Part shown: positions 1 to 64,000 of the stretch, piece after piece
Numbering within the stretch: the first letter of the stretch is position 1
How the letters are laid out: each line of letters begins with the position of its first letter
Assembly (NCBI GenBank): GCA_022778715.1
Contig: JALFRW010000033.1
Span: 19,465 to 83,464 of the forward strand
DNA length: 64,000 nucleotides
Origin: Ezakiella sp.
GTDB taxonomy: Bacteria > Bacillota > Clostridia > Tissierellales > Peptoniphilaceae
Direction of reading: 5' to 3'
Translations under genes and position numbers: made by a program
The notes under the pieces: generated by a model
What the model was told of the DNA's origin: nothing
Database searches by the model: none
The model's input: only the letters and a program-made list of their open reading frames with translations

Positions 1-1279
1 CGGTGATGCAAGATGGATTGATCAGAAATGTACTTATGATGTAGTTTCAATTATTGCAGACTGTATAATAGAGTACGTAGATCAAAGTGATCTTAAAGAA
101 TTTACTGTTTCTGATATATGGCATAGTGAATATGCTAGAGAAAATGTAATTTCTATCTTTTCAAAGCCTGATCCAGAATTAAAAGCTGGAAATGAATATG
201 ACAAGTATTTTGGACAACCAATAAAATTATTAGGTTATAGTAAGATTCTTGATGTAAGAAAAGAGAAGAACAGATATTACTATTCTATAAATAATAGGGA
301 GTTATTAGAGAAAATTGCTTTAAGACCGACAAATGCTTTGAACTTTTTGTATGAATATATAGTTAAGGTTTTAAAAGACAGTGGAATATGGGATTCTTTT
401 GAAGAGTTCTTTAAAATACAAACTAAAGAGTCTTATAAAGATGTTAGGGACACCTTTATAAGATTCACTATAAACAATACAAAAATAAATGGAGAAACAG
501 AATGTGGTAGGATTTTTACGAAAGTCATAAATCCTCTCGCTTTTAAATTAAAAAAACAAGGTACTGAGAGAGGTAGGATTTCTAAAAATACCATCACGCT
601 AAGTGATTTACAATATAATCGTGCCAACTGGAGAGATGAGCTAAGTGGCAAAGATAAGTCAATTACTAGAGCTGAACATGAGCTAACGGTTGCACAATTG
701 CAAGCCAGAGCTATGGCTAGTTATACGGTTAATAAGGCTAAAAAAGCAATGCGTAAATTTAATGATAGTATTTATAATGGAAAATCTGAAGTTTATCAAG
801 CAACTGAGATGGTAAATGCAACTCAAGCACACCATATTTTTACTCAATCAGACTATCCAACTATTGCAGATTATGTTGAAAACTTGATAATGCTAACACC
901 AAATCAACATTATTCAATGGCTCATCCTAACAATAAAACACAATATGTGGATAAAGATTTTCAATATATATGTCTTATTGCAAAATCAACCAAAATATAT
1001 CTAGATTTAACCTCTGAGAAAGAGGATAAGTTCTATGATTTTGAAGATTATAAATTTGTATTAAATACTGGCCTTGAGACAGAAGATTTTACTTCTATAA
1101 GTTATTTAGACTTTGCAAGCATAATAGAGAAGATTGATTATTACTATATAGACAATATTAGCAACAACAAATATTATAAATTAATAAATGACAATAAATT
1201 AGACAGAAATTCTATTTATTTAAGTAGTTTAAATGATGCTAAGATGGTTGCAGAAGATATTAGTGATTATGGAATCTAA
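1..1279 (+). CDS. HNH-motif nuclease, probable restriction-type endonuclease (5' end outside window)
   Basis: Frame 2 is open from nt 2, so the listed Met at 338 is internal. The C-terminal half has a classical HNH pattern, AHHIF...ENLIMLTPNQH (about nt 830-930). The N-terminal part is unassigned. Confidence 0.6.
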   Translation, partial: GDARWIDQKCTYDVVSIIADCIIEYVDQSDLKEFTVSDIWHSEYARENVISIFSKPDPELKAGNEYDKYFGQPIKLLGYSKILDVRKEKNRYYYSINNRELLEKIALRPTNALNFLYEYIVKVLKDSGIWDSFEEFFKIQTKESYKDVRDTFIRFTINNTKINGETECGRIFTKVINPLAFKLKKQGTERGRISKNTITLSDLQYNRANWRDELSGKDKSITRAEHELTVAQLQARAMASYTVNKAKKAMRKFNDSIYNGKSEVYQATEMVNATQAHHIFTQSDYPTIADYVENLIMLTPNQHYSMAHPNNKTQYVDKDFQYICLIAKSTKIYLDLTSEKEDKFYDFEDYKFVLNTGLETEDFTSISYLDFASIIEKIDYYYIDNISNNKYYKLINDNKLDRNSIYLSSLNDAKMVAEDISDYGI

Positions 1280-1315
1280 TAATAAAAGCTTATCTTGCTT
1301 TAGAAAGGAGGGAGT

Positions 1316-2344
1316 ATGAATCAAGAAGAATATTATATGTCATTGCCTAAAGATTTATCAGGAAGTATAACAAAAAATAGATTTAGAATGGAATTATTAT
1401 GGGGTGTAAGTAAAATTATTGATGCCCATAAAGAAAGTGAAGATTATTCGGTAATATTTGATTTTAAATGTGATATTGAATTACACAAAGAACAAGAGAT
1501 GTTTTTTTATCAAATAAAAACAAGAAAATCTGGAAATTTTAATGAAAATAATTTGTGCAAAATAAATAATAAAGAAAATAATTCTATTTTAGGCAAGTTA
1601 TATGCTCTTTACTCTCCTAATCAAAATATAAAATTGGCTATAGTCTGTAATAGACCACTTAAAATAAGAAAAAAAGATATTGATTTTTACGAAAAATGTT
1701 TTGGAGAAATTGACAAAGATGCAATTGATGAAATAAAAAATAAGTTGTGTATAGAATTAAACATAGAATCAGTAAATGTAGATAATGTGTTTTATATATT
1801 TGATGAGATGGATTTTCAACACCCTGAAGATGCAATAAAAGGTAAATTAATAAGTTCTTTTGAAGAAATAAAAAATGAAGAGCCACAAAATCCGAATGCA
1901 CTTTATAGATTGGTTATGGACACGGTGAAACAGAAAGCGGCATATGAGTTAGATGTAAAGGATTATGATGAAGTAAAAAAGAAAAAGGGCATTACTCGAA
2001 CTGAGTTTGATAGAATGTTAGATTCTCATAAAAAAGAATCGAAAAATGGGATTAATGAAACACAAAATTTTATCAATACATTGTCATTAAGAAGACAAAG
2101 AAAATATAATATTGCATTAAGTGATTTGCTAGAAATTCAAAATACTGAGAGTTTGCGTTTAATAAGGGTACAAATTTTTAATTATATTCGCGAAAATGAA
2201 GATTCATTTATTGATGAAGAAGATTATTTAAATAAAATATCTAGAGTCTTCAATAATGATTTTAATATTGAAATAACAAATGATATGAAAGACGTGCAAT
2301 ATTTAATAGTTTATTTTATTTATGCGACTGGAGGGGAAATATAA
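1316..2344 (+). CDS. LmuA-like effector with N-terminal Cap4/DUF4297-type PD-(D/E)xK nuclease domain
   Basis: AGGAGG RBS 5 nt before the ATG. The N-terminus has IFDF...DIELHK...FYQIKTRK, a D..ExK..K-like pattern typical of DUF4297. Its stop overlaps the start of the next ORF. Confidence 0.6.
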   Translation: MNQEEYYMSLPKDLSGSITKNRFRMELLWGVSKIIDAHKESEDYSVIFDFKCDIELHKEQEMFFYQIKTRKSGNFNENNLCKINNKENNSILGKLYALYSPNQNIKLAIVCNRPLKIRKKDIDFYEKCFGEIDKDAIDEIKNKLCIELNIESVNVDNVFYIFDEMDFQHPEDAIKGKLISSFEEIKNEEPQNPNALYRLVMDTVKQKAAYELDVKDYDEVKKKKGITRTEFDRMLDSHKKESKNGINETQNFINTLSLRRQRKYNIALSDLLEIQNTESLRLIRVQIFNYIRENEDSFIDEEDYLNKISRVFNNDFNIEITNDMKDVQYLIVYFIYATGGEI

Positions 2345-4026
2345 TGGATTTAACTTTTGATCAAATATACATCTTTGATATAAATAAAGAAGAAGCATAT
2401 ACACAAACTTTTTACAAAGGATTAAATATCATTACTTCCAGTGAAGTTGACGGAACTGACAGAGGAAAGTCCGTGTTACTTAGAAGTTTATATCATTCTT
2501 TAGGAGCTGAAGCGAACTTTGATTCAAAATGGAATGAAAAAGATAAAGTATATATTCTTAAATTTAGTGTAGATGATAATAAGTATTCAATTTATAGGTC
2601 AAAAAGACTCTTTAAGATATTCGATAATAAAAATCAATTGATTTTCAAAACTATTCATAGAACTGAATTATCAATTTTTTTGGGCGAATTATTTGGTTTT
2701 ACTATTTTTTTACCAAATAAGAATACAAAACAATTAGAAGTTGCACCTCCCGTGTATAGTTTCATTTTAAATTATTTGGATCAAGATAAATACGACGGAA
2801 CTAAATTCAGTTCTTTTAATAATCTTGCTCAATATAGTAATTTTAAAATAAATGTAATATACACGCACTTAGGTATATATAATAAAGATTACTTTGAACT
2901 AATTAAGCAAAAGGAAGAAATAGAAAGTAAAATTAAAATCACTAAAGAGGAGATACAGGAATTAGACAAGTTAAAGAATAGAACTTTAGCAATGCTTAAG
3001 GGATTTTCTTGTCCAGAAAGTAGTAATGCTTTAGAAAATGAATTAAAAATCGAAACAAAAGAGTATTCTAGATTGATGAATGAAATTAGTGAAATTAGAA
3101 ATAAACTTGTGGATTTAAGAAATCAATTAGAGGAACAAAAAATTGCCTTGAATCAGATTGATAGATTTGCAAAAAAACAAGAAAAAGAAATAAAAAATAT
3201 TTTATTAACACATATATGTCCAGAGTGCCACACTATTTTAAACGATACTATAAATATAAGGAGCAAGAGATATAACAATGTTGATAACGCGATAGATTTA
3301 AAAGATACAATTAATGTAGAAAGCATTAAAATCAAAGAAGAAATTGAAAAATATGAAAAAGACTATTCTGAGTTGGCGGCTCACTTGAAAGAACATAATG
3401 AAAAAATATCTAGTAATAGAAAGGAAATCAATAACTATATAAAATTTAAAGGACTAAATGACTTAATAGATAAAATAAATGAGGATCTATTATTTAATAA
3501 TGGCATGGTCGTACAAGCACAAGATGATATTAAACCTATAAAAAAAGAAATAAAAGAAATTAGTCAAAGGATTAAATCTGTTGACGAAGATTATTATTAT
3601 TTAATCGATAAATTGAAAAATAGATTTAATTTAAATGAATTAGATGATACAAACTATCAGAATTTATCTAAAAATTTTTGTGCTAGTGGTAGTAACAAAC
3701 CTTTATCCACTGTTATATGGTATCTAACACTTAATGATTTAAAACAAAAGTACAATTCTAAAGAAATTGAATTTCCAATGGTGTTTGATAGTCCAAATAA
3801 TGTTGAAACCGATCAAGAGAAAAAGATGGCTTTAATTAAATTTATTTTAGAATCATCAAATAAATTCAATCAGATGATAATATCATCTATAGGGTTTTCT
3901 AAAGATGAATATGAAATAGATTCTGAAGTTCATATTAATATTTTAGACAATGATAAATATCATCTGTTAAATGAGCCTGACTATATTCAAAACTATGAAA
4001 TTTTGAAATATATGAATGATGCATAA
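2344..4026 (+). CDS. LmuB-like SMC/Rad50-like ATPase (DUF3732-like) with central CxxC hook
   Basis: N-terminal P-loop-like DGTDRGKS. About 250 aa of K/E/L/I-rich, coiled-coil-like sequence with CPEC at aa 292-295. C-terminal FPMVFDSPNN is Walker-B-like. TAATG overlap with the upstream ORF. Confidence 0.6.
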   Translation: MDLTFDQIYIFDINKEEAYTQTFYKGLNIITSSEVDGTDRGKSVLLRSLYHSLGAEANFDSKWNEKDKVYILKFSVDDNKYSIYRSKRLFKIFDNKNQLIFKTIHRTELSIFLGELFGFTIFLPNKNTKQLEVAPPVYSFILNYLDQDKYDGTKFSSFNNLAQYSNFKINVIYTHLGIYNKDYFELIKQKEEIESKIKITKEEIQELDKLKNRTLAMLKGFSCPESSNALENELKIETKEYSRLMNEISEIRNKLVDLRNQLEEQKIALNQIDRFAKKQEKEIKNILLTHICPECHTILNDTINIRSKRYNNVDNAIDLKDTINVESIKIKEEIEKYEKDYSELAAHLKEHNEKISSNRKEINNYIKFKGLNDLIDKINEDLLFNNGMVVQAQDDIKPIKKEIKEISQRIKSVDEDYYYLIDKLKNRFNLNELDDTNYQNLSKNFCASGSNKPLSTVIWYLTLNDLKQKYNSKEIEFPMVFDSPNNVETDQEKKMALIKFILESSNKFNQMIISSIGFSKDEYEIDSEVHINILDNDKYHLLNEPDYIQNYEILKYMNDA

Positions 4027-4034
4027 AAATGCAG

Positions 4035-5366
4035 CTACCTTTCCACTTCCTTCCTATAATAATTTTCATAGTTTTTTCTATACTGAACAAGATCGGAAAG
4101 TTGTTCTTTATTCAAAGAATACTCTTGCATAAGGGTGTTCTTTTTTTCTTGCAATTTATCGAGTTTGGTTAGTATTTCTTTTGTATTTGGCAGTTTTTTA
4201 TAGTTTTCTAAGATTTCTTTTGCAGCTATTTTATAGACAGAAAGTTCACTATAATATTCTTCCGCAAATTGCTTATCTTGAGGATTTTTCTTATGGTATT
4301 TATAGATTTCACGATACTTATTTATAGTATTTATATTTTCCATATCTTGGGATAAACTCTTCATTTCAGTTTCAATTTTCTTTATTTTATCTAACAAATC
4401 TTGTCTATCATAAGCAGATTTTTTGATTATATCATCGAGTTGAGTGATTGAATTAATTCCTTGCTCTCTAAGTTTAATTATTGAATCAGCCATTGTTTTG
4501 ATATTGTGCTTTCTTGCCCATACTTCATAACCTTTTGAGGATTGAGCTTTTTTATTAGTAGATATATCAATAACATTTCCTACTCGTTTTTTAATAGGAT
4601 TAGCTTTGTTTTTAATAGCTAAATCTATTCTTTCTTTGATTTTTTCTTCGGTATAATCTTCCCCGATAGTCTTTGCTCTTGTAAATCTTTGCTTATCTTT
4701 ATGACGAAAAGCAATGTGTTTACCAAATTTAATTTCATAATCAAGAGATTTCATATTTTCTAAAAATTCTTCCCACGATTTAGACTTATTAATCATTCTA
4801 TCTATATCAAATTGCAGTTTAGACTTCCAAGAATTTCCTTTCTTATTTTGGTCATATTCGTACCAAGATTTACCAGCAGTTTTATATTTTCTTTTGTAAG
4901 CTTCATAATATTCATCAATGACTGAAAGCTTATTTTCTTTACACAATTCATCACTTTGATACCTGATTTTATGGTAAGTTTTTTTGTTAGATTGGTAGCA
5001 TTTACCAGTCTTGTAATTAACATTATTAAAAATAATATGGTTATGGATATGCCCTCTATCAATATGAGTTGAAAGAACAAATTCATAATCTTCTTTTAAA
5101 ATTTTCTTGCATAACTCCATTCCAATTTCGTGAGCTTTTATAGGATCAACCTCTCCTGGTAGAAAAGATTGGATTAAATGTCTAGCCAAAACTTTACCTG
5201 TAGTATCATTATCTTCTCGTGTTTTCATAAATTGTATGTGGGCAGTAGATGGATGACATTTAAATGAAGATATCAAGATTTTTTCATCAGTTTTTTCACT
5301 CTTAGTTATATAGTCTATTGCCAAATTTAGGGTTGATTTTATAGGATGTATTTTTGTAATTGCCAT
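4035..5366 (-). CDS. Relaxase/mobilization nuclease (MobA/VirD2 family)
   Basis: N-terminal MAITKIHPIK and histidine triad HIDRGHIHNHIIFN. The ATG at 5366 lies 1 nt after the mobC stop. An alternative GTG start is at 5375. Confidence 0.85.
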   Translation of the reverse strand: MAITKIHPIKSTLNLAIDYITKSEKTDEKILISSFKCHPSTAHIQFMKTREDNDTTGKVLARHLIQSFLPGEVDPIKAHEIGMELCKKILKEDYEFVLSTHIDRGHIHNHIIFNNVNYKTGKCYQSNKKTYHKIRYQSDELCKENKLSVIDEYYEAYKRKYKTAGKSWYEYDQNKKGNSWKSKLQFDIDRMINKSKSWEEFLENMKSLDYEIKFGKHIAFRHKDKQRFTRAKTIGEDYTEEKIKERIDLAIKNKANPIKKRVGNVIDISTNKKAQSSKGYEVWARKHNIKTMADSIIKLREQGINSITQLDDIIKKSAYDRQDLLDKIKKIETEMKSLSQDMENINTINKYREIYKYHKKNPQDKQFAEEYYSELSVYKIAAKEILENYKKLPNTKEILTKLDKLQEKKNTLMQEYSLNKEQLSDLVQYRKNYENYYRKEVER

Positions 5367-5367
5367 A

Positions 5368-5724
5368 CTAATCACCAGAACTTTCTTTTGATTTATTTAG
5401 AAGTAGGGAATGAATCTGCCATATTTCTCTTGATAATTTTTCTATCTGCTTATTCATTGATTCAATTTCATTTTTGTAAATAACACCAGTTGTATTAGTA
5501 GCTTTTGCGATCTGGTTTATATTATTCGTAGCATTTGAAAGTAACCATTGTAGGTTTCTAAATGGTTCTAAATCTACAACATATATCTCTTTTTCTAATA
5601 CACATTTTCTAAGAAAATGGGACATTGTTTTGCAATTTGCAAGTTTCATTTTCTTTTCGAAAACTTCTTTTTCTTCCTTAGTTAGTTTTATTTCTATTCT
5701 TTCATTTCTAAATCTATTTGCCAT
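5368..5724 (-). CDS. mobC: MobC-family relaxosome accessory protein
   Basis: 118 aa immediately upstream of the relaxase. Typical MobC pattern (RxxRIEIKLTxEEK..., NNINQIAK). Confidence 0.8.
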   Translation of the reverse strand: MANRFRNERIEIKLTKEEKEVFEKKMKLANCKTMSHFLRKCVLEKEIYVVDLEPFRNLQWLLSNATNNINQIAKATNTTGVIYKNEIESMNKQIEKLSREIWQIHSLLLNKSKESSGD

Positions 5725-5786
5725 TTTATTCTCCTTTATAAAATAAATTTTGGGGTCTTAGGGTTCTCCCTAACAAGGTAAAAATT

Positions 5787-5821
5787 AAAAAAATGGAGCA
5801 TGCCATAAAGGTCTGCTCCAT
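5787..5821 (-). terminator. Hairpin with flanking A/T runs (intrinsic terminator of the 5900-7096 gene)
   Basis: ATGGAGCA (5793-5800) pairs with TGCTCCAT (5814-5821). An A6 run precedes it on the plus strand, which reads as a T-run on the minus strand. Confidence 0.5.
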
Positions 5822-5831
5822 TAATTTTTTC

Positions 5832-5851
5832 GTAAGTGTCCGTACACTTAC
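5832..5851. other. Candidate oriT inverted repeat
   Basis: Perfect 8-bp inverted repeat GTAAGTGT-ccgt-ACACTTAC upstream of mobC. TAAGTG-like cores occur at nic regions of MOBQ-type oriTs. Confidence 0.35.
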
Positions 5852-5899
5852 TGTGCTTGCTATTAAAGTTATAAGCGTTAAGCGTGTATTAAGTTGTCT

Positions 5900-7096
5900 C
5901 TAATCTTCAGCTATAAAATTAAATTTCTCAGCAATAGGTTCTCCATCATTATACAACCATGATTCTCTTGAACCAAAGATATTAGCAAATTTATTGAAAA
6001 ACAGGTACATAGATGATTGATAAGATGTATTTATATCCCACTTAACAAATTGAGACTTAATGATATTTTGCTTTATGGGTTCAGAAAGTTCTCCAAAACC
6101 TGAAGTTCTTGAGTAATAATCTTTAACATTTAATAAGGTAAAAGAAATATAGAATCCAGTTCCTAATCTTTGTTTATACAGTTCTTTGCAATAATTATAT
6201 ATTTTTTTAGCAATAATTTTTTCAAAATTATCCCAGCAGTAAATCATTTTAGGATTTTCATCCACATCATATTTCATCAAATAAATTTCTCCAATTTCTA
6301 AATTGCCATTAGAAAAAATTTGTATATATGTTGATAAGAGATCTTTATGATTTCTTCGAGTTTTGATTAACCCATTTGCATTATAATTTACTGAACCATG
6401 GTGACCATCGGGATTGAAAATATCTAAATTATCATTATATTCACAAGCTTTTAGATCAATATATGTTCTTTCATCAAATGAAACTTCAGGTAAAATGTGT
6501 ATTAATAATAAAGGTGATGTTATTAAGGTATCATCTACCTCACTATTTAAAATACTAGAGATTCTTTCGCTTCTGAAACTTTCTAATTTTTGTTGCCTAT
6601 TGCTTAGAGAATCAAAACTATTTTTCAAATCATTGTATCTCATTTGAATGGAAGTATTTCCATTTCTTATATAAAATTCATGGTTACTACCAGTGTTATA
6701 TGCGTGTGGTTTTAATACACTTCTAGGGACATCTATGATAATGCAATTAGTATCATCTCTAACTTCAACAAGTTCCGTTTTTATCCCATAGAGAGAAGGG
6801 ATAATGTTTACAGAAAGTTTATTTCTTAAAGCTTGCTCCCACATTTCGAATGTATCTTTGTTCACACCTACATCAGATAATTCTGAAGGATTATGGTTGT
6901 TGTCTTCCTTTAATCCTAATATTATTCTTCCACCATTATAGTTAGCTAAGGCACATATTTCTTTAAATAATTTAGCAAGTTCTTTTTGATCTAGACTTGT
7001 TAATTTACCGTTTGTAAAATAGTAATCTTTATATTCTAATGTATCACTTTCGGATATTTTTTCAGATATAATTTCTTCCAAAAATTCTCTACTCAT
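5900..7096 (-). CDS. AlbA_2 (Schlafen-like) domain protein with unassigned C-terminal domain
   Basis: N-terminus ESDTLEYKD...LAKLFKEICALANYNGGRIILGL matches the AlbA_2 divergent-AAA pattern. GGAGG RBS 5 nt before the ATG at 7096. The listed TTG start at 7108 lies within that RBS. Confidence 0.6.
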   Translation of the reverse strand: MSREFLEEIISEKISESDTLEYKDYYFTNGKLTSLDQKELAKLFKEICALANYNGGRIILGLKEDNNHNPSELSDVGVNKDTFEMWEQALRNKLSVNIIPSLYGIKTELVEVRDDTNCIIIDVPRSVLKPHAYNTGSNHEFYIRNGNTSIQMRYNDLKNSFDSLSNRQQKLESFRSERISSILNSEVDDTLITSPLLLIHILPEVSFDERTYIDLKACEYNDNLDIFNPDGHHGSVNYNANGLIKTRRNHKDLLSTYIQIFSNGNLEIGEIYLMKYDVDENPKMIYCWDNFEKIIAKKIYNYCKELYKQRLGTGFYISFTLLNVKDYYSRTSGFGELSEPIKQNIIKSQFVKWDINTSYQSSMYLFFNKFANIFGSRESWLYNDGEPIAEKFNFIAED

Positions 7097-7372
7097 AATT
7101 TCCTCCAAGTATAAATTTCATTCTACCTTTAAACACTGGGATACTAATCAAGAATACAATTAGATAATGTATAGAGGAATTTATCATCATATTTTTTGTT
7201 ATTGGTAATTGATGATAAGTTTGACCAATTATTTTAAAAGCACTTAGAGTGCTTATAATAAAATTCATTGTCAATCATAGGGCAATTGATAATTTTATTA
7301 TATGATAGATTGTAAAATTAAGTGCGACACCTCAAGTATCTATTTTGCAACAGTACCATTTTACTAGTATTA

Positions 7373-8587
7373 TTATTTAATATATTTTTGCAATATTTCT
7401 TTATATAAGTCTATAAATTTCAAATATCTATCTATATAAACAAATTCATCTACCTTATGGCTTACTTCTATGCCGCCTGGTCCATAGATAGCAAAGTCCA
7501 TTTTTTTATTTTTATTGAAGAAATTTGAACCATCTGTTGTACCTCTTGAAAATGTTGCAGAAACTGGTATCTCTTTTTTCTCTTTGATTTCATTTATAAA
7601 ATCTTCATTAAACACATCTGGATTGTTAATATTTTCTAATTTGTTAGTGTCAGCACACTGTCTAATTATCTTTATTAATTTTGAATTTGGATTTGATTGT
7701 ACTGGCATTGAAGATTGAGTAACTTCGAATTTTAAATTTCTATTATCTCCATTAAATTCATCTACTAATTTTTCTATAAAGTCTTTCATCATGTCATTAT
7801 CAAACTCTGGTATAGTCCTTATATTGCCGCTAAAGCTTGCATTATCAGGTATAGAATTGATTTGAGAGCCACCTTCTATTTGCGTGATGTTAAATATAGT
7901 ATGTCCAAAAATTTCATTTTCATAATTCTTGCAGATTTCTTCCATCTTGTTTTTTAGAATATTTCTAAAATCAAGTAAATTGTCTATGGCGTTTACTCCC
8001 ATTTCTGGCATTGAAGAGTGTGAAGCAAGGCCTTTTGAAGAAATTTTATAGTTGAATGAACCCATATGTGCATAAGTTATTTGTGAAATATTTCCTAGAT
8101 AAGCAGGCTCTCCTACTATAAGAGCATCTAAATCATCTGCATATCCTCTATTACTTAAATCTTCGGAACCATATTGACCAATTTCTTCACCTACAGTAAA
8201 TAAAAGCCTAATGGTACCCTCAAAATTCTCCTCTGCTAATTCTATAAAAGCGATAGTCATCGCCATAAGACCCGCCTTCATGTCAGATGTGCCACGTCCA
8301 TATAGTTTGTTGCCAACTATTTCTGCACCATATGGATCGTGTTGCCAATCAGAGCTCTTGCCCTCGCTTACCACATCCATGTGACCTGTAAGTCCAATTT
8401 TTTTACCTCCATTGGAAAATTCTGCTACAAGAGATGCACGATTCTTATCATATTGAATAAGCTCGGTTTTTATATTTTCACCCTTAAGCATATTCATCAA
8501 ATATTGTGCAACTAAAAGCTCATTACCATTTACTGATTTGATTTTTATAATATCCCTGAGGGCTTGAATTTTTTCTTCTCTATTCAT
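7373..8587 (-). CDS. M20-family metallopeptidase (ArgE/DapE-type deacylase)
   Basis: Motifs HMDVV, GRGTSDMKAG and GEEIG. AAGGAG RBS 8 nt upstream of the ATG at 8587. Confidence 0.85.
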   Translation of the reverse strand: MNREEKIQALRDIIKIKSVNGNELLVAQYLMNMLKGENIKTELIQYDKNRASLVAEFSNGGKKIGLTGHMDVVSEGKSSDWQHDPYGAEIVGNKLYGRGTSDMKAGLMAMTIAFIELAEENFEGTIRLLFTVGEEIGQYGSEDLSNRGYADDLDALIVGEPAYLGNISQITYAHMGSFNYKISSKGLASHSSMPEMGVNAIDNLLDFRNILKNKMEEICKNYENEIFGHTIFNITQIEGGSQINSIPDNASFSGNIRTIPEFDNDMMKDFIEKLVDEFNGDNRNLKFEVTQSSMPVQSNPNSKLIKIIRQCADTNKLENINNPDVFNEDFINEIKEKKEIPVSATFSRGTTDGSNFFNKNKKMDFAIYGPGGIEVSHKVDEFVYIDRYLKFIDLYKEILQKYIK

Positions 8588-8895
8588 ATAATCACTCCTT
8601 AAATAATATAGTATAAATTTCATAGCTTATAAGATAATTCTTATCTAGAAGTTTAGTTAGAATTTCTAACCACTGATAATTTATTTCCAATTATTTATAC
8701 CCAATTTTACTAGTTCTTAAGAGGTTTTTAGTATTGTATAATTCCAAAGAAAATAATCGTATAATTATGAAAAAACAAATTATTTGATGCTATTTTTATT
8801 GACCAGGTAATTTTATACTCTTAAAGTCATCAGAAAATAAATATTATTGACTCTGCTAGGGTATAAATCTAATAATTCCAATAAAGGAGAAGATT

Positions 8896-9227
8896 ATGAA
8901 AGATAAAAATTGTGCTTATTGTATGAACAATGAACTAGTAGATGCATTTGGAATTAAGATTGGTGATTTAGAAAATAGCCAGCTATATCTTTTTAAAGAA
9001 CAAAGTCATCGTGCGAGAGTTATTGTTGCTTCTAAAAACATGTTAGTGAAATAGTAGATATTAGTGATGGAGAAAGAGATGCTTACTTTTCTGATATAGC
9101 AAAAGTTGCTAAGGCAATTCAAAAGATATTCAAACCAAAGAAAATTAATTATGGGGCTTATGGAGATACTGGCTCTCACCTTCATTTCCATTTGGTTCCA
9201 AAATATGAAGATGATGAATTTGAATGA
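8896..9227 (+). pseudogene. HIT-family hydrolase gene, frameshifted and C-terminally truncated
   Basis: Frame 1 gives MKDKNCAYCMN...VIVASKNMLVK* (8896-9054). Frame 3 continues HVSEIVDISDGERDAYF...GAYGDTGSHLHFHLVPKYEDDEFE* (to 9227). The shift maps to the A5 run at 9034-9038. Confidence 0.7.
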
Positions 9228-9465
9228 GGATAAAGAATGGATAACATTTGATTCAGTAGATTTAGAGTATTATGCATTAAACACAACTGCTGCTGAAATA
9301 TTTTATGTTATTTATTTAGGGTCATCTAGGAAAGAAGGATATTCTAAGTTCTGTGAAAAATATGATATAACTTATGAAGAATATGAAACATTAATAGATG
9401 ATTTTATGAATAGCACATATTTATTTAAGTATATAAAGCCCTTAACTATTATTAATGGATGGTAA
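9205..9465 (+). CDS. Small PqqD-like (RRE-type) protein
   Basis: EYYALNTTAAEIFYVI...YDITYEEYETLIDDFMN fits the PqqD pattern. It overlaps the MATE start by 11 nt. Confidence 0.4.
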   Translation: MKMMNLNEDKEWITFDSVDLEYYALNTTAAEIFYVIYLGSSRKEGYSKFCEKYDITYEEYETLIDDFMNSTYLFKYIKPLTIINGW

Positions 9466-10780
9466 TAATATGAATAAGAAAGTAATAAAAGATTTGAATA
9501 AATTTGCAATACCACTTCTTTTACAAATGATTGCATCATATTTTATTGGAGCAACTGATGTGGCGATTGTTGGTAATATTTCAATTGAGTCATTAAATGC
9601 GACTTCACTTGTTTCGAATACATTGGAGATGGTTGCGGGAGTTTTAGGGGCAATAACTATTACTTTGAACATTCTTTTGGGTAAAAGTTTTGGAAAAAAA
9701 GATGATCAAAAATTTTCATTTGAATTTTATACTTCAATTTTTTTAAGTGGAATAATTGGTTTATCCTTTTCTATTCTAATTTTTTTATTTGGAAAGAATA
9801 TTCTAATTGCTTTATTTGATTTAGATAATAAAACACTTATTCAAGCAATGAAATATTTACAACCAATGACTTTCTATGTGTTGCTACAGCTTATTACTTT
9901 TGCATACACTTCTACATGCAAGGTTTTGAATAAGACGAAAATTATTTTATATATAAGTATTTTTTCATCGCTTCTTGATGTTTCTTTAGATTATATTTTT
10001 GTCTTGGGAAAATTTGGATTGCCAAAAATGGGAGTAGAATTTGTAGGTTACTCTACAATTTTTACTATGCTTATAAGCATCTTCTTATATTCATATTTTT
10101 TGAGAGAGCATATAAAATTTGATTTGAAAAGCCTAAGTGATTATTTAAAAAACACTTTAAATCACTTTAAATTGAGTATACCTTTAATCTTACAAGAAAT
10201 TATAGATGGTTCAGCTTATGGACTTTTTGTTAATATGATATTAGTACGTTTAGGGACGATAGATTATGCGGGATATGTAATAATAAATACAATTATTGGT
10301 TTATTATTTCTATTCAAGTATGTATATGGTTCAGCAGTTTTAAGTATGATTAGTATTGAAAGCGGTGCTTCAAATAAAGAAAACATGTTAAAGTATCCTA
10401 AGTATTCTTCAGGACTTGCATTGGCATTGTATTTTATAGGTGCAATTTTTATACTTATATTTAATAAAAATATTGTTGCTTTATTTAGTGATAATAGAGA
10501 TGTTATATTAATTGTAAAAAAATACATCTTAGTTTTCATTGCCGTCAATTCAATATCTTGTATATCATATTCCTATAAATTAGCCTTGCAAGCAATTAAT
10601 CAATCAAAATTTGTTTTATATACTTCAATAATTTTAAATGTATTAGCAGTTTTGATTATGTTTATAACAATAATCACTTTAAAATTATCATTGATGGGGT
10701 TAACTTTTGCTATATTTATAACAGAAGTTTTAACAATGATTATTTTTGCAAATAGATATTTAGACAAGATAAAGAACTAA
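9455..10780 (+). CDS. MATE-family efflux transporter
   Basis: 441 aa and about 12 hydrophobic segments. N-terminus NKFAIPLLLQM...ATDVAIVG is typical of MATE. An alternative start is at 9470. Confidence 0.85.
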   Translation: MDGNNMNKKVIKDLNKFAIPLLLQMIASYFIGATDVAIVGNISIESLNATSLVSNTLEMVAGVLGAITITLNILLGKSFGKKDDQKFSFEFYTSIFLSGIIGLSFSILIFLFGKNILIALFDLDNKTLIQAMKYLQPMTFYVLLQLITFAYTSTCKVLNKTKIILYISIFSSLLDVSLDYIFVLGKFGLPKMGVEFVGYSTIFTMLISIFLYSYFLREHIKFDLKSLSDYLKNTLNHFKLSIPLILQEIIDGSAYGLFVNMILVRLGTIDYAGYVIINTIIGLLFLFKYVYGSAVLSMISIESGASNKENMLKYPKYSSGLALALYFIGAIFILIFNKNIVALFSDNRDVILIVKKYILVFIAVNSISCISYSYKLALQAINQSKFVLYTSIILNVLAVLIMFITIITLKLSLMGLTFAIFITEVLTMIIFANRYLDKIKN

Positions 10781-10868
10781 ACTATAATAGTTTAAAATCT
10801 TATTTTTATTCAAAAGAGATTTAAAGTCCATCTCAATTGACAACCACGACCCAAAACGCAAACAATAT

Positions 10869-11336
10869 ATGACCAATTCCAAAGTAAATGCAGTAGATTT
10901 TGACGCAGTAAAAGACAACTATGTGGACAAAATGAACCTGTTAACTGTACCCCCAAGCGTGGATGCGCTAATGTTTTTGAATTACGGCGACATAATGATT
11001 GAATTTAAAAACGGCGTAGTGGACAAAAAACTCGTGGAAGCAATTGTAGACAAAATGCTCAACTCCGTTATCATTTATTCCGACATCACCAAAACTCCGA
11101 TTTCGGCAATTAGAAAAAATGTGGATTTTATATTAGTTTACAACTATCAAAAAAATCCGGGCGTAAACCATTTTTCAAACAACTTTTATAGAGATGAATT
11201 CGTGAAATCTCTCTCTAAAAAAGCAAACCGAAGATACACCCAGTTTGGACTTTTTCGCTATGAAAACTATATTTTTAGAAACATTTACACTTATTCCAAA
11301 AAAGATTTCAAAAGAGAATTCACAGATAAACTTTAA
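10869..11336 (+). CDS. Hypothetical protein
   Basis: 155-aa ORF with higher GC than both flanks and no obvious SD. Contains a GDIMIEFK (D..ExK-like) motif. Confidence 0.4.
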   Translation: MTNSKVNAVDFDAVKDNYVDKMNLLTVPPSVDALMFLNYGDIMIEFKNGVVDKKLVEAIVDKMLNSVIIYSDITKTPISAIRKNVDFILVYNYQKNPGVNHFSNNFYRDEFVKSLSKKANRRYTQFGLFRYENYIFRNIYTYSKKDFKREFTDKL

Positions 11337-11374
11337 AATATATTAACTAATCTTAATATATTTTAAAGTTATAA

Positions 11375-11404
11375 TTGGCTTTTTCAATTTTTGTATGCTA
11401 TAAT
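11375..11404 (+). promoter_or_regulatory. Candidate sigmaA promoter
   Basis: TTGGCT, 18-nt spacer, then TGcTATAAT (extended -10), about 40 nt upstream of the 11446 ORF. Confidence 0.4.
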
Positions 11405-11445
11405 ATATTTGGATGAATTTCTGTTGATTATTATGTAAATTAATT

Positions 11446-11898
11446 ATGACAGCAAAAAAGAAAATCACGTTATCTGCAATTGTTTACTTCCTCGTTGTAT
11501 TTTTATCGACTACAATCTATAAGATTGCTCATAGCTATTTAGTTTTTAGATGGCATAGGATGTTGAACCTTGTTCCATTTAGAACGTGGAAAAGTTTATT
11601 TCAGAGAGGATTTAATATTAATACAGATATTTTGGTAAAGTTTTTATTATCGGCACTTATTTTTGTACCCCTTGCCATTTATTTTGCAATTAAATACAAA
11701 AATTATGAAGATAGTAAATCAGCAAAAACGATGCTTTTTATTGTTGCACTGGCTTTTCCTTTACTAAATATCATATTAAAAACCGGAGTTTTTGATATAG
11801 ATATGGTGATATTTAGAATTGCACTAACTTTTTTAAGTTATTTTGTGACAAGTAAAATAGTATCCAAAACTTCAGAAAGGAGTAAAAATGAAGTTTAA
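11446..11898 (+). CDS. Small multi-pass membrane protein
   Basis: 150 aa with about 4 hydrophobic segments. No family recognised. Confidence 0.5.
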   Translation: MTAKKKITLSAIVYFLVVFLSTTIYKIAHSYLVFRWHRMLNLVPFRTWKSLFQRGFNINTDILVKFLLSALIFVPLAIYFAIKYKNYEDSKSAKTMLFIVALAFPLLNIILKTGVFDIDMVIFRIALTFLSYFVTSKIVSKTSERSKNEV

Positions 11899-12511
11899 AA
11901 GAAATTTAGCGATTATACTAAGTGTAGTGATAATCATGGCAGGTTTTATTACAGCAAATGCTTCAATAAGTACATCTACAACAAAAACACAAAGATTTAT
12001 CACCAATTTGGCAGATAAGTACGATTTAGATTTAGAAAAAACTGAAATTGATTATTCACCGGTACCTAAAAAAATTGTACTAAAAAAAGGCACTGAAAAT
12101 TATATTAATCCAATTACAGGAGAGTACTTCGTTACTAAACATAATTCATCAAGATTAAAAAGCTCTGGAAATATAGCAAAGGAATTTGAATTTAATATTC
12201 ATTATAGTATTATTAGTGATCCTTTCTCAATTAGCTCAAGTACTTTAAAAGTTTACTCAACTTCTAAATTATATCATGCATCTGGAAATTTAGCTTGGCC
12301 AGATGAGGGTTCAACATATTCAATAATGATAGATCAAGGTGTATTTCGAAAACGCAAAACTGTAAGTTTTCCGATAAACGATAGTCAAACTTCTACATTT
12401 GGATCGGGTTGGAATACTGACAGAACAGCTACAATTGAAATAAGTAATGACGGTAGCTATGATAGATATAATTACTACTTAGTAGGTAGTGGAACGGTTT
12501 ATAACGATTGA
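11888..12511 (+). CDS. Secreted hypothetical protein
   Basis: N-terminal signal-like segment LAIILSVVIIMAGFITANA. GGAG lies upstream and the ORF overlaps the previous one. Confidence 0.5.
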   Translation: MKFKRNLAIILSVVIIMAGFITANASISTSTTKTQRFITNLADKYDLDLEKTEIDYSPVPKKIVLKKGTENYINPITGEYFVTKHNSSRLKSSGNIAKEFEFNIHYSIISDPFSISSSTLKVYSTSKLYHASGNLAWPDEGSTYSIMIDQGVFRKRKTVSFPINDSQTSTFGSGWNTDRTATIEISNDGSYDRYNYYLVGSGTVYND

Positions 12512-12541
12512 GGAGGGAATAGTATTCAATAGAAATTATCT

Positions 12542-12570
12542 AAAAATGGGTCTAAAAAGACCCATTTTTA
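12542..12570. terminator. Bidirectional intrinsic terminator
   Basis: AAAAATGGGTC-taaaaa-GACCCATTTTT between convergent genes. Confidence 0.6.
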
Positions 12571-12571
12571 T

Positions 12572-12823
12572 TTAGCAAAACTTCATTCTATCGGGATTAA
12601 TATCCTCTTCTTTCTCCCAAAATCCATCCGGCGTTATATTTAGTTTTTTTGCCATTTCCTCGATATATGTCTTGTCTTTTTTGTCTTCATAAATTAAGCA
12701 AACTCCGCAACAATGTGAGGCTTCCCGCGGCGTTGGCGCAAGAGTTTTTTTAATTCCTTTTAAATTCGTGGAGAGAGTGTACGCATCCACAGAATTTTTA
12801 AAAAATACATAGTATTTTTTCAT
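12572..12823 (-). CDS. DUF3343 (putative Se/S carrier-like) protein
   Basis: MKKYYVFFKNSVDAYTLSTNLKGIKKTLAPTPREASHCCGVCL fits DUF3343. Its ATG shares 1 nt with the upstream stop (TAATG). Confidence 0.7.
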   Translation of the reverse strand: MKKYYVFFKNSVDAYTLSTNLKGIKKTLAPTPREASHCCGVCLIYEDKKDKTYIEEMAKKLNITPDGFWEKEEDINPDRMKFC

Positions 12824-14109
12824 TAGTCGAGCATTTCGATAAATGCACCAATTCTGGTTTTTAATTGTTCGGCGTCTTCGTCTGTATAGTCCGTTTCTAT
12901 TCCAAGGCATGGAATACCTGCGTCTTTAAGAGCTTTTTCAACTTTTCTGCCTTCTAAATCGTAGAGTGTGCAGAATTTCAAGTTGAGGTCGATAACGCCG
13001 TCAGCTTTATATTCTTTTGCAAGGCGAATGATGTCTTCAACTCTACCGGTGTTTGGTGTAAAACAAGCACAGTTGATATTTCCGAGATATCTTTCTGCCA
13101 GATGTTTAACTTGTTCGTCGATTGTATCGCCGGATTCATCAACTAAGTGTTCACAGTATCTCAAGCCTGTACACATTTCTTCTCCGACAACCGCAGCACC
13201 CATTGATTCAATGATGTGGTGGATTTTCCAGTTCGGAATTGAAAGTGGCGTACCCGTCAAAAGGATTCTCTTTGCACCTTTTTCGTAAACACTTACCCCA
13301 TTTTTAACTCTTTCTTCAAGTTCATCGCAGAGGTCGTTTACCATCTTTGTAAATCTTTCCGGGTCATCAAAGAAAGCGATTTGAGTGATTAAGAGAACGT
13401 CTTTTCCAGAAATTGGAACATTTTCTTCTTTTCTGAAGTTGTTCAATCTTTGCATTGCTTGACGTTTTTTATTAATTAATACGATTGCATCGTGGAGACT
13501 TTCCGGAGTTACTTTATTGCCGGTTAATTCTTCAATTTTTGCGATGTATTTTTTTATTTCTTTTTCCCATTTTAAGAAGTCATCTTCAGTTTTTAGTTGT
13601 GGAATATCCATAACATAAACGGGTGCGTCTTCTTCTAAAATTTCCCAAGCTTTTTTCTTCCCATCGCAAGTAGTTTCGCCAACGAATAAGTCGGCAATTC
13701 TAAAGAATGGGCAAGTTTTATCAAATCTTGCCCCAAGGCTTGCTTTGATAAGCGGGCAAGTTGCAGTTGGAAGCACTTTTTCGCCGCCCGGAACCCAGAA
13801 TTGGCTTCCACTGCAAAGACCAGTTACAATAGCGTTTGCAGCAATCGGTACTTCATCCGGCACGTGAATACAGAATGTTCCTACCACTTTTCTGCCTTTC
13901 TTTTGTTCTTCAATAAGTTCAGCCGGACGAATTCCGTGAATATCTCCAACCACCATGTTAAAATAATCCATTTTTTCCGGTCGATTCTTTTGGCTCAAAA
14001 ATACGTCGCCAAAAGCTTCCGGTAACACACTGCATAGAATGTCATGTTTTTCAACGTCCATTCCGATTTCTGACCACATTTCATGATTCTTATCCATATT
14101 ACACCTCAT
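12823..14109 (-). CDS. Double-cubane-cluster anaerobic reductase (2-hydroxyacyl-CoA dehydratase superfamily)
   Basis: NRPEKMDYFN...HGIRPAELIEEQKKGRKVVGTFCIHVPDE...GLCSGSQF...TCPLIKAS...GETTCDGKKK matches the DCCP/YjiM-like pattern. Confidence 0.8.
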   Translation of the reverse strand: MRCNMDKNHEMWSEIGMDVEKHDILCSVLPEAFGDVFLSQKNRPEKMDYFNMVVGDIHGIRPAELIEEQKKGRKVVGTFCIHVPDEVPIAANAIVTGLCSGSQFWVPGGEKVLPTATCPLIKASLGARFDKTCPFFRIADLFVGETTCDGKKKAWEILEEDAPVYVMDIPQLKTEDDFLKWEKEIKKYIAKIEELTGNKVTPESLHDAIVLINKKRQAMQRLNNFRKEENVPISGKDVLLITQIAFFDDPERFTKMVNDLCDELEERVKNGVSVYEKGAKRILLTGTPLSIPNWKIHHIIESMGAAVVGEEMCTGLRYCEHLVDESGDTIDEQVKHLAERYLGNINCACFTPNTGRVEDIIRLAKEYKADGVIDLNLKFCTLYDLEGRKVEKALKDAGIPCLGIETDYTDEDAEQLKTRIGAFIEMLD

Positions 14110-14773
14110 AACTAATATTATTTTTATGTTTTAAAGCGCAACCCATTGGAGCATACTCCTGATTTTCGCCTATAACAACATCGTAATCTTCGCCCTTTAT
14201 TCCATCTAAAATTCCATATGGACAAAGCGTATAAAATATTTCTCTTTTTTTATCCTCAAACTCGTAGTCTTCCGCGAGCTCATCTATTATCTCTTTTCTT
14301 TTTTCGAGATCTGTTTCGTAAGCTGAATAAAACTTCGCATAACTTAAAAGACGTGAATTAATATTTGTTTTAGATAAAAAATTAATCTTTTTATCTATAT
14401 AATCTAAAATCTCTTTGGATTTTTCGTACAAATTATCGCTAAAATTATAGCCTCTAACTTTTAAATATTGGTTTAATTCACTAAATAAAATAAAATCTTT
14501 TTTATTAATCCCTTTTAAACTCTCAATTAAAAGGGGACAATAATTTTCATAAACTATAAATTTTGAAGAAAAAATTAGTGGACATTTGTCTGTTTGCATA
14601 TAAATTGCAGTTGAATTTATCGCATCACATGCAAATTCTTTCCCTCCAAATTCAAAAATATAGCCGTCCGTGCTTAAAATGGGAATTGGAATTAATCCAA
14701 ACCCACGCAAAAATGCTTCGTCTACACTTCCCAAAATACCTGCCACAGAATCACCATTTATAAAATGATTCAT
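14099..14773 (-). CDS. Cys-containing hypothetical protein between activase and reductase
   Basis: ORF in operon position with Cys at FACD, DKCP, NYCP, LCPYG and MGCA. The start is uncertain: ATG at 14773, or an upstream TTG overlapping the activase stop. Confidence 0.5.
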   Translation of the reverse strand: MNHFINGDSVAGILGSVDEAFLRGFGLIPIPILSTDGYIFEFGGKEFACDAINSTAIYMQTDKCPLIFSSKFIVYENYCPLLIESLKGINKKDFILFSELNQYLKVRGYNFSDNLYEKSKEILDYIDKKINFLSKTNINSRLLSYAKFYSAYETDLEKRKEIIDELAEDYEFEDKKREIFYTLCPYGILDGIKGEDYDVVIGENQEYAPMGCALKHKNNISYEV

Positions 14774-14819
14774 GCATTTTACATAGGCATCCCGTCTTAG
14801 CTCCTTAAAAAAATCTACA

Positions 14820-15566
14820 TTAACCAAGAACTGCCGCTCCGATTGCACCTGCAAAGCGAGCTTTTTTATCGGTGTGCACATGTGCATTTAGTTCTTTTGA
14901 AAGCTCTTTTACAATAAAATCGCTATCGCAGAAACCACCCGTTAGAAAAACTTCGTCATTTTCAAGACGCTTTAAAGATAGTGATGCAACTTTCTTTACA
15001 ATTGAATGGACCACGCCACTTGCAATGTCCTCTCTGCTCGTACCTTTACCCATAAGGCTGATGATTTCAGATTCTGCAAACACTGTGCAAACACTTGAAA
15101 TTTGAACCGGAGTGCCCAAACTTGCATACTCAAACATTTCTTCCAAAGTAAGTCCTAAACGATTTGCCATAACTTCCAAAAATTTACCGGTGCCGGCACT
15201 GCACTTGTCATTCATTAAAAAGTCACTTACCATACCATTATTTACCACAATGACTTTTGTGTCTTGACCTCCAATATCAATAACGGTCATATCTACAGGA
15301 TTTAAAAATAATGCACCCTTTGCGTGACAAGTAATTTCGGTAACGGTCTTATCGGCATAAGGCACGCTGACTCTTCCGTAACCGGTTGCCACAATTCTCA
15401 TTTCCCCTAAATCTAAAGTTTCAAGCCAGTTTCTAATATCTTCGCTTGTCTCACGGCTATTCCATCCGCTCGGACAAAGTTTTGTGTGTAAAATTTTTTT
15501 CTTATCTTCATCTAAAACTACCACTTTTGAAGCAGTGGAGCCGATATCTATTCCCACATATTTCAA
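14820..15566 (-). CDS. Acyl-CoA dehydratase activase-type ATPase (BcrAD/BadFG/HgdC family)
   Basis: VGIDIGSTASKVVV, DIGGQDTKVI and the cluster-bridging NDKCSAGTG. Confidence 0.9.
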   Translation of the reverse strand: MKYVGIDIGSTASKVVVLDEDKKKILHTKLCPSGWNSRETSEDIRNWLETLDLGEMRIVATGYGRVSVPYADKTVTEITCHAKGALFLNPVDMTVIDIGGQDTKVIVVNNGMVSDFLMNDKCSAGTGKFLEVMANRLGLTLEEMFEYASLGTPVQISSVCTVFAESEIISLMGKGTSREDIASGVVHSIVKKVASLSLKRLENDEVFLTGGFCDSDFIVKELSKELNAHVHTDKKARFAGAIGAAVLG

Positions 15567-15780
15567 AATATCACCCCCACTTTTATTATATGATTTTAAC
15601 TAACTAAAATAAAGGAATATTAATAATTTCTATCGAAAATACAAAATTGATAACAAAATCATATAAGCCGCAGCTTACTTTTACATAATAATGTGACATT
15701 TATAAAAACTACTATAAAGATTATCTATCAATTTTGCTTAATTAATAGAAATTTTCTATCATGAAATTGTCTAAAATCTA

Positions 15781-15809
15781 TTGACTTTTAAAACCGGAAC
15801 GCATATAAT
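15781..15809 (+). promoter_or_regulatory. Near-consensus sigmaA promoter
   Basis: TTGACT (15781-15786), exactly 17 nt of spacer, then TATAAT (15804-15809). Confidence 0.55.
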
Positions 15810-15925
15810 TGAACTGTAAATAGATAATAGCTATAACAATTATATGAGTTACCAAATATAGCGATATTTACGAAACATCTAATACCTTTAAGCATTTTGC
15901 TTAACGTATACCTTACTAACCTCTC

Positions 15926-15950
15926 AAAAAAGACCTTTTGGTCTTTTTTT
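15926..15950 (+). terminator. Short-stem terminator/attenuator
   Basis: AAAAAAGACC-tttt-GGTCTTTTTTT, about 110 nt downstream of the predicted TSS and 95 nt upstream of the 16046 ATG. Confidence 0.45.
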
Positions 15951-16045
15951 CGTTTAAGCAAAAAATTAACAGAATTTTTGAATAAAAACCTGAAAAAATG
16001 GCTATAAATATATGTAATTTGAATAAAGAATTAGGGGTTGATTAT

Positions 16046-17071
16046 ATGATAAATAATTTTGAAACGGGTATGAGCGTATTTTTAGGCTCTGATATAGAAT
16101 ATATTTCACAAATAATGGATAAAACTTTGGAACTTGGAGGCAAGTACATATTTACTTCTCTAAATTATTTGGAAGAAAATTTAGATTTTGAAGTTTTAAA
16201 ACAAACTGTAGCGCTTGCAAATAAAAAAGGACTCTCAATGATTATCGATGTGGACGATTTGTCCATTAGAAAATTCAATATAGAAGAAATTAAAAAAGTA
16301 GGAAATGCATATCTAAGAATAGATTTTAGAATTACAGAAGATGAAATTATAGCTTTTTCAAAGTCTTTCCCAATTGTGCTGAATGCTTCAATAATTTCTC
16401 TGGAAGAATTAAAACGTCTTGAAATGAGAGGTCTCGATAAAGATAATACTCTCATCTGTCACAACTATTTTCCTAAGCCGGATACGGGAATGGATTTAGA
16501 AAAAATTAGAGAAATAAACAAAATATTCCACGAATGTGGATACAAAGTGATATCTTTTGTTCCGGGAGATTTAGTGCAAAGAGGTCCATTATACAAGGGC
16601 TTACCAACAGTTGAAGAGCACCGATCAATGAGGTTTTTACGTGCAGTACTTGAATGCCTGGAAGTAGAAAGCGACATTGTACTGGTTGGAGATATTGATA
16701 TTTCAAAAGCCGCTGTGGATGATTTAAAACGTCTAAACAAAGGCTATCTAAAAGCACGTGGAACCGTACCTAAAGAATTAAAAGACACCATTTTTTACGA
16801 CAGAACGGACGCCGCAAAAAAACTCATAAGAGATTCATCTTTTAGAGGTAAAATAGATTTAACAGACAAAAAAATCTCCGAAACAACTGAATTTACAAGA
16901 GGCGACATAATGTTTACCACAGGCGAATTTGACAGATATTTCGGAGAAATAGAAATTGCAAAAGAAGTAATAAAATCCAAGGAAAGAGTGTTAATCGGAA
17001 GAGTGCATATTGCAGATCTTTGGATGCTGGATTATGTGACGGATAAAATTGGAATTAAGATAGAAAATTAA
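16046..17071 (+). CDS. DUF871/MupG-family protein (putative 6-phospho-N-acetylmuramidase-like)
   Basis: GMSVFLGSD...GGKYIFTSLNYLEE resembles the DUF871 N-terminus. AGGGG RBS before the ATG at 16046. Confidence 0.7.
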   Translation: MINNFETGMSVFLGSDIEYISQIMDKTLELGGKYIFTSLNYLEENLDFEVLKQTVALANKKGLSMIIDVDDLSIRKFNIEEIKKVGNAYLRIDFRITEDEIIAFSKSFPIVLNASIISLEELKRLEMRGLDKDNTLICHNYFPKPDTGMDLEKIREINKIFHECGYKVISFVPGDLVQRGPLYKGLPTVEEHRSMRFLRAVLECLEVESDIVLVGDIDISKAAVDDLKRLNKGYLKARGTVPKELKDTIFYDRTDAAKKLIRDSSFRGKIDLTDKKISETTEFTRGDIMFTTGEFDRYFGEIEIAKEVIKSKERVLIGRVHIADLWMLDYVTDKIGIKIEN

Positions 17072-17126
17072 TATTTTAATTAATGATTTATAGAATAAAT
17101 TAGTGAATAATATTTAATTAATAATT

Positions 17127-17150
17127 AGCGAGCTTTTAGCTCGTTTTTTT
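17127..17150 (+). terminator. Intrinsic terminator
   Basis: AGCGAGC-tttta-GCTCGTT followed by a T-run. Confidence 0.6.
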
Positions 17151-17393
17151 AATTATGAGTACGACTAAATTTAAATATATTTTTCTTAAAACGGAAGAAA
17201 AAATATAAAAAAGAAAGCCGATGATGCATCACCGACCTTCTCAAACAATAGGAGTGGGCAATATGCCCAATATCATGAAAAAAATTTAGTGTCCGAGGTT
17301 TTAACCTCAATAACAAAACAATAGGAGTACAATATTATTATATCTAAATATATATATTTTGGTGTTACAAACTAATTACACTTTCAAAATATT

Positions 17394-17939
17394 TTAAAGA
17401 TTTTTTCTATTCTGAAAAAAGTATCCCAAAGTACCCACAATTAATAGGATAATTACCGGGTGGAGTTTTAAAACAATCGTGAGAATTACAGTTAGTATCA
17501 TAAGAGCTATATTTACAAAGTCTTTTTCTATGTTTTTTAGTAAATCTATAAAACTCATAGTTATAAGAGCCAAAACAGCCGGTTTTGAGCCGTCCATAAA
17601 TTTTTTTACATATATATTATCTTTAAATTTATTCAAAACTGTGGATAAAATCAAAATACACAGAAAACTCGGCAAAACTACACCCACAAATGCAACTACT
17701 TGTCCAATCCAACCTGCAATATTTCCAGCTTGTGCTATTGCGAGATTAACTGCGAGTGCTCCCGGAGTGGTTTGTGCAATGATTAAACTATCCATAAATT
17801 CTTCTTCGGTTACCAGTCCGCGACTGACCAGTTCTTTTTTCATAACAATTATCATGCCGTATCCACCGCCAAAACTAATTGTGCCAATCTTAAGAAATAC
17901 GAGGAATATTTTTAATAATTTCTTGAAATCATTTTTCAT
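17394..17939 (-). CDS. Chromate transporter family protein (second half of split pair)
   Basis: FGGGYGMI motif and a hydrophobic profile. 4-nt overlap with the upstream partner. Confidence 0.85.
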   Translation of the reverse strand: MKNDFKKLLKIFLVFLKIGTISFGGGYGMIIVMKKELVSRGLVTEEEFMDSLIIAQTTPGALAVNLAIAQAGNIAGWIGQVVAFVGVVLPSFLCILILSTVLNKFKDNIYVKKFMDGSKPAVLALITMSFIDLLKNIEKDFVNIALMILTVILTIVLKLHPVIILLIVGTLGYFFQNRKNL

Positions 17940-18457
17940 AGCAGTACGTTAATTCCTCCTATTATAAAAATTACAGCAATTGGATGAACTTTTTTCGTGA
18001 ACAATAAAAGCATGCTCATCAAAAATAGAGAAACATATTTTATGTCAATTGCTTCGCTTCCTGCAAGCATAAATACTGCTGCTAAAATAAATCCCATAAC
18101 TGCAGGACTTAGACCGTCAAAAATTTGCTTTTTAATTGGATTGTCTTTGTATTTTAAAAGTATTTTTGAAAATACAATCAAAATTATTAAACTTGGAATT
18201 GATACCGCAACTGTGGACAAAAGTGCACCCATAAATCCAACCTTTTCTTTTCCGATAAAAGTCGCTGCGTTTATTGCAAAACTGCCCGGGGTCATTTGAG
18301 AAATTGTCATTATCTCCATAAATCTGTCATAGTTTATTATTCCTGTTTTGATAAATTCTTTTTCAAACAGAGGCAGCATCGCATATCCTCCGCCAAAACT
18401 AAATAATCCTATTAAAAAAAATTTTTTAACCAATAAAAAAAGCATTTTTCTCACCAA
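17936..18457 (-). CDS. Chromate transporter family protein (first half of split pair)
   Basis: FGGGYAMLP motif and a hydrophobic profile. Confidence 0.85.
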   Translation of the reverse strand: MVRKMLFLLVKKFFLIGLFSFGGGYAMLPLFEKEFIKTGIINYDRFMEIMTISQMTPGSFAINAATFIGKEKVGFMGALLSTVAVSIPSLIILIVFSKILLKYKDNPIKKQIFDGLSPAVMGFILAAVFMLAGSEAIDIKYVSLFLMSMLLLFTKKVHPIAVIFIIGGINVLL

Positions 18458-18540
18458 TTGAATTATATTCTTTTAAATTTTCAATGTCAAACATTGATGA
18501 AATTAAAATTCATGTTCTATTCACAGACTTCTCACTTAAG

Positions 18541-18569
18541 TTGTAATTAAGACCAAAATATGTTATAAT
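18541..18569 (+). promoter_or_regulatory. Candidate dnaA promoter
   Basis: TTGTAA, 17-nt spacer, then TGtTATAAT. Confidence 0.4.
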
Positions 18570-18572
18570 GAT

Positions 18573-18819
18573 TGTGGATTAAGTTTGAAATCCTGTGTTA
18601 AATATTTAGTTATTCACATAGTTTATCCACAGAATTGTTAACAACTTGTGTATAACTTTTTATGAATATTAAAGTCAGTTAAATACAATGTTATAGAAAA
18701 TGGTATATTTTAATTAATATTGAATTTACAATGTTTTTAAGTATAAATAATAATTTAAATAATGGAGTTGTGGATATCTTATACACAGTTGTTAATAGGT
18801 TATCCACAGGTGTGGAAAG
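18573..18819. other. oriC part 1: DnaA-box cluster upstream of dnaA
   Basis: Perfect TTATCCACA at 18623-18631 and 18800-18808. One-mismatch boxes at 18573-18581, 18610-18618, 18769-18777 and 18811-18819. AT-rich tract at about 18660-18760. Confidence 0.75.
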
Positions 18820-18822
18820 AAT

Positions 18823-20151
18823 ATGAAAGCAACAGAAATTTGGTACTTAGTTTTAAAGGAATTACAAAGAAATTATTATTTGGGTAATGCGAGTTATATG
18901 AGTTATATAGAACCACTTACCCCTATTTGTGTTAAAGATAATTTTTTGGTGGTGATGGGACCTAATTTGTTCACAATTAATATAGTCACCAGAAAATACC
19001 AAGATGTCATTGATAATGCAGTTAAATCTATTAATCCTAATCTCAATTTTATGCTAATTCCCGAGAGCGAAAAAGATAAATACGAAGCTGAGGAGTATGT
19101 GCGAGAAGAAGTTGACGATAGAGTGGAACGTCCACAGTTTAATCCAAAATATATTTTTGAAAATTTCGTGGTTGGCAGTTCCAATTCCTACGCTCAAGCT
19201 ACGGCTTACGCAATTTCTCAAAATCCGGGTGCTGCTTTTAATCCTTTTTTTATTTGCGGTAAAAGCGGTCTTGGAAAAACTCACTTGATGCAAGCAATTG
19301 GTCAAGAAATTTTAAAAAGAAATCAGAATTATAAATTGTGGTATGTGCCGGCTGAACAATTTGCAAATGAGTTTGTTTATGCGTTAAACTCAAATAAAAA
19401 TGAAAAATTTAGACAAAGATATCGTTATTTGGATTGTCTTTTGATCGACGATATACAATTTTTGGAAAATAAACCTAAGATTCAAGATGAATTTTTTCAT
19501 ACATTCAATACTCTTTACTCAAGAGGGGCACAAATTGTTCTTGCTAGTGACAAGCTTCCTCGAGAAATCAAAACTCTTTCAGAAAGACTTATGACTAGAT
19601 TTGAACAAGGAGTTGTAGTAGAAATTGTGATGCCTAGTTTAGAAGAGAGAAGGGCAATTTTACAAAATTTTAAAGCACTTGAAAAATATGAAATTCCGGA
19701 TAATATAATAGATATTTTGGCACAAAATGTAGACTCTTCTATTAGAGAGCTGGAAGCCAGCTTGAGAAGAGTAAACGCCTACAGTTTGATTGACAATGTT
19801 CCTCCAAGCGAAGAGATTGTAGACATGGTTTTAAATCAAATGAAGATTGAGCGAATTGAAAGTGCAAAAGTTGACGTGGCCGTTATTATAGAAAAAACCG
19901 CGAAAGCTTTTAATTTAAGTCCGGACGATATTCTCGGGCGCAGCAAGAGAAAAGATATTATTTTAGCTAGACACAGCGCTATGTATATCGCACGCGAGCT
20001 CACGGATCTAAGTTTTCCGGGTATTGGATATAAATTTAATAGAGACCACACCTCTATCATGCATGCTTATGACAAGATGAAGGAATTAACAGCAAAAGAT
20101 GAGGGCATAAACCGCAAGGTTAACGAGATTATAAAGGATATAAAAAAATAA
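18823..20151 (+). CDS. dnaA: Chromosomal replication initiator DnaA
   Basis: AAA+ Walker A GKSGLGKTH and a C-terminal DnaA DNA-binding domain (RDHTSIMHA). Flanked by DnaA boxes. Confidence 0.97.
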   Translation: MKATEIWYLVLKELQRNYYLGNASYMSYIEPLTPICVKDNFLVVMGPNLFTINIVTRKYQDVIDNAVKSINPNLNFMLIPESEKDKYEAEEYVREEVDDRVERPQFNPKYIFENFVVGSSNSYAQATAYAISQNPGAAFNPFFICGKSGLGKTHLMQAIGQEILKRNQNYKLWYVPAEQFANEFVYALNSNKNEKFRQRYRYLDCLLIDDIQFLENKPKIQDEFFHTFNTLYSRGAQIVLASDKLPREIKTLSERLMTRFEQGVVVEIVMPSLEERRAILQNFKALEKYEIPDNIIDILAQNVDSSIRELEASLRRVNAYSLIDNVPPSEEIVDMVLNQMKIERIESAKVDVAVIIEKTAKAFNLSPDDILGRSKRKDIILARHSAMYIARELTDLSFPGIGYKFNRDHTSIMHAYDKMKELTAKDEGINRKVNEIIKDIKK

Positions 20152-20264
20152 TATCCACAAAATTCTCATTTCTATACAATTTCTATTAACAGGTATTTTT
20201 GCTTATTTTAGAGATTTTTTGCACTTATCAACAGAATCCACAAAGTATACTACTAATACTATTA
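20151..20264. other. oriC part 2: DnaA boxes plus trinucleotide-periodic (DnaA-trio-like) tract
   Basis: ATATCCACA at 20151-20159. Tandem TTATCAACA and GAATCCACA at 20225-20242. CTA CTA ATA CTA TTA at 20250-20264, followed by an AT-rich tract. Confidence 0.55.
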
Positions 20265-20321
20265 TATTTATAATATAATAAGGCTTTAAAAAATTTTTAT
20301 AATTGTTAAAGGAGGTCATAA

Positions 20322-21413
20322 ATGAAATTCGAGGTTAAAACCAGTGAACTAAATAATGCTATTAGAATCGCTTCAAGAGGTGTATCAAAAGTTTCCGGAA
20401 ACAACCTTTTAGATGGAATTTTATTTTCAACTGAAAATGGTAATATCACTCTTTATTCCACCGATTTGAGAATAAATATTAAGACTGTTTTAGAATGCAA
20501 TGTTATTGAAGAAGGAAAATTTATTTTAAATGCAAATTTAATTTCTGAAGTTGCTAGAAAAATGCAAGGCGAAAATTGCATGGTGGATATAAATAATAAT
20601 TTATGCACTATTAAAAGCGAAAGGAGTACACTTAAGTTTGCTTGTTCCCCTGCAGATGAGTTTCCAAAATTTCCTACTTTAGAGGAAAATGGTCGCCTAA
20701 CAATTTCCGGAGAAGATTTTATAAATATGGTTTCAAAATCCAGGGTGTCCGTTTCTTTGGACGAAAATCGTTTAATATACACCGGTATAAAGTTTGAAAG
20801 TAAGGATGGATTTATTGAAGCATCTTCTCTAGATGGATACAGGATAAGTATTACTAAAAAAAAGACTGACTACAACAATGGAAATATTAGTTTTATTGTG
20901 CCGTCTCAAACTCTTTATGACGTGGAAAAGCTCATAAAAGAAGATGAAGAACTTTTGATCAGATTGACAGATAGCCACGCGATGATTAGTTTTTCCAACA
21001 CAGAAATTTACACCAGACTTTTTGAAGGTGACTTTTTTGACTATAACTCTCTAGTTTCAACTGATGGTACAACTGAAGTGATTGTAAATAAAAAAGATTT
21101 GTCAGATGCTCTTGATAGAGCAATGATTGTGTCTAAGGGCAATGTAAATATGGTAAGGCTTGATATTAAAGATAACAATATGAATATTAGAAGTAAGGGT
21201 TCTCTTGGTGAAACAAATGACGATTTGGAAATAGAAAAAAGTGGTGAAAACTTATTAATTGCATTTAATCCGAAATATATGAGAGATGGAATTGCAGAGT
21301 TTAGTGAAGACAACATCAAGATGGTGTTTAAATCAAGCACTGATCCACTCACAATTTTTGGTCTAAAAGATATTGAATACACTTATATTTTACTACCTGT
21401 GAGGCTGCAATAA
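20322..21413 (+). CDS. dnaN: DNA polymerase III beta sliding clamp
   Basis: 363 aa in the conserved position after dnaA, with a typical N-terminus. GGAGG RBS. Confidence 0.95.
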   Translation: MKFEVKTSELNNAIRIASRGVSKVSGNNLLDGILFSTENGNITLYSTDLRINIKTVLECNVIEEGKFILNANLISEVARKMQGENCMVDINNNLCTIKSERSTLKFACSPADEFPKFPTLEENGRLTISGEDFINMVSKSRVSVSLDENRLIYTGIKFESKDGFIEASSLDGYRISITKKKTDYNNGNISFIVPSQTLYDVEKLIKEDEELLIRLTDSHAMISFSNTEIYTRLFEGDFFDYNSLVSTDGTTEVIVNKKDLSDALDRAMIVSKGNVNMVRLDIKDNNMNIRSKGSLGETNDDLEIEKSGENLLIAFNPKYMRDGIAEFSEDNIKMVFKSSTDPLTIFGLKDIEYTYILLPVRLQ

Positions 21414-21625
21414 TGGAAATAAAAGTTAGAGAAAACACTGAGCTGAAAAATTTGATGAAGCTGGTAAATTTTGTGGGTTCAGGCGGAGAAGCAAAGCATT
21501 TAATTCAAAATGGATTGGTAAAATTAAATGGCGAGGTTTGTACAATTGCCGGCAAAAAGTTGAAAAATGGCGACGAAGTTGAATACGATGGCGAAGTTGT
21601 AATTATTAGTACAGATGGAAATTAA
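21413..21625 (+). CDS. yaaA: S4-domain RNA-binding protein (YaaA-like)
   Basis: 70 aa in the conserved dnaN-recF position, with KVNGEV...GKKL, an S4-like pattern. Confidence 0.8.
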   Translation: MEIKVRENTELKNLMKLVNFVGSGGEAKHLIQNGLVKLNGEVCTIAGKKLKNGDEVEYDGEVVIISTDGN

Positions 21626-22664
21626 GGAAATTCTTTTATATAATTTTAGAAATTTTGCTTATGAAAAAGCTAAAATTACACCGGGTCTCAATTTGATTTT
21701 AGGAGAAAATGGAGCCGGTAAAACTAATTTTCTGGAAGCCTTGAGTTTTATTTACACCGGAAAGGGATTTGGCGATCCGGGAGAAAAAGTACTAAAAATT
21801 GGAGAAGAAAAAGGCGGAGTGATGGGGGAATTTAAAGAAGGGGTTCGCTCACTCAGAAAAGTAGTTTATGTTGAAGGAAGTGGTTTTAAAAGAGAAATAA
21901 ACAACAAATTTGTGTACAGAATGAATCATTTTAAAACTCACAATATAGTTTATTTTTCTCCATATGACACCCTTTTAATTGACGGAAGCCCTGATAATAG
22001 AAGAAAGTTTTTTGATGAAATCATTTCGACTGTAAGCGACAAATACGAGAGGAATTTGCGGGATTATTATAAGTTAATAAGATATAGAAATCAATATTTA
22101 AAAAATTATAGCAATCCTTTTAGATATTTGGATATTGAAGACGAAACGATAATAAATTTGAACCACTCAATAGACGAGCTTAGAAAAAAATATTTAGAAT
22201 TAATAATAAAGCGGGCAAATATACATTTAAAAGATATTGAACCGGCTTGGAAAATAGAAGCTGTGGTTACAAACAGTTGGGATACTGAGGATACTTTTAG
22301 TTTTAGAGAAAAAGTTAAATATGAAGATTTGAGGAGAAAATCCACTACTTGGGGAATTTCAAAAGATGATTTTAATATTATTTTTAATGGTAATCAGGCA
22401 AAATTTACTGCAAGTAGAAGCCAAAAACGTGCAACAGTGATTGCTTTAAAACTTGCAAGTTTGGATTTATTTGACAAACTTTCCGGGAAAAAATCAATTT
22501 TACTTTTAGATGATTTGCTCTATGAATTTGACAAAAATAGAGATGAGAGTGTTCAAGAAAAAATAAAAAACTATGATGCTTTTGCGACTTCTACAAGAAA
22601 TATAGAAGCGGATAATGTAATTTATATTGAAAAAGGAAAGGTAATATATAATGGAAAAAAATAA
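21615..22664 (+). CDS. recF: DNA replication/repair protein RecF
   Basis: LYNFRNF and Walker [15 protein letters not shown]-terminal LLLDD. Confidence 0.9.
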
Positions 22665-24558
22665 AGAATATGGTGCGGAATCCATACAAGTACTGGAGGG
22701 GTTAGAGCCGGTTAGGTTAAGACCGGGAATGTATATCGGTTCTACTTCAGAAAAGGGCTTGCATCATTTGGTTTACGAAGTTGTGGACAATTCAATTGAC
22801 GAAGCACTCGCAGGCAGATGTGATGCAATTAGTGTGACGTTAAATTCTGACGGCTCTGTTACTGTTGAAGATGATGGTAGCGGTATCCCAACAGAAATTC
22901 ATCCAAAAACCGGTAAGAGTACAGTAGAAACAGTACTTACAATTTTGCATGCAGGCGGAAAATTTAATAATGATGCATATAAAGTTTCTGGAGGACTTCA
23001 CGGGGTTGGGGTCAGTGTTGTAAATGCACTTTCTGAATGGTTAATAGCTACTGTAAAGCGTCATGGGAAAATTTATGAACAACATTTTGCTCGCGGTAAA
23101 GCAATTAGTGAGCTGGATGTGGTTGGTGAAACGGAAAGCACTGGTACGATTATAAGATTTTTACCGGATGCCGATATTTTTGATACTATTGAATTTGATT
23201 TTGATACTCTTGCAGACAGAATGAGAGAGATGGCTTTTTTAAATAAAGGTGTTAATCTCGTGTTGACCGATGATAGGGGAGAAAAAGAAAGAAAAAAAGT
23301 GTTTAAGTATGACGGCGGAATCATTGAAATGGTCGAATATATGAATAAGAGCAAGACTCCAATTATGGATGAAGTTTTTTATTTTGAAGATAATAGAGAT
23401 GGTGAAGTTGTTGAAGTTGCTTTACAATACACAGATAGTTACAGCGAAAATATAGTTTCATTTGCAAATAATATTCACACTCCGGAAGGAGGAACACATT
23501 TATCAGGTTTTAAAACTGCACTCACAAGAGTTATAAATGATTACGGAAGAAAAAATAAAATATTAAAAGATAACGATATAAATCTCTCTGGTGACGACGT
23601 AAGAGAGGGAATTACTGCTGTTGTGACAGTTAAAATCGCTCAGCCACAATTTGAAGGTCAAACCAAGTCGAAACTTGGAAACAGCGAAACCGCCGGTATA
23701 GTAAACACAGTTGTGGGCGAAAAACTCGGACAATATTTAGAAGAAAATCCAAAAATTGCAAAATTAATTTTGGATAAATCTATAAAGAGCCAAAGAGCTA
23801 GAGAAGCTGCGAGAAAAGCAAGGGAAGTTTCAAGAAGTCGTTCAATTTTAGATAGTACTTCACTTCCGGGAAAGCTAGCTGATTGTCAATCAAACGACAA
23901 TAGCATAACGGAGATTTTTATCGTAGAAGGTGACTCCGCAGGTGGTAGTGCAAAGCAAGGCAGAGATAAACATTATCAAGCAATTTTGCCGCTTCGCGGA
24001 AAGATTATGAATGTTGAAAAGGCGAGACTCGATAAAGTGCTGGGTTATGAAGAAATAAAGGCAATGATTACAGCATTTGGTACCGGTATTGGCGAAGATT
24101 TTGATATTTCAAAATTGAGATACGGTAAAATCATTATCATGACTGATGCTGACGTGGATGGTGCGCATATTAGAACTCTTCTTCTAACTTTCTTTTTCAG
24201 ATATATGAAAGAGTTAATTACAGAAGGGCATGTATATATTGCTCAACCACCACTATACAAAGTTACGAAGGGTAAAACCGAAAAGTATTGCTACACAGAT
24301 GAGGAACTTGCTGAATATTTGGATGAAATTGGTAGAGACGGAATTATTCTTCAAAGATACAAAGGTTTAGGGGAAATGAATTTTGACCAACTTTGGGACA
24401 CCACAATGGACCCTGAAAAACGTGTGCTCCTAAGAGTTAATATTGAAGATATGGCAGCGAGCGACGAAGTTTTCTCAATGCTAATGGGCGATAAAGTTTT
24501 GCCAAGAAGAGAATTTATCGAAGAAAATGCTAAATTCGTAAGCAATTTGGATGTTTAG
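22651..24558 (+). CDS. gyrB: DNA gyrase subunit B
   Basis: [17 protein letters not shown], the Toprim motif EGDSAGG and the C-terminal GLGEMN. Confidence 0.97.
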
Positions 24559-24564
24559 GAGAAA

Positions 24565-26976
24565 ATGATGAATAATGTTATAGATGTAAAAGTTGAAAAG
24601 GAGATGAAAAAAAGTTATCTCGATTATGCTATGAGCGTTATCGTTGCGAGGGCGCTTCCGGATGTTAGGGATGGATTAAAACCAGTTCATAGGCGTATTT
24701 TGTACTCTATGGAAGAGCTTGGCGTGGTAAACGAAAAACCATACAGAAAGAGTGCAAGAGTTGTTGGGGATGTGCTGGGTAAATATCACCCTCACTCCGA
24801 TACAGCAGTTTATGATGCAATGGTTAGACTCGCTCAAGATTTTAACACACGATATTTGCTTGTAGATGGTCACGGAAACTTTGGTTCCGTGGATGGGGAC
24901 GGAGCAGCAGCTATGCGTTACACTGAAGTTAGAATGACAAAGCTTACCCATGAAATGATTAGAGATATAGAAAAGGATACAGTTGATTTTTCCCCAAACT
25001 TCGATGAAAGTTTGAAAGAACCAAATGTGTTGCCATGTCGTTTTCCGAATCTGCTCGTAAATGGTTCGTCCGGTATTGCAGTTGGTATGGCTACAAATAT
25101 GCCACCTCATAATTTAACTGAAGTTATAAATGCTCTCGATTATATGATTGATAATCCTGATTGCTCTTTGGATGAACTCATGCAATTTATTAAAGGTCCG
25201 GACTTTCCAACTGGTGCAACAATTATGGGTATCTCAGGAATTAGGGATGCTTATGAAACAGGGCGCGGACTTATAACTTTGAGAGCAAAGGCAGAAATTG
25301 AAACCACTTCAAAGGGAAAAAATAGAATTATTATAAAAGAAATACCATACCAAGTGAACAAGGCAAAGCTCATCAAAAAGATTGCAGAGCTTGTACGCGA
25401 TAAAGAAATTGACGGGATAACAGATATTCGTGACGAGTCTGACAGAAACGGTATGAGAATTGTAGTGGAATTAAGACGTGATGCAAACCCGAAGGTGATT
25501 TTAAATCAACTATACAAAAAGACACAAATGCAAACTACTTTTGGGGTTATAAATCTTGCACTTGTGGATGGTGAACCAAAAACACTCAGTTTGAAAGAAC
25601 TTTTGTATTATTATTCGGAACACCAAAAAGAGGTTATTACAAGAAGAACTCAATATGATTTAAAAAAAGCAGAAGCAAGAGCTCACATTGTGGAAGGGCT
25701 TTTAAAGGCGCTTGATTATATAGATGAAGTCATTAAAACCATTCGTGCTTCAAAAGACGACAAAACAGCTGTTAATGGTTTGATGGAAAAATTTGAATTC
25801 ACAGAAATTCAAGCAAATGCAATTCTTATGATGCAATTTCGTCGTTTGACAGGTCTTGAAAAAGAAAAGTTAACTGCTGAGCACGAAGGTTTGATTAAGA
25901 GAATTAATAGGTATAAAGAGATTTTGTCTTCAGACAGAATTTTACTAAGTATTATAAAACAAGAATTAAATGAAATAAAAGATAAATATGGAGATGAAAG
26001 AAGAACTAATATAGTTCAAAACGAAGGTGAAATTGATGTGTTAAATCTAATCGCTGATGAATCTGTGATTATAACAATAACCGAAAGAGGATACATTAAG
26101 AGAGTTAACGAAAACACTTATAAAACTCAAAAAAGAGGCGGTAAGGGAGTTATTGGACTGACCACAAATGTGGAAGATGTGGTGAAAGATTTATACACTT
26201 TAACCACTCATGACGAAGTATACTTCTTTACAGACCATGGAAGAGTGTTTAGCTTACACGCATACGATATTCCGGAAAGTGGTAGAACTTCAAAAGGAAC
26301 TGCAATTGTAAACTTGTTAGAAATTTCCGGCGATGAAAAAGTTATGAATATTGTACCGATTAAGAAAAACGAAAACAGAAAATACATGACATTTGTTACG
26401 AAAAAAGGCATTATTAAAAAGACTGAACTGGAAATGTATAAAAATATTCGCTCAAACGGTTTAATTGCTATCAAACTGGACGAAGATGACGATTTGATTA
26501 GCGTGTTCTTAACCGATGAGGACAATGAAATCATTTCCACCACCAGATTGGGTCGTGCAATTAGAGTTAAATCCGTCGATGTGAGATCCACCGGAAGAGT
26601 TTCAAGAGGAGTTAAACTGATGAATCTTGACGATGAAGATGAAATAGTTTCAAGTGAAGTGATCGGATCGGGAGCAAGACTTTTAACAATCACTGAAAAT
26701 GGATACGGTAAGATGACAGAGGAAGCAGAATATACAGTACAAAACAGAGGCGGCAAAGGAATTTTGACTCACAAGATTACTAAAAAAACCGGAAATTTGG
26801 TGACGAGTTTGGTAGTTTATGAAAATAAAGATCTTCTTTTAATTTCGTCTAAGGGGGTAATTATTAGAATAAATGAAGCGGATATTGCAATTTCAGGCAG
26901 AACAACCATGGGTGTAAAACTTATGAATACCGGGGAAGAAACAATTGTTTCAGCAATTCAAACGGAGGAAGAATAA
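24565..26976 (+). CDS. gyrA: DNA gyrase subunit A
   Basis: [19 protein letters not shown], the active-site AAMRYTE and a C-terminal beta-pinwheel repeat region. Confidence 0.97.
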
Positions 26977-27266
26977 TGCAAATTGAAAAAGTAAATGGAG
27001 TATTTTATTTAAAAGGAGAATTCGATATTTTTCATACCAACAATGTGGAAGCTGAGCTTTTGGAAGCTCACAATATGGACGAGGACATGATTTTGGATTT
27101 CAGTGGAGTTAGCTTTATGGACTCCACTGGTCTTGGCATTTTGATTTCCCTTTCAAAAGAACTCGAACAAACAGGGAAAAAAGTGATTATTCAAAATGTG
27201 ACAAAAAGAATAAAAAAAGTTTTTGAAATCACGGAACTGGATAAGGTGTTTGGTATAAATGAGTAA
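26976..27266 (+). CDS. STAS-domain anti-sigma-factor antagonist (SpoIIAA/RsbV-like)
   Basis: LDFSGVSFMDSTGLG retains the phospho-acceptor Ser position. The ATG shares 1 nt with the gyrA TAA, and GGAGG lies 7 nt upstream. Confidence 0.85.
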   Translation: MQIEKVNGVFYLKGEFDIFHTNNVEAELLEAHNMDEDMILDFSGVSFMDSTGLGILISLSKELEQTGKKVIIQNVTKRIKKVFEITELDKVFGINE

Positions 27267-27597
27267 GGATAGTATAGTTTTAAAAATTCCGGCAAAGCCG
27301 GAGTACGTTATGAGTTTAAGACTTTTTATTTCAGGTATTGGCACAGCTCAAGGTTTTGATATTGAAGAGCTTGAAGCATTAAAGCTTTCAATCAGCGAAC
27401 TACTTGTAATGGCTGTAAGAGATGAAAATGAATTTTTGAATTTAGAATTTTATCTTAAAGATAAAGAAATTGAACTTGTTGCAAATGTGACCGCAGATGA
27501 CAGAGATAATTTAAGTTTAAAGATTGTGGAATCACTTAGCGACAATTTTGAAACTAATGAAAGAGAGACGAGAGTAATCTTTAAAAAGGAGGAGTAA
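27259..27597 (+). CDS. Truncated anti-sigma-factor-like protein (SpoIIAB/RsbW fold, kinase motifs absent)
   Basis: Aligns by eye to the SpoIIAB N-terminal half. Only 112 aa. The N-box reads ELLVMAVRD and no DxGxG or GxG ATP-lid motif is present. Confidence 0.55.
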   Translation: MSKDSIVLKIPAKPEYVMSLRLFISGIGTAQGFDIEELEALKLSISELLVMAVRDENEFLNLEFYLKDKEIELVANVTADDRDNLSLKIVESLSDNFETNERETRVIFKKEE

Positions 27598-27598
27598 T

Positions 27599-28528
27599 AT
27601 GTCTGGAGAAAAATTAGATAAAAAAAATCAAAACTCCAAAGACGCTTCTTCCGGGATTAAAGAAGTTTACAAAAAAATCAGCAAAAAGACGAAGGAAATT
27701 GAACTCGATATAAATGGAGACAGCTACAATTCAGAGGAAGAAACTAAAATAGAAAAGGCGGACCCCAAGAAAGAAAAACAGGAGAGAATCACAAAGTTAT
27801 TTTTGGATTATCAAAAGACCGGCGACAAAGAAATTCGTGATATTTTGGTTAAGGAGCATTTGTATTTGGCCGAAATTTTGGCAAAAAAATACATAGGAAA
27901 AGGCATCGACTACGAAGACATTTTTCAAGTGGCAAGCATTGGTCTAATTCTCGCTGTGGACCGATTTGACCCAACCAAGGGATTTGTGTTCTCAAGCTAT
28001 GCGACTCCAACAATTATTGGTGAAATAAAGCGCTATTTTAGAGATAAAGGGTGGACAATAAAAGTTCCGCGCAGAATTCAGGAACTTTCAAAAAAGATAA
28101 GTGTGGCGAAAAATACGCTCACTACAATGTTTGGTCGTATTCCGACTGCTGAAGAAATTGCGGATTATTTAGACGTGACTTATGATCAAGTTATTGAAGC
28201 GATGGAAGCTTCTAAAGTTTACCAACCGGGCAGTATAGATTCCACAATTGATGCTAGTGAAGATGGAAACGAACTTCAAATCAAAGATGTTATCGGTGGA
28301 GAGGATCCGGTTTACGAGAGAGTTGAAAATTTGGACTATATTTTGAGAGAACTAAAAAAATTACCAAAAATTGAAAGAACTATTTTGGTGGAAAGATATA
28401 TCAACAGAAAAACTCAAATTGCAATCGCTGAAGAGTTAAACATTAGTCAGATGACGGTTTCTCGTTTGGAGAAAAAAGTTATCAGACAACTTCGTCAAAA
28501 CGCAAAAAAAATGTCCGAAGTAGATTAA
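27599..28528 (+). CDS. Group-3 sigma-70 family sigma factor (SigB/F/G-like) with K/E-rich N-terminal extension
   Basis: Region 2 has DYEDIFQVASIGLILAVDRFDP and YATPTIIGEIKRYFRD. Region 4 has the HTH IAEELNISQMTVSRLEKK. Confidence 0.9.
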   Translation: MSGEKLDKKNQNSKDASSGIKEVYKKISKKTKEIELDINGDSYNSEEETKIEKADPKKEKQERITKLFLDYQKTGDKEIRDILVKEHLYLAEILAKKYIGKGIDYEDIFQVASIGLILAVDRFDPTKGFVFSSYATPTIIGEIKRYFRDKGWTIKVPRRIQELSKKISVAKNTLTTMFGRIPTAEEIADYLDVTYDQVIEAMEASKVYQPGSIDSTIDASEDGNELQIKDVIGGEDPVYERVENLDYILRELKKLPKIERTILVERYINRKTQIAIAEELNISQMTVSRLEKKVIRQLRQNAKKMSEVD

Positions 28529-28529
28529 T

Positions 28530-29735
28530 ATGTTTGAAATTGATATAGATAAAATTGCAATTGATTCATTGTTAACTGAGTTAAATCTTGAAAAAAAGCC
28601 GGGTCTAGTCTGTCCATCCACAAACGGTAGTCATTTGGATATGAATTATGATATTATGAAAAATGGCATTATGGCATTGGAGGGCTATTTTGGCAAGGCT
28701 TTTTTGTATGGTTTTTTTGATAAAAAATTTATCGAATTAAGAGAACTGGGAATTTTTTTTGAAGAGAAAATGCTCAAAGCTACAAATGGAGTAAATACGC
28801 ATAAGGGAGCGATTTTTTCTCTTGGAATCCTCTCTTTTTTGGTGGGCAAAATCTTTAGTGACGGCACTGTTATAACTCACGAGAATTTTGAAATGCTCGT
28901 GAATGAAAAGTTAGCTCATGAAGAATTTGATGTGCTTGTAAAAGAGGGCGACTTTGGCGCAAGAAGTGAAGTGATTTCCGGATATAAGCATTCCTTTAGC
29001 GGATTGGAGCATCAAATTTTAAAAAGACTTTATTTTTTGATTTATAATCTGAAAGACACAAATGTAATAAGACGCGGCGGTGAAAAAAAAGCTGAGGAAT
29101 TTAGAAGACTTGCCAAAAATTCATTTGAAACCGGAAACTACGACGATACAATTGAGTTTGCACTGGTAAATTTCTTGTCTCCGGGTGGAGCCGCCGACAT
29201 TTTAATCAATTCTATTTTTATTGATAAATTATTAAACTATATTGAAGAAAGAAGTAAATATTATTTGCCTGATAAATTAAACTATAACGAGCAAATTTAT
29301 GGTAGAATAGTAAATAATAATATTTTAGTTTTTAGTCTCGTGTTTCCGGGATTGATTAAGGACATTAAGATTTTTAGAGAATTTTACTTAAAAATTGAAG
29401 GCGAGATAAGAAAGAAATTTAATTTGGATTATGAATCTCAAGTTTTTACGGATTTTGGTTATTACACTTTTTATGATTTGAAAGATTTTGATTTTGATAG
29501 AGTTTTTTTGATGAAAAAAGAGGCCATAAATTTAGAAAAGATAGGACTGATAGATTTAGATTTTTATTTTAATGGCGAGCCGGTTTCAAGAAAATCGCTG
29601 GGTTTACCGGAGAGAAAATGCATTTTATGCGAGAATGTTGCAAAAAATTGCTATGTGAATCGAATCCATAAAAAATCTGAACTGATTAAAAAGTCAGAGG
29701 TGCTAATTATGGATTATATGGGGGAAATATGGTAG
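28530..29735 (+). CDS. CitG-CitX fusion: triphosphoribosyl-dephospho-CoA synthase plus holo-ACP synthase-like domain
   Basis: The N-terminus has KKPGLVCPSTNGSHLDMNY...GGAADIL (CitG/MdcB pattern). The C-terminus has GLIDLDFY...SRKSLGLPERKCILC...A..C (CitX pattern). Confidence 0.65.
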   Translation: MFEIDIDKIAIDSLLTELNLEKKPGLVCPSTNGSHLDMNYDIMKNGIMALEGYFGKAFLYGFFDKKFIELRELGIFFEEKMLKATNGVNTHKGAIFSLGILSFLVGKIFSDGTVITHENFEMLVNEKLAHEEFDVLVKEGDFGARSEVISGYKHSFSGLEHQILKRLYFLIYNLKDTNVIRRGGEKKAEEFRRLAKNSFETGNYDDTIEFALVNFLSPGGAADILINSIFIDKLLNYIEERSKYYLPDKLNYNEQIYGRIVNNNILVFSLVFPGLIKDIKIFREFYLKIEGEIRKKFNLDYESQVFTDFGYYTFYDLKDFDFDRVFLMKKEAINLEKIGLIDLDFYFNGEPVSRKSLGLPERKCILCENVAKNCYVNRIHKKSELIKKSEVLIMDYMGEIW

Positions 29736-30526
29736 AAATTTTAAAAAAGACAAAATTATCTGATAATATTTATGAAATTGTGATAGATGCACCAAATGTG
29801 AGCTTAAATGTGCTACCAGGTCAATTTTTTATGTTGCAGGCAACTGAAAAATCTGAAAGAGTCGCACTCAGCGTTTCAGATTGGGACAGACATGAGGGAC
29901 GGGTTAAGTTTGTGATTATGCCCGTGGGTGATAGCACGAATGATATTGTTAAAAAAAATGTGGGAGAAAAATATTATCACGCATGTGGACCCCTTGGCAA
30001 TCCAAGCGATCTTGTGTATATGAGTGATGATGAGTTAAAAAAAGAAAAGATAGTGTTTTTGGCAGGCGGAGTGGGAGCTGCTCCGGTTTATCCGCAAGCA
30101 AGATATTTGAACGAAAAAGGTATAAGACCAACAGTAATTTTGGCAGCTAGAAATAAAGATTTGCTTCTTTATGAAGAAAAACTCGGTGAAGTGGCAGAGG
30201 TGATTGTGGCAACTGACGACGGAAGCAAAGGGTTTAATGGACTTGTGACTGACTGTTTGGAAGATTTGGTCAAAAAGGGCAGAAGTTTCACTCGTGCAAT
30301 AGCCATCGGCCCAATGATTATGATGAAGTTTGCGGTTTTAAAGACAAAGGCACTCGGCATCAAATCAATTGTGAGTTTAAATCCTATTATGCTCGATGGC
30401 ACTGGAATGTGCGGTTGTTGCAGATGCAGCGTGGGCGGAGAAACGAAATACGCTTGCGTGGACGGACCTGAATTTTTGGGTGAAGAAGTGGACTTTGACG
30501 AGGCACTAAGGAGACTAAAGAGATGA
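29729..30526 (+). CDS. Sulfide/dihydroorotate dehydrogenase-like FAD/NAD-binding subunit (NfnA-like)
   Basis: Ferredoxin-reductase-like fold pattern and a C-terminal Cys cluster GTGMCGCCRC...YACVDGP. Confidence 0.8.
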   Translation: MVEILKKTKLSDNIYEIVIDAPNVSLNVLPGQFFMLQATEKSERVALSVSDWDRHEGRVKFVIMPVGDSTNDIVKKNVGEKYYHACGPLGNPSDLVYMSDDELKKEKIVFLAGGVGAAPVYPQARYLNEKGIRPTVILAARNKDLLLYEEKLGEVAEVIVATDDGSKGFNGLVTDCLEDLVKKGRSFTRAIAIGPMIMMKFAVLKTKALGIKSIVSLNPIMLDGTGMCGCCRCSVGGETKYACVDGPEFLGEEVDFDEALRRLKR

Positions 30527-31866
30527 GCGAAAGAGAAATATATTTAGAAGTTCAAAAAAATTTAAAGCCTTCTAAACGCGATAGACTTTCTCCATTGGAC
30601 AGAGCCAGCGATGTTAGGAATAAGGACTTTTTTGAAGTGTCGCTAGGTTTTACCGACAAAGAAGCCTTTTTGGAAGCTGAAAGATGTTTAAATTGTAAAA
30701 ATCCAACTTGTATTGAAGGCTGCCCGGTATCAATTAATATTCCGGAGTTTATCATGGCGGTGAAGTATGGTAAAATAGAAGAAGCAAAAAAAGTTATCGA
30801 TCATTCTCACGCTTTTCCTTGTATCACCGGAAGAGTTTGTCCGCAAGAAACGCAATGTGAATCAGTTTGTGTGCTTCAAAAGCTCGGTAAACCCGTAAAT
30901 ATCGGTAAGCTCGAAAGATATGTTGGCGACAAAAGTCGATTAAATAAAAAAGAGACTAAATATAATATTCCCGAGTTTAAATACTCAGTAGGAATTGTGG
31001 GAAGCGGTCCTGCAAGTATGAGCCTTTCTTACGACCTTTTAAACCACGGTGTGAAGCCTGTAATTTATGAGGCATTTGACATTTGTGGAGGCGTTTTAAA
31101 TTACGGTATTCCGGAGTTTAGACTTCCGCGCGAAGTGATTGATTTTGAATTAAATGAACTCTTAAATCGAGGAATGGAAGTGCACTATGGGTCAATTGTG
31201 GGCAAGAGCATTTCAATAGATGAACTCTTGGAAAGGCACGAATTTGTCTTTATAGGGAGTGGAGCAGGTTTACCAAAACTTCCAAATATTCCGGGCATTC
31301 AAAACAATATAGTCTTAACTGCAAATGAATTTTTAACTAGAATTAATCTCTTGCATGCTAATGTGGATGGCTATAGAACCCCGCTGCCAAAGGCTGAAAA
31401 TGTGGCTGTAATCGGAGGAGGCAATGTGGCGATGGACGCTGCCAGATGTGCTAAAAGGCTTTACAAAAACACAGAGATTTTTTATAGAAGAGGTGAAGAG
31501 CATTTATCTGCAAGAATTGAAGAAATTGAACACGCAAAAGAAGAAGGCATAAAAATTAACACCAACTACAATCCGGTTCAGATTTTGGAAGATGGCATTG
31601 TGTTTGATGTAAATGGTGAAAAGGTGGCAAGAAATTTCGATCTCGTGATTTTTGCAATCGGCACAAGTCCAAACAAACTTATGAGTTTTAAACAAAACAT
31701 GATTGAAACGCTTAATGGACTGATTGTCACAGATCAAAACTTGAAAACTTCAAGAGATAGAGTTTACGCAGGAGGCGACATTGTAACCGGTGCGGCAACT
31801 GTCATCAAAGCCATGGAAATGGGCAAAATTGCTGCAGAATCCATTATAAAAGAATTGGGAGTTTAG
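30523..31866 (+). CDS. NADPH-dependent glutamate synthase small-chain-like oxidoreductase (NfnB/GltD-like)
   Basis: Cys motifs CLNCKNPTCIEGCP and GRVCPQETQCESVC. Dinucleotide folds VGSGPAS and IGGGNVAMD. Confidence 0.85.
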   Translation: MSEREIYLEVQKNLKPSKRDRLSPLDRASDVRNKDFFEVSLGFTDKEAFLEAERCLNCKNPTCIEGCPVSINIPEFIMAVKYGKIEEAKKVIDHSHAFPCITGRVCPQETQCESVCVLQKLGKPVNIGKLERYVGDKSRLNKKETKYNIPEFKYSVGIVGSGPASMSLSYDLLNHGVKPVIYEAFDICGGVLNYGIPEFRLPREVIDFELNELLNRGMEVHYGSIVGKSISIDELLERHEFVFIGSGAGLPKLPNIPGIQNNIVLTANEFLTRINLLHANVDGYRTPLPKAENVAVIGGGNVAMDAARCAKRLYKNTEIFYRRGEEHLSARIEEIEHAKEEGIKINTNYNPVQILEDGIVFDVNGEKVARNFDLVIFAIGTSPNKLMSFKQNMIETLNGLIVTDQNLKTSRDRVYAGGDIVTGAATVIKAMEMGKIAAESIIKELGV

Positions 31867-31869
31867 AAA

Positions 31870-32421
31870 TTGATAATTGAAAGTATTTTATTTGTATTTA
31901 TATTTTGCTTGAGCAAAAAATATAATTTTTCAAATATTGAGTATTTTCCCAAAAAATATATTTCTTTTTCGCTTGCATTTATTGTTATAAATTTTGTTCT
32001 GATTTTGTGGGCAAAAACTGCTACAAATTGGGATAATATAAGAATTTTGCACTTATTAAGTTTTGTTTTTTTGTATCCCTATATGATAAAAAATTACAAA
32101 TATAAGGGAATGATAATTTTAATCACGGGAGTGAGTTTAAATTTTATCGTGATGTATTTAAATGGATTAAAAATGCCAATTGATGGTTATTTTTACAAAC
32201 AGATTGTATCGGATGCAAATTTTATGGCAACCAAAATGGGTAGAAATTTGTATCATTCCCTAATAGACGATAACACGCTTTATTATCAACTCGCAGATAT
32301 AATTCCGCTTTTAAAGCCATATCCATTTCCAAAAATTATTTCGATAGGAGATATATTTATAGCAATTGGTTTTTCGACAGTTGCTATTACTACTATAAGA
32401 GGTGATTACACTGAAAAATAG
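31870..32421 (+). CDS. Multi-pass membrane protein (possibly DUF5317-like)
   Basis: 183 aa and hydrophobic, with a TTG start. Family assignment is tentative. Confidence 0.5.
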   Translation: MIIESILFVFIFCLSKKYNFSNIEYFPKKYISFSLAFIVINFVLILWAKTATNWDNIRILHLLSFVFLYPYMIKNYKYKGMIILITGVSLNFIVMYLNGLKMPIDGYFYKQIVSDANFMATKMGRNLYHSLIDDNTLYYQLADIIPLLKPYPFPKIISIGDIFIAIGFSTVAITTIRGDYTEK

Positions 32422-33667
32422 ACATAGAAAATTATATATTTTATTTGCGCTGTGCCTAGTTTTTCTTATTGCGGGCTGCTCATATTTGAATAAAATGGAA
32501 AGCAAAAAAACACATACAAAAGTTGATTATTTTTCAGAGATAACTTTGTATGAAAAAAAATCAAATGAATTTTGCACATTTGACTATGCCGAGTTTGTAA
32601 AGAAAAAAAGAGAAGCTGAAGGCTTCAAGCTCTATGTGGCAGGGGATATTATGTTTCATTCGCCTCAGCTTTCTGCGGCCTTAAAAAGCGGTGAATACGA
32701 TTTTTTTGAATCTTTTAGATATGTAAAAGACGTTATTAAAGATGGACTTGCAATCGCAAATCTTGAAACTACGATTGCGGAAGACAACTTTATGGGTTAT
32801 CCGATGTTTAGAACTCCGGCAGTGGCAGTGAAAAATTTAAAATTTGCCGGATTCGACATTTTAGGGTTAGCAAACAACCACGCGCTGGACGGCAAACTGG
32901 AGGGTGTAATAAGGACTAAACAGACAGTCTTGGATAACCAAATCGTGCCGCTTGGAACATATTTTGAAGATGAAGAAACTTTGCCGCAAATTGTGGAAGT
33001 AAATGGTAGAAAGATTGCTTTTTTAAATTACACTTACGGCTTAAATGGTCTCGACGGTTTTCTGGGTGGCAAAGATTATATGATAAACATTTTAAATGAA
33101 GAAAAAGTGAAAAGTGATATTGATTATACAAAGAAAAACGCAGATGGAATTATCGTGATGGTGCATTGGGGCAACGAATATGTAATCAATAATCATGTGG
33201 AAAGCCAGGAAAGATGGCTCAATTTTTTCAATCAAAACGGAGTGGACGTGGTGCTTGGTAGTCATCCGCACGTTATAGAGCCGGACGGTTTTTTGGAAAA
33301 TAATGGACACAAAATGTATTACATCTACAGTCTGGGAAATTTTTTGTCAAATCAAAGACGCGAATATATGAACCAACCATACGGCGAAGACGGCGTGATT
33401 TTGGAGCTTACCATAAAACCGTTTGACAAAAAGCGAATTGAAGTGAAAGATGTGGTGTATCACCCGACATGGGTGAAGCGAACAAAAGATCCGCTAACTT
33501 ACGAGATACTGCCGGTTTATGACGGGCTGAAGGGATTTATTCCGGAGCTTACTGACGGCGACATAGAAAAATTAAAAGAATCCAAAGATAGAACGCTTTC
33601 GATTCTAAAAACGGGCAAATATATTGGAGATATTCACGATGGAACCGAGCTACAATCAAATAATTAG
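32402..33667 (+). CDS. CapA-family (PGA_cap metallophosphatase-like) lipoprotein
   Basis: Lipobox LIAGC, plus motifs ANNHALDG, HWGNEY and GSHPHV. Confidence 0.8.
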   Translation: MITLKNRHRKLYILFALCLVFLIAGCSYLNKMESKKTHTKVDYFSEITLYEKKSNEFCTFDYAEFVKKKREAEGFKLYVAGDIMFHSPQLSAALKSGEYDFFESFRYVKDVIKDGLAIANLETTIAEDNFMGYPMFRTPAVAVKNLKFAGFDILGLANNHALDGKLEGVIRTKQTVLDNQIVPLGTYFEDEETLPQIVEVNGRKIAFLNYTYGLNGLDGFLGGKDYMINILNEEKVKSDIDYTKKNADGIIVMVHWGNEYVINNHVESQERWLNFFNQNGVDVVLGSHPHVIEPDGFLENNGHKMYYIYSLGNFLSNQRREYMNQPYGEDGVILELTIKPFDKKRIEVKDVVYHPTWVKRTKDPLTYEILPVYDGLKGFIPELTDGDIEKLKESKDRTLSILKTGKYIGDIHDGTELQSNN

Positions 33668-34541
33668 TTTGACTACAGACACGGATTCCAAAAAATTAAA
33701 TGACGCATTAAAGCGTCTAAACATCTCGCACAAAACTTTTAAAACTTATTATTACAAAGATCTCATTCGTGTGAACGGAAAAAGAGTGATGCATATTAAT
33801 CCGGTGAAAGCCGGAAGTCTAATTGAGTTTATTATTCCGGGTGTGATGACGCCTATTGGAATGGAAACTCGCCCCGCAAAAGTACTTTATGAAGACGAAA
33901 TGATTTTTCTTCTTTACAAAGAGGCGGGCATTTTAACTCACGAATCCAGAAATCATTTTGGCGTGAATTTTAAGGACCAAGTGACCGCACTTTTTAATGA
34001 AAAACATATTTATCAGCCAATAAGATTTGTAAACAGGCTCGACATGGACACATCAGGCATTATTATGGTGGCAAAAAATGATATCGCTCAAGGTTATTAC
34101 CAAAAGTTGCACGAAAAAAATCTTATAATAAAAGAATATATTTGCATTGTAAAGAGCAAATCTCCTCTGGAAGAAGAAACGACAGTAACTGCACGAATTG
34201 GGAGAGATGAGATTGGAATTAAAAGAAAAATTGCAGAAGAGGGAGAAGAGGGTTTGTCTGCAAAGACAATTTTTACTCCGCTTTATTACAAAGACGGAAT
34301 TGAAATTTTAAAGGCGAAAATTTTAACCGGAAGGACTCATCAGATAAGAGTTCATCTCGGATATTTGGACAAAGTATTACTTGGTGATACGCTCTATGGC
34401 GGTGACGATAGCTTGATAAAAAGACAAGCACTTCACAGTTACAGACTTAGGACATACGGCATAAGCGGAAAAGAGATTGATGTGTTTTGCGAGTTGCCGG
34501 AAGATATGAAGAAAGTTATAGAAGGTATAAATGAGTTTTAA
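33639..34541 (+). CDS. RluA-family pseudouridine synthase
   Basis: Catalytic motif NRLDMDTSGIIMVAKN and the C-terminal GRTHQIRVH. Confidence 0.85.
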   Translation: MEPSYNQIISLTTDTDSKKLNDALKRLNISHKTFKTYYYKDLIRVNGKRVMHINPVKAGSLIEFIIPGVMTPIGMETRPAKVLYEDEMIFLLYKEAGILTHESRNHFGVNFKDQVTALFNEKHIYQPIRFVNRLDMDTSGIIMVAKNDIAQGYYQKLHEKNLIIKEYICIVKSKSPLEEETTVTARIGRDEIGIKRKIAEEGEEGLSAKTIFTPLYYKDGIEILKAKILTGRTHQIRVHLGYLDKVLLGDTLYGGDDSLIKRQALHSYRLRTYGISGKEIDVFCELPEDMKKVIEGINEF

Positions 34542-35451
34542 GAAATTTTTATTTATTTTATCAACTGAAGCAGCCGGAGGCAGAAATTTGCCTACAAAAG
34601 AACATATTTTAACAAATGTGGACAAAAATATAGAAGTCGAAGTTGTAAACACACTTTATCGAGGTCACACAACAAATCTTGCGCGTGAGTTTGCACAAAA
34701 AAATCCGGGCAGCGTTGTGGTCGCTTGCGGAGGCGACGGCACTTTGAGAGAAGTAGCTGAAGGGGTGTTTGGTACGGACTCATATTTTAGTGCGATACCA
34801 TGCGGAACCGGAAACGATTTTTACAAAACAGTTGCTTACGGTGTAAGCGCAGAAGAAATGATTAAAAATATTCACAAACTCACACCATCAAAAATTGACC
34901 TTATAAAAGTAAATGACAAAATTTGTTTAAATGTTTGGAATTTTGGATTTGATGCAGATGTGATTGTAAAAGCGAAAGAACTTCAAGCAAAACATCCGAG
35001 AATGCAAGATTTATCATATACATTTGGTGCGATAAAAAGTGTATTTGGAAAACTGAGCACCAAAATAAGCTATGAAATCGAAACTATTGACAACAAATTG
35101 CACACGGGCTCGGGGAATTTTCTGCTCGGCAATGTCGCAAATGGAAAATATTACGGCGGAGGATTTAACCCGGCGCCAAGAGCCGATGTAAAAGATGGAA
35201 TTTTAAATGTATCGTTGATTGATCACACAAATTCGTTTCAGCTTTTGGCACTTTTGGGCAAATATAAAAAAGGCAAACATGAGCACTTTAAAATAGTGCA
35301 TACATTTGACGCAGTAAAAGGCAAATTAAAATCGCTGGAGGGAGAAATAAACGGCTGTTATGATGGTGATATAGTTAGATTCAGTGAAGCGAAATTTGAA
35401 GTGATAAATAACGGGTTAAATTTCGCTGAATATGAGGGGAAAGATGGATAA
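34531..35451 (+). CDS. Diacylglycerol/lipid kinase family protein (YegS/DagK-like)
   Basis: GGDGTLREV and PCGTGNDF motifs. Confidence 0.85.
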   Translation: MSFKKFLFILSTEAAGGRNLPTKEHILTNVDKNIEVEVVNTLYRGHTTNLAREFAQKNPGSVVVACGGDGTLREVAEGVFGTDSYFSAIPCGTGNDFYKTVAYGVSAEEMIKNIHKLTPSKIDLIKVNDKICLNVWNFGFDADVIVKAKELQAKHPRMQDLSYTFGAIKSVFGKLSTKISYEIETIDNKLHTGSGNFLLGNVANGKYYGGGFNPAPRADVKDGILNVSLIDHTNSFQLLALLGKYKKGKHEHFKIVHTFDAVKGKLKSLEGEINGCYDGDIVRFSEAKFEVINNGLNFAEYEGKDG

Positions 35452-35974
35452 AGTATATATAGAAACTGAAAGATTAATACTAAGGCCAATTAGCATGTTT
35501 GATGCAAAAAGTATGTATGAATATGCAAAAGACGAAGAGCTCACCAAATATGTGCTGTGGGAACCTCACAAAAATCCGGAAACCACTTTAAGCGTGATAA
35601 ATAATATGTTAAAAAAGAAGAAAGTGGTGCCCGTGCTTGCAATTGTGATTAAGGAAAATAAAAAAATGATTGGTACAATTGAAGTGATGATGAGCGAAGA
35701 ATATAAATTAAATCGCAGAGCGGAGCTCGGGTATTGCATTTCACGCGAATATTGGAATCATGGATATATGACGGAAGCTGCAAGTGCGGTGATGAAATAT
35801 ATAAAAGACAAATACGATCTCTTGAGAATTGAAGGCCGGTATATAGAAGAGAATGTGGCAAGCGGACGCGTTATGGAAAAAATCGGCATGCAAAAAGAAG
35901 GCGTACTCAGAAAATTTTTATATATAGACGGCAAACCGTATAATTTAGTAGTTTACGCAAAAATTTATGACTGA
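35444..35974 (+). CDS. GNAT-family N-acetyltransferase (RimJ/RimL-like)
   Basis: TERLILRP...ELGYCISREYWNHGYMTEA pattern. GAGGGG RBS before the ATG at 35444. Confidence 0.85.
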   Translation: MDKVYIETERLILRPISMFDAKSMYEYAKDEELTKYVLWEPHKNPETTLSVINNMLKKKKVVPVLAIVIKENKKMIGTIEVMMSEEYKLNRRAELGYCISREYWNHGYMTEAASAVMKYIKDKYDLLRIEGRYIEENVASGRVMEKIGMQKEGVLRKFLYIDGKPYNLVVYAKIYD

Positions 35975-36184
35975 TATTTTAAAAAGCATATAATTTATGA
36001 ATTTTATCGGAAGAAATAAATTTGTAGAAAAAGTGATTTTGTATAGCAAGGAAAAATTGAAGTTTTTGTAAGCCGATGGGTTTATGAATTGAAGTGAATA
36101 TCAATCGGTGTGGCAAGCACAGTCAGAGTATTTTAGTTAATATGTAAAATACTTTTTTTATATTTCAGGAGAATTTTTATGTCA

Positions 36185-36216
36185 TTAAAAAACTCTTTGC
36201 AAACACAAAGAGTTAA
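36185..36216 (-). terminator. Intrinsic terminator after the Crp/Fnr gene
   Basis: AACTCTTTG-caaaca-CAAAGAGTT with a T-run on the minus strand. Confidence 0.6.
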
Positions 36217-36219
36217 AAT

Positions 36220-36906
36220 TTATACTGTTAAATCAGACAGTGCATCCATATCTAAAATTCTAATCACGCCTTTTGGCAACAGTTCAATATAGCCCATATC
36301 TTCGAAATATGAGAGCTTTCTTGTGACAGTTTCTCTTGCAAGCCCTGTGTAGCTTCCAAGTTCGGTACGGTTCATGTGCGGGCTGATAATAAATGTGCCG
36401 TCCGGTTCTTTTTGACCGCTCATGTTGACAAGGTCAATTAAACCCTTTGCCACTTTCATATCGCCATTAATAACAGAAAGCCTGTCAATCAGCTCTTCAG
36501 ATTTTCTAATTCTTAAGAAACTTTGAAGGAGCATTTCTCTTAAAAAATTTTCGTCGTGAATTAAAATTTCGTTGTATTCTTTTTTGCCTATTTTTATAAC
36601 TTCGGTGTCGGTTAATGCAATGCCATTATAAATATATTTGTCAGCTGTGAGTAGATTTAAGCCGCCAACGAAATCTTCTTTACGGTAAATATACAAAATT
36701 TGTTCTCTGCCGTCGGACAAATCCATAGAAATTTTCATAGCGCCACTCTTTACGATATACATATATTCCGCTTCGTCCTGAGGTCTGAAAATATATTCGC
36801 CACGCTTAAATTTTTCGATTTGCAAACTAAATTGGAGAGCCTCTTTTTCGGCTTCGTTCAAATGTTGAAGTAAAACTGTGTCATCAATCATCTCTCTTTT
36901 AATCAT
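36220..36906 (-). CDS. Crp/Fnr-family transcriptional regulator
   Basis: N-terminal cNMP-binding-like domain. C-terminal HTH RTELGSYTGLARETVTRKLSYFE. Confidence 0.85.
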   Translation of the reverse strand: MIKREMIDDTVLLQHLNEAEKEALQFSLQIEKFKRGEYIFRPQDEAEYMYIVKSGAMKISMDLSDGREQILYIYRKEDFVGGLNLLTADKYIYNGIALTDTEVIKIGKKEYNEILIHDENFLREMLLQSFLRIRKSEELIDRLSVINGDMKVAKGLIDLVNMSGQKEPDGTFIISPHMNRTELGSYTGLARETVTRKLSYFEDMGYIELLPKGVIRILDMDALSDLTV

Positions 36907-37052
36907 AAAATCACCCCATTTTCTATATTATATCTTATTTTACTTTTTTTATCAATTTTACTCTTTCTTAATATTTTTTAAATATTTGTGTTTGCTTAAG
37001 GGCGATATTTATAGGAATTCAAACTTGATAGGATTTAAAGCGGAAATACATT

Positions 37053-37091
37053 ATAAAAAATAATCGGTTAGTCGAAAAAACCAACCGATTA
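37053..37091 (-). terminator. Intrinsic terminator after the ABC exporter pair
   Basis: TAATCGGTT...AACCGATTA inverted repeat with a T-run on the minus strand. Confidence 0.5.
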
Positions 37092-37117
37092 TTAAATAAT
37101 TATTTAAGCATTTTATA

Positions 37118-38866
37118 TTAATTATTATCTCTAAAATATTTGGCCTGTGCATCGTAAAGCTCGGCATATAATTTATTTTTAGTAAGCATTTCTTTATGCG
37201 GCAAGAAGTTTTCTACCTCACCCATATTTAAAAGCAAAACCTTGTCAGACAATGAACACGTGCTCATTCTGTGAGTGATAAAAATTACGGTTTTATTTTT
37301 CGTAATTTCATCGAATTTTTTAATAATTTGGCTTTCTGCTATTGGATCGAGAGCAGAAGTCGGTTCATCAAATATCATAATAGGGCTTGTTTTATACATT
37401 GCTCTAACCATTGCCAATTTTTGAAATTGCCCACCTGAAAATGAGGTTGCATCCGGGTACAAAGCTTTATTTATGTGAGTATCAAGTTCATTGTTAAGAG
37501 CTGAGATTTTATCTTCCAATCCAACTTCTTCTATATATTTCAAGATCCTATTTTTATCATATTCTTTTTTTAGGGAAATATTTTCACCAATTGTAAAAGG
37601 GAAAAAAGAAAAATCTTGAAAAATAGTGGATATTAGATTTAGATAGACATCTTTACTATATTCATTGATATTTATATCATTTATTAAGATTTCACCCTCA
37701 TCCGGAATATAAAATCTGCAAATAAGTTTAACTATCGTAGATTTGCCCGATAAATTTGGACCTACTATTGAAATTCTTTCATTTTTATTTATTTTAAAAT
37801 TTACATTTTTGAGTGTTTTTCTGTTGTTACCGGGATATGTGAAGCTGACATTTTTAAATTCCAGCGAATCAAAACTCATATCAATTGAACTATTTGTATT
37901 TGTGGTAATATCTTCATTTAAATTCAAAAAATCATTAACAGGCTGAAACTGTTTACATTCTTCTTTAAGCTCCGCACAAGACACGACCATATCGGAAATG
38001 GAATCTACCGCACGAGGGATAAGCATAACAATTAAAGTGAACAATTCTACATTAAAATTTTTTCCGCCTAAAACAAAAGCACTGAACATTATTATAATCG
38101 TATTTAAACCTTTTAAAAATGCAATCAGCTCGTCATATTTTAATATTTTATTTTGCTTGGCAAGTTCAATTTCTTTTTCGTTTTTGGTTAAACGGGAAAT
38201 ATTTTTTTGCATGAGATTATTGAATTTGAAAATTCTAAAATCCATTTGATGAATCGGCATAATTGCTTCTTTTATAAAATAAACCGTTTTCCAACTGTTT
38301 TGAACGGAAGCTAAAGCAAATTCACCTTCAATTTTCCCCCTTTTTATAGAAAGAAACACTACCGGACTTAAAATCAAGATATAAATGAGCATCAAATAGT
38401 AATTAGAGATGTTTAAAATAAAAATGGTGGAAATAAATATTAAAAAAGAATTTGCAAATTTTTTCAGATTTGAAAAAATATTAGAAAGTATATTCATGTT
38501 AAAAAGTGCATGTTCAGCTTTTTGCCTTAACATATTAGTTTTCATATCTTCTACCATAAAATATGGCAAACGAATCGATTTTAAAGCAAATTTATTTTTA
38601 AAAACGGTCAAAATTGTTTTGGACAACTTTTCATTATTTTTTTCCAAATAATCATTTAAAAAAAGACTCAATCCTAATGCAAAACAAAAGTATAATAATA
38701 TATATGGATTTTTATAAGCACCCGTACTAAATTTAATAATAATCACAGGCACAAATGCAAACAAGATTATATTGAGAGTTTTTAAGATATGTTGCAAAAA
38801 AGAAAGATACACAAAGCTTGGTTTAATTTTTGAAATTTGATTTAAAATGATTTTTATCTGTTTCAT
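37118..38866 (-). CDS. ABC exporter, fused permease/ATPase (heterodimer partner 2)
   Basis: Walker A GPNLSGKST, signature FSGGQFQK and Walker B IMIFDEPTSALD. Confidence 0.9.
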   Translation of the reverse strand: MKQIKIILNQISKIKPSFVYLSFLQHILKTLNIILFAFVPVIIIKFSTGAYKNPYILLYFCFALGLSLFLNDYLEKNNEKLSKTILTVFKNKFALKSIRLPYFMVEDMKTNMLRQKAEHALFNMNILSNIFSNLKKFANSFLIFISTIFILNISNYYLMLIYILILSPVVFLSIKRGKIEGEFALASVQNSWKTVYFIKEAIMPIHQMDFRIFKFNNLMQKNISRLTKNEKEIELAKQNKILKYDELIAFLKGLNTIIIMFSAFVLGGKNFNVELFTLIVMLIPRAVDSISDMVVSCAELKEECKQFQPVNDFLNLNEDITTNTNSSIDMSFDSLEFKNVSFTYPGNNRKTLKNVNFKINKNERISIVGPNLSGKSTIVKLICRFYIPDEGEILINDININEYSKDVYLNLISTIFQDFSFFPFTIGENISLKKEYDKNRILKYIEEVGLEDKISALNNELDTHINKALYPDATSFSGGQFQKLAMVRAMYKTSPIMIFDEPTSALDPIAESQIIKKFDEITKNKTVIFITHRMSTCSLSDKVLLLNMGEVENFLPHKEMLTKNKLYAELYDAQAKYFRDNN

Positions 38867-40599
38867 AACTCACCCTCAAATTTATAATAATATGCTTGCT
38901 CATCATACATTTTTCTATAGATACCGTTTTTTTCCATAAGCTCATTATGGCTGCCGATTTCTTCAATAAAACCGTCGTTTAAAACTAAAATTTTGTCTAA
39001 AAACTTAACGCTGGCAAGTCGGTGAGTGATAAAAATTGAAGTTTTATCTTTTAAAATTGTATCGAGTTTTAAATATAATTTTTCTTCGGATAAAGAATCA
39101 AGTGCCGCAGTCGGCTCATCTAAAATAACTATCGGGCGGCTTTTGTGATAAATTATTCTTGCAATTGCAAGTTTTTGATTTCCGCCACCGGAAAATACAA
39201 ATCCATTTGGATCCAAAATTTTTGAAATTGAAGTATCAATTCCATTATCCAAGCTACTAACCAATTTATACAAACCAACTTCTTTTAAAGCGTTAACAAT
39301 AAGTTCACGATTTTGATTCTCTTTTTCTTCACAACTTACAAGTTCGGCAATAGTGAGAGCAAGCGGTTCAACATTTTGAAACATCGGTGCAAATAGTTTT
39401 GCCAATACATCATAGGAGTAGTTTTTAACATTGTAGTCATCAATTAAAATTTCTCCGCTTGTGGGCTTATAAAAACCAAGCAACAGCTTAACAATTGTGG
39501 ATTTACCGGCACCATTTATACCGAGCAAAGCAATATGTTCTCCTTTTTTTATCGTAAAAGACAAATTTTTTAATATTGGCTTATCGGAGCCGGGATATGA
39601 AAAATTCACATTTTTAAATTCTATTTTATTATTAAAAACAGGAAAATCTGTTGAGCAATTATTAAATTCGGTAATTTCCATAAAATTTTTAAACATTTCA
39701 TATCTAAGCTTTTCTTCGTGGTATGAAATGGCACTTTTAAGAATAATCGAAACAGAAATACTAAACAAACTTATCAAACTGCCAATCATAATAATATCGT
39801 TTATAGATTCGGTCTTTAAAGTATTTATAATCACAAAAATAGAAGTCGCCGTAATAATTGCTAAAAACAAATTGCAAATATTTTCAATTTTATAATAATT
39901 ATTTAAGAATTTTTCATAATCATTTTTCGTTTCATTTTGATAAATTTCATATAAATTATCTGCATTAAATAGACGGATATCTTTTGCATTTTTGATATCT
40001 GTTGCAAAATTCGAGTAGTTGGTAATTTTAAATTCCAGTTTAGATAAGTCATCTTTATAGATTGATTTTTTCTTATTTACAATAACAATGAAAAAAATTT
40101 CGGAAACAAGAATGAATAAAAATGCAAGAGCAATTTTGTAATTTACACGCAAAGAAGTGCCAAAAATAAAAATAATAAACACAAAGTTCGATCCAATTAA
40201 CATTAAAGATTTAAATGCTTTTTCGAAACCGGTATAATAACCGGATACAAAAATATTTGAAGCTTTCCCTTTTGACATAATATTTGCATTTTCAAAAAAG
40301 GCGTACGGCATACTCATACAGCGATATATGTATTTTTTGAAATAATCATCGCGCAGATTGCTAAAACGCAAAATATTTTTCTTTTTAATAAAATAATTAA
40401 TAGCGAAAAGAAGAATATAGCTAATAGCGCAGATTGAGAAAAATTTGACTCTGCCGAAATTTTCAATTTTTTCATTATACATTAATATGTATAAAATTAT
40501 AAATATGCTGAAAAATTTCAAAATGGATTCTATTAAAAAGCTAAGAATTAATAAACATTTTTCAGCGAATTTTAATTTGGATAATATTTCTTTAAACAT
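38863..40599 (-). CDS. ABC exporter, fused permease/ATPase (heterodimer partner 1)
   Basis: GINGAGKST, FSGGGNQK and IVILDEPTAALD. AAGGAG RBS 5 nt before the ATG at 40599. Confidence 0.9.
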   Translation of the reverse strand: MFKEILSKLKFAEKCLLILSFLIESILKFFSIFIILYILMYNEKIENFGRVKFFSICAISYILLFAINYFIKKKNILRFSNLRDDYFKKYIYRCMSMPYAFFENANIMSKGKASNIFVSGYYTGFEKAFKSLMLIGSNFVFIIFIFGTSLRVNYKIALAFLFILVSEIFFIVIVNKKKSIYKDDLSKLEFKITNYSNFATDIKNAKDIRLFNADNLYEIYQNETKNDYEKFLNNYYKIENICNLFLAIITATSIFVIINTLKTESINDIIMIGSLISLFSISVSIILKSAISYHEEKLRYEMFKNFMEITEFNNCSTDFPVFNNKIEFKNVNFSYPGSDKPILKNLSFTIKKGEHIALLGINGAGKSTIVKLLLGFYKPTSGEILIDDYNVKNYSYDVLAKLFAPMFQNVEPLALTIAELVSCEEKENQNRELIVNALKEVGLYKLVSSLDNGIDTSISKILDPNGFVFSGGGNQKLAIARIIYHKSRPIVILDEPTAALDSLSEEKLYLKLDTILKDKTSIFITHRLASVKFLDKILVLNDGFIEEIGSHNELMEKNGIYRKMYDEQAYYYKFEGEL

Positions 40600-41223
40600 A
40601 GGTACTCCTTGTTTTATATATAACTTTTTGTAAATAATAAAGTAATTTAAATTACAGGAATTTGTCAAATGATAATATATTCTATTAATTTTTGAATAAT
40701 TATTAATAAAAAGTTTTTCCGAGTTATTGGATATGTAACCGCCGGTTATCAATGGATTTAGCAATTCAGCTTGTTTCTACTAATAGAATACAATATTTTT
40801 AACAAAAGATCAACAAAAAACATATTATATAATCAAAAATTATTTTTATATCCGTTTATAATATTGTGTAAATTAATAGCGATATATTATCTATAATTTG
40901 GACTAAGTGTCCTATAATTGTTTATGGTAATTAATATTTACTCTATTAACCAATTTTCGATTCAAATTTTAAAATGGTCTTTTACCTGTTCTCATACACT
41001 TATGTCTTTGTTAAATCTTTCGAAACATACAGTCAATATACTTTGGTACATACCGGCATAGATGGAATTAAAATTTATTAATTTCTTTCGTATTTTTTAA
41101 AAAATTCAAAGGTAATACAAACTTTTTCAGGTCAATATTTATTATCCATATCCTTTTTTTGTTGATATTATAATATATACAAATGTTAGAATATGTAGTA
41201 TAATATAAAGCTGGAGGGATAAT

Positions 41224-42339
41224 ATGAATAAAAAATTATCAATATTATTAGCTTTAGTAATGAGTATTGTTTTTGTGTTTACAGCTTGTTCCAAGAAAGA
41301 CGACAAGCCGGCAGAAACAGCACCTGTTACCGAAGAAAACAAAGAAACTTCAGAAGAAAAAACTGAAGAAACGGAAGAAAAAGAAGAAGTTAAAAACTTC
41401 GAAGGTAAAACTTTGAACGTTGTTGCAACAAGCGATTCTTATGTACCGCTATTTGACAAGTTTACAGAACAAACCGGCGCAAAAGTTGAATTCCTGTCAA
41501 TGTCAAGCGGAGAAGTTATTGCTCGTACAAAGGCAGAAGGTAAACCAATGGCCGATTTATGGTTTGGAGGCGGACTGGACGCATTTATGGCAGCTCGCGA
41601 TGACGGTCTTCTTGAAAACTATACTTCAGAAATGACCCAAAAAGTTCCTGCTGAATACAAAGACGCTAACGGAGCATATATTGCAAAGGGTATTACAGTT
41701 GTCGGCTTCTTGGTAAATGACAAGATGCTTGCAGAAAAAAATCTTCCGGTTCCAAAGACATGGAAAGATTTAGCAGATCCTCAATATGAACATATGATCA
41801 TTATGAGCAATCCTGCAATTTCCGGTACAAATTACGCTGCTCTTAAAGGACTTCTTGACATATACGGCGAAGAAGAAGGATGGGATTTGTTTGAAAAGAT
41901 TAACAACAACATCGATTTTTATTCAAAGAGAGGTAAGGATCCTCAAGAAAAGACAGTTCAAGGCGAATTTGCAATAGGAATTATTCCTGCTGACAAAAAA
42001 GCTTTTGATGCAGCAACTGATAACGAATTGACAGTTGTATATCCGGAAGACGGCATTTGCTGGGTTCCGGAAGGAGTTGCAATCTTTAAAGGTTCAGAAA
42101 ATGCAGAAATAGCAAAAGCATTCATCGATTTTATGCTGACTGAAGATGCACAAAAGATGATTGCTGAAATTGATGGAAAAGATTCACATCAATTAATCGT
42201 TCCCGGAATTGAAGGTTTCGATCTCGGTCTGCCTGCAGAAAATCTGGCAAAAGAAGATTTGTCCACTTTTGGTAGCGATAGAGAAAAAGTTTTAGAAAAA
42301 TTTACTGAAATCTCAGCAGGTAAAACTGAAGATAAATAG
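41224..42339 (+). CDS. ABC importer substrate-binding lipoprotein (Fe3+/polyamine-type family 1)
   Basis: Lipobox FTAC followed by an E/K-rich linker, then a family-1 SBP pattern. Confidence 0.8.
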   Translation: MNKKLSILLALVMSIVFVFTACSKKDDKPAETAPVTEENKETSEEKTEETEEKEEVKNFEGKTLNVVATSDSYVPLFDKFTEQTGAKVEFLSMSSGEVIARTKAEGKPMADLWFGGGLDAFMAARDDGLLENYTSEMTQKVPAEYKDANGAYIAKGITVVGFLVNDKMLAEKNLPVPKTWKDLADPQYEHMIIMSNPAISGTNYAALKGLLDIYGEEEGWDLFEKINNNIDFYSKRGKDPQEKTVQGEFAIGIIPADKKAFDAATDNELTVVYPEDGICWVPEGVAIFKGSENAEIAKAFIDFMLTEDAQKMIAEIDGKDSHQLIVPGIEGFDLGLPAENLAKEDLSTFGSDREKVLEKFTEISAGKTEDK

Positions 42340-42404
42340 GACGGTGAGCCTTAGGTGATGTACATAATTACATCACCTTACATATTGTTGTAAAAGGAGC
42401 AGGT

Positions 42405-44045
42405 ATGAACGGTTTTAAATTTTCAAAATTTACAGAAAAGTTTATTTCTATTTTGCTTGCTATTTTAGTTATAATTTTCATACTGTTGCCGTTTGTTTCA
42501 GTTTTTAAAGAGAGCTTTTTTGTGAACGGAAAATTCAGTTTGGAATATTATAGGGATATTTTATCGAACAGGAAGTTAATTGTAAACACTTTTAAAACGG
42601 GTTTTTACGCCACTTTTTTTGCAACTTTCGCAGCTGTAATTGTGGCATGTTATTATTTTTTGGCAAATAAAAAGATTAAAAATATAATCACGATTATCCT
42701 TTCAATCACACTTATCAGTCCGCCTTTTGTTTCGAGCCTCAGCTATATCACGCTTTTTGGCAGACGCGGATTTATCACATATAAACTTTTGGGGCTTAGC
42801 GTAAATCCGTACGGTATGTGGGGAATTGTCTTTATGCAAACACTCTCGGATTTGTCACTAAATGCACTCATTTTAATCGGCGCGCTTAAAACGCTTGACA
42901 GGAACGTTATAAACTCGGCTTCAAGCCTGGGAGCAAACACGAACCGAATTATATTGGATGTAATTATTCCGGCGATGAAAAACCAAATTATCGCCGTGGT
43001 TTTGCTTGAGTTTTTTAGGTCAATTTCAGACTTTGGAACGCCTGCAATTATAGGCGGAAACTTCAGTGTACTGTCACTGGAGAGTTATTTTGAAATAATT
43101 GCAAATGGCAATCTCTCAAAAGCGGCTGCGATGAACGTTATAATTTTGGTTCCGGCACTTGTGGTTTATCTGTTTTTGTCGGGCTCGCTCAAGACCGGAA
43201 TTACAATGGACAGCTTTTCAAAGACAGAGGAAGTTGAAATAAAAAGAAACGGGATTTTATATTATTTGATTTCAATTTTTGCAATATTTTTTATTATACT
43301 CATTACATCAATTTATCTTTCAATTTTGTTAAATGCATTCACAAAAATGAAGCTCGGCAAGCTTATTTTTACGCTCGACAATTTCAGAACCACAAATATG
43401 TTTGCAAAGAGCATTGTTTGGCGTTCCGTTTCCTACAGTTTAATTTCGGCGATTGGCGGGACGCTTATCGGATTACTGATTGCATATTATCTGATTATAA
43501 AAAAGAGCAGAATGATGAAATTTGTGGACATGGTTTCAAATTTGCCATATATTATACCGGGTACTTTTTTTGGACTTGGCTATCTCCTGTTTTTTCGCTC
43601 ACCGCCGATTGCAATCACCGGGACTGCTGCAATTGTAGTGCTTAATGTACTGTTTAAACAGTTGCCGTTTTCCACCAGAGCATTAAACGCGCAAATGACC
43701 GACATAGACAGTAACGTGTTAAATTCAATTAAAGATTTGGGCGGCGGATTTAAAGATGAGATCGTGGATGGAATAATTCCAATGACTAAAAATGCTATTA
43801 TGATTTCACTTATAAATGCATTTACAAAGACAATGACCACGGTCGGCACGATTATTTTTCTGGTTTATCCGGGAAGAAAACTTATGACTCTCGTGATGTT
43901 TGACGTTATTCAAAGCGGAAAGTACGGCGAAGGTTCTGTGCTCGCGTTTTATATAATTTTAATTTGTTTGGCGTTTAATATATTTTTGAGATTTTTAATG
44001 AACAGAGATTTTAGAAAGAGGGACCGAAGTGTTTTTAGAGGTTAA
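42405..44045 (+). CDS. ABC importer permease with duplicated TMD (FbpB-like)
   Basis: 546 aa with two repeated permease halves. Confidence 0.85.
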   Translation: MNGFKFSKFTEKFISILLAILVIIFILLPFVSVFKESFFVNGKFSLEYYRDILSNRKLIVNTFKTGFYATFFATFAAVIVACYYFLANKKIKNIITIILSITLISPPFVSSLSYITLFGRRGFITYKLLGLSVNPYGMWGIVFMQTLSDLSLNALILIGALKTLDRNVINSASSLGANTNRIILDVIIPAMKNQIIAVVLLEFFRSISDFGTPAIIGGNFSVLSLESYFEIIANGNLSKAAAMNVIILVPALVVYLFLSGSLKTGITMDSFSKTEEVEIKRNGILYYLISIFAIFFIILITSIYLSILLNAFTKMKLGKLIFTLDNFRTTNMFAKSIVWRSVSYSLISAIGGTLIGLLIAYYLIIKKSRMMKFVDMVSNLPYIIPGTFFGLGYLLFFRSPPIAITGTAAIVVLNVLFKQLPFSTRALNAQMTDIDSNVLNSIKDLGGGFKDEIVDGIIPMTKNAIMISLINAFTKTMTTVGTIIFLVYPGRKLMTLVMFDVIQSGKYGEGSVLAFYIILICLAFNIFLRFLMNRDFRKRDRSVFRG

Positions 44046-44991
44046 TAGATTATATAAAAAATATGGCGATTTTTACGCCATACAGGATATTAATTTTTCG
44101 CTTGAAAAAGGCAAATTTTTGTGCCTGCTGGGTCCGTCGGGTTCGGGCAAGAGTACGATTTTGCACTCAATTGGCGGATTTATAAAAACTGATGGAGAGA
44201 TTTTGTTAAACGGGGAGGACATCACGAACAAATCGCCGGATGAAAGAGATGTAGCGACTGTGTTTCAAAGTTTTGGATTGTTTCCGCACATGAGCGTGTT
44301 AAAAAATGTGGAGTACGGATTAAAGTTTAAACAAAAAGAACTCACAAAAAAAGAACGCACAAAAACCGCGATGGACATGATTGAAGTTGTAGGATTAAAT
44401 GGGTATGAAGACCGTTATCCTTCTGAACTTTCCGGCGGTCAAAAGCAAAGAGTGGCACTTGCAAGAAGTCTTGTGGTTAAACCTAAGCTGCTTTTAATGG
44501 ATGAGCCACTTAGCAGTCTTGATGCGAAATTGCGTCAAGAAATGCAAATCGAAATTAGAAAAATTCAAAAGGAATTTAATATAACGACGATTTTTGTAAC
44601 TCACGATCAAAAAGAAGCATTTGTGATGGCGGATGAGATTATAATTTTAAATGAAGGTGAAATTGTGGCAAAAGGGACGCCACAAGAGCTCTACGATCAT
44701 CCAACAAACGATTTTACGCTGAATTTTTTGGGACAAAAAAATGTGTCGGGCAAGTTTTATTTAAGGCCGGAGAATATTGCAGAGTCGGCAGATGGTGAAG
44801 ATTTTACGATTACGGATATAACTTTTTTTGGAGAAACGATTGAACTTATGATAAAAAATGACAAACACGCACTCTGCATGCTCGCATTAAACAACGGAAA
44901 GAAATACGAAATTGGAGACAATATAAAAGCGGTTTATAAATGGGAGGAAATTGATGAAGATTTTACACGTGCTGACACAGTTGCCCGCTAA
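44029..44991 (+). CDS. ABC importer ATP-binding protein
   Basis: GPSGSGKST, LSGGQKQRVALAR and LLLMDEPLSSLD. Confidence 0.9.
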   Translation: MFLEVNRLYKKYGDFYAIQDINFSLEKGKFLCLLGPSGSGKSTILHSIGGFIKTDGEILLNGEDITNKSPDERDVATVFQSFGLFPHMSVLKNVEYGLKFKQKELTKKERTKTAMDMIEVVGLNGYEDRYPSELSGGQKQRVALARSLVVKPKLLLMDEPLSSLDAKLRQEMQIEIRKIQKEFNITTIFVTHDQKEAFVMADEIIILNEGEIVAKGTPQELYDHPTNDFTLNFLGQKNVSGKFYLRPENIAESADGEDFTITDITFFGETIELMIKNDKHALCMLALNNGKKYEIGDNIKAVYKWEEIDEDFTRADTVAR

Positions 44992-46177
44992 AACGGGGAG
45001 CGGAGTATATTTTACAAATTTAATAGAAAGTTTGAATTTAATTGGCGTGGAAAACGCTGCAATTTATGGTATGGAAGAAAGGTACAGGAGTTTGCTTGCC
45101 GTGAATGCGGAAAAAATTTTGGAAGTTCAATATGATAGTGAAGAAATTCCATTCCATATATGCGGTATGAGCGACATCATGCCATATGATTCTACGATTT
45201 ATTCTCACATGACTGAAGACGGGTTAGACATCCTTACCGGCGCATTTAGGAAAAGGCTCATCCAAATGAAAGAAGAATTTAATCCTGACATTGTGATAAG
45301 TCACCATTTGTTTTTAATTACAGATTTAGTGCGTGAAGTGTTTAAAGACAGAAAAGTGGTCGGCATTTGCCACGGCACCGATATTAGACAAGTGAAACAA
45401 CATGAAAAATTTTTGGCACGCTTAAAAAATATTCATAACCTGGATAAAGTTTTAACTGTAACCCCGGCGGAGCATGAGGATATTGTAAATTTGTTTGGAA
45501 TTGAACGCGAAAAGATACATCTTGTGGGCGGAGGATATGACGGAAACATTTTTTATCCGGATACCAAGCAAAAAAAAGATGATATAATTAGAATTATGTA
45601 TGCAGGGAAAATTGTGGAATCAAAAGGTGTGTTTGCACTTGCGGCTACGCTTCCGATTATTGAAAAAAAACATCCGAATGTGCAAATTCATATTGTGGGC
45701 AAGAGCAAAAAAGAGGACAGAGATAGATTAAACTCGCTTGCCAACAACTCGGATAAGCTTTGGATCTACAACGCGGAAAACCAAAAAATTATGGCGGACC
45801 ATTTAAGAGATGCGGATATTTTTGTACTGCCCAGTTATTTTGAAGCGCTTGGGCTTATCGCAGTGGAAGCGCTTGCTTGTCACAAACTCGTGGTGGCATC
45901 TGAAATTGACGGACTAAAAAAGCTGTTGGGCGAAGAGCTCGTGAGTTCACATATAATCGAGTTTACAAAGCTGCCGAGACTTTACGATGTGGATAAGCCG
46001 GTGGCAGAAGATGTGGACGCTTACGTGGAACGCCTTGCAGAAAATATAACTTTGCAAATTGGCAGACTCGGGGAAAATATTTTCACGGAAAAGATTGCGC
46101 GTGAAATTGACGAAATATCCTGGAAAAACATAGGAAAGAAAATTTTTGGTATTATACACGATCAGCCCATCATTTGA
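44954..46177 (+). CDS. GT4-family glycosyltransferase
   Basis: MKILHVL...GSGVY N-terminus and the EALGLIAVEALAC (E-x7-E) motif. GGAGG RBS 6 nt before the ATG. Confidence 0.85.
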   Translation: MKILHVLTQLPAKTGSGVYFTNLIESLNLIGVENAAIYGMEERYRSLLAVNAEKILEVQYDSEEIPFHICGMSDIMPYDSTIYSHMTEDGLDILTGAFRKRLIQMKEEFNPDIVISHHLFLITDLVREVFKDRKVVGICHGTDIRQVKQHEKFLARLKNIHNLDKVLTVTPAEHEDIVNLFGIEREKIHLVGGGYDGNIFYPDTKQKKDDIIRIMYAGKIVESKGVFALAATLPIIEKKHPNVQIHIVGKSKKEDRDRLNSLANNSDKLWIYNAENQKIMADHLRDADIFVLPSYFEALGLIAVEALACHKLVVASEIDGLKKLLGEELVSSHIIEFTKLPRLYDVDKPVAEDVDAYVERLAENITLQIGRLGENIFTEKIAREIDEISWKNIGKKIFGIIHDQPII

Positions 46178-46213
46178 TGGGTTTTTGATTACAAAAAAAG
46201 AAGGGCGTCCCTC

Positions 46214-46810
46214 TTAAAGTATATAATTGGTTTTGTCTTCGGAAAAAGCAGTGATTGAAGCTTTTATGGAAGATTTAATAACGAGGTCTAAATAGTGGAC
46301 CGTTTTTTCGTGTTTTATATTTTTGGGTTCGCCGAGATAATCAAAAATCATATTTAGCGCAGCACCTGTGTACATTCTAATTAAAAAATTTCTGAAGTCA
46401 TTAGTTATAACGTGGTTTAGTTCGGATTCAATCGAATATACCAGTTTTTTTACAATCTCGTATAAATCGTCATAGAAAAATTTTTTAAAACCTTCCCTGC
46501 CAATTGAATCATAAGCACACATCAAAATATCGTCGTTACTTTCTATATAGTCCATCAAAAAAAGCAGTGCCTCTTTGTAGTCGTCTGATTTTTCAAAATT
46601 ATTTATCACGTGGACGGCTTCTTCTTCGATTGTCCATTTTAAGAGTTCGTTTATATCTTGAAAGTGGTAATAAAAAGTTTTTCTATTCAAATTCGCTTTT
46701 TTCACGAGTTCCGAGACGGAAATTTTGCTTAAATCTTTTTGTTTCATCAATTCTTTTAGTGTCGCGGACATTTTTCTTTTGGTATTATAGGAAATTTCTT
46801 CATTTTTCAT
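46214..46810 (-). CDS. TetR-family transcriptional regulator
   Basis: HTH ISVSELVKKANLNRKTFYYHF. Probable start at the internal ATG at 46810. Confidence 0.85.
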   Translation of the reverse strand: MKNEEISYNTKRKMSATLKELMKQKDLSKISVSELVKKANLNRKTFYYHFQDINELLKWTIEEEAVHVINNFEKSDDYKEALLFLMDYIESNDDILMCAYDSIGREGFKKFFYDDLYEIVKKLVYSIESELNHVITNDFRNFLIRMYTGAALNMIFDYLGEPKNIKHEKTVHYLDLVIKSSIKASITAFSEDKTNYIL

Positions 46811-46987
46811 AACATCACCATATACATTATAATAAAATCTCGCTGGATTTTCAATAATTTTTAACAAATTGACCATCAAATGTGTAAAATATGTCCCTTT
46901 TTACTCATATCGGTATAATTTGACCATATTATCTCTGTTAGAAGTGGGTAAAATAGTAACTACACAATATGAAAGGGATGATTAATT

Positions 46988-49051
46988 TTGAAAAAAATAT
47001 CGAAATTTGCAATAAATCATAAGAAGATGACGCTTATGATTTATATTATTTGTCTTTTAATGTCGATGTTCGAATATCCGAAAATTGGCGTAAATTATAA
47101 TATAAACGATTATTTACCAAAGGATAGCGAATCGACAGTAGCTATTGAAAAGATGAATGAAGAGTTCGGAGAAGACGTTCCAAACATGAGGGCGATGATA
47201 AAGAATGTGACGATTAGCGAAACTCTTGATTATATCGAGAAGATAGAAGCGCTTGACGTAGTAAAAAGTGTGAACTGGTTAAATGACACTGAAAATGTGT
47301 TCAAACCGGAATCTTTTATGGATAAGGATAGACTTGAAACATATTATAAAGACAACAATGCGCTTTTAACGATAACAGTTGATAAGGACGAATTTATTAG
47401 AGCAACGGACGAGATTAGAAAGATCGTTGGAGAAGACAATGCGATGACGGGTGCGAGTGTAAACACTGCGATCGCAACGGTAAACTCTGTGGACGAGATA
47501 AGAGTCGTAACAATTGTTGGTGTACTATTTGTAATTTTTATCTTGATTTTTACCACTCAAGCGTGGATTGAGCCGCTTATTGTTATGATAGGTTTATTTT
47601 TTGCAATTGTTATTAATGCCGGCTCAAATATTATCTTTAAAGAGATTTCATTTGTTACAAATGCAGCCGGAAATATTTTGTTGCTGGCAGTTTCCTTGGA
47701 CTACTCGGTGTTTATGCTTCACAGATACAAAGAAGAAAAAAGTAACTACGAGGATCATCTAGTCGCTATGGAAAAAGCGATCGAAAACTCTTTTACTTCA
47801 ATTTTATCCTCCGCATTAACTACTGTGATTGGATTTGTGGCGCTCGTGTTTATGAGATTTACAATTGGTGCAGACCTTGGGCTTGCACTTGCAAAGGGAG
47901 TTGTAATTTCACTTATTTCTGTGTTTACTCTGCTTCCGGTAATAATTTTATACATGGATAATCTTATCGACAAGACAGAGCATAAAAAGTTTTTGCCAAG
48001 CTTTGACAAGTTTGCAAATTTTGTGTTTAAACACAGAAAAACATTTATGGTCCTTTTCTTAATAATTATTATTCCAAGCTATCTAGCTTCTACACACAAC
48101 AGTTTTTATTTTGGAAACTCGCATATCTATGGAATGGATACGAAGCTTGGACAAGATACACACGCAATCGAAGAAGAGTTTGGAAAGAGCGACACGTATG
48201 TGCTCATAGTTCCAAAGGGAGATTTGGAGCGACAAAAAGCACTTTCCAGTGATTTAAAAGAGCTTGACGGAGTGACGGACATAATTTCTTATGTGGACAC
48301 AGTTGGCGAAACAATTCCAAGCGAATTTTTAGACAAAGATTTACTAAAGAAATTAAATTCAGAAAATTACACCCGAATGATATTTTCAGTAGGAGTCGAT
48401 TTTGAAGGCGACAAAACGGTTGCACTAATTGATGAAATTAAAGCTTTGGCGAACAAATATTATCCGGAAGAATATTATCTTGCGGGAGAAGGAATTTCCA
48501 CTTACGATTTGAAAAATACAGTTACTGCAGACATGACAGTGGTAAACTTGATAGCCGTGTTTGCAATTTATTTGGTGCTACTCTTAACGCAAAAATCTGT
48601 AAGTTTACCGGTAATGTTAGTGGCAACAATTGAAACTGCAATTTTTGTAAACATGTCCGTGCCTTATTATATCGACAGAACGATTTTCTATATATCATAT
48701 TTAATCATCTCCTCGATACAGCTCGGCGCTACGGTTGACTACGCGATACTTTTGACAGAAAGATACAACGAATACAGGGAAACTTTAGATAGAGAAAAGG
48801 CAATCAAAAAGACGATTTCAACTGTAACGGTCTCTCTTTTGACTTCAGCACTCGCGTTAATTATAGTTGGATTTTTGCTTGGAATTTATTCCACACACGG
48901 ATTAATTTCACAACTCGGGACATATCTCGGAGTTGGAACAATCGCATCGGTAATAATGGTACTTTTTGTGCTTCCATCGATGCTATATAGTTTTGACAAG
49001 TTTATTCAAAAAACTACAAAAGGTTTAAATTTTGTAAATGATGAAAGGTAG
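46988..49051 (+). CDS. MMPL-family (RND superfamily) membrane transporter
   Basis: 687 aa with two halves, each an extracytoplasmic loop plus a TM bundle. TTG start. Confidence 0.8.
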   Translation: MKKISKFAINHKKMTLMIYIICLLMSMFEYPKIGVNYNINDYLPKDSESTVAIEKMNEEFGEDVPNMRAMIKNVTISETLDYIEKIEALDVVKSVNWLNDTENVFKPESFMDKDRLETYYKDNNALLTITVDKDEFIRATDEIRKIVGEDNAMTGASVNTAIATVNSVDEIRVVTIVGVLFVIFILIFTTQAWIEPLIVMIGLFFAIVINAGSNIIFKEISFVTNAAGNILLLAVSLDYSVFMLHRYKEEKSNYEDHLVAMEKAIENSFTSILSSALTTVIGFVALVFMRFTIGADLGLALAKGVVISLISVFTLLPVIILYMDNLIDKTEHKKFLPSFDKFANFVFKHRKTFMVLFLIIIIPSYLASTHNSFYFGNSHIYGMDTKLGQDTHAIEEEFGKSDTYVLIVPKGDLERQKALSSDLKELDGVTDIISYVDTVGETIPSEFLDKDLLKKLNSENYTRMIFSVGVDFEGDKTVALIDEIKALANKYYPEEYYLAGEGISTYDLKNTVTADMTVVNLIAVFAIYLVLLLTQKSVSLPVMLVATIETAIFVNMSVPYYIDRTIFYISYLIISSIQLGATVDYAILLTERYNEYRETLDREKAIKKTISTVTVSLLTSALALIIVGFLLGIYSTHGLISQLGTYLGVGTIASVIMVLFVLPSMLYSFDKFIQKTTKGLNFVNDER

Positions 49052-49057
49052 GTAAAT

Positions 49058-51001
49058 ATGAAGAAATTGAAGAGGAGTTTGGCATTATTTCTTGGAATTA
49101 TGATGCTTGCAGTATTTGCAATTCCGGTTTTTGCAGAAAGCTCAAAAAATAAGGAAGAAATTGTATATGTAAATTTAAATGCAGAGGGAGAAAATGAAAA
49201 AGTCACAGTCGTAAATGTATATGGAAAGGGCGACATTGTGGACTATGGTGACTACGAAAATGTAAAGCTATTAAATTCTAATGAAAATGTAAAAATTGAA
49301 GGGGATAAAATCGAATTTACAAGCGACAAGGACAGAATTTATCTTCAAGCAGACCCCAAGACGAATGAAATGCCTTGGATTATAAACATCGAGTATTATT
49401 TGGACGGCAAAAGAATTAAGCCTGAAGATTTGGCAGGAAAATCCGGCGAATTTAAAATGAATATTAAAATCGATAAAAATCCAAAAATTAACGCAAGTTT
49501 TTTTGATAAATATGTTTTGGACGTGAGCTTTAAGCTGGACACAAAAAAATTTAAAAATATTAAAGCTGATAATGCCACAATGGCGAATGAAGGCGAAAAC
49601 AAGGTCATAAAATACTTGGTGCTTCCAAAAGAAGGGCTTGACACCACACTTTATGCAGATGCATACAATTTTAGATTTGACGGCATCGATATCAACGCAC
49701 TAAACCTAAATTTGGACATTGACTTTGATAAGCTCGGACTAGATGAAAAGATTAACACTTTAACGGACGCGATGACGAAATTAAACGACGGCTCAAGTAA
49801 ACTTAGCGCAAATTCAGGAAAATTGCTCGATGCTTCTAACGGTTTAAATGATGCAACAAAAAAATACACAGATGTAAATATGGGAATTATAAATAAGTTT
49901 GGAGAGCTGGCAATAGGAGAACAAAAAGTTAACAATGGACTTGTGGAGTTATCAAAAAAATCTGACGAGTTAACTTATAGCTCAAATGAATTTCTAAAAG
50001 CGTTAGAAATGCTGGAAAATGGTGCAGAACAGATGCAAAATATGCCAAGCTCATTAAAGGAATTGGCCGGTGCATCAGCACAAATTAAAACCGGTATTTC
50101 CGGAATTAACGACGGACTTAAAAAAGCAAAAGATGGTGCAAAGTACGAAAATTATTTAAATGCACTTAAAGCACAAGATTTGAATTTAAACGAATTAAAT
50201 AAAAACAATGAGCTCATGGTTAAAAAGCTTGAAGCTGAAATTGCGGCTTTAAAAGAAAGTGCTGCAAAGGCGGCAAGCAAAGAGGAAGAAGAAAAAATTA
50301 TGCTTGAAATAAACGCTAAAACGGACATGGCAAAGCTAATTGGCGCAAATATGATGGCAGCCGGAGCAAATGAAAAATATTTTGAAAATTTGAGTGTCGG
50401 ACTTGACAAGATATCTGAAAATATGGAAGCACTAAATTCAAATTATGCAAAATTAGATCAAAATGTTCAAAAGTTTGCAGGCTTTAAAATGAGCGAAAAA
50501 GAGGAAGAAGGCTTAAATGTGTTTAAGTCGAGCATTTCAGAGATGAAAGCGAAATATAGCGAGATAAATGACGGTATCGGGAAGTATACAGAAGGTGTAA
50601 AAGAAGTGGCTCAAGCTAACGCTAAAATAAACGATGCACTCGTGAATTTTACAAAAGAAAGTGGAAATATTATGAGTGCAGGCAAGCAACTTTCCGAGAA
50701 TTCCCAAAAATACAATGACGCTGTAAATGAATATATTAACGGCACAAAACAAATTGACGATGCAATCTCAGAAATCTATGGCGAAACTAATCACATAAAG
50801 GACAATATTAAAAATGAAGTGTCTGCACTTACCGAAAACGAGAGCGTAACATCATTTGCTTCTGAAAAAAATAAAAATGTGAAATCAGTTCAATTTGTTA
50901 TAAAAACAGAAAAGATTGAACTAAAAGAAGGAAAGAAAATCATAAGAGAAGAAACTCAACACAAAAATTTAGTTGAAAAGTTTTTAGACTTATTCAAATA
51001 A
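49058..51001 (+). CDS. Secreted protein with LxxG-type heptad repeats (YhgE/Pip-like repeat region)
   Basis: Signal peptide ...PVFAES. Repeats such as LNDGSSKLSANSGKLLDASNGLNDA. No C-terminal TM segment seen. Confidence 0.6.
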   Translation: MKKLKRSLALFLGIMMLAVFAIPVFAESSKNKEEIVYVNLNAEGENEKVTVVNVYGKGDIVDYGDYENVKLLNSNENVKIEGDKIEFTSDKDRIYLQADPKTNEMPWIINIEYYLDGKRIKPEDLAGKSGEFKMNIKIDKNPKINASFFDKYVLDVSFKLDTKKFKNIKADNATMANEGENKVIKYLVLPKEGLDTTLYADAYNFRFDGIDINALNLNLDIDFDKLGLDEKINTLTDAMTKLNDGSSKLSANSGKLLDASNGLNDATKKYTDVNMGIINKFGELAIGEQKVNNGLVELSKKSDELTYSSNEFLKALEMLENGAEQMQNMPSSLKELAGASAQIKTGISGINDGLKKAKDGAKYENYLNALKAQDLNLNELNKNNELMVKKLEAEIAALKESAAKAASKEEEEKIMLEINAKTDMAKLIGANMMAAGANEKYFENLSVGLDKISENMEALNSNYAKLDQNVQKFAGFKMSEKEEEGLNVFKSSISEMKAKYSEINDGIGKYTEGVKEVAQANAKINDALVNFTKESGNIMSAGKQLSENSQKYNDAVNEYINGTKQIDDAISEIYGETNHIKDNIKNEVSALTENESVTSFASEKNKNVKSVQFVIKTEKIELKEGKKIIREETQHKNLVEKFLDLFK

Positions 51002-51097
51002 ATAATCTCGATATTCTAGTAAACTTGCATTTAATTTGGTGCAAGTTTTCTTTTTAATAAAATAAATAATATTTATCACAAAAATATCAAAAAAGTC

Positions 51098-51126
51098 TTG
51101 ACAAATGATTTTATTTGTAATAAAAT
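51098..51126 (+). promoter_or_regulatory. SigmaA promoter of the lysine riboswitch leader
   Basis: TTGACA (51098-51103), 17-nt spacer, then TAAAAT (51121-51126). Confidence 0.55.
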
Positions 51127-51147
51127 ATCACTTATAAATTAAAAAAG

Positions 51148-51320
51148 TGTGATAGAGGCGCGGAGCTTAAGAGTAAATTATTTCTATTGGGAATTGGAAA
51201 TAACAGAAAGGAAGTTCTGCCGAGGGACAAAGGACCTAACCCAGGGACCCTGGTTGCCGGGCCGTCGGACAATATCCGCCGGACTGTCGTTTTAGAAATA
51301 AAACGGAGAGCTGTCGTGGT
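51148..51320 (+). promoter_or_regulatory. Lysine riboswitch (L-box) aptamer
   Basis: The 5' end is GATAGAGGCGC. Internal CCGAGGG and GGACTGTC elements are present. The 3' end is ACGGAGAGCTGTC. This matches L-box conserved blocks as in the B. subtilis lysC leader. Confidence 0.85.
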
Positions 51321-51357
51321 TTTTAAGTTTCATTATTTATTTTAGTTAAATTTTTAA

Positions 51358-51383
51358 GTCATGGCGAGCGTCATGGCTTTTTT
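51358..51383 (+). terminator. Riboswitch expression-platform terminator
   Basis: GTCATGGC-gagc-GTCATGGC forms an 8-bp stem (two G-U pairs) followed by T6. Confidence 0.65.
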
Positions 51384-51413
51384 GTTTAGAATAAATAATG
51401 TAAGGAGATTTGT

Positions 51414-53048
51414 ATGAAAATCAAAAGAAACATGTACTTCGCTCTTATTGTAGGGCTATTTGGATTTTTACTATCAGGTTATGTCAGTATTAGGGGAATA
51501 AAGACTGTAGGCACGGCTTGGGCGCTACTCCCGCCGATCATTGCAATAGTGCTCGCACTAGTTACAAAAGAGGTTTATTCTTCACTATTTATGGGAATTT
51601 TAAGTGGTGCGATGTTAGCTTCAGGCGGCAGCTTAACAAGAGCAATGGACCACATTGTAAATGATGGATTTATAAAATCAATTTCGGGTACCGCCGGCAT
51701 TTTTATGTTTTTGGTTATACTTGGAATTTTGGTGGCACTTATAAATAAATCAGGAGGTACAGCCGCATTTGGCCGTACTATGGCAGAAAAAATCAAAACT
51801 CGCAAGCACGCACAAGTGGCAACATTTTTTCTGGGAATCATGATTTTTATTGACGACTATTTTAACTGTCTGACAGTTGGTTCTGTGATGAGACCGATTT
51901 GTGATGAGAACAGAGTTTCCAGAACAAAGCTCGCATACATTATCGACGCAACGGCAGCACCAATCTGCATGATTGCTCCAATTTCATCGTGGGCTGCTGC
52001 AGTTTCCGGTTATGTCTCAGGTACAGGACTTTCCGGAATTGAACTTTTTATTCGCTCGATTCCGTACAACTTTTATTCAATTCTAACAATTGTGTTCGCA
52101 CTTTCCATGATTTTGATGGATGTAGACTTTGGACCCATGGCAGAATTTGAAAGAAGAGCAATTAAAAATGGAGACCTAAGTGAAGACGGCGACACAACGA
52201 ACGCAAAGCAAGTAAACCCAAGGGGCAGAGTACTTGATTTAGTTTTTCCAATAGTAACTCTCATTATAGTTTCCGTGTTCGCATTGATATATGTTGGTGG
52301 ATTTTACGAAGTTGGCGGAGAATTTTATCACAACTTTGTGGGAGCATTTGGAAATACCGATGCAACTGTGGGTTTGCCATGGGGCGCACTCATCACGCTT
52401 ATCATAAGCGTAATTTATTTCAGTCTTCGTGGAGTGATCTCATTTGAAAAAATGATGGAATCTCTACCGGAAGGATTTAATGCGATGGTGCCAGCAATTA
52501 TCATTTTAACAATGGCAACCTCACTTAAAAACATTTCTAATGATCTCTTGGGTTCAGCAGAATATGTTAGAGGACTAATGGAAGGAAATGCAGAAAATCT
52601 TTATTCATTATTGCCGGCAGTAATCTATGTGGTGGCGGTGCTCTTAGCTTTTGCAACCGGAACATCTTGGGGAACATTCGGAATTTTAATCCCGATCGTC
52701 TCTTCAATGTTTAGCTACACTGACCCAATTTTTATTATCGGAATTTCAGCATGTTTGTCAGGGGCAGTTTGTGGAGATCACTTGTCACCGATTTCAGACA
52801 CCACAATCATGTCCTCGGCAGGCGCCGGATGCGCTCATGTGGATCACGTGACCACACAACTTCCTTATGGAATTGCGGTTGCAGCAATTAGCGCCGGTGC
52901 ATTTATAATCAGCGGATTTGTGCATTCTGCAATTGTGGGTCTCGGATTTGGAATCCTAGCTACCTTAGGAGTGATAAGCTTTATAAAAAATAAAAACACA
53001 AACAAAAACATTAATAGAATTGAAGAAAAGGCGAATGTGAATAACTAA
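51414..53048 (+). CDS. NhaC-family Na+/H+ antiporter-type transporter (candidate lysine transporter)
   Basis: 544 aa polytopic protein with an NhaC-family pattern. Preceded directly by the L-box. Confidence 0.85.
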   Translation: MKIKRNMYFALIVGLFGFLLSGYVSIRGIKTVGTAWALLPPIIAIVLALVTKEVYSSLFMGILSGAMLASGGSLTRAMDHIVNDGFIKSISGTAGIFMFLVILGILVALINKSGGTAAFGRTMAEKIKTRKHAQVATFFLGIMIFIDDYFNCLTVGSVMRPICDENRVSRTKLAYIIDATAAPICMIAPISSWAAAVSGYVSGTGLSGIELFIRSIPYNFYSILTIVFALSMILMDVDFGPMAEFERRAIKNGDLSEDGDTTNAKQVNPRGRVLDLVFPIVTLIIVSVFALIYVGGFYEVGGEFYHNFVGAFGNTDATVGLPWGALITLIISVIYFSLRGVISFEKMMESLPEGFNAMVPAIIILTMATSLKNISNDLLGSAEYVRGLMEGNAENLYSLLPAVIYVVAVLLAFATGTSWGTFGILIPIVSSMFSYTDPIFIIGISACLSGAVCGDHLSPISDTTIMSSAGAGCAHVDHVTTQLPYGIAVAAISAGAFIISGFVHSAIVGLGFGILATLGVISFIKNKNTNKNINRIEEKANVNN

Positions 53049-53051
53049 AAT

Positions 53052-53090
53052 AACCCCTTGTAGCATTTAAGGTTACAAGGGGTTTGTTTT
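53052..53090 (+). terminator. Intrinsic terminator
   Basis: AACCCCTTGTA...TACAAGGGGTT followed by a T-rich run. Confidence 0.7.
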
Positions 53091-53252
53091 TGAAGCCGGT
53101 GCTTTTAGAATTTTAATAATTTCAAAAAATTCAAATTGTTAAATTGAGAATTATTCCGGCTAATCTGTTATTGATAAGGATTTTGACAGATTGATTTTAA
53201 ACTTCTAGTTGTTTATAAATTAAGTTTAGACACTCAATTAAAGAGCTTTTAT

Positions 53253-53279
53253 AAAAAAATAGCTCTTTTTAGAGCTATT
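53253..53279 (-). terminator. Intrinsic terminator downstream of the tRNA
   Basis: AATAGCTCT-tttt-AGAGCTATT with a T-run on the minus strand. Confidence 0.55.
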
Positions 53280-53335
53280 CTCTATAAGATATCAACAAGC
53301 TAACAAAAAGGATATTACTATTGATATCGCTATAT

Positions 53336-53411
53336 TGGTGCTGAAGACAGGATTTGAACCTGCGACCTGCTGGTTACGAATCAGCTGCTCTACCTACTGA
53401 GCCACTTCAGC
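53336..53411 (-). tRNA. tRNA-Thr (anticodon CGU)
   Basis: Manual cloverleaf of 76 nt: GCTGAAG-TG-GCTC-AGTAGGTA-GAGC-A-GCTGA-TTCGTAA-CCAGC-AGGTC-GCAGG-TTCAAAT-CCTGT-CTTCAGC-A-CCA. The CCA is genome-encoded. Confidence 0.88.
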
Positions 53412-53493
53412 ATTTAATTTATTATAGCAAATTAGATTTAATTTTTCAAGTATTTTGAGGGTATTTTTGTGCTATAATAGATATGGTGGGGAT

Positions 53494-54510
53494 ATGTATT
53501 ATTTTGCTATTTGCACAGTTGCTGCAATTTTCTTGGGAATTATGGATGCAAAAATGTTGCCGAGCATTTTGGCTACATATATTTTTTGTATGTTAAAATT
53601 CTCAAGGAGAAATAAGATAATATACTTTTTTGAGTTTTTGTCTATAGCCTTGATTTTTTATTTTAAAGACTATTATACTGGTGCACTTTTTGTTTTGGGC
53701 TCTGCCACAATGTACCCCGTTGCAATAGCGGTTGGGGTGATTTGCGTTATTTTGTCAAAAGAAAAAAATGTGTTTTTTATAATTATAATATCTGCTTTTG
53801 TTTCGGCTATTTCTAATAAACTCTTCGTGCTTCAAAGCAGAGTTAAAAATTATCAAACCGAAAAAGACGAGGACAATTTGTATCTGCGAACTCTTCGCGA
53901 AAATGAAAGGCTTGAGAAAAAAGCTCTAGCAGAGCGCATAAAGCATGAAGAGAGAAGCGAGATGCTCATGAGTTTACACCATTTGATAGGACATACGATT
54001 ACGAGCGCGATTTTATCATTAAAGGCGATGGAAATAACGGGCGATTATTCCGAAATCGGGGATTTGCGCGGCAGGCTTGAAAGAGGTCTAACTGAAATTA
54101 GAAAGACACTGCACAATTTAAATGATGAGAATATAGATTTTAATATAGAGGCGGAAAAGTATAAAGAACAGCTTAAAAAGAGCGGAATAAATTTTACTTA
54201 TGATGTGAATGAAAAAACGATGGACAGCACTTCAAAAAAAGAGCTCTTGGAAATATTAAAGGAGGGCGTTACGAATGTCATTCGACATTCTAATAGTAAA
54301 AACGCACATCTTGAGCTTATTGAAAACAAGGGTTTTTATAGATTTTCACTTGCAAGCGATGGAATAGCAGAAGCAAATTTCAAAAAAGGACTCGGACTTC
54401 TCGCAATGGAGAATTTTGCGCATAAGCGAAACGGTTATTTTGATGTGGATACAAGCAATGGCTTTCGCGTGATTATAACTTACACAAAGGAAGCTTTTGG
54501 AGGGGATTAG
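53494..54510 (+). CDS. Sensor histidine kinase (HisKA_3/NarL-partner type)
   Basis: Multi-TM N-terminus, H-box SLHHLIGHTITSA and N-box EGVTNVIRHS. Confidence 0.85.
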   Translation: MYYFAICTVAAIFLGIMDAKMLPSILATYIFCMLKFSRRNKIIYFFEFLSIALIFYFKDYYTGALFVLGSATMYPVAIAVGVICVILSKEKNVFFIIIISAFVSAISNKLFVLQSRVKNYQTEKDEDNLYLRTLRENERLEKKALAERIKHEERSEMLMSLHHLIGHTITSAILSLKAMEITGDYSEIGDLRGRLERGLTEIRKTLHNLNDENIDFNIEAEKYKEQLKKSGINFTYDVNEKTMDSTSKKELLEILKEGVTNVIRHSNSKNAHLELIENKGFYRFSLASDGIAEANFKKGLGLLAMENFAHKRNGYFDVDTSNGFRVIITYTKEAFGGD

Positions 54511-55119
54511 TTGAGATTAATTGTAGTTGACGATGATAAAATTGTGGTTAAAAGTCTGACAACTATTTTAAAGTCAAAGGGTTTTGACGTGGTTGGAGAG
54601 GCAAATGATGGTAAAGAGGCACTTGAGATTTACAAAAAGCTGCATCCCGATATGGTGCTTATGGACATAAGAATGGAAAGCTATGACGGAATTTGGGCGA
54701 CAGAAAACATAATAAATCACGATAAAGACGCGAAGATTTTGCTGTTAACCACTTTTAGCGAGAAGAATTATATTAAAATGGCGATTAAAAAAGGTGCTCG
54801 CGGGTATATTTTAAAAGATAATTTTGACGATTTAGCGCCTGCAATCGAAATGGTAAACACGGGCAAGTATGTGTTTGACCCTGACGTCTACAAGATTGCA
54901 ATCAATGTAAAGGATATAAATGAGCCGGCGAGTTTGACTAATCGCGAGCTCGAAGTGCTAAAGTTGATTGGGGACGGTTTCACAAACAGGGAGATTGGCG
55001 AAAAACTTTTTTTGAGCGAAGGCACGATTAGAAATTATGTATCTTCAATTTTTTTAAAAACGGGTACTAAAGATAGAACCGAACTTGCAGTAAAATATTT
55101 GAAGGGAGAATTGTTATAA
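54511..55119 (+). CDS. Response regulator, LuxR/NarL family
   Basis: Receiver domain (VLMDIRM) and HTH LTNRELEVLKLIGDGFTNREIGEKLFLSEGTIRNY. TTG start. Confidence 0.9.
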   Translation: MRLIVVDDDKIVVKSLTTILKSKGFDVVGEANDGKEALEIYKKLHPDMVLMDIRMESYDGIWATENIINHDKDAKILLLTTFSEKNYIKMAIKKGARGYILKDNFDDLAPAIEMVNTGKYVFDPDVYKIAINVKDINEPASLTNRELEVLKLIGDGFTNREIGEKLFLSEGTIRNYVSSIFLKTGTKDRTELAVKYLKGELL

Positions 55120-55544
55120 TGGTTTATGCACACAATTTTTTGGCAGGAGAAAATATAGACGAAGCAAAGAGATGTGAACTTTTTAGATTTTTAGTTGAGA
55201 ACGCAGATTCATATATGGTGGATTTTCCGGAGGAAAAATATAAAGATGAAGATGCTTTTTACAATGGTTACGATCTTTTGAAAGACGAAACCGTGGAGTT
55301 TGTGAGTAAAGACGACACGGGCTTTGCAACTTGGCAAAAATGGAAAGGTGAATTAGATGAAGATAAAAAGGTAAAACTTATTGTATACTTGGGAGCTTAT
55401 CCAATATATAATCTAACATTTTTGAAAGATGGTGAAGAACTCTATCAAATTAATGATTTTAGAAATCTTTACTCGCTCTCAAAAGGAGCTTTTGAAGCTT
55501 TAAAAGAAAAATTTCCAGAATTCGATTATTTTATTTACGAATGA
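55119..55544 (+). CDS. Acidic cytoplasmic hypothetical protein
   Basis: 141-aa ORF whose ATG overlaps the response-regulator stop (ATAATG). No family recognised. Confidence 0.5.
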   Translation: MVYAHNFLAGENIDEAKRCELFRFLVENADSYMVDFPEEKYKDEDAFYNGYDLLKDETVEFVSKDDTGFATWQKWKGELDEDKKVKLIVYLGAYPIYNLTFLKDGEELYQINDFRNLYSLSKGAFEALKEKFPEFDYFIYE

Positions 55545-55633
55545 TAACTTTTTGTAACATAAAATGCCACGGAACATTATATAATGAGCAGAGATTAATA
55601 AATTCATATTTTATTCTTAATTTTTTGTTTTTT

Positions 55634-55659
55634 CCCACCGTTATTTTAAGGTGGGTTTT
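55634..55659 (+). terminator. Intrinsic terminator
   Basis: CCCACC-gttattttaa-GGTGGG followed by TTTT. Confidence 0.55.
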
Positions 55660-55935
55660 CTTCTACATATGAGAAATTCATTACTAATGTAGTGAATTTT
55701 GGAGTGTTAGGCGTTATAGACACCTAATTTAATAAACAAGTTCAACCTCTAAAAATGAATGGGCATAATATAGAAAATTTGCTTGTATTTTATATTAAAT
55801 ATTCTGATTAAAATTTCATATACTTAATTCAAAGCCATATGAGGTGTTCTTAGGTGTGAATTTTATATTGCGGGCTAGAGGACTAAGTCGAGAATAGAAA
55901 TTCTAAACAACACGACAAATGATTCTTTGAAAAAA

Positions 55936-56607
55936 TTATAATTTTTCTATAATTTTGTCCAACGTTTTAGTGACGGTTCTGCTTGCCTTACTCAAGTTTT
56001 CCAAAAATTCGTTTGCTCCGCCGGCAAGAGTGTCCGAAACGGCTTTAATCATCAAAAATTCTTTGCCGTAAATATGACAAGTGATGGCAATTCCAGCACC
56101 TTCCATATCCACAATATCGCAATTCCAAGTTTTTTTCAGATTTTGTTTTTCAGCTGGATCATCCACAAATTTTTCTCCGGAAGCCAGATTTACTTTTTCG
56201 AGCTTTGGATCAATTTCAAGTGCCATTTCCATGAGTCTTTTTGTGGTAGGAATATAAATGCTGTCAAAAAGTTCAAATTGTCCTTTTTCCACCGGATCAA
56301 TTCCACTGGTATCCCATTCGTAGTAAACTACATTTTCGACAACTGCAAGTGCTTCCAAGTCTTGTGTACTAAGTGCGCCCACTACGCCATAATTTAATAT
56401 TATATCGCACTTATAAAGTTCCAAAAGCAAAGTGGTTGCGATTGTTGCTCTAATTTGTCCTGCACTTGAGTTTGCCACAAATACATTTTTACCGTGAATA
56501 TTATATTTGTAAATTTCAATTTTTCCGTGTTCATATTTTTCAATTGGTTCGCCGTACAATGTATAAAAGGCATCAAATTCTACGGCGACCATAATTCCAA
56601 TATTCAT
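55936..56607 (-). CDS. Nucleoside phosphorylase/MTA-SAH nucleosidase family protein
   Basis: PNP_UDP_1-like pattern, MNIGIMVAVE...VGALS...DMEGAGIA. Confidence 0.7.
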   Translation of the reverse strand: MNIGIMVAVEFDAFYTLYGEPIEKYEHGKIEIYKYNIHGKNVFVANSSAGQIRATIATTLLLELYKCDIILNYGVVGALSTQDLEALAVVENVVYYEWDTSGIDPVEKGQFELFDSIYIPTTKRLMEMALEIDPKLEKVNLASGEKFVDDPAEKQNLKKTWNCDIVDMEGAGIAITCHIYGKEFLMIKAVSDTLAGGANEFLENLSKASRTVTKTLDKIIEKL

Positions 56608-56687
56608 AAAATCACCCAATTAATTATATCATAAATCGCGGATATTAAAAATAAAGGGACTTTTTTCAAGTCCCTTTAAATCAAAAA

Positions 56688-57818
56688 TTATTTTGCATCT
56701 TTAGTTGTTTCTTCAACTTTTTCTTCAACTTTTTCTTCTGCCGGAGCTTTTTCAAAAGTCATTTGTGCAATAAATGCATCATAAATGGTTGGATAGAATT
56801 CGTCAAATTGTTCATCGGTCATGTCTTCTTCTTTATTTAAACCATGATCTTTGTAGTATTTTTCTTCAACTGTTCCCCATGTGTGGTCGAATGATTCGCC
56901 AACTTTATTTCCGTTTTTGTCGAGGATAAAGATTCCAGGGAAGAAGAAAATTTGATTTTCACCTTCATTTAGAAGTGTGTTAAGATATTCATATCCTTCT
57001 TGTGTTCCGCCAACTTCTGTCCAAGGAGCTGTTTTGCCTTTGAACAGGTCAGCTAGATCAGCATTTGTGTAGTTGTAATATTGATTTACAATACCATAGA
57101 TTTGAACATCTTTGCCTTCTTTAGCAAATTTTTCATTTAGTTCTACCATATGTGGGATGGATAATCTGCTCCAAGGACACCATGGACCCCAGCTGTAAAC
57201 GATTGTGTAATCGTGAAGAGCAACGCTTTCTTTAAATGCAGCTTCGTCGAATTCCGGAATATCAGATTTGTCAAAGTCTACATAATTGATGTGCTTGTCT
57301 CCCGGATATGCGTGGAATCTGACATTTCCAAGAGCGGCTGCCAATTTTGAAGTTAGAACATAGTTTTCCCCGTTGATTACAACGCCTGGAATTTGTTTTT
57401 CTTCGCCATTAACGATCATCTTGAAATTTTGTGCACTAACGCTTGGGTTTTCGCTAATTGGTGCATATTCTTTTCCGTTTGATTCATATTCTTCGCCGGA
57501 AGTAAGTGTTATTGTACGAGTTTCTTTGTCGTATCCAATTCCGAATGCTCCGTCAGTTCCCTTTAAAGCTTCTGCAAAAGCACGAAGTTTTATGACGTTC
57601 CATTTAATTAATTGCGGTTCTTTGCCGGATTTGTCATAGAACATAACTTGAGATAATTTCAAGTTTGGATTTTCTTTTCCGCCAACTACGAAAGAAAAGT
57701 CATTTTCTCCAAATTTGTAACCGTCGAAAATTTCATCATCAGCTTTCACTGATGAAAAACTAAATGTGGTTAAAGCTAAAACTAAAGCTAAAACCATTGC
57801 TAAAAATCTTTTTCTCAT
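56688..57818 (-). CDS. Secreted two-domain protein: copper-amine-oxidase-N-like stalk plus thioredoxin-like domain (WCPWS)
   Basis: Signal peptide ...SSVKA, with GGAGG before the ATG at 57818. The C-terminus has YSWGPWCPWSRLSIPHM, a TlpA/ResA-like context with CxxS. Confidence 0.65.
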   Translation of the reverse strand: MRKRFLAMVLALVLALTTFSFSSVKADDEIFDGYKFGENDFSFVVGGKENPNLKLSQVMFYDKSGKEPQLIKWNVIKLRAFAEALKGTDGAFGIGYDKETRTITLTSGEEYESNGKEYAPISENPSVSAQNFKMIVNGEEKQIPGVVINGENYVLTSKLAAALGNVRFHAYPGDKHINYVDFDKSDIPEFDEAAFKESVALHDYTIVYSWGPWCPWSRLSIPHMVELNEKFAKEGKDVQIYGIVNQYYNYTNADLADLFKGKTAPWTEVGGTQEGYEYLNTLLNEGENQIFFFPGIFILDKNGNKVGESFDHTWGTVEEKYYKDHGLNKEEDMTDEQFDEFYPTIYDAFIAQMTFEKAPAEEKVEEKVEETTKDAK

Positions 57819-57897
57819 GTTGAGATACCTCCTTAAGTATATTGAGATTATATCACACAAAAAAATTAAAATCAAATTAAGATACTGTTAAAAGTTA

Positions 57898-59874
57898 TTA
57901 AAGTGTATCAGTGTATATTGCTTTTATACCGGATTTAAATAACATATCCGCAATCGACTTGTTGTTTATTGTATGCACAAATACATTTATATTTTTTTTA
58001 AGAAGTGGAGCGGCGTATCCGCGATAATAATTCTCTGAACTCATTGTTACACCGTAGAGGCGGTGAGTGCTTGCAAATTCTAAGACTTCGCTTTTTGAAT
58101 AATTTGAAGCATAAAGTGTTAGAATAATATTTCCATATCCTAGAGATTTTACTTTTTCATATTCTTCAAAATTGTAAATTTGTGGAATTATTCTGTTTTT
58201 ATCGTTGCCTGCCATAGATATAAGTTGAGAGAGCACAGCTACATTTTTATCTTTTACATCAGTTATAATATAAGCGTCTTTGTGAGCTTTTAGCCAAGTT
58301 ATCATTGTGAACAAATCCATTTTTGTGTAGCCGTGCACAGATTTATATTTATCGTATTGTGCTTTTGTCGGTACATTTATTTTGCCGTTGTCGATAATGC
58401 CAAAAAATCTGGAGCTAAACCCATCCCACGAGTGAATGTTTACAGGATAATTGTCTGTTGTAAGGCTTATGTCAACTTCGAAATATCTCTTGCCGCTTTT
58501 ATAGTGCTTGTCCAAGGCTTCCAACAGGTTTGTATAGGTCATGCCGTTAATTTCACCACCGGCGTGCATAATTGTTTTCTTGGGATCAATTCTAATTAGC
58601 GATTTATTTTTGGACAGCTCAAAAAGTTTGTCCAGTTGAACGAGGCCAAAAGATAAATCCGTGTCGATAAAACTTTTTTTCGCCACCAGATCATATCCGC
58701 TATTATCTACATATTTCATATCCAGACGATTGTACGCGTCAATTTTTGGGCCATCTATTTCGTTTTTAATATCCATTGCCACTGATTTATAAATCACAAA
58801 TCTTCTGTTTAAATCCAGCATTACAGTTGCAGTGTCCATCGCTTTTTTCTTGGCACTAAAAATATCTTTACCAAACATAGGATAAATTTCATTTTCAAAT
58901 CCATATAGATTAGCAATTGTAGGAGCAATGTCAACCGTTCCGATGGTGGATAAAAATTTGCTCGTTTCAAGTCCATTTACAATAAATAATGGACAGTTTA
59001 CAGACGCCAAAAGTGAATCCTGGCTCAAGATTTTTTTAACAGCATCGTCCATAAATTTGCTGGTCGGGGCACTGTTTTTTCCGACTATTATTAACTCGGT
59101 GTTTTTAGAATAAGATGAATTCTTAAACGTCGTGACAAACTCTTGTAGATTTTTATCCAGTGTTTTTATTCTTTCGACCAATATTTTCTCTTTTTCATTG
59201 TAATTTCCTTTAAAATTGTCGAAAAAAGGATTTTCTTTGGAAGTGGTTTCCGCGTAAATAAATTTTTTGCCTTCACCAGCTAATTCTGCTAAAATATTAT
59301 CGAAAACTTGGCTGTTCGCGGAATCTTTAAGCTCGTTGTATTTCGTAAACCCTATAGATTTGTAGCTGACATAGCCCGCATCTTTTGAAGGGAGCTCTTT
59401 AATTGCAATAGTCTGGTATCCGTTTTCGGAAAAATAATGTTGCAAACCTTTTGTGTTTTTACCATCAATTTGAGTGAAACCGGGATATTTTTTATTTGGA
59501 TAAATGCTATAAAGTGTTGCAAGAGAGGTGTCGTTTAGATTTTCTTTGCTTGAAAGAAAATAATTGTTAAAATAAACCGAACTTTGAGCAAGCGAATTTA
59601 AAAATGGAGTGATCGGAGTATCTTTATAATTACGATTGATTAAGGATGTGATTAGTCCGTCCACTTCGAGAAGTATTAAATTTTTATCTTTAAATATAGC
59701 CGTGTAATTGTTTTTTTCTCTTTCAGTTAAAAAACCGTAGTTTCCACTTTTTATTGACGCAATTTCAGCATTTGTCGGCGCTACATAGTCGCCGTAATCT
59801 GCTGCTAAAACAGAAGTTAAGCTGTTAAACAAAAAGAGAAAGAGAAAAACAATTACAATAATTTTCTTTTTCAA
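57898..59874 (-). CDS. Secreted fusion: LtaS-like sulfatase domain plus GDPD/PI-PLC-like phosphodiesterase domain
   Basis: The N-terminal half has LLEVDGL...TPFLNSLAQSSVYFNNYF...NDTS (LTA-synthase/sulfatase pattern). The C-terminal half has IMHAGGE...YFEVDISLTTDNYPVNIHSWD (GDPD pattern). Confidence 0.65.
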   Translation of the reverse strand: MKKKIIVIVFLFLFLFNSLTSVLAADYGDYVAPTNAEIASIKSGNYGFLTEREKNNYTAIFKDKNLILLEVDGLITSLINRNYKDTPITPFLNSLAQSSVYFNNYFLSSKENLNDTSLATLYSIYPNKKYPGFTQIDGKNTKGLQHYFSENGYQTIAIKELPSKDAGYVSYKSIGFTKYNELKDSANSQVFDNILAELAGEGKKFIYAETTSKENPFFDNFKGNYNEKEKILVERIKTLDKNLQEFVTTFKNSSYSKNTELIIVGKNSAPTSKFMDDAVKKILSQDSLLASVNCPLFIVNGLETSKFLSTIGTVDIAPTIANLYGFENEIYPMFGKDIFSAKKKAMDTATVMLDLNRRFVIYKSVAMDIKNEIDGPKIDAYNRLDMKYVDNSGYDLVAKKSFIDTDLSFGLVQLDKLFELSKNKSLIRIDPKKTIMHAGGEINGMTYTNLLEALDKHYKSGKRYFEVDISLTTDNYPVNIHSWDGFSSRFFGIIDNGKINVPTKAQYDKYKSVHGYTKMDLFTMITWLKAHKDAYIITDVKDKNVAVLSQLISMAGNDKNRIIPQIYNFEEYEKVKSLGYGNIILTLYASNYSKSEVLEFASTHRLYGVTMSSENYYRGYAAPLLKKNINVFVHTINNKSIADMLFKSGIKAIYTDTL

Positions 59875-59913
59875 ATTATGCTCCTTATTTTAAATAATCC
59901 GTACTACTACGGA

Positions 59914-60798
59914 TTATTTAATTGATGCTTCGTATATTGAATTGATTGATTCTGCAAGCATTTTGTCGAATTCGTCGTCTGTCATTTGTGCATTTAAGCC
60001 CTCTGTTAATGCCCTTGAGAAGCTTGCACTCATCTTGCTATTTTGAGATAGCTTTTCGTTTGCTACTTCTCTTGAATAGCCGCCTGAAAGTGCAACGAGT
60101 CGAACTGTAGCGGGAAATTCGGTGAGTGGTAGATAGAGATTGTCCACTTCCGGCAAAGTTAGCTTAAACATGACCGGAGCATCGCCCCAATTTTTCATTT
60201 CTTCTTTCATACATTTTAATAAAAAATCTTCAGCTTTTGCTTTATTTTGCATGGTGATCGTGATTTCCGGTTCGATGATCGGCACGAGACCGTAGGATGC
60301 TATTTTTTTTGCAAACTCAAATTGTTGAGCTACAATTTTTTTTATACCTTCTTCGTTGTATTCATCGATAACAGAACGCATTTTAGTTCCGAAAATATTT
60401 TTTTCTACAGCGTCTTTTAGGCGTGCATCAAAGTTTATGATTTCTTTCATCGGTTTAACGCCTTCAGCTTTTTCTGCAAGACCGTTGTCAATCTTTAAGA
60501 AAGGGACAACTTGTTTTTTTTCCCATAAAAAGTCAGCCGTCATTTTGCCGTCAATTTCACTGTTCATAGTTCTTTCAAATAAAATTGCACCTACGATTTT
60601 ATCTCCGGTAAATGATTTGGATTTCACAATTCTACTTCTCATTTCGTGAATTAAATCGAACATTTCTTCTTCAGTTTTATAAGCATCTTCGTTAATTCCA
60701 TAATTAAGAAGTGCTTTAGGTGTAGAGCCGCCACTTTGGTCTAAAGCAGCAATGAAACCCTTGCCATTTTTAATTTTATTTAACATTTCCTTGTTCAT
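59914..60798 (-). CDS. fda: Class I fructose-bisphosphate aldolase
   Basis: GKGFIAALDQSGGSTPKAL and FLKIDNGL match class I FBA of Gram-positives. Confidence 0.9.
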   Translation of the reverse strand: MNKEMLNKIKNGKGFIAALDQSGGSTPKALLNYGINEDAYKTEEEMFDLIHEMRSRIVKSKSFTGDKIVGAILFERTMNSEIDGKMTADFLWEKKQVVPFLKIDNGLAEKAEGVKPMKEIINFDARLKDAVEKNIFGTKMRSVIDEYNEEGIKKIVAQQFEFAKKIASYGLVPIIEPEITITMQNKAKAEDFLLKCMKEEMKNWGDAPVMFKLTLPEVDNLYLPLTEFPATVRLVALSGGYSREVANEKLSQNSKMSASFSRALTEGLNAQMTDDEFDKMLAESINSIYEASIK

Positions 60799-60946
60799 AG
60801 TAACCTCCAATTATCTATTCTTACTTATAACTATAACATTTTTTAGTGTAATTTTCAATCTTTTTTTCTTGTGCTTTATAAAAGTCTAATATTTTAAAGT
60901 TTGCAATAAAAAACCTACGAACTTTAGAGCGTTCATAGGTTAAAAA

Positions 60947-62770
60947 TTATTTAGCTTCTAAAATTTTAATTGTATCTTCGTAGCCGATTTGGTCTGTCAT
61001 ATTAAATCTCCCCAGACCAAAGGCAGTTTGACGGAGACCTTTTAGCAAATAGTTTTGATGCGGCTCGGTTAAAAATGTTACCTTATAATCGTCCTCGTGT
61101 AATAAAACCGCAGTGATTTCAGAATAAACCCCGCCGGGATAGGCGAAAGTTTTAAAATTGTTTGTTATATCTTGGATAACTTCATTTTGCCTAGTTAAAT
61201 CTTTTTTAAATGCATCCGCGAATGAAAAATCGTTTTCGCCGGCAATCGGTACCGCAAAATTTCTCACAATGTTACCGGTTTCAAGGGCGCTTGATTGATG
61301 CATATCAAAAGTGTGTGAGCCAAAGGTGAAAGTGCCCATTGCGTTTTTCGCTTCTTCAATCGAGAAGTGCGGAAAAATTTTGTGGCCGGTGTCTTTGTAA
61401 GTGTCTTTGCCAATTGAGGAACCTATTACAAATGAGGTTGCTTTAAATCCAAATTCTTTTAGGATTTTATAAGGCTCTTCCAAGTTTGATTTATACCCGT
61501 CATCCATTGTTATCATCACGGCTTTTTCCGGAAGCTCTTTTCCATAATTTACATAACTGTAAATTTCATTTGGCGTGACTGTGGTGTAGCCCGCGTCCTT
61601 TATCGCCTGCATCTGAGTTCTAAAACTATTAAAACCAATAGTCATATCGTCGTTGCCCTTTTCAGAAAAATGGTGATACATAAGCACGGTCAATTTGGTT
61701 TCGAGCTTTATATTAGGCCTATCTTCGTGCAGTCTATCTATCACTTCACCCGCGTCGCCGTTTTCCACATAAATTCCAAAATCTTCCGGAATATACATGT
61801 CGCCACCGTTATAAACACGAGATAAAATCATGCGGCCTACATCGTTTCTAAAGTGCGTGGTGTCGTAGAAATATCTTGGGTCGTACGAAATAGAAGTTTT
61901 TCCAAAGTCGTAGTAGTCCGTGACTTTAGCGAGCTTTGAATAAAAATCTTCAATTTCATTTGTTTCGAAATACTGAAAATTTTCTATATACATTGGAATT
62001 ACAAGCACGGTTAAGTTGATTTTGTTTTTAATGCAAATCTCTTTTATTTTTTGCACGGAATTTATAAACTCGTCCATGTGTTCCAGATTTCTGTGTTCGC
62101 CTTTAAAATTTTTAAATGGTGTGTAAGCGTTGCGAGAAACATAGTCTTCTACACTTGCGATAGGTTCGATGTCACGCCTCCTCTTTTCATAAGAGCCGTC
62201 AGGTACATAAAAAACATTGTACGATTCTTGCAAAAACTTTTTCGCATTTATATATTTAATTTTGTCAAATGAATATCTTGGATTTGCAAATAAAAACTTG
62301 GAATAAAATTTAAATTTGTTTGTGCCGTCCAGTTCCTCGTGCATTGCGTTACTAAAAGTGTCGTTGCCGACGTCGTAAAAAGCGGCGGAGGTGTAGCTTA
62401 ATGGTAAAATAATATTTTTCACAGGATAGTGATTGACCAGCCATTTTACCGTGTTCACGGAGTCGAGCATGTCTGCACCATAGCTAAACATATTGTAATA
62501 ATCTTCACCGGTATATTTTTTCAAACTCTCCGTTGGAAACGAGCTCGCACCGGAAGCACCCACGATGAAATTCTCAAAATTTGATTTTGTCTTTTTTAGA
62601 TATTCTACTTTTGCAATTCTTGGATTTTGTGTCATGTCGAATGAATACCAGTCCATGTATTTGTCGCCAAAAAGGCCAAAAGGGCTCACGAAATAGTTTA
62701 ATATTCCGATTAGTACAAAGACCACAACTATCATAATTCCAAAAACTTTTAAAAATCTTTTTGAATTCAT
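60947..62770 (-). CDS. Membrane-anchored fusion: AlgJ/DHHW/DltD-like SGNH domain plus NodB polysaccharide deacetylase domain
   Basis: N-terminal TM segment, GASGASS and YDTTHF (DxxH-like). NodB motifs TMDDGY, GSHTFDMH and FAYPGG. Confidence 0.7.
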   Translation of the reverse strand: MNSKRFLKVFGIMIVVVFVLIGILNYFVSPFGLFGDKYMDWYSFDMTQNPRIAKVEYLKKTKSNFENFIVGASGASSFPTESLKKYTGEDYYNMFSYGADMLDSVNTVKWLVNHYPVKNIILPLSYTSAAFYDVGNDTFSNAMHEELDGTNKFKFYSKFLFANPRYSFDKIKYINAKKFLQESYNVFYVPDGSYEKRRRDIEPIASVEDYVSRNAYTPFKNFKGEHRNLEHMDEFINSVQKIKEICIKNKINLTVLVIPMYIENFQYFETNEIEDFYSKLAKVTDYYDFGKTSISYDPRYFYDTTHFRNDVGRMILSRVYNGGDMYIPEDFGIYVENGDAGEVIDRLHEDRPNIKLETKLTVLMYHHFSEKGNDDMTIGFNSFRTQMQAIKDAGYTTVTPNEIYSYVNYGKELPEKAVMITMDDGYKSNLEEPYKILKEFGFKATSFVIGSSIGKDTYKDTGHKIFPHFSIEEAKNAMGTFTFGSHTFDMHQSSALETGNIVRNFAVPIAGENDFSFADAFKKDLTRQNEVIQDITNNFKTFAYPGGVYSEITAVLLHEDDYKVTFLTEPHQNYLLKGLRQTAFGLGRFNMTDQIGYEDTIKILEAK

Positions 62771-62777
62771 AACCCAC

Positions 62778-64000
62778 CTAATACTGTCTATAAATAAAGT
62801 CACTTGAAACGTATCCGTCTTGATATACCACGCTTAGCACCAAAAATACTACGATGACAAAAATCAATATCTCATTAAATAATTTACCTTTTTTGTCCAA
62901 AAAGCCGTCAAAGTCAAATGCTCTTTCGGCAAGTATACCGTAGATCATCATGATAATTAAACCGATTAAAATTTTCACATAGCCCATTTTGCTCACGCCA
63001 AATCCTGCTATTAGTGCGCGATTAACGCCGTTGAGATTGAAGTTTGCAAAAGTGTGTTTTAGCATATTTTTTGCGACGGTGTAACCGGAAGCTCTTGTGA
63101 AATATCGGCCGATAACTACGAGCAAATTTGTTCTAATTATCATCCAAATTTTGTGCCAGAACGAATTGGTTAGATTGTGCTTTTTCTTGAAATTTTCGTA
63201 AAACTCTTCTAACAGCAGACCCAGTATAATGATTGTGCCGTTCCAAATTCCAAAAGCGATATACTTAAATCCCGGTCCATGCCAAATTCCAACGATGAAA
63301 TAAATCACGAATGTGGAAATTGCAATAGAAAAGAATTTACCGAATTTTGCACCGAATTTTTTTCTGGCCCATTTGTTTAGTTTACTCATCGGTTTTGAAA
63401 AATTTAGCGAGTAAAACACATAGTCTTTAAGCCAAGTGCCAAGGCTGATGTGCCATCTGCGCCAAAAATCTGCAAGCGAAGTGGAGAAAAAAGGTTGACT
63501 GAAGTTTTTAGCAAGATTTATTCCAAACAGTTGAGAAACGCCGCTTACAATGTCGATGCCGCCGGAGAAATCAGCGTAAATTTGAATGCCGTAGAGCATA
63601 ACTCCGCCAAACACCACCAGACCGGCATAGTTTGCGTAATCTGTAAAAATATTGTTCACGATAGGTGCGAGACCGTTAGCCACAATTAGCTTTTTTATAA
63701 GCCCGAATGTGACCGTTAAAATCCCGCGGCGAATGTTGTCGTAATTGATAGTCGGCTCGGTGAAAAATTGCTCCTCAAGTTCGTTCCATCTCCCGATCGG
63801 TCCTTGAATGATTTGTGGGAAATAGCTCACAAAAAGTGCAAATTTAAACACATTTTGCTCAGCAGGAAATTTTTTTCTATATACGTCTATCATATATCCG
63901 GTTGCTTGGAAAATGAAAAAAGAAATTCCAAGCGGCTGAATAATATTAATCAAATTAGAATGAATGCTTTGGCTGTAAAGTCCGCTAAAAAATGAAAATC
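62778..64000 (-). CDS. MBOAT-family O-acyltransferase (AlgI/DltB-like), N-terminus outside window
   Basis: PLGISFFIFQ and WRRWHISL motifs. The frame stays open through nt 64000, so the listed TTG start is internal. Confidence 0.85.
   Translation of the reverse strand, partial: FSFFSGLYSQSIHSNLINIIQPLGISFFIFQATGYMIDVYRKKFPAEQNVFKFALFVSYFPQIIQGPIGRWNELEEQFFTEPTINYDNIRRGILTVTFGLIKKLIVANGLAPIVNNIFTDYANYAGLVVFGGVMLYGIQIYADFSGGIDIVSGVSQLFGINLAKNFSQPFFSTSLADFWRRWHISLGTWLKDYVFYSLNFSKPMSKLNKWARKKFGAKFGKFFSIAISTFVIYFIVGIWHGPGFKYIAFGIWNGTIIILGLLLEEFYENFKKKHNLTNSFWHKIWMIIRTNLLVVIGRYFTRASGYTVAKNMLKHTFANFNLNGVNRALIAGFGVSKMGYVKILIGLIIMMIYGILAERAFDFDGFLDKKGKLFNEILIFVIVVFLVLSVVYQDGYVSSDFIYRQY

Follow-up and report, generated by a model that had tools for sequence, protein, structure and literature searches.

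A probable two-gene, LmuC-less type I Lamassu defence system beside a mobilization module in the chromosome of Ezakiella sp.

Introduction

The closest described relative of the locus reported here is BcLmuAB of Bacillus cellulasensis NIO-1130 (PDB: 9ux7 and 9ux8), a system of Doron et al. 2018 that belongs to the short Lamassu of 'clade S' and has been validated against phages (PMC12663957). The structure and mechanism of this type I kind were published in 2025, and a phenotype of the BcLmuB K37A substitution was reported (10.1101/2025.06.23.660979). Type II systems, such as VcLmuACB of Vibrio cholerae (PDB: 9uxh) and LmuACB of Salmonella (PDB: 9hqu, 9hqx, and 9hr5), need the additional component LmuC, and the type II Lamassu DdmABC eliminates plasmids (10.1101/2025.03.14.643221). 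Comparisons can also be drawn with the repair complexes Rad50/SbcC-Mre11/SbcD and with the Cap4 effectors of CBASS (PDB: 6wam, 6vm6, and 7yib).

Here, we analysed a 64,000-nucleotide stretch of DNA from Ezakiella sp. (the window), in which an initial annotation had proposed a Lamassu-like pair of genes. We conclude, with a probability of about 0.88, that this pair is an intact two-gene, LmuC-less type I short Lamassu ('clade S') defence system.

Results

Gene organization of the cassette

The cassette comprises lmuA (ORF1, positions 1316 to 2344, forward strand), which encodes a 342-aa effector, and lmuB (ORF2, 2344 to 4026, forward strand), which encodes a 560-aa SMC/Rad50-like ABC ATPase as the sensor. 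The stop codon of lmuA (TAA, 2342 to 2344) and the start codon of lmuB (ATG, 2344 to 2346) have base 2344 in common, which is the 1-nt overlap noted initially, and all motifs quoted earlier for the two ORFs were found again at their positions. With a G+C content of ~25% in the region, about one random codon in ten would be a stop (p = 0.10). Stop-free runs of 342 and 560 codons then have probabilities of ~1e-16 and ~6e-27, respectively; thus, the two ORFs are not chance features.

A Shine-Dalgarno-like AGGAGGG (1306 to 1312, forward strand) precedes lmuA. The ribosome-binding site of lmuB (GGAGG, 2330 to 2334, forward strand) lies inside the 3' end of lmuA, 9 to 13 nt upstream of the lmuB ATG, and is kept at eight of the nine loci compared. 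This arrangement, preserved in other genomes, is consistent with translational coupling of the two genes. The search for promoter-like sites was uninformative in this AT-rich DNA (49 found, 52 expected), and terminator-like sites numbered 2 where 1.2 are expected in such DNA. One terminator-like hairpin is located at 4114 to 4143, ~90 nt beyond lmuB.

LmuA is a Cap4-type nuclease with a helical C-terminal domain

ORF1 matches the PADLOC LmuA model PDLC00239 over its full length (E = 1.9e-144), and its N-terminal part (aa 15 to 208; 1358 to 1939, forward strand) is a Cap4-type PD-(D/E)xK dsDNA nuclease domain (Pfam PF14130 Cap4_nuclease, E = 7.5e-55), which bears out the proposed Cap4/DUF4297-type nuclease. 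The domain carries the motifs VIFDF (aa 45 to 49), DIELHK (aa 53 to 58), and FYQIKTRK (aa 64 to 71). Seven residues (E26, D49, D53, E55, H57, Q66, and K68) are invariant among 28 homologues of 39% to 98% identity, and K68 is likely the catalytic lysine. D49, D53, and Q66-x-K68 line up with LmuA of Bacillus cereus, and BLASTP against the annotated lmuA product gave 26% identity over 243 aa (E = 3e-12).

The C-terminal domain (CTD; aa 209 to 342; 1940 to 2341, forward strand) is all-helical in the AlphaFold2 model (pLDDT 89.8; helices within aa 217 to 337). Like BcLmuA, the protein thus combines an N-terminal PD-(D/E)xK nuclease with a helical CTD. The top full-length fold match in Foldseek is BcLmuA (9ux7_C; TM 0.55/0.60 over 333 columns, CTD included), followed by the LmuA tetramers 9nxx and 9hr5. 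By homology, the CTD would dock on the distal coiled coil of LmuB and serve in both sequestration and tetramerisation, a role drawn from published work (10.1101/2025.06.23.660979 and 10.1101/2025.03.14.643221). The relationship had to be traced by fold comparison: a profile of the LmuA family found no match among PDB sequences, single-sequence phmmer searches of PDB sequences with LmuA and LmuB returned only noise, and NCBIfam has no model that recognises LmuA or LmuB from this locus or the RefSeq-annotated Bacillus LmuA and LmuB. Two features set this LmuA apart from its Bacillus counterparts. It falls into PADLOC sub-model PDLC00239 rather than PDLC00246, that of the Bacillus LmuA, and it has a strong Pfam Cap4_nuclease signal that B. 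cereus LmuA lacks.

The Pfam name of the domain, and the match of the Cap4 structures 6wam and 6vm6 to the N-terminal half of LmuA by fold, could suggest that ORF1 is a stray CBASS Cap4 effector that merely lies next to an unrelated coiled-coil ATPase. We consider this barely conceivable. Although CBASS Cap4 effectors share the N-terminal nuclease fold and the catalytic motif, Pfam detects neither a SAVED sensor domain nor a CARF domain in ORF1, whose C-terminal 134 aa are instead helical and match the CTD of 9ux7_C. There is no CD-NTase among the neighbours, and ORF1 and ORF2 are strictly co-inherited, with the signs of translational coupling described above. The protein is presumably switched on when LmuB lets it go, rather than by a cyclic oligonucleotide as in CBASS.

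LmuB is a short SMC-like ATPase related to BcLmuB

ORF2 matches the PADLOC LmuB model PDLC00254 over its full length (E = 1.8e-223), and the same model is the best PADLOC LmuB model for the RefSeq-annotated type I LmuB of B. cereus, with which the protein shares 28% identity over 561 aa (BLASTP, E = 1e-60). A profile of the LmuB family, searched against the PDB, retrieved 9ux7_A ('Lamassu protein LmuB') over its whole length (E = 4.9e-27) and no other chain at E < 0.04. Foldseek ranked 9ux7_A first (E = 7.1e-23), type II LmuBs second (9uxh_F, 2e-14; 9hqx_B, 3.5e-13), and the heads of Rad50, SbcC, and SMC proteins third (Rad50/SbcC heads: 3auy, 1.3e-9; 7yzp, 7e-7). Profile and fold therefore agree with the initial call of an SMC/Rad50-like ATPase. 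Identities to the solved proteins are low in the Foldseek alignments (22% between LmuB and BcLmuB, ~12% between LmuA and BcLmuA).

AlphaFold2 (mean pLDDT 83) placed helices at aa 181 to 218, 227 to 289, and 312 to 427, in the part of ORF2 that had been described as heptad-like. In this model, N-terminal and C-terminal head halves are predicted to be joined by a kinked antiparallel coiled coil with ~110 residues per arm. The order head, coiled coil, hook, coiled coil, head, the kink, the single CxxC hook, and the length of ~560 aa are all found in BcLmuB.

The nucleotide-binding motifs are also those of BcLmuB, which shares a G-x3-GKS P-loop and an hhhhDS Walker B. The Walker A motif DGTDRGKS (aa 36 to 43; 2449 to 2472, forward strand) aligns its GKS with that of 9ux7_A, and K42 corresponds to K37 of BcLmuB. 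The two proteins differ by a three-residue insertion upstream of the P-loop (SSEVDGTDRGKS here, SK---GN..GKS in BcLmuB). The P-loop had been called deviant; the sequence DGTDRGKS is indeed present, but it is not unusual in this clade, since the first glycine of GxxxxGKS, an aspartate here, is kept in only 30 of 123 family representatives; among the 122 with an identified GK[ST] motif, it is replaced in 92. The signature-like ASGSNKP (aa 447 to 453; 3682 to 3702, forward strand) lines up with ASGSGQV of B. cereus LmuB. The Walker B FPMVFDSP (aa 477 to 484; 3772 to 3795, forward strand), part of FPMVFDSPNN (aa 477 to 486), follows, as hhhhD[S], the pattern usual in short Lamassu, whose consensus is hhhhD[Q/S/T/E] (PMC12663957), and lacks the catalytic glutamate (DS versus hhhhDE). 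Across 21 homologues of 46% to 96% identity, G37, D39 to S43, C292, P293, C295, and D482 to P484 are invariant, as is ASGSNKP except S448 (kept at 90% or more).

Pfam profiles were of less use for ORF2. The match to DUF3732 (PF12532) that the initial annotation anticipated did not materialize (none at E ≤ 1), and the RefSeq-annotated B. cereus LmuB also has none at E ≤ 0.01; therefore, DUF3732 is not defining for this Lamassu clade. Neither the SMC_N nor the Rad50 profile of Pfam matched significantly, and NCBIfam Rad50 reached E = 0.4.

We considered whether the pair could be a housekeeping DNA-repair ATPase of the Rad50/SbcC type with its nuclease rather than an immune system. Rad50/SbcC-Mre11/SbcD shares the ABC head split by an antiparallel coiled coil, the apical CxxC, and the recognition of DNA ends; its heads are significant fold matches, and Lamassu has been proposed to descend from SbcCD (PMC12663957). 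However, the partner nuclease is of the Cap4 PD-(D/E)xK type and not an Mre11/SbcD phosphoesterase, the coiled-coil arms have only ~110 residues where those of Rad50/SbcC exceed 200 aa, the Walker B is without the catalytic glutamate, and in Foldseek Lamassu structures outscore Rad50 by over 10 orders of magnitude. The distribution is patchy and shaped by horizontal transfer, and the pair sits among restriction-modification systems and mobilization genes, a mobile defence-island context. A repair function is thus very improbable.

A putative zinc hook at the coiled-coil apex

The CPEC motif of LmuB (aa 292 to 295; 3217 to 3228, forward strand; codons TGT CCA GAG TGC) lies in the turn between the predicted helices 227 to 289 and 312 to 427, at the apex of the coiled coil. 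It lines up with CQYC of 9ux7_A (285CQYC288 of BcLmuB) and with CPYC of B. cereus LmuB, and, of 123 family representatives (one per cluster at the 50%-identity level), 120 carry a CxxC in the middle of the protein. The model and the alignments, together with the invariance of C292, P293, and C295, uphold the earlier proposal of an apical CxxC hook, and CPEC is predicted to be a Zn hook at the coiled-coil tip. Here the motif is invariant, unlike in type II VcLmuB, which has no zinc hook.

The operon has no LmuC

The cassette shares its two-gene organization with BcLmuAB and differs in it from type II Lamassu. In all eight independent genomic contexts, lmuA lies directly upstream of lmuB, as it does in the RefSeq-annotated lmuA-lmuB locus of B. 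cereus. No LmuC-sized third gene adjoins lmuAB at this locus or in the seven other contexts, and PADLOC LmuC models matched none of six neighbouring proteins at E ≤ 1. Between the stop codon of the upstream restriction endonuclease and lmuA there are only 36 nt, and between lmuB and the convergent relaxase gene only 8 nt, which leaves no space for a further ORF. The missing LmuC-like ORF had been recorded in the initial annotation; we conclude from it that the cassette is the known two-gene type I Lamassu and not a new variant. An HTH_26 gene was considered as the first member of a general three-gene unit (HTH_26-lmuA-lmuB) and rejected, as it is found upstream in only three of the eight contexts.

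A type II Lamassu or ABC-three-component (DdmABC-like) system, with a small LmuC overlooked or encoded elsewhere, would account for the resemblance of the LmuB fold to type II LmuBs (9uxh_F and 9hqx_B) and for the Cap4-type LmuA, which is like DdmA. Type II Lamassu also shares the short SMC-like LmuB and the deviant Walker B, and, here by homology, LmuA that is sequestered and then tetramerises, an LmuB dimer, and DNA-end sensing. Yet the 1-nt overlap and the narrow flanks leave no room for a third gene, no LmuC was found in the neighbours or the eight contexts, and, by sequence, the family profile detects the type I LmuB alone in the PDB, whereas type II LmuBs are undetectable with it. The chance that this is such a system is slim, and the ABC-three-component-like alternative that had been left open fails because a middle component does not exist in the operon. 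For the Wadjet system (JetABCD), JetC was matched only weakly and in part, through the coiled coil (7e-07), and no Jet partners are present.

Profiles (PADLOC LmuA and LmuB, Pfam Cap4_nuclease), fold, and gene order thus lead to Lamassu proper, a firmer assignment than the Lamassu-like label given initially.

A chromosomal island with restriction-modification and mobilization genes

The lmuAB genes reside in an ~11-kb island of the chromosome, where a type II restriction-modification system flanks them on one side and a module of MOBQ relaxase, MobC, and an oriT-like region on the other. The 3' part of the restriction endonuclease gene (2 to 1279, forward strand; PADLOC REase_II) runs off the start of the window. 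In an identical contig (L001), the enzyme is complete with 441 aa and is preceded by a fused C5 and N6 methyltransferase; the REase_II match improves from E = 1.6e-113 for the partial gene to 1e-178 for the full gene. The profile match begins at position 135, and an N-terminal truncation was considered and rejected, because frame 2 is open from base 2 onward. Restriction-modification systems neighbour lmuAB in five of the eight contexts, which points to defence-island behaviour, and whole restriction-modification cassettes (Eco57I-like, FokI-like, or LlaJI-like) are exchanged in the slot beside lmuAB.

Downstream, the MOBQ-type relaxase gene (4035 to 5375, reverse strand; Pfam Relaxase PF03432, E = 2.1e-37) is convergent with lmuB, and 8 nt lie between the two stop codons. 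Its nucleotide sequence is 93% identical to that of the conjugative plasmid pAPRE01, which is typed MOBQ. Beyond it lie a gene for a MobC/NikA-like relaxosome accessory protein (5368 to 5724, reverse strand; Pfam NikA-like, 3e-12, and MobC_2, 2e-06) and an oriT-like intergenic region (5744 to 5861) with inverted repeats I1 to I4. Bases 5807 to 5861 of this region have matches at 94.5% in unannotated DNA of 195 Enterococcus plasmids. Identity of 96% at the DNA level with an element of Allofustis starts at 1303, just before the Shine-Dalgarno-like sequence of lmuA; the blastn block spans 1303 to 5029, and the right end of the common DNA is at 5861. The patchily distributed lmuAB genes have therefore been transferred horizontally, with 96% identity between members of Tissierellales and Lactobacillales.

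The initial annotation placed the cassette on a mobilizable element. An intact MOBQ relaxase, MobC/NikA, and oriT-like repeats do lie directly downstream and co-occur with lmuAB in three genera, but the window is chromosomal, and neither its positions 1 to 7300 nor the gene calls for the 5.6 kb of contig L001 upstream of it include a recombinase. A plasmid origin of the window was rejected on account of dnaA at 18.8 kb and housekeeping genes from 7.4 kb onward.

In Ezakiella, Allofustis, and Helcococcus, the relaxase-MobC module is convergent with lmuAB at a distance of 8 to 10 nt. The relaxase shares 66% amino acid identity with the one beside the Helcococcus lmuAB, and LmuA, LmuB, and relaxase have diverged alike (62%, 64%, and 66% identity). 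It is possible, albeit doubtful, that lmuAB has long travelled as a passenger on a compact backbone for mobilization (MOBQ relaxase, MobC, and oriT). The conserved arrangement and the matching divergence, together with the plasmid elimination known for type II DdmABC, could also mean that this is a genuine type I Lamassu selected because it helps the relaxase-bearing element to compete with other mobile elements (anti-plasmid activity or exclusion), rather than for anti-phage defence of the host. We regard this as improbable, given that the relaxase is missing from five of the eight contexts and that BcLmuAB is validated against phages; moreover, anti-phage and anti-plasmid roles can coexist.

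Discussion

For the type I Lamassu described here, the solved BcLmuAB and LmuACB complexes suggest a mechanism by homology, drawing on published cryo-EM and biochemical work on BcLmuAB, VcLmuACB, and Salmonella LmuACB (10.1101/2025.06.23.660979, PMC12663957, and 10.1101/2025.03.14.643221). Two LmuB protomers would form a dimer, joined along the coiled coils and at the CxxC hook, where one Zn2+ is probably shared, and the dimer would hold one LmuA monomer by its CTD at the distal coiled coil, which would keep the nuclease inactive. The complex would bind free dsDNA ends, such as those of phage or plasmid replication intermediates, and ATP binding and slow hydrolysis (K42 and D482) would release LmuA. 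Free LmuA would tetramerise via its CTDs, so that two nuclease domains form one active site, and the active tetramer would degrade DNA indiscriminately, aborting the infection or eliminating the plasmid. By analogy, sequestration as LmuB2:LmuA1 with release and tetramerisation on DNA-end sensing is likely, and the cassette likely protects against phage or plasmid by abortive infection.

The current understanding of Lamassu is unchanged by this cassette, whose kind is already known. What it adds is breadth: type I Lamassu, on which work has so far been confined to Bacillus, has a large sister subfamily among anaerobes associated with humans and animals, extending even to Saccharibacteria. No fewer than 378 clusters (50%-identity level) reach E ≤ 1e-30, and the organisms that carry the genes, in contrast to Bacillus, are anaerobes living in association with a host and taxa of the mouth or gut, including Ezakiella, Fusobacterium, Megamonas, Veillonella, Gemella, and TM7. 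Public records name these proteins only 'cytoplasmic', 'hypothetical', or 'DUF2326'.

The hook was lost in the best-studied system, that of V. cholerae (PMC12663957), and the BcLmuB map did not resolve bound Zn (10.1101/2025.06.23.660979). With its near-universal CPxC, this clade is suited to asking whether Lamassu function depends on the zinc hook. The locus is also an example of defence genes carried as modular cargo next to a relaxase, on an element that can be exchanged. If lmuAB and the mobilization genes form a functional unit, Lamassu, as a sensor of DNA ends that also acts against plasmids, may help the element to compete with other plasmids, and it would then need to be set so that DNA of the element itself, once processed by the relaxase, does not trigger it.

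The cassette encodes a Lamassu nuclease and its SMC-like ATPase

The two forward-strand genes lmuA (1316–2344, 342 aa) and lmuB (2344–4026, 560 aa) overlap by one base, shared between the lmuA stop (TAA, 2342–2344) and the lmuB start (ATG, 2344–2346), exactly as the initial annotation had stated. Stop-free runs of this length have chance expectations of ~1e-16 (342 codons) and ~6e-27 (560 codons) at ~25% G+C. A conserved GGAGG lies within the lmuA 3' end, 9–13 nt upstream of the lmuB start, and indicates a junction whose sequence is consistent with translational coupling.

LmuA carries the N-terminal pattern quoted initially (VIFDF, DIELHK, FYQIKTRK), and its proposed Cap4/DUF4297-like nuclease identity is borne out by matches to Pfam Cap4_nuclease (PF14130, E 7.5e-55, aa 15–208) and, end to end, to the PADLOC LmuA model (1.9e-144). 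The predicted structure (pLDDT 90) is a PD-(D/E)xK nuclease of αβββαβ topology followed by a helical domain. Its best full-length fold match is Bacillus cellulasensis LmuA (BcLmuA, 9ux7_C; TM 0.55/0.60, 333 columns); further matches are the LmuA tetramers 9nxx and 9hr5, Cap4, and the nuclease domain of HamA. E26, D49, D53, E55, Q66, and K68 are invariant among aligned homologues, and D49, D53, and Q66-x-K68 line up with Bacillus LmuA.

LmuB had been expected to match DUF3732; the Pfam search returned no significant match to this or any other family. Its assignment as the Lamassu SMC/Rad50-like ATPase instead comes from an end-to-end match to PADLOC LmuB model PDLC00254 (1.8e-223), together with solved structures. 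PDLC00254 is also the best match of a B. cereus plasmid gene that RefSeq names "Lamassu anti-phage system protein LmuB", with which LmuB shares 28% identity over 561 residues (E 1e-60). A profile built from 21 homologues found one significant solved relative, the type I "Lamassu protein LmuB" 9ux7/9ux8 (E 4.9e-27, full length).

The AlphaFold2 single-chain model of LmuB (mean pLDDT 83, pTM 0.67) comprises an N-terminal head half (aa 1–175), outgoing helices (aa 181–218 and 227–289, with a kink between), a turn that holds CPEC, a 116-residue return helix (aa 312–427), and a C-terminal head half, and thus reproduces the predicted coiled-coil hairpin with CPEC at its apex. The top Foldseek match is the type I LmuAB–DNA complex (9ux7_A, 7.1e-23), followed by the type II LmuBs 9uxh, 9hqx, 9hqu, and 9nyg; Rad50, SbcC, Smc5/6, JetC, and MukB rank below these.

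A zinc-hook motif is a hallmark of this LmuB clade

An exhaustive representative search for LmuB relatives recovered 1,012 clusters, defined at 50% identity, with E ≤ 1e-3; for 378 of them the E-value was ≤ 1e-30. The three motifs noted initially, DGTDRGKS (aa 36–43; 2449–2472), CPEC (aa 292–295; 3217–3228), and FPMVFDSPNN (aa 477–486), are all present. In homologues down to 46% identity, C292, P293, C295, GKS, and the Walker B DSP are conserved, as is the signature-like ASGSNKP, with S448 at ≥90%. A mid-protein CxxC, mostly CPxC, occurs at residues 256–302 in 120 of 123 full-length representatives, which by sequence marks the hook as a hallmark of the clade. CPEC aligns with CQYC of 9ux7_A; in BcLmuB, 285CQYC288 was called a canonical Zn-hook, although Zn density was not resolved, and the two motifs lie side by side in the dimer, at the far end from the heads (10.1101/2025.06.23.660979).

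The P-loop is deviant as described, yet this is no special trait of the locus: the first glycine of GxxxxGKS is retained in only 30/123 representatives, so the deviation is common in the clade. The Walker A of LmuBs is said to follow the prototypical Gx4GK[S/T] pattern (PMC12663957); contrary to this, the first glycine is missing from 92/123 clade representatives and likewise from Bacillus type I LmuBs, in which the motif reads G-x3-GKS or has no Gly upstream.

The pair has type I architecture

We found lmuA–lmuB in eight independent neighbourhoods: an Ezakiella MAG contig (100% identical to window 1–4266), Allofustis, Helcococcus, Megamonas, Veillonella, Granulicatella, TM7, and Fusobacterium nucleatum. 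The junction is always a 1–4-nt overlap or a 1-nt gap, and no LmuC-sized gene lies beside the pair in any of them. LmuC models likewise matched none of the neighbouring proteins in the window, in keeping with the initial statement that no LmuC-like ORF is present. By gene content, this is a type I (LmuAB) architecture; in the structural study of types I and II, BcLamassu falls in the same clade (10.1101/2025.06.23.660979). The cassette has every computationally testable defining feature of a type I short Lamassu system.

Membership in type II/ABC-3C, Rad50/SbcCD, CBASS-Cap4, or Wadjet was ruled out, as a defining feature fails in each case.

In Veillonella (contig L022, 2977–4004), the lmuA orthologue is broken by a frameshift or stop into 76-aa and 233-aa ORFs beside an intact lmuB, and may be part of an inactivated copy. 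A full-length LmuB homologue (37.7% identity; PADLOC LmuB 1.5e-187) is encoded at 8648–10318 of MT836216.1, a human faecal scaffold recorded as "Bacteriophage sp." (unverified), and 12 Klebsiella phage records match the N-terminal head only (aa 2–184).

Proposed mechanism

In characterized Lamassu systems, the LmuB dimer captures a single LmuA monomer, whose C-terminal domain is bound at the distal coiled coil, and the assembly recognises dsDNA ends. The systems need both ATP binding and slow hydrolysis, and the Walker A mutants K37A/K40A are dead. Once freed, LmuA assembles into a tetramer that has a single composite active site and degrades DNA, leading to abortive infection (10.1101/2025.06.23.660979, PMC12663957, 10.1101/2025.03.14.643221). 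All the sequence elements that this scheme calls for are intact and conserved here, namely K42, D482, CPEC, and in LmuA the catalytic residues and C-terminal domain, and on this basis we assign the same mechanism. In Ezakiella, one LmuA monomer would sit on the distal coiled coil of the LmuB dimer, held through its C-terminal domain; dsDNA ends would be bound by this complex, with ATP binding and slow hydrolysis needed; and liberated LmuA would tetramerise around one composite active site and degrade DNA, causing abortive infection. We have high confidence in the Lamassu identity and moderate confidence that these details hold.

lmuAB lies in a chromosomal defence island

The window is chromosomal, as it contains dnaA (18823–20151; Pfam Bac_DnaA, 3.3e-63) and housekeeping genes from ~7.4 kb. 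The 363-aa ORF following dnaA (region 18823–21413) may be dnaN; if so, the window covers the replication origin region of the chromosome, with the island ~11 kb from dnaA. Judged from the identical Ezakiella contig (L001), the island extends ~3.5 kb beyond the left end of the window; it ends at ~7.2 kb. Its order is an HTH_26 gene, a C5+N6 methyltransferase fusion, a 100-aa ORF, a type II REase, lmuA, and lmuB, followed by a convergent MOBQ relaxase, a MobC/NikA-like protein, an oriT-like repeat region, and a Schlafen/AlbA_2 protein. The REase gene (2–1279) is open in frame 2 from base 2 and encodes 441 aa in L001 (PADLOC 1e-178); a TTG start at 338 was therefore rejected as a window-edge artefact. 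The Schlafen/AlbA_2 gene (5900–7108, reverse strand, 402 aa; N-terminal domain, Pfam 3.6e-15) forms the right edge, outside the stretches that the island shares with Allofustis or pAPRE01. A PADLOC search of its product found no match; it could be a further defence or regulatory gene.

The R-M cassette 5' of lmuA is exchanged between conserved flanks (window 1–1302; L001 2144–6959; Allofustis seminis contig L013 4661–8959). The slot holds a C5+Eco57I-like methyltransferase fusion, the 100-aa ORF, and the type II REase in Ezakiella, two D12 methyltransferases and a FokI-like enzyme in Allofustis, and a LlaJI-type system in Helcococcus. The flanks shared by Ezakiella and Allofustis are, on the left, a 73-aa HTH_26 gene (94% aa, 91% nt identity) and, on the right, the sequence that starts at the lmuA RBS (96%). 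In TM7 contigs L009–L011 (3663–3884), a 73-aa HTH_26 gene with 38% identity to these lies directly upstream of lmuA. HTH_26, found upstream in only 3/8 contexts, may regulate the module in some lineages.

From the lmuA RBS to the oriT-like region (1303–5861), the DNA is 89–96% identical to that of A. seminis, where it sits in an element with serine recombinases, AbiE, and RepA_N; Helcococcus has the same lmuAB–relaxase–MobC arrangement (62–66% protein identity). The relaxase/MobC segment (4036–5895) has 93% nucleotide identity with pAPRE01, a conjugative plasmid of Anaerococcus prevotii. Because this identity sets in just past the lmuB stop, the neighbouring cargo is different, with ABC transporter and NRPS genes on the plasmid. 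A group II intron-type reverse transcriptase/maturase insertion (L013 12787–14664) splits the A. seminis relaxase orthologue at the equivalent of 5029/5030. Upstream of mobC, 5744–5861 contains nested inverted repeats (among them GTAAGTGT/ACACTTAC and TGCTCCAT/ATGGAGCA), and its bases 5807–5861 have 94.5% matches in unannotated DNA on 195 Enterococcus plasmids; the region is likely the oriT and nick region common to a widespread MOBQ family. The proposed location on a mobilizable element is thus plausible and partly shown: the relaxase/MobC/oriT-like module adjoins the cassette, but no recombinase occurs in window 1–7300 or among called genes in the 5.6 kb of L001 upstream.

Significance

The cassette is a correct annotation of a known system and no discovery, since the subfamily is already in PADLOC models and its prototype has been solved and biochemically characterised. 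Of minor interest are the extent of this poorly annotated subfamily and the range of its hosts, as well as the conserved linkage of lmuAB to a relaxase module beside a swappable R-M slot. The near-universal CPxC hook of the clade provides a useful contrast to VcLmuB, which is hook-less.
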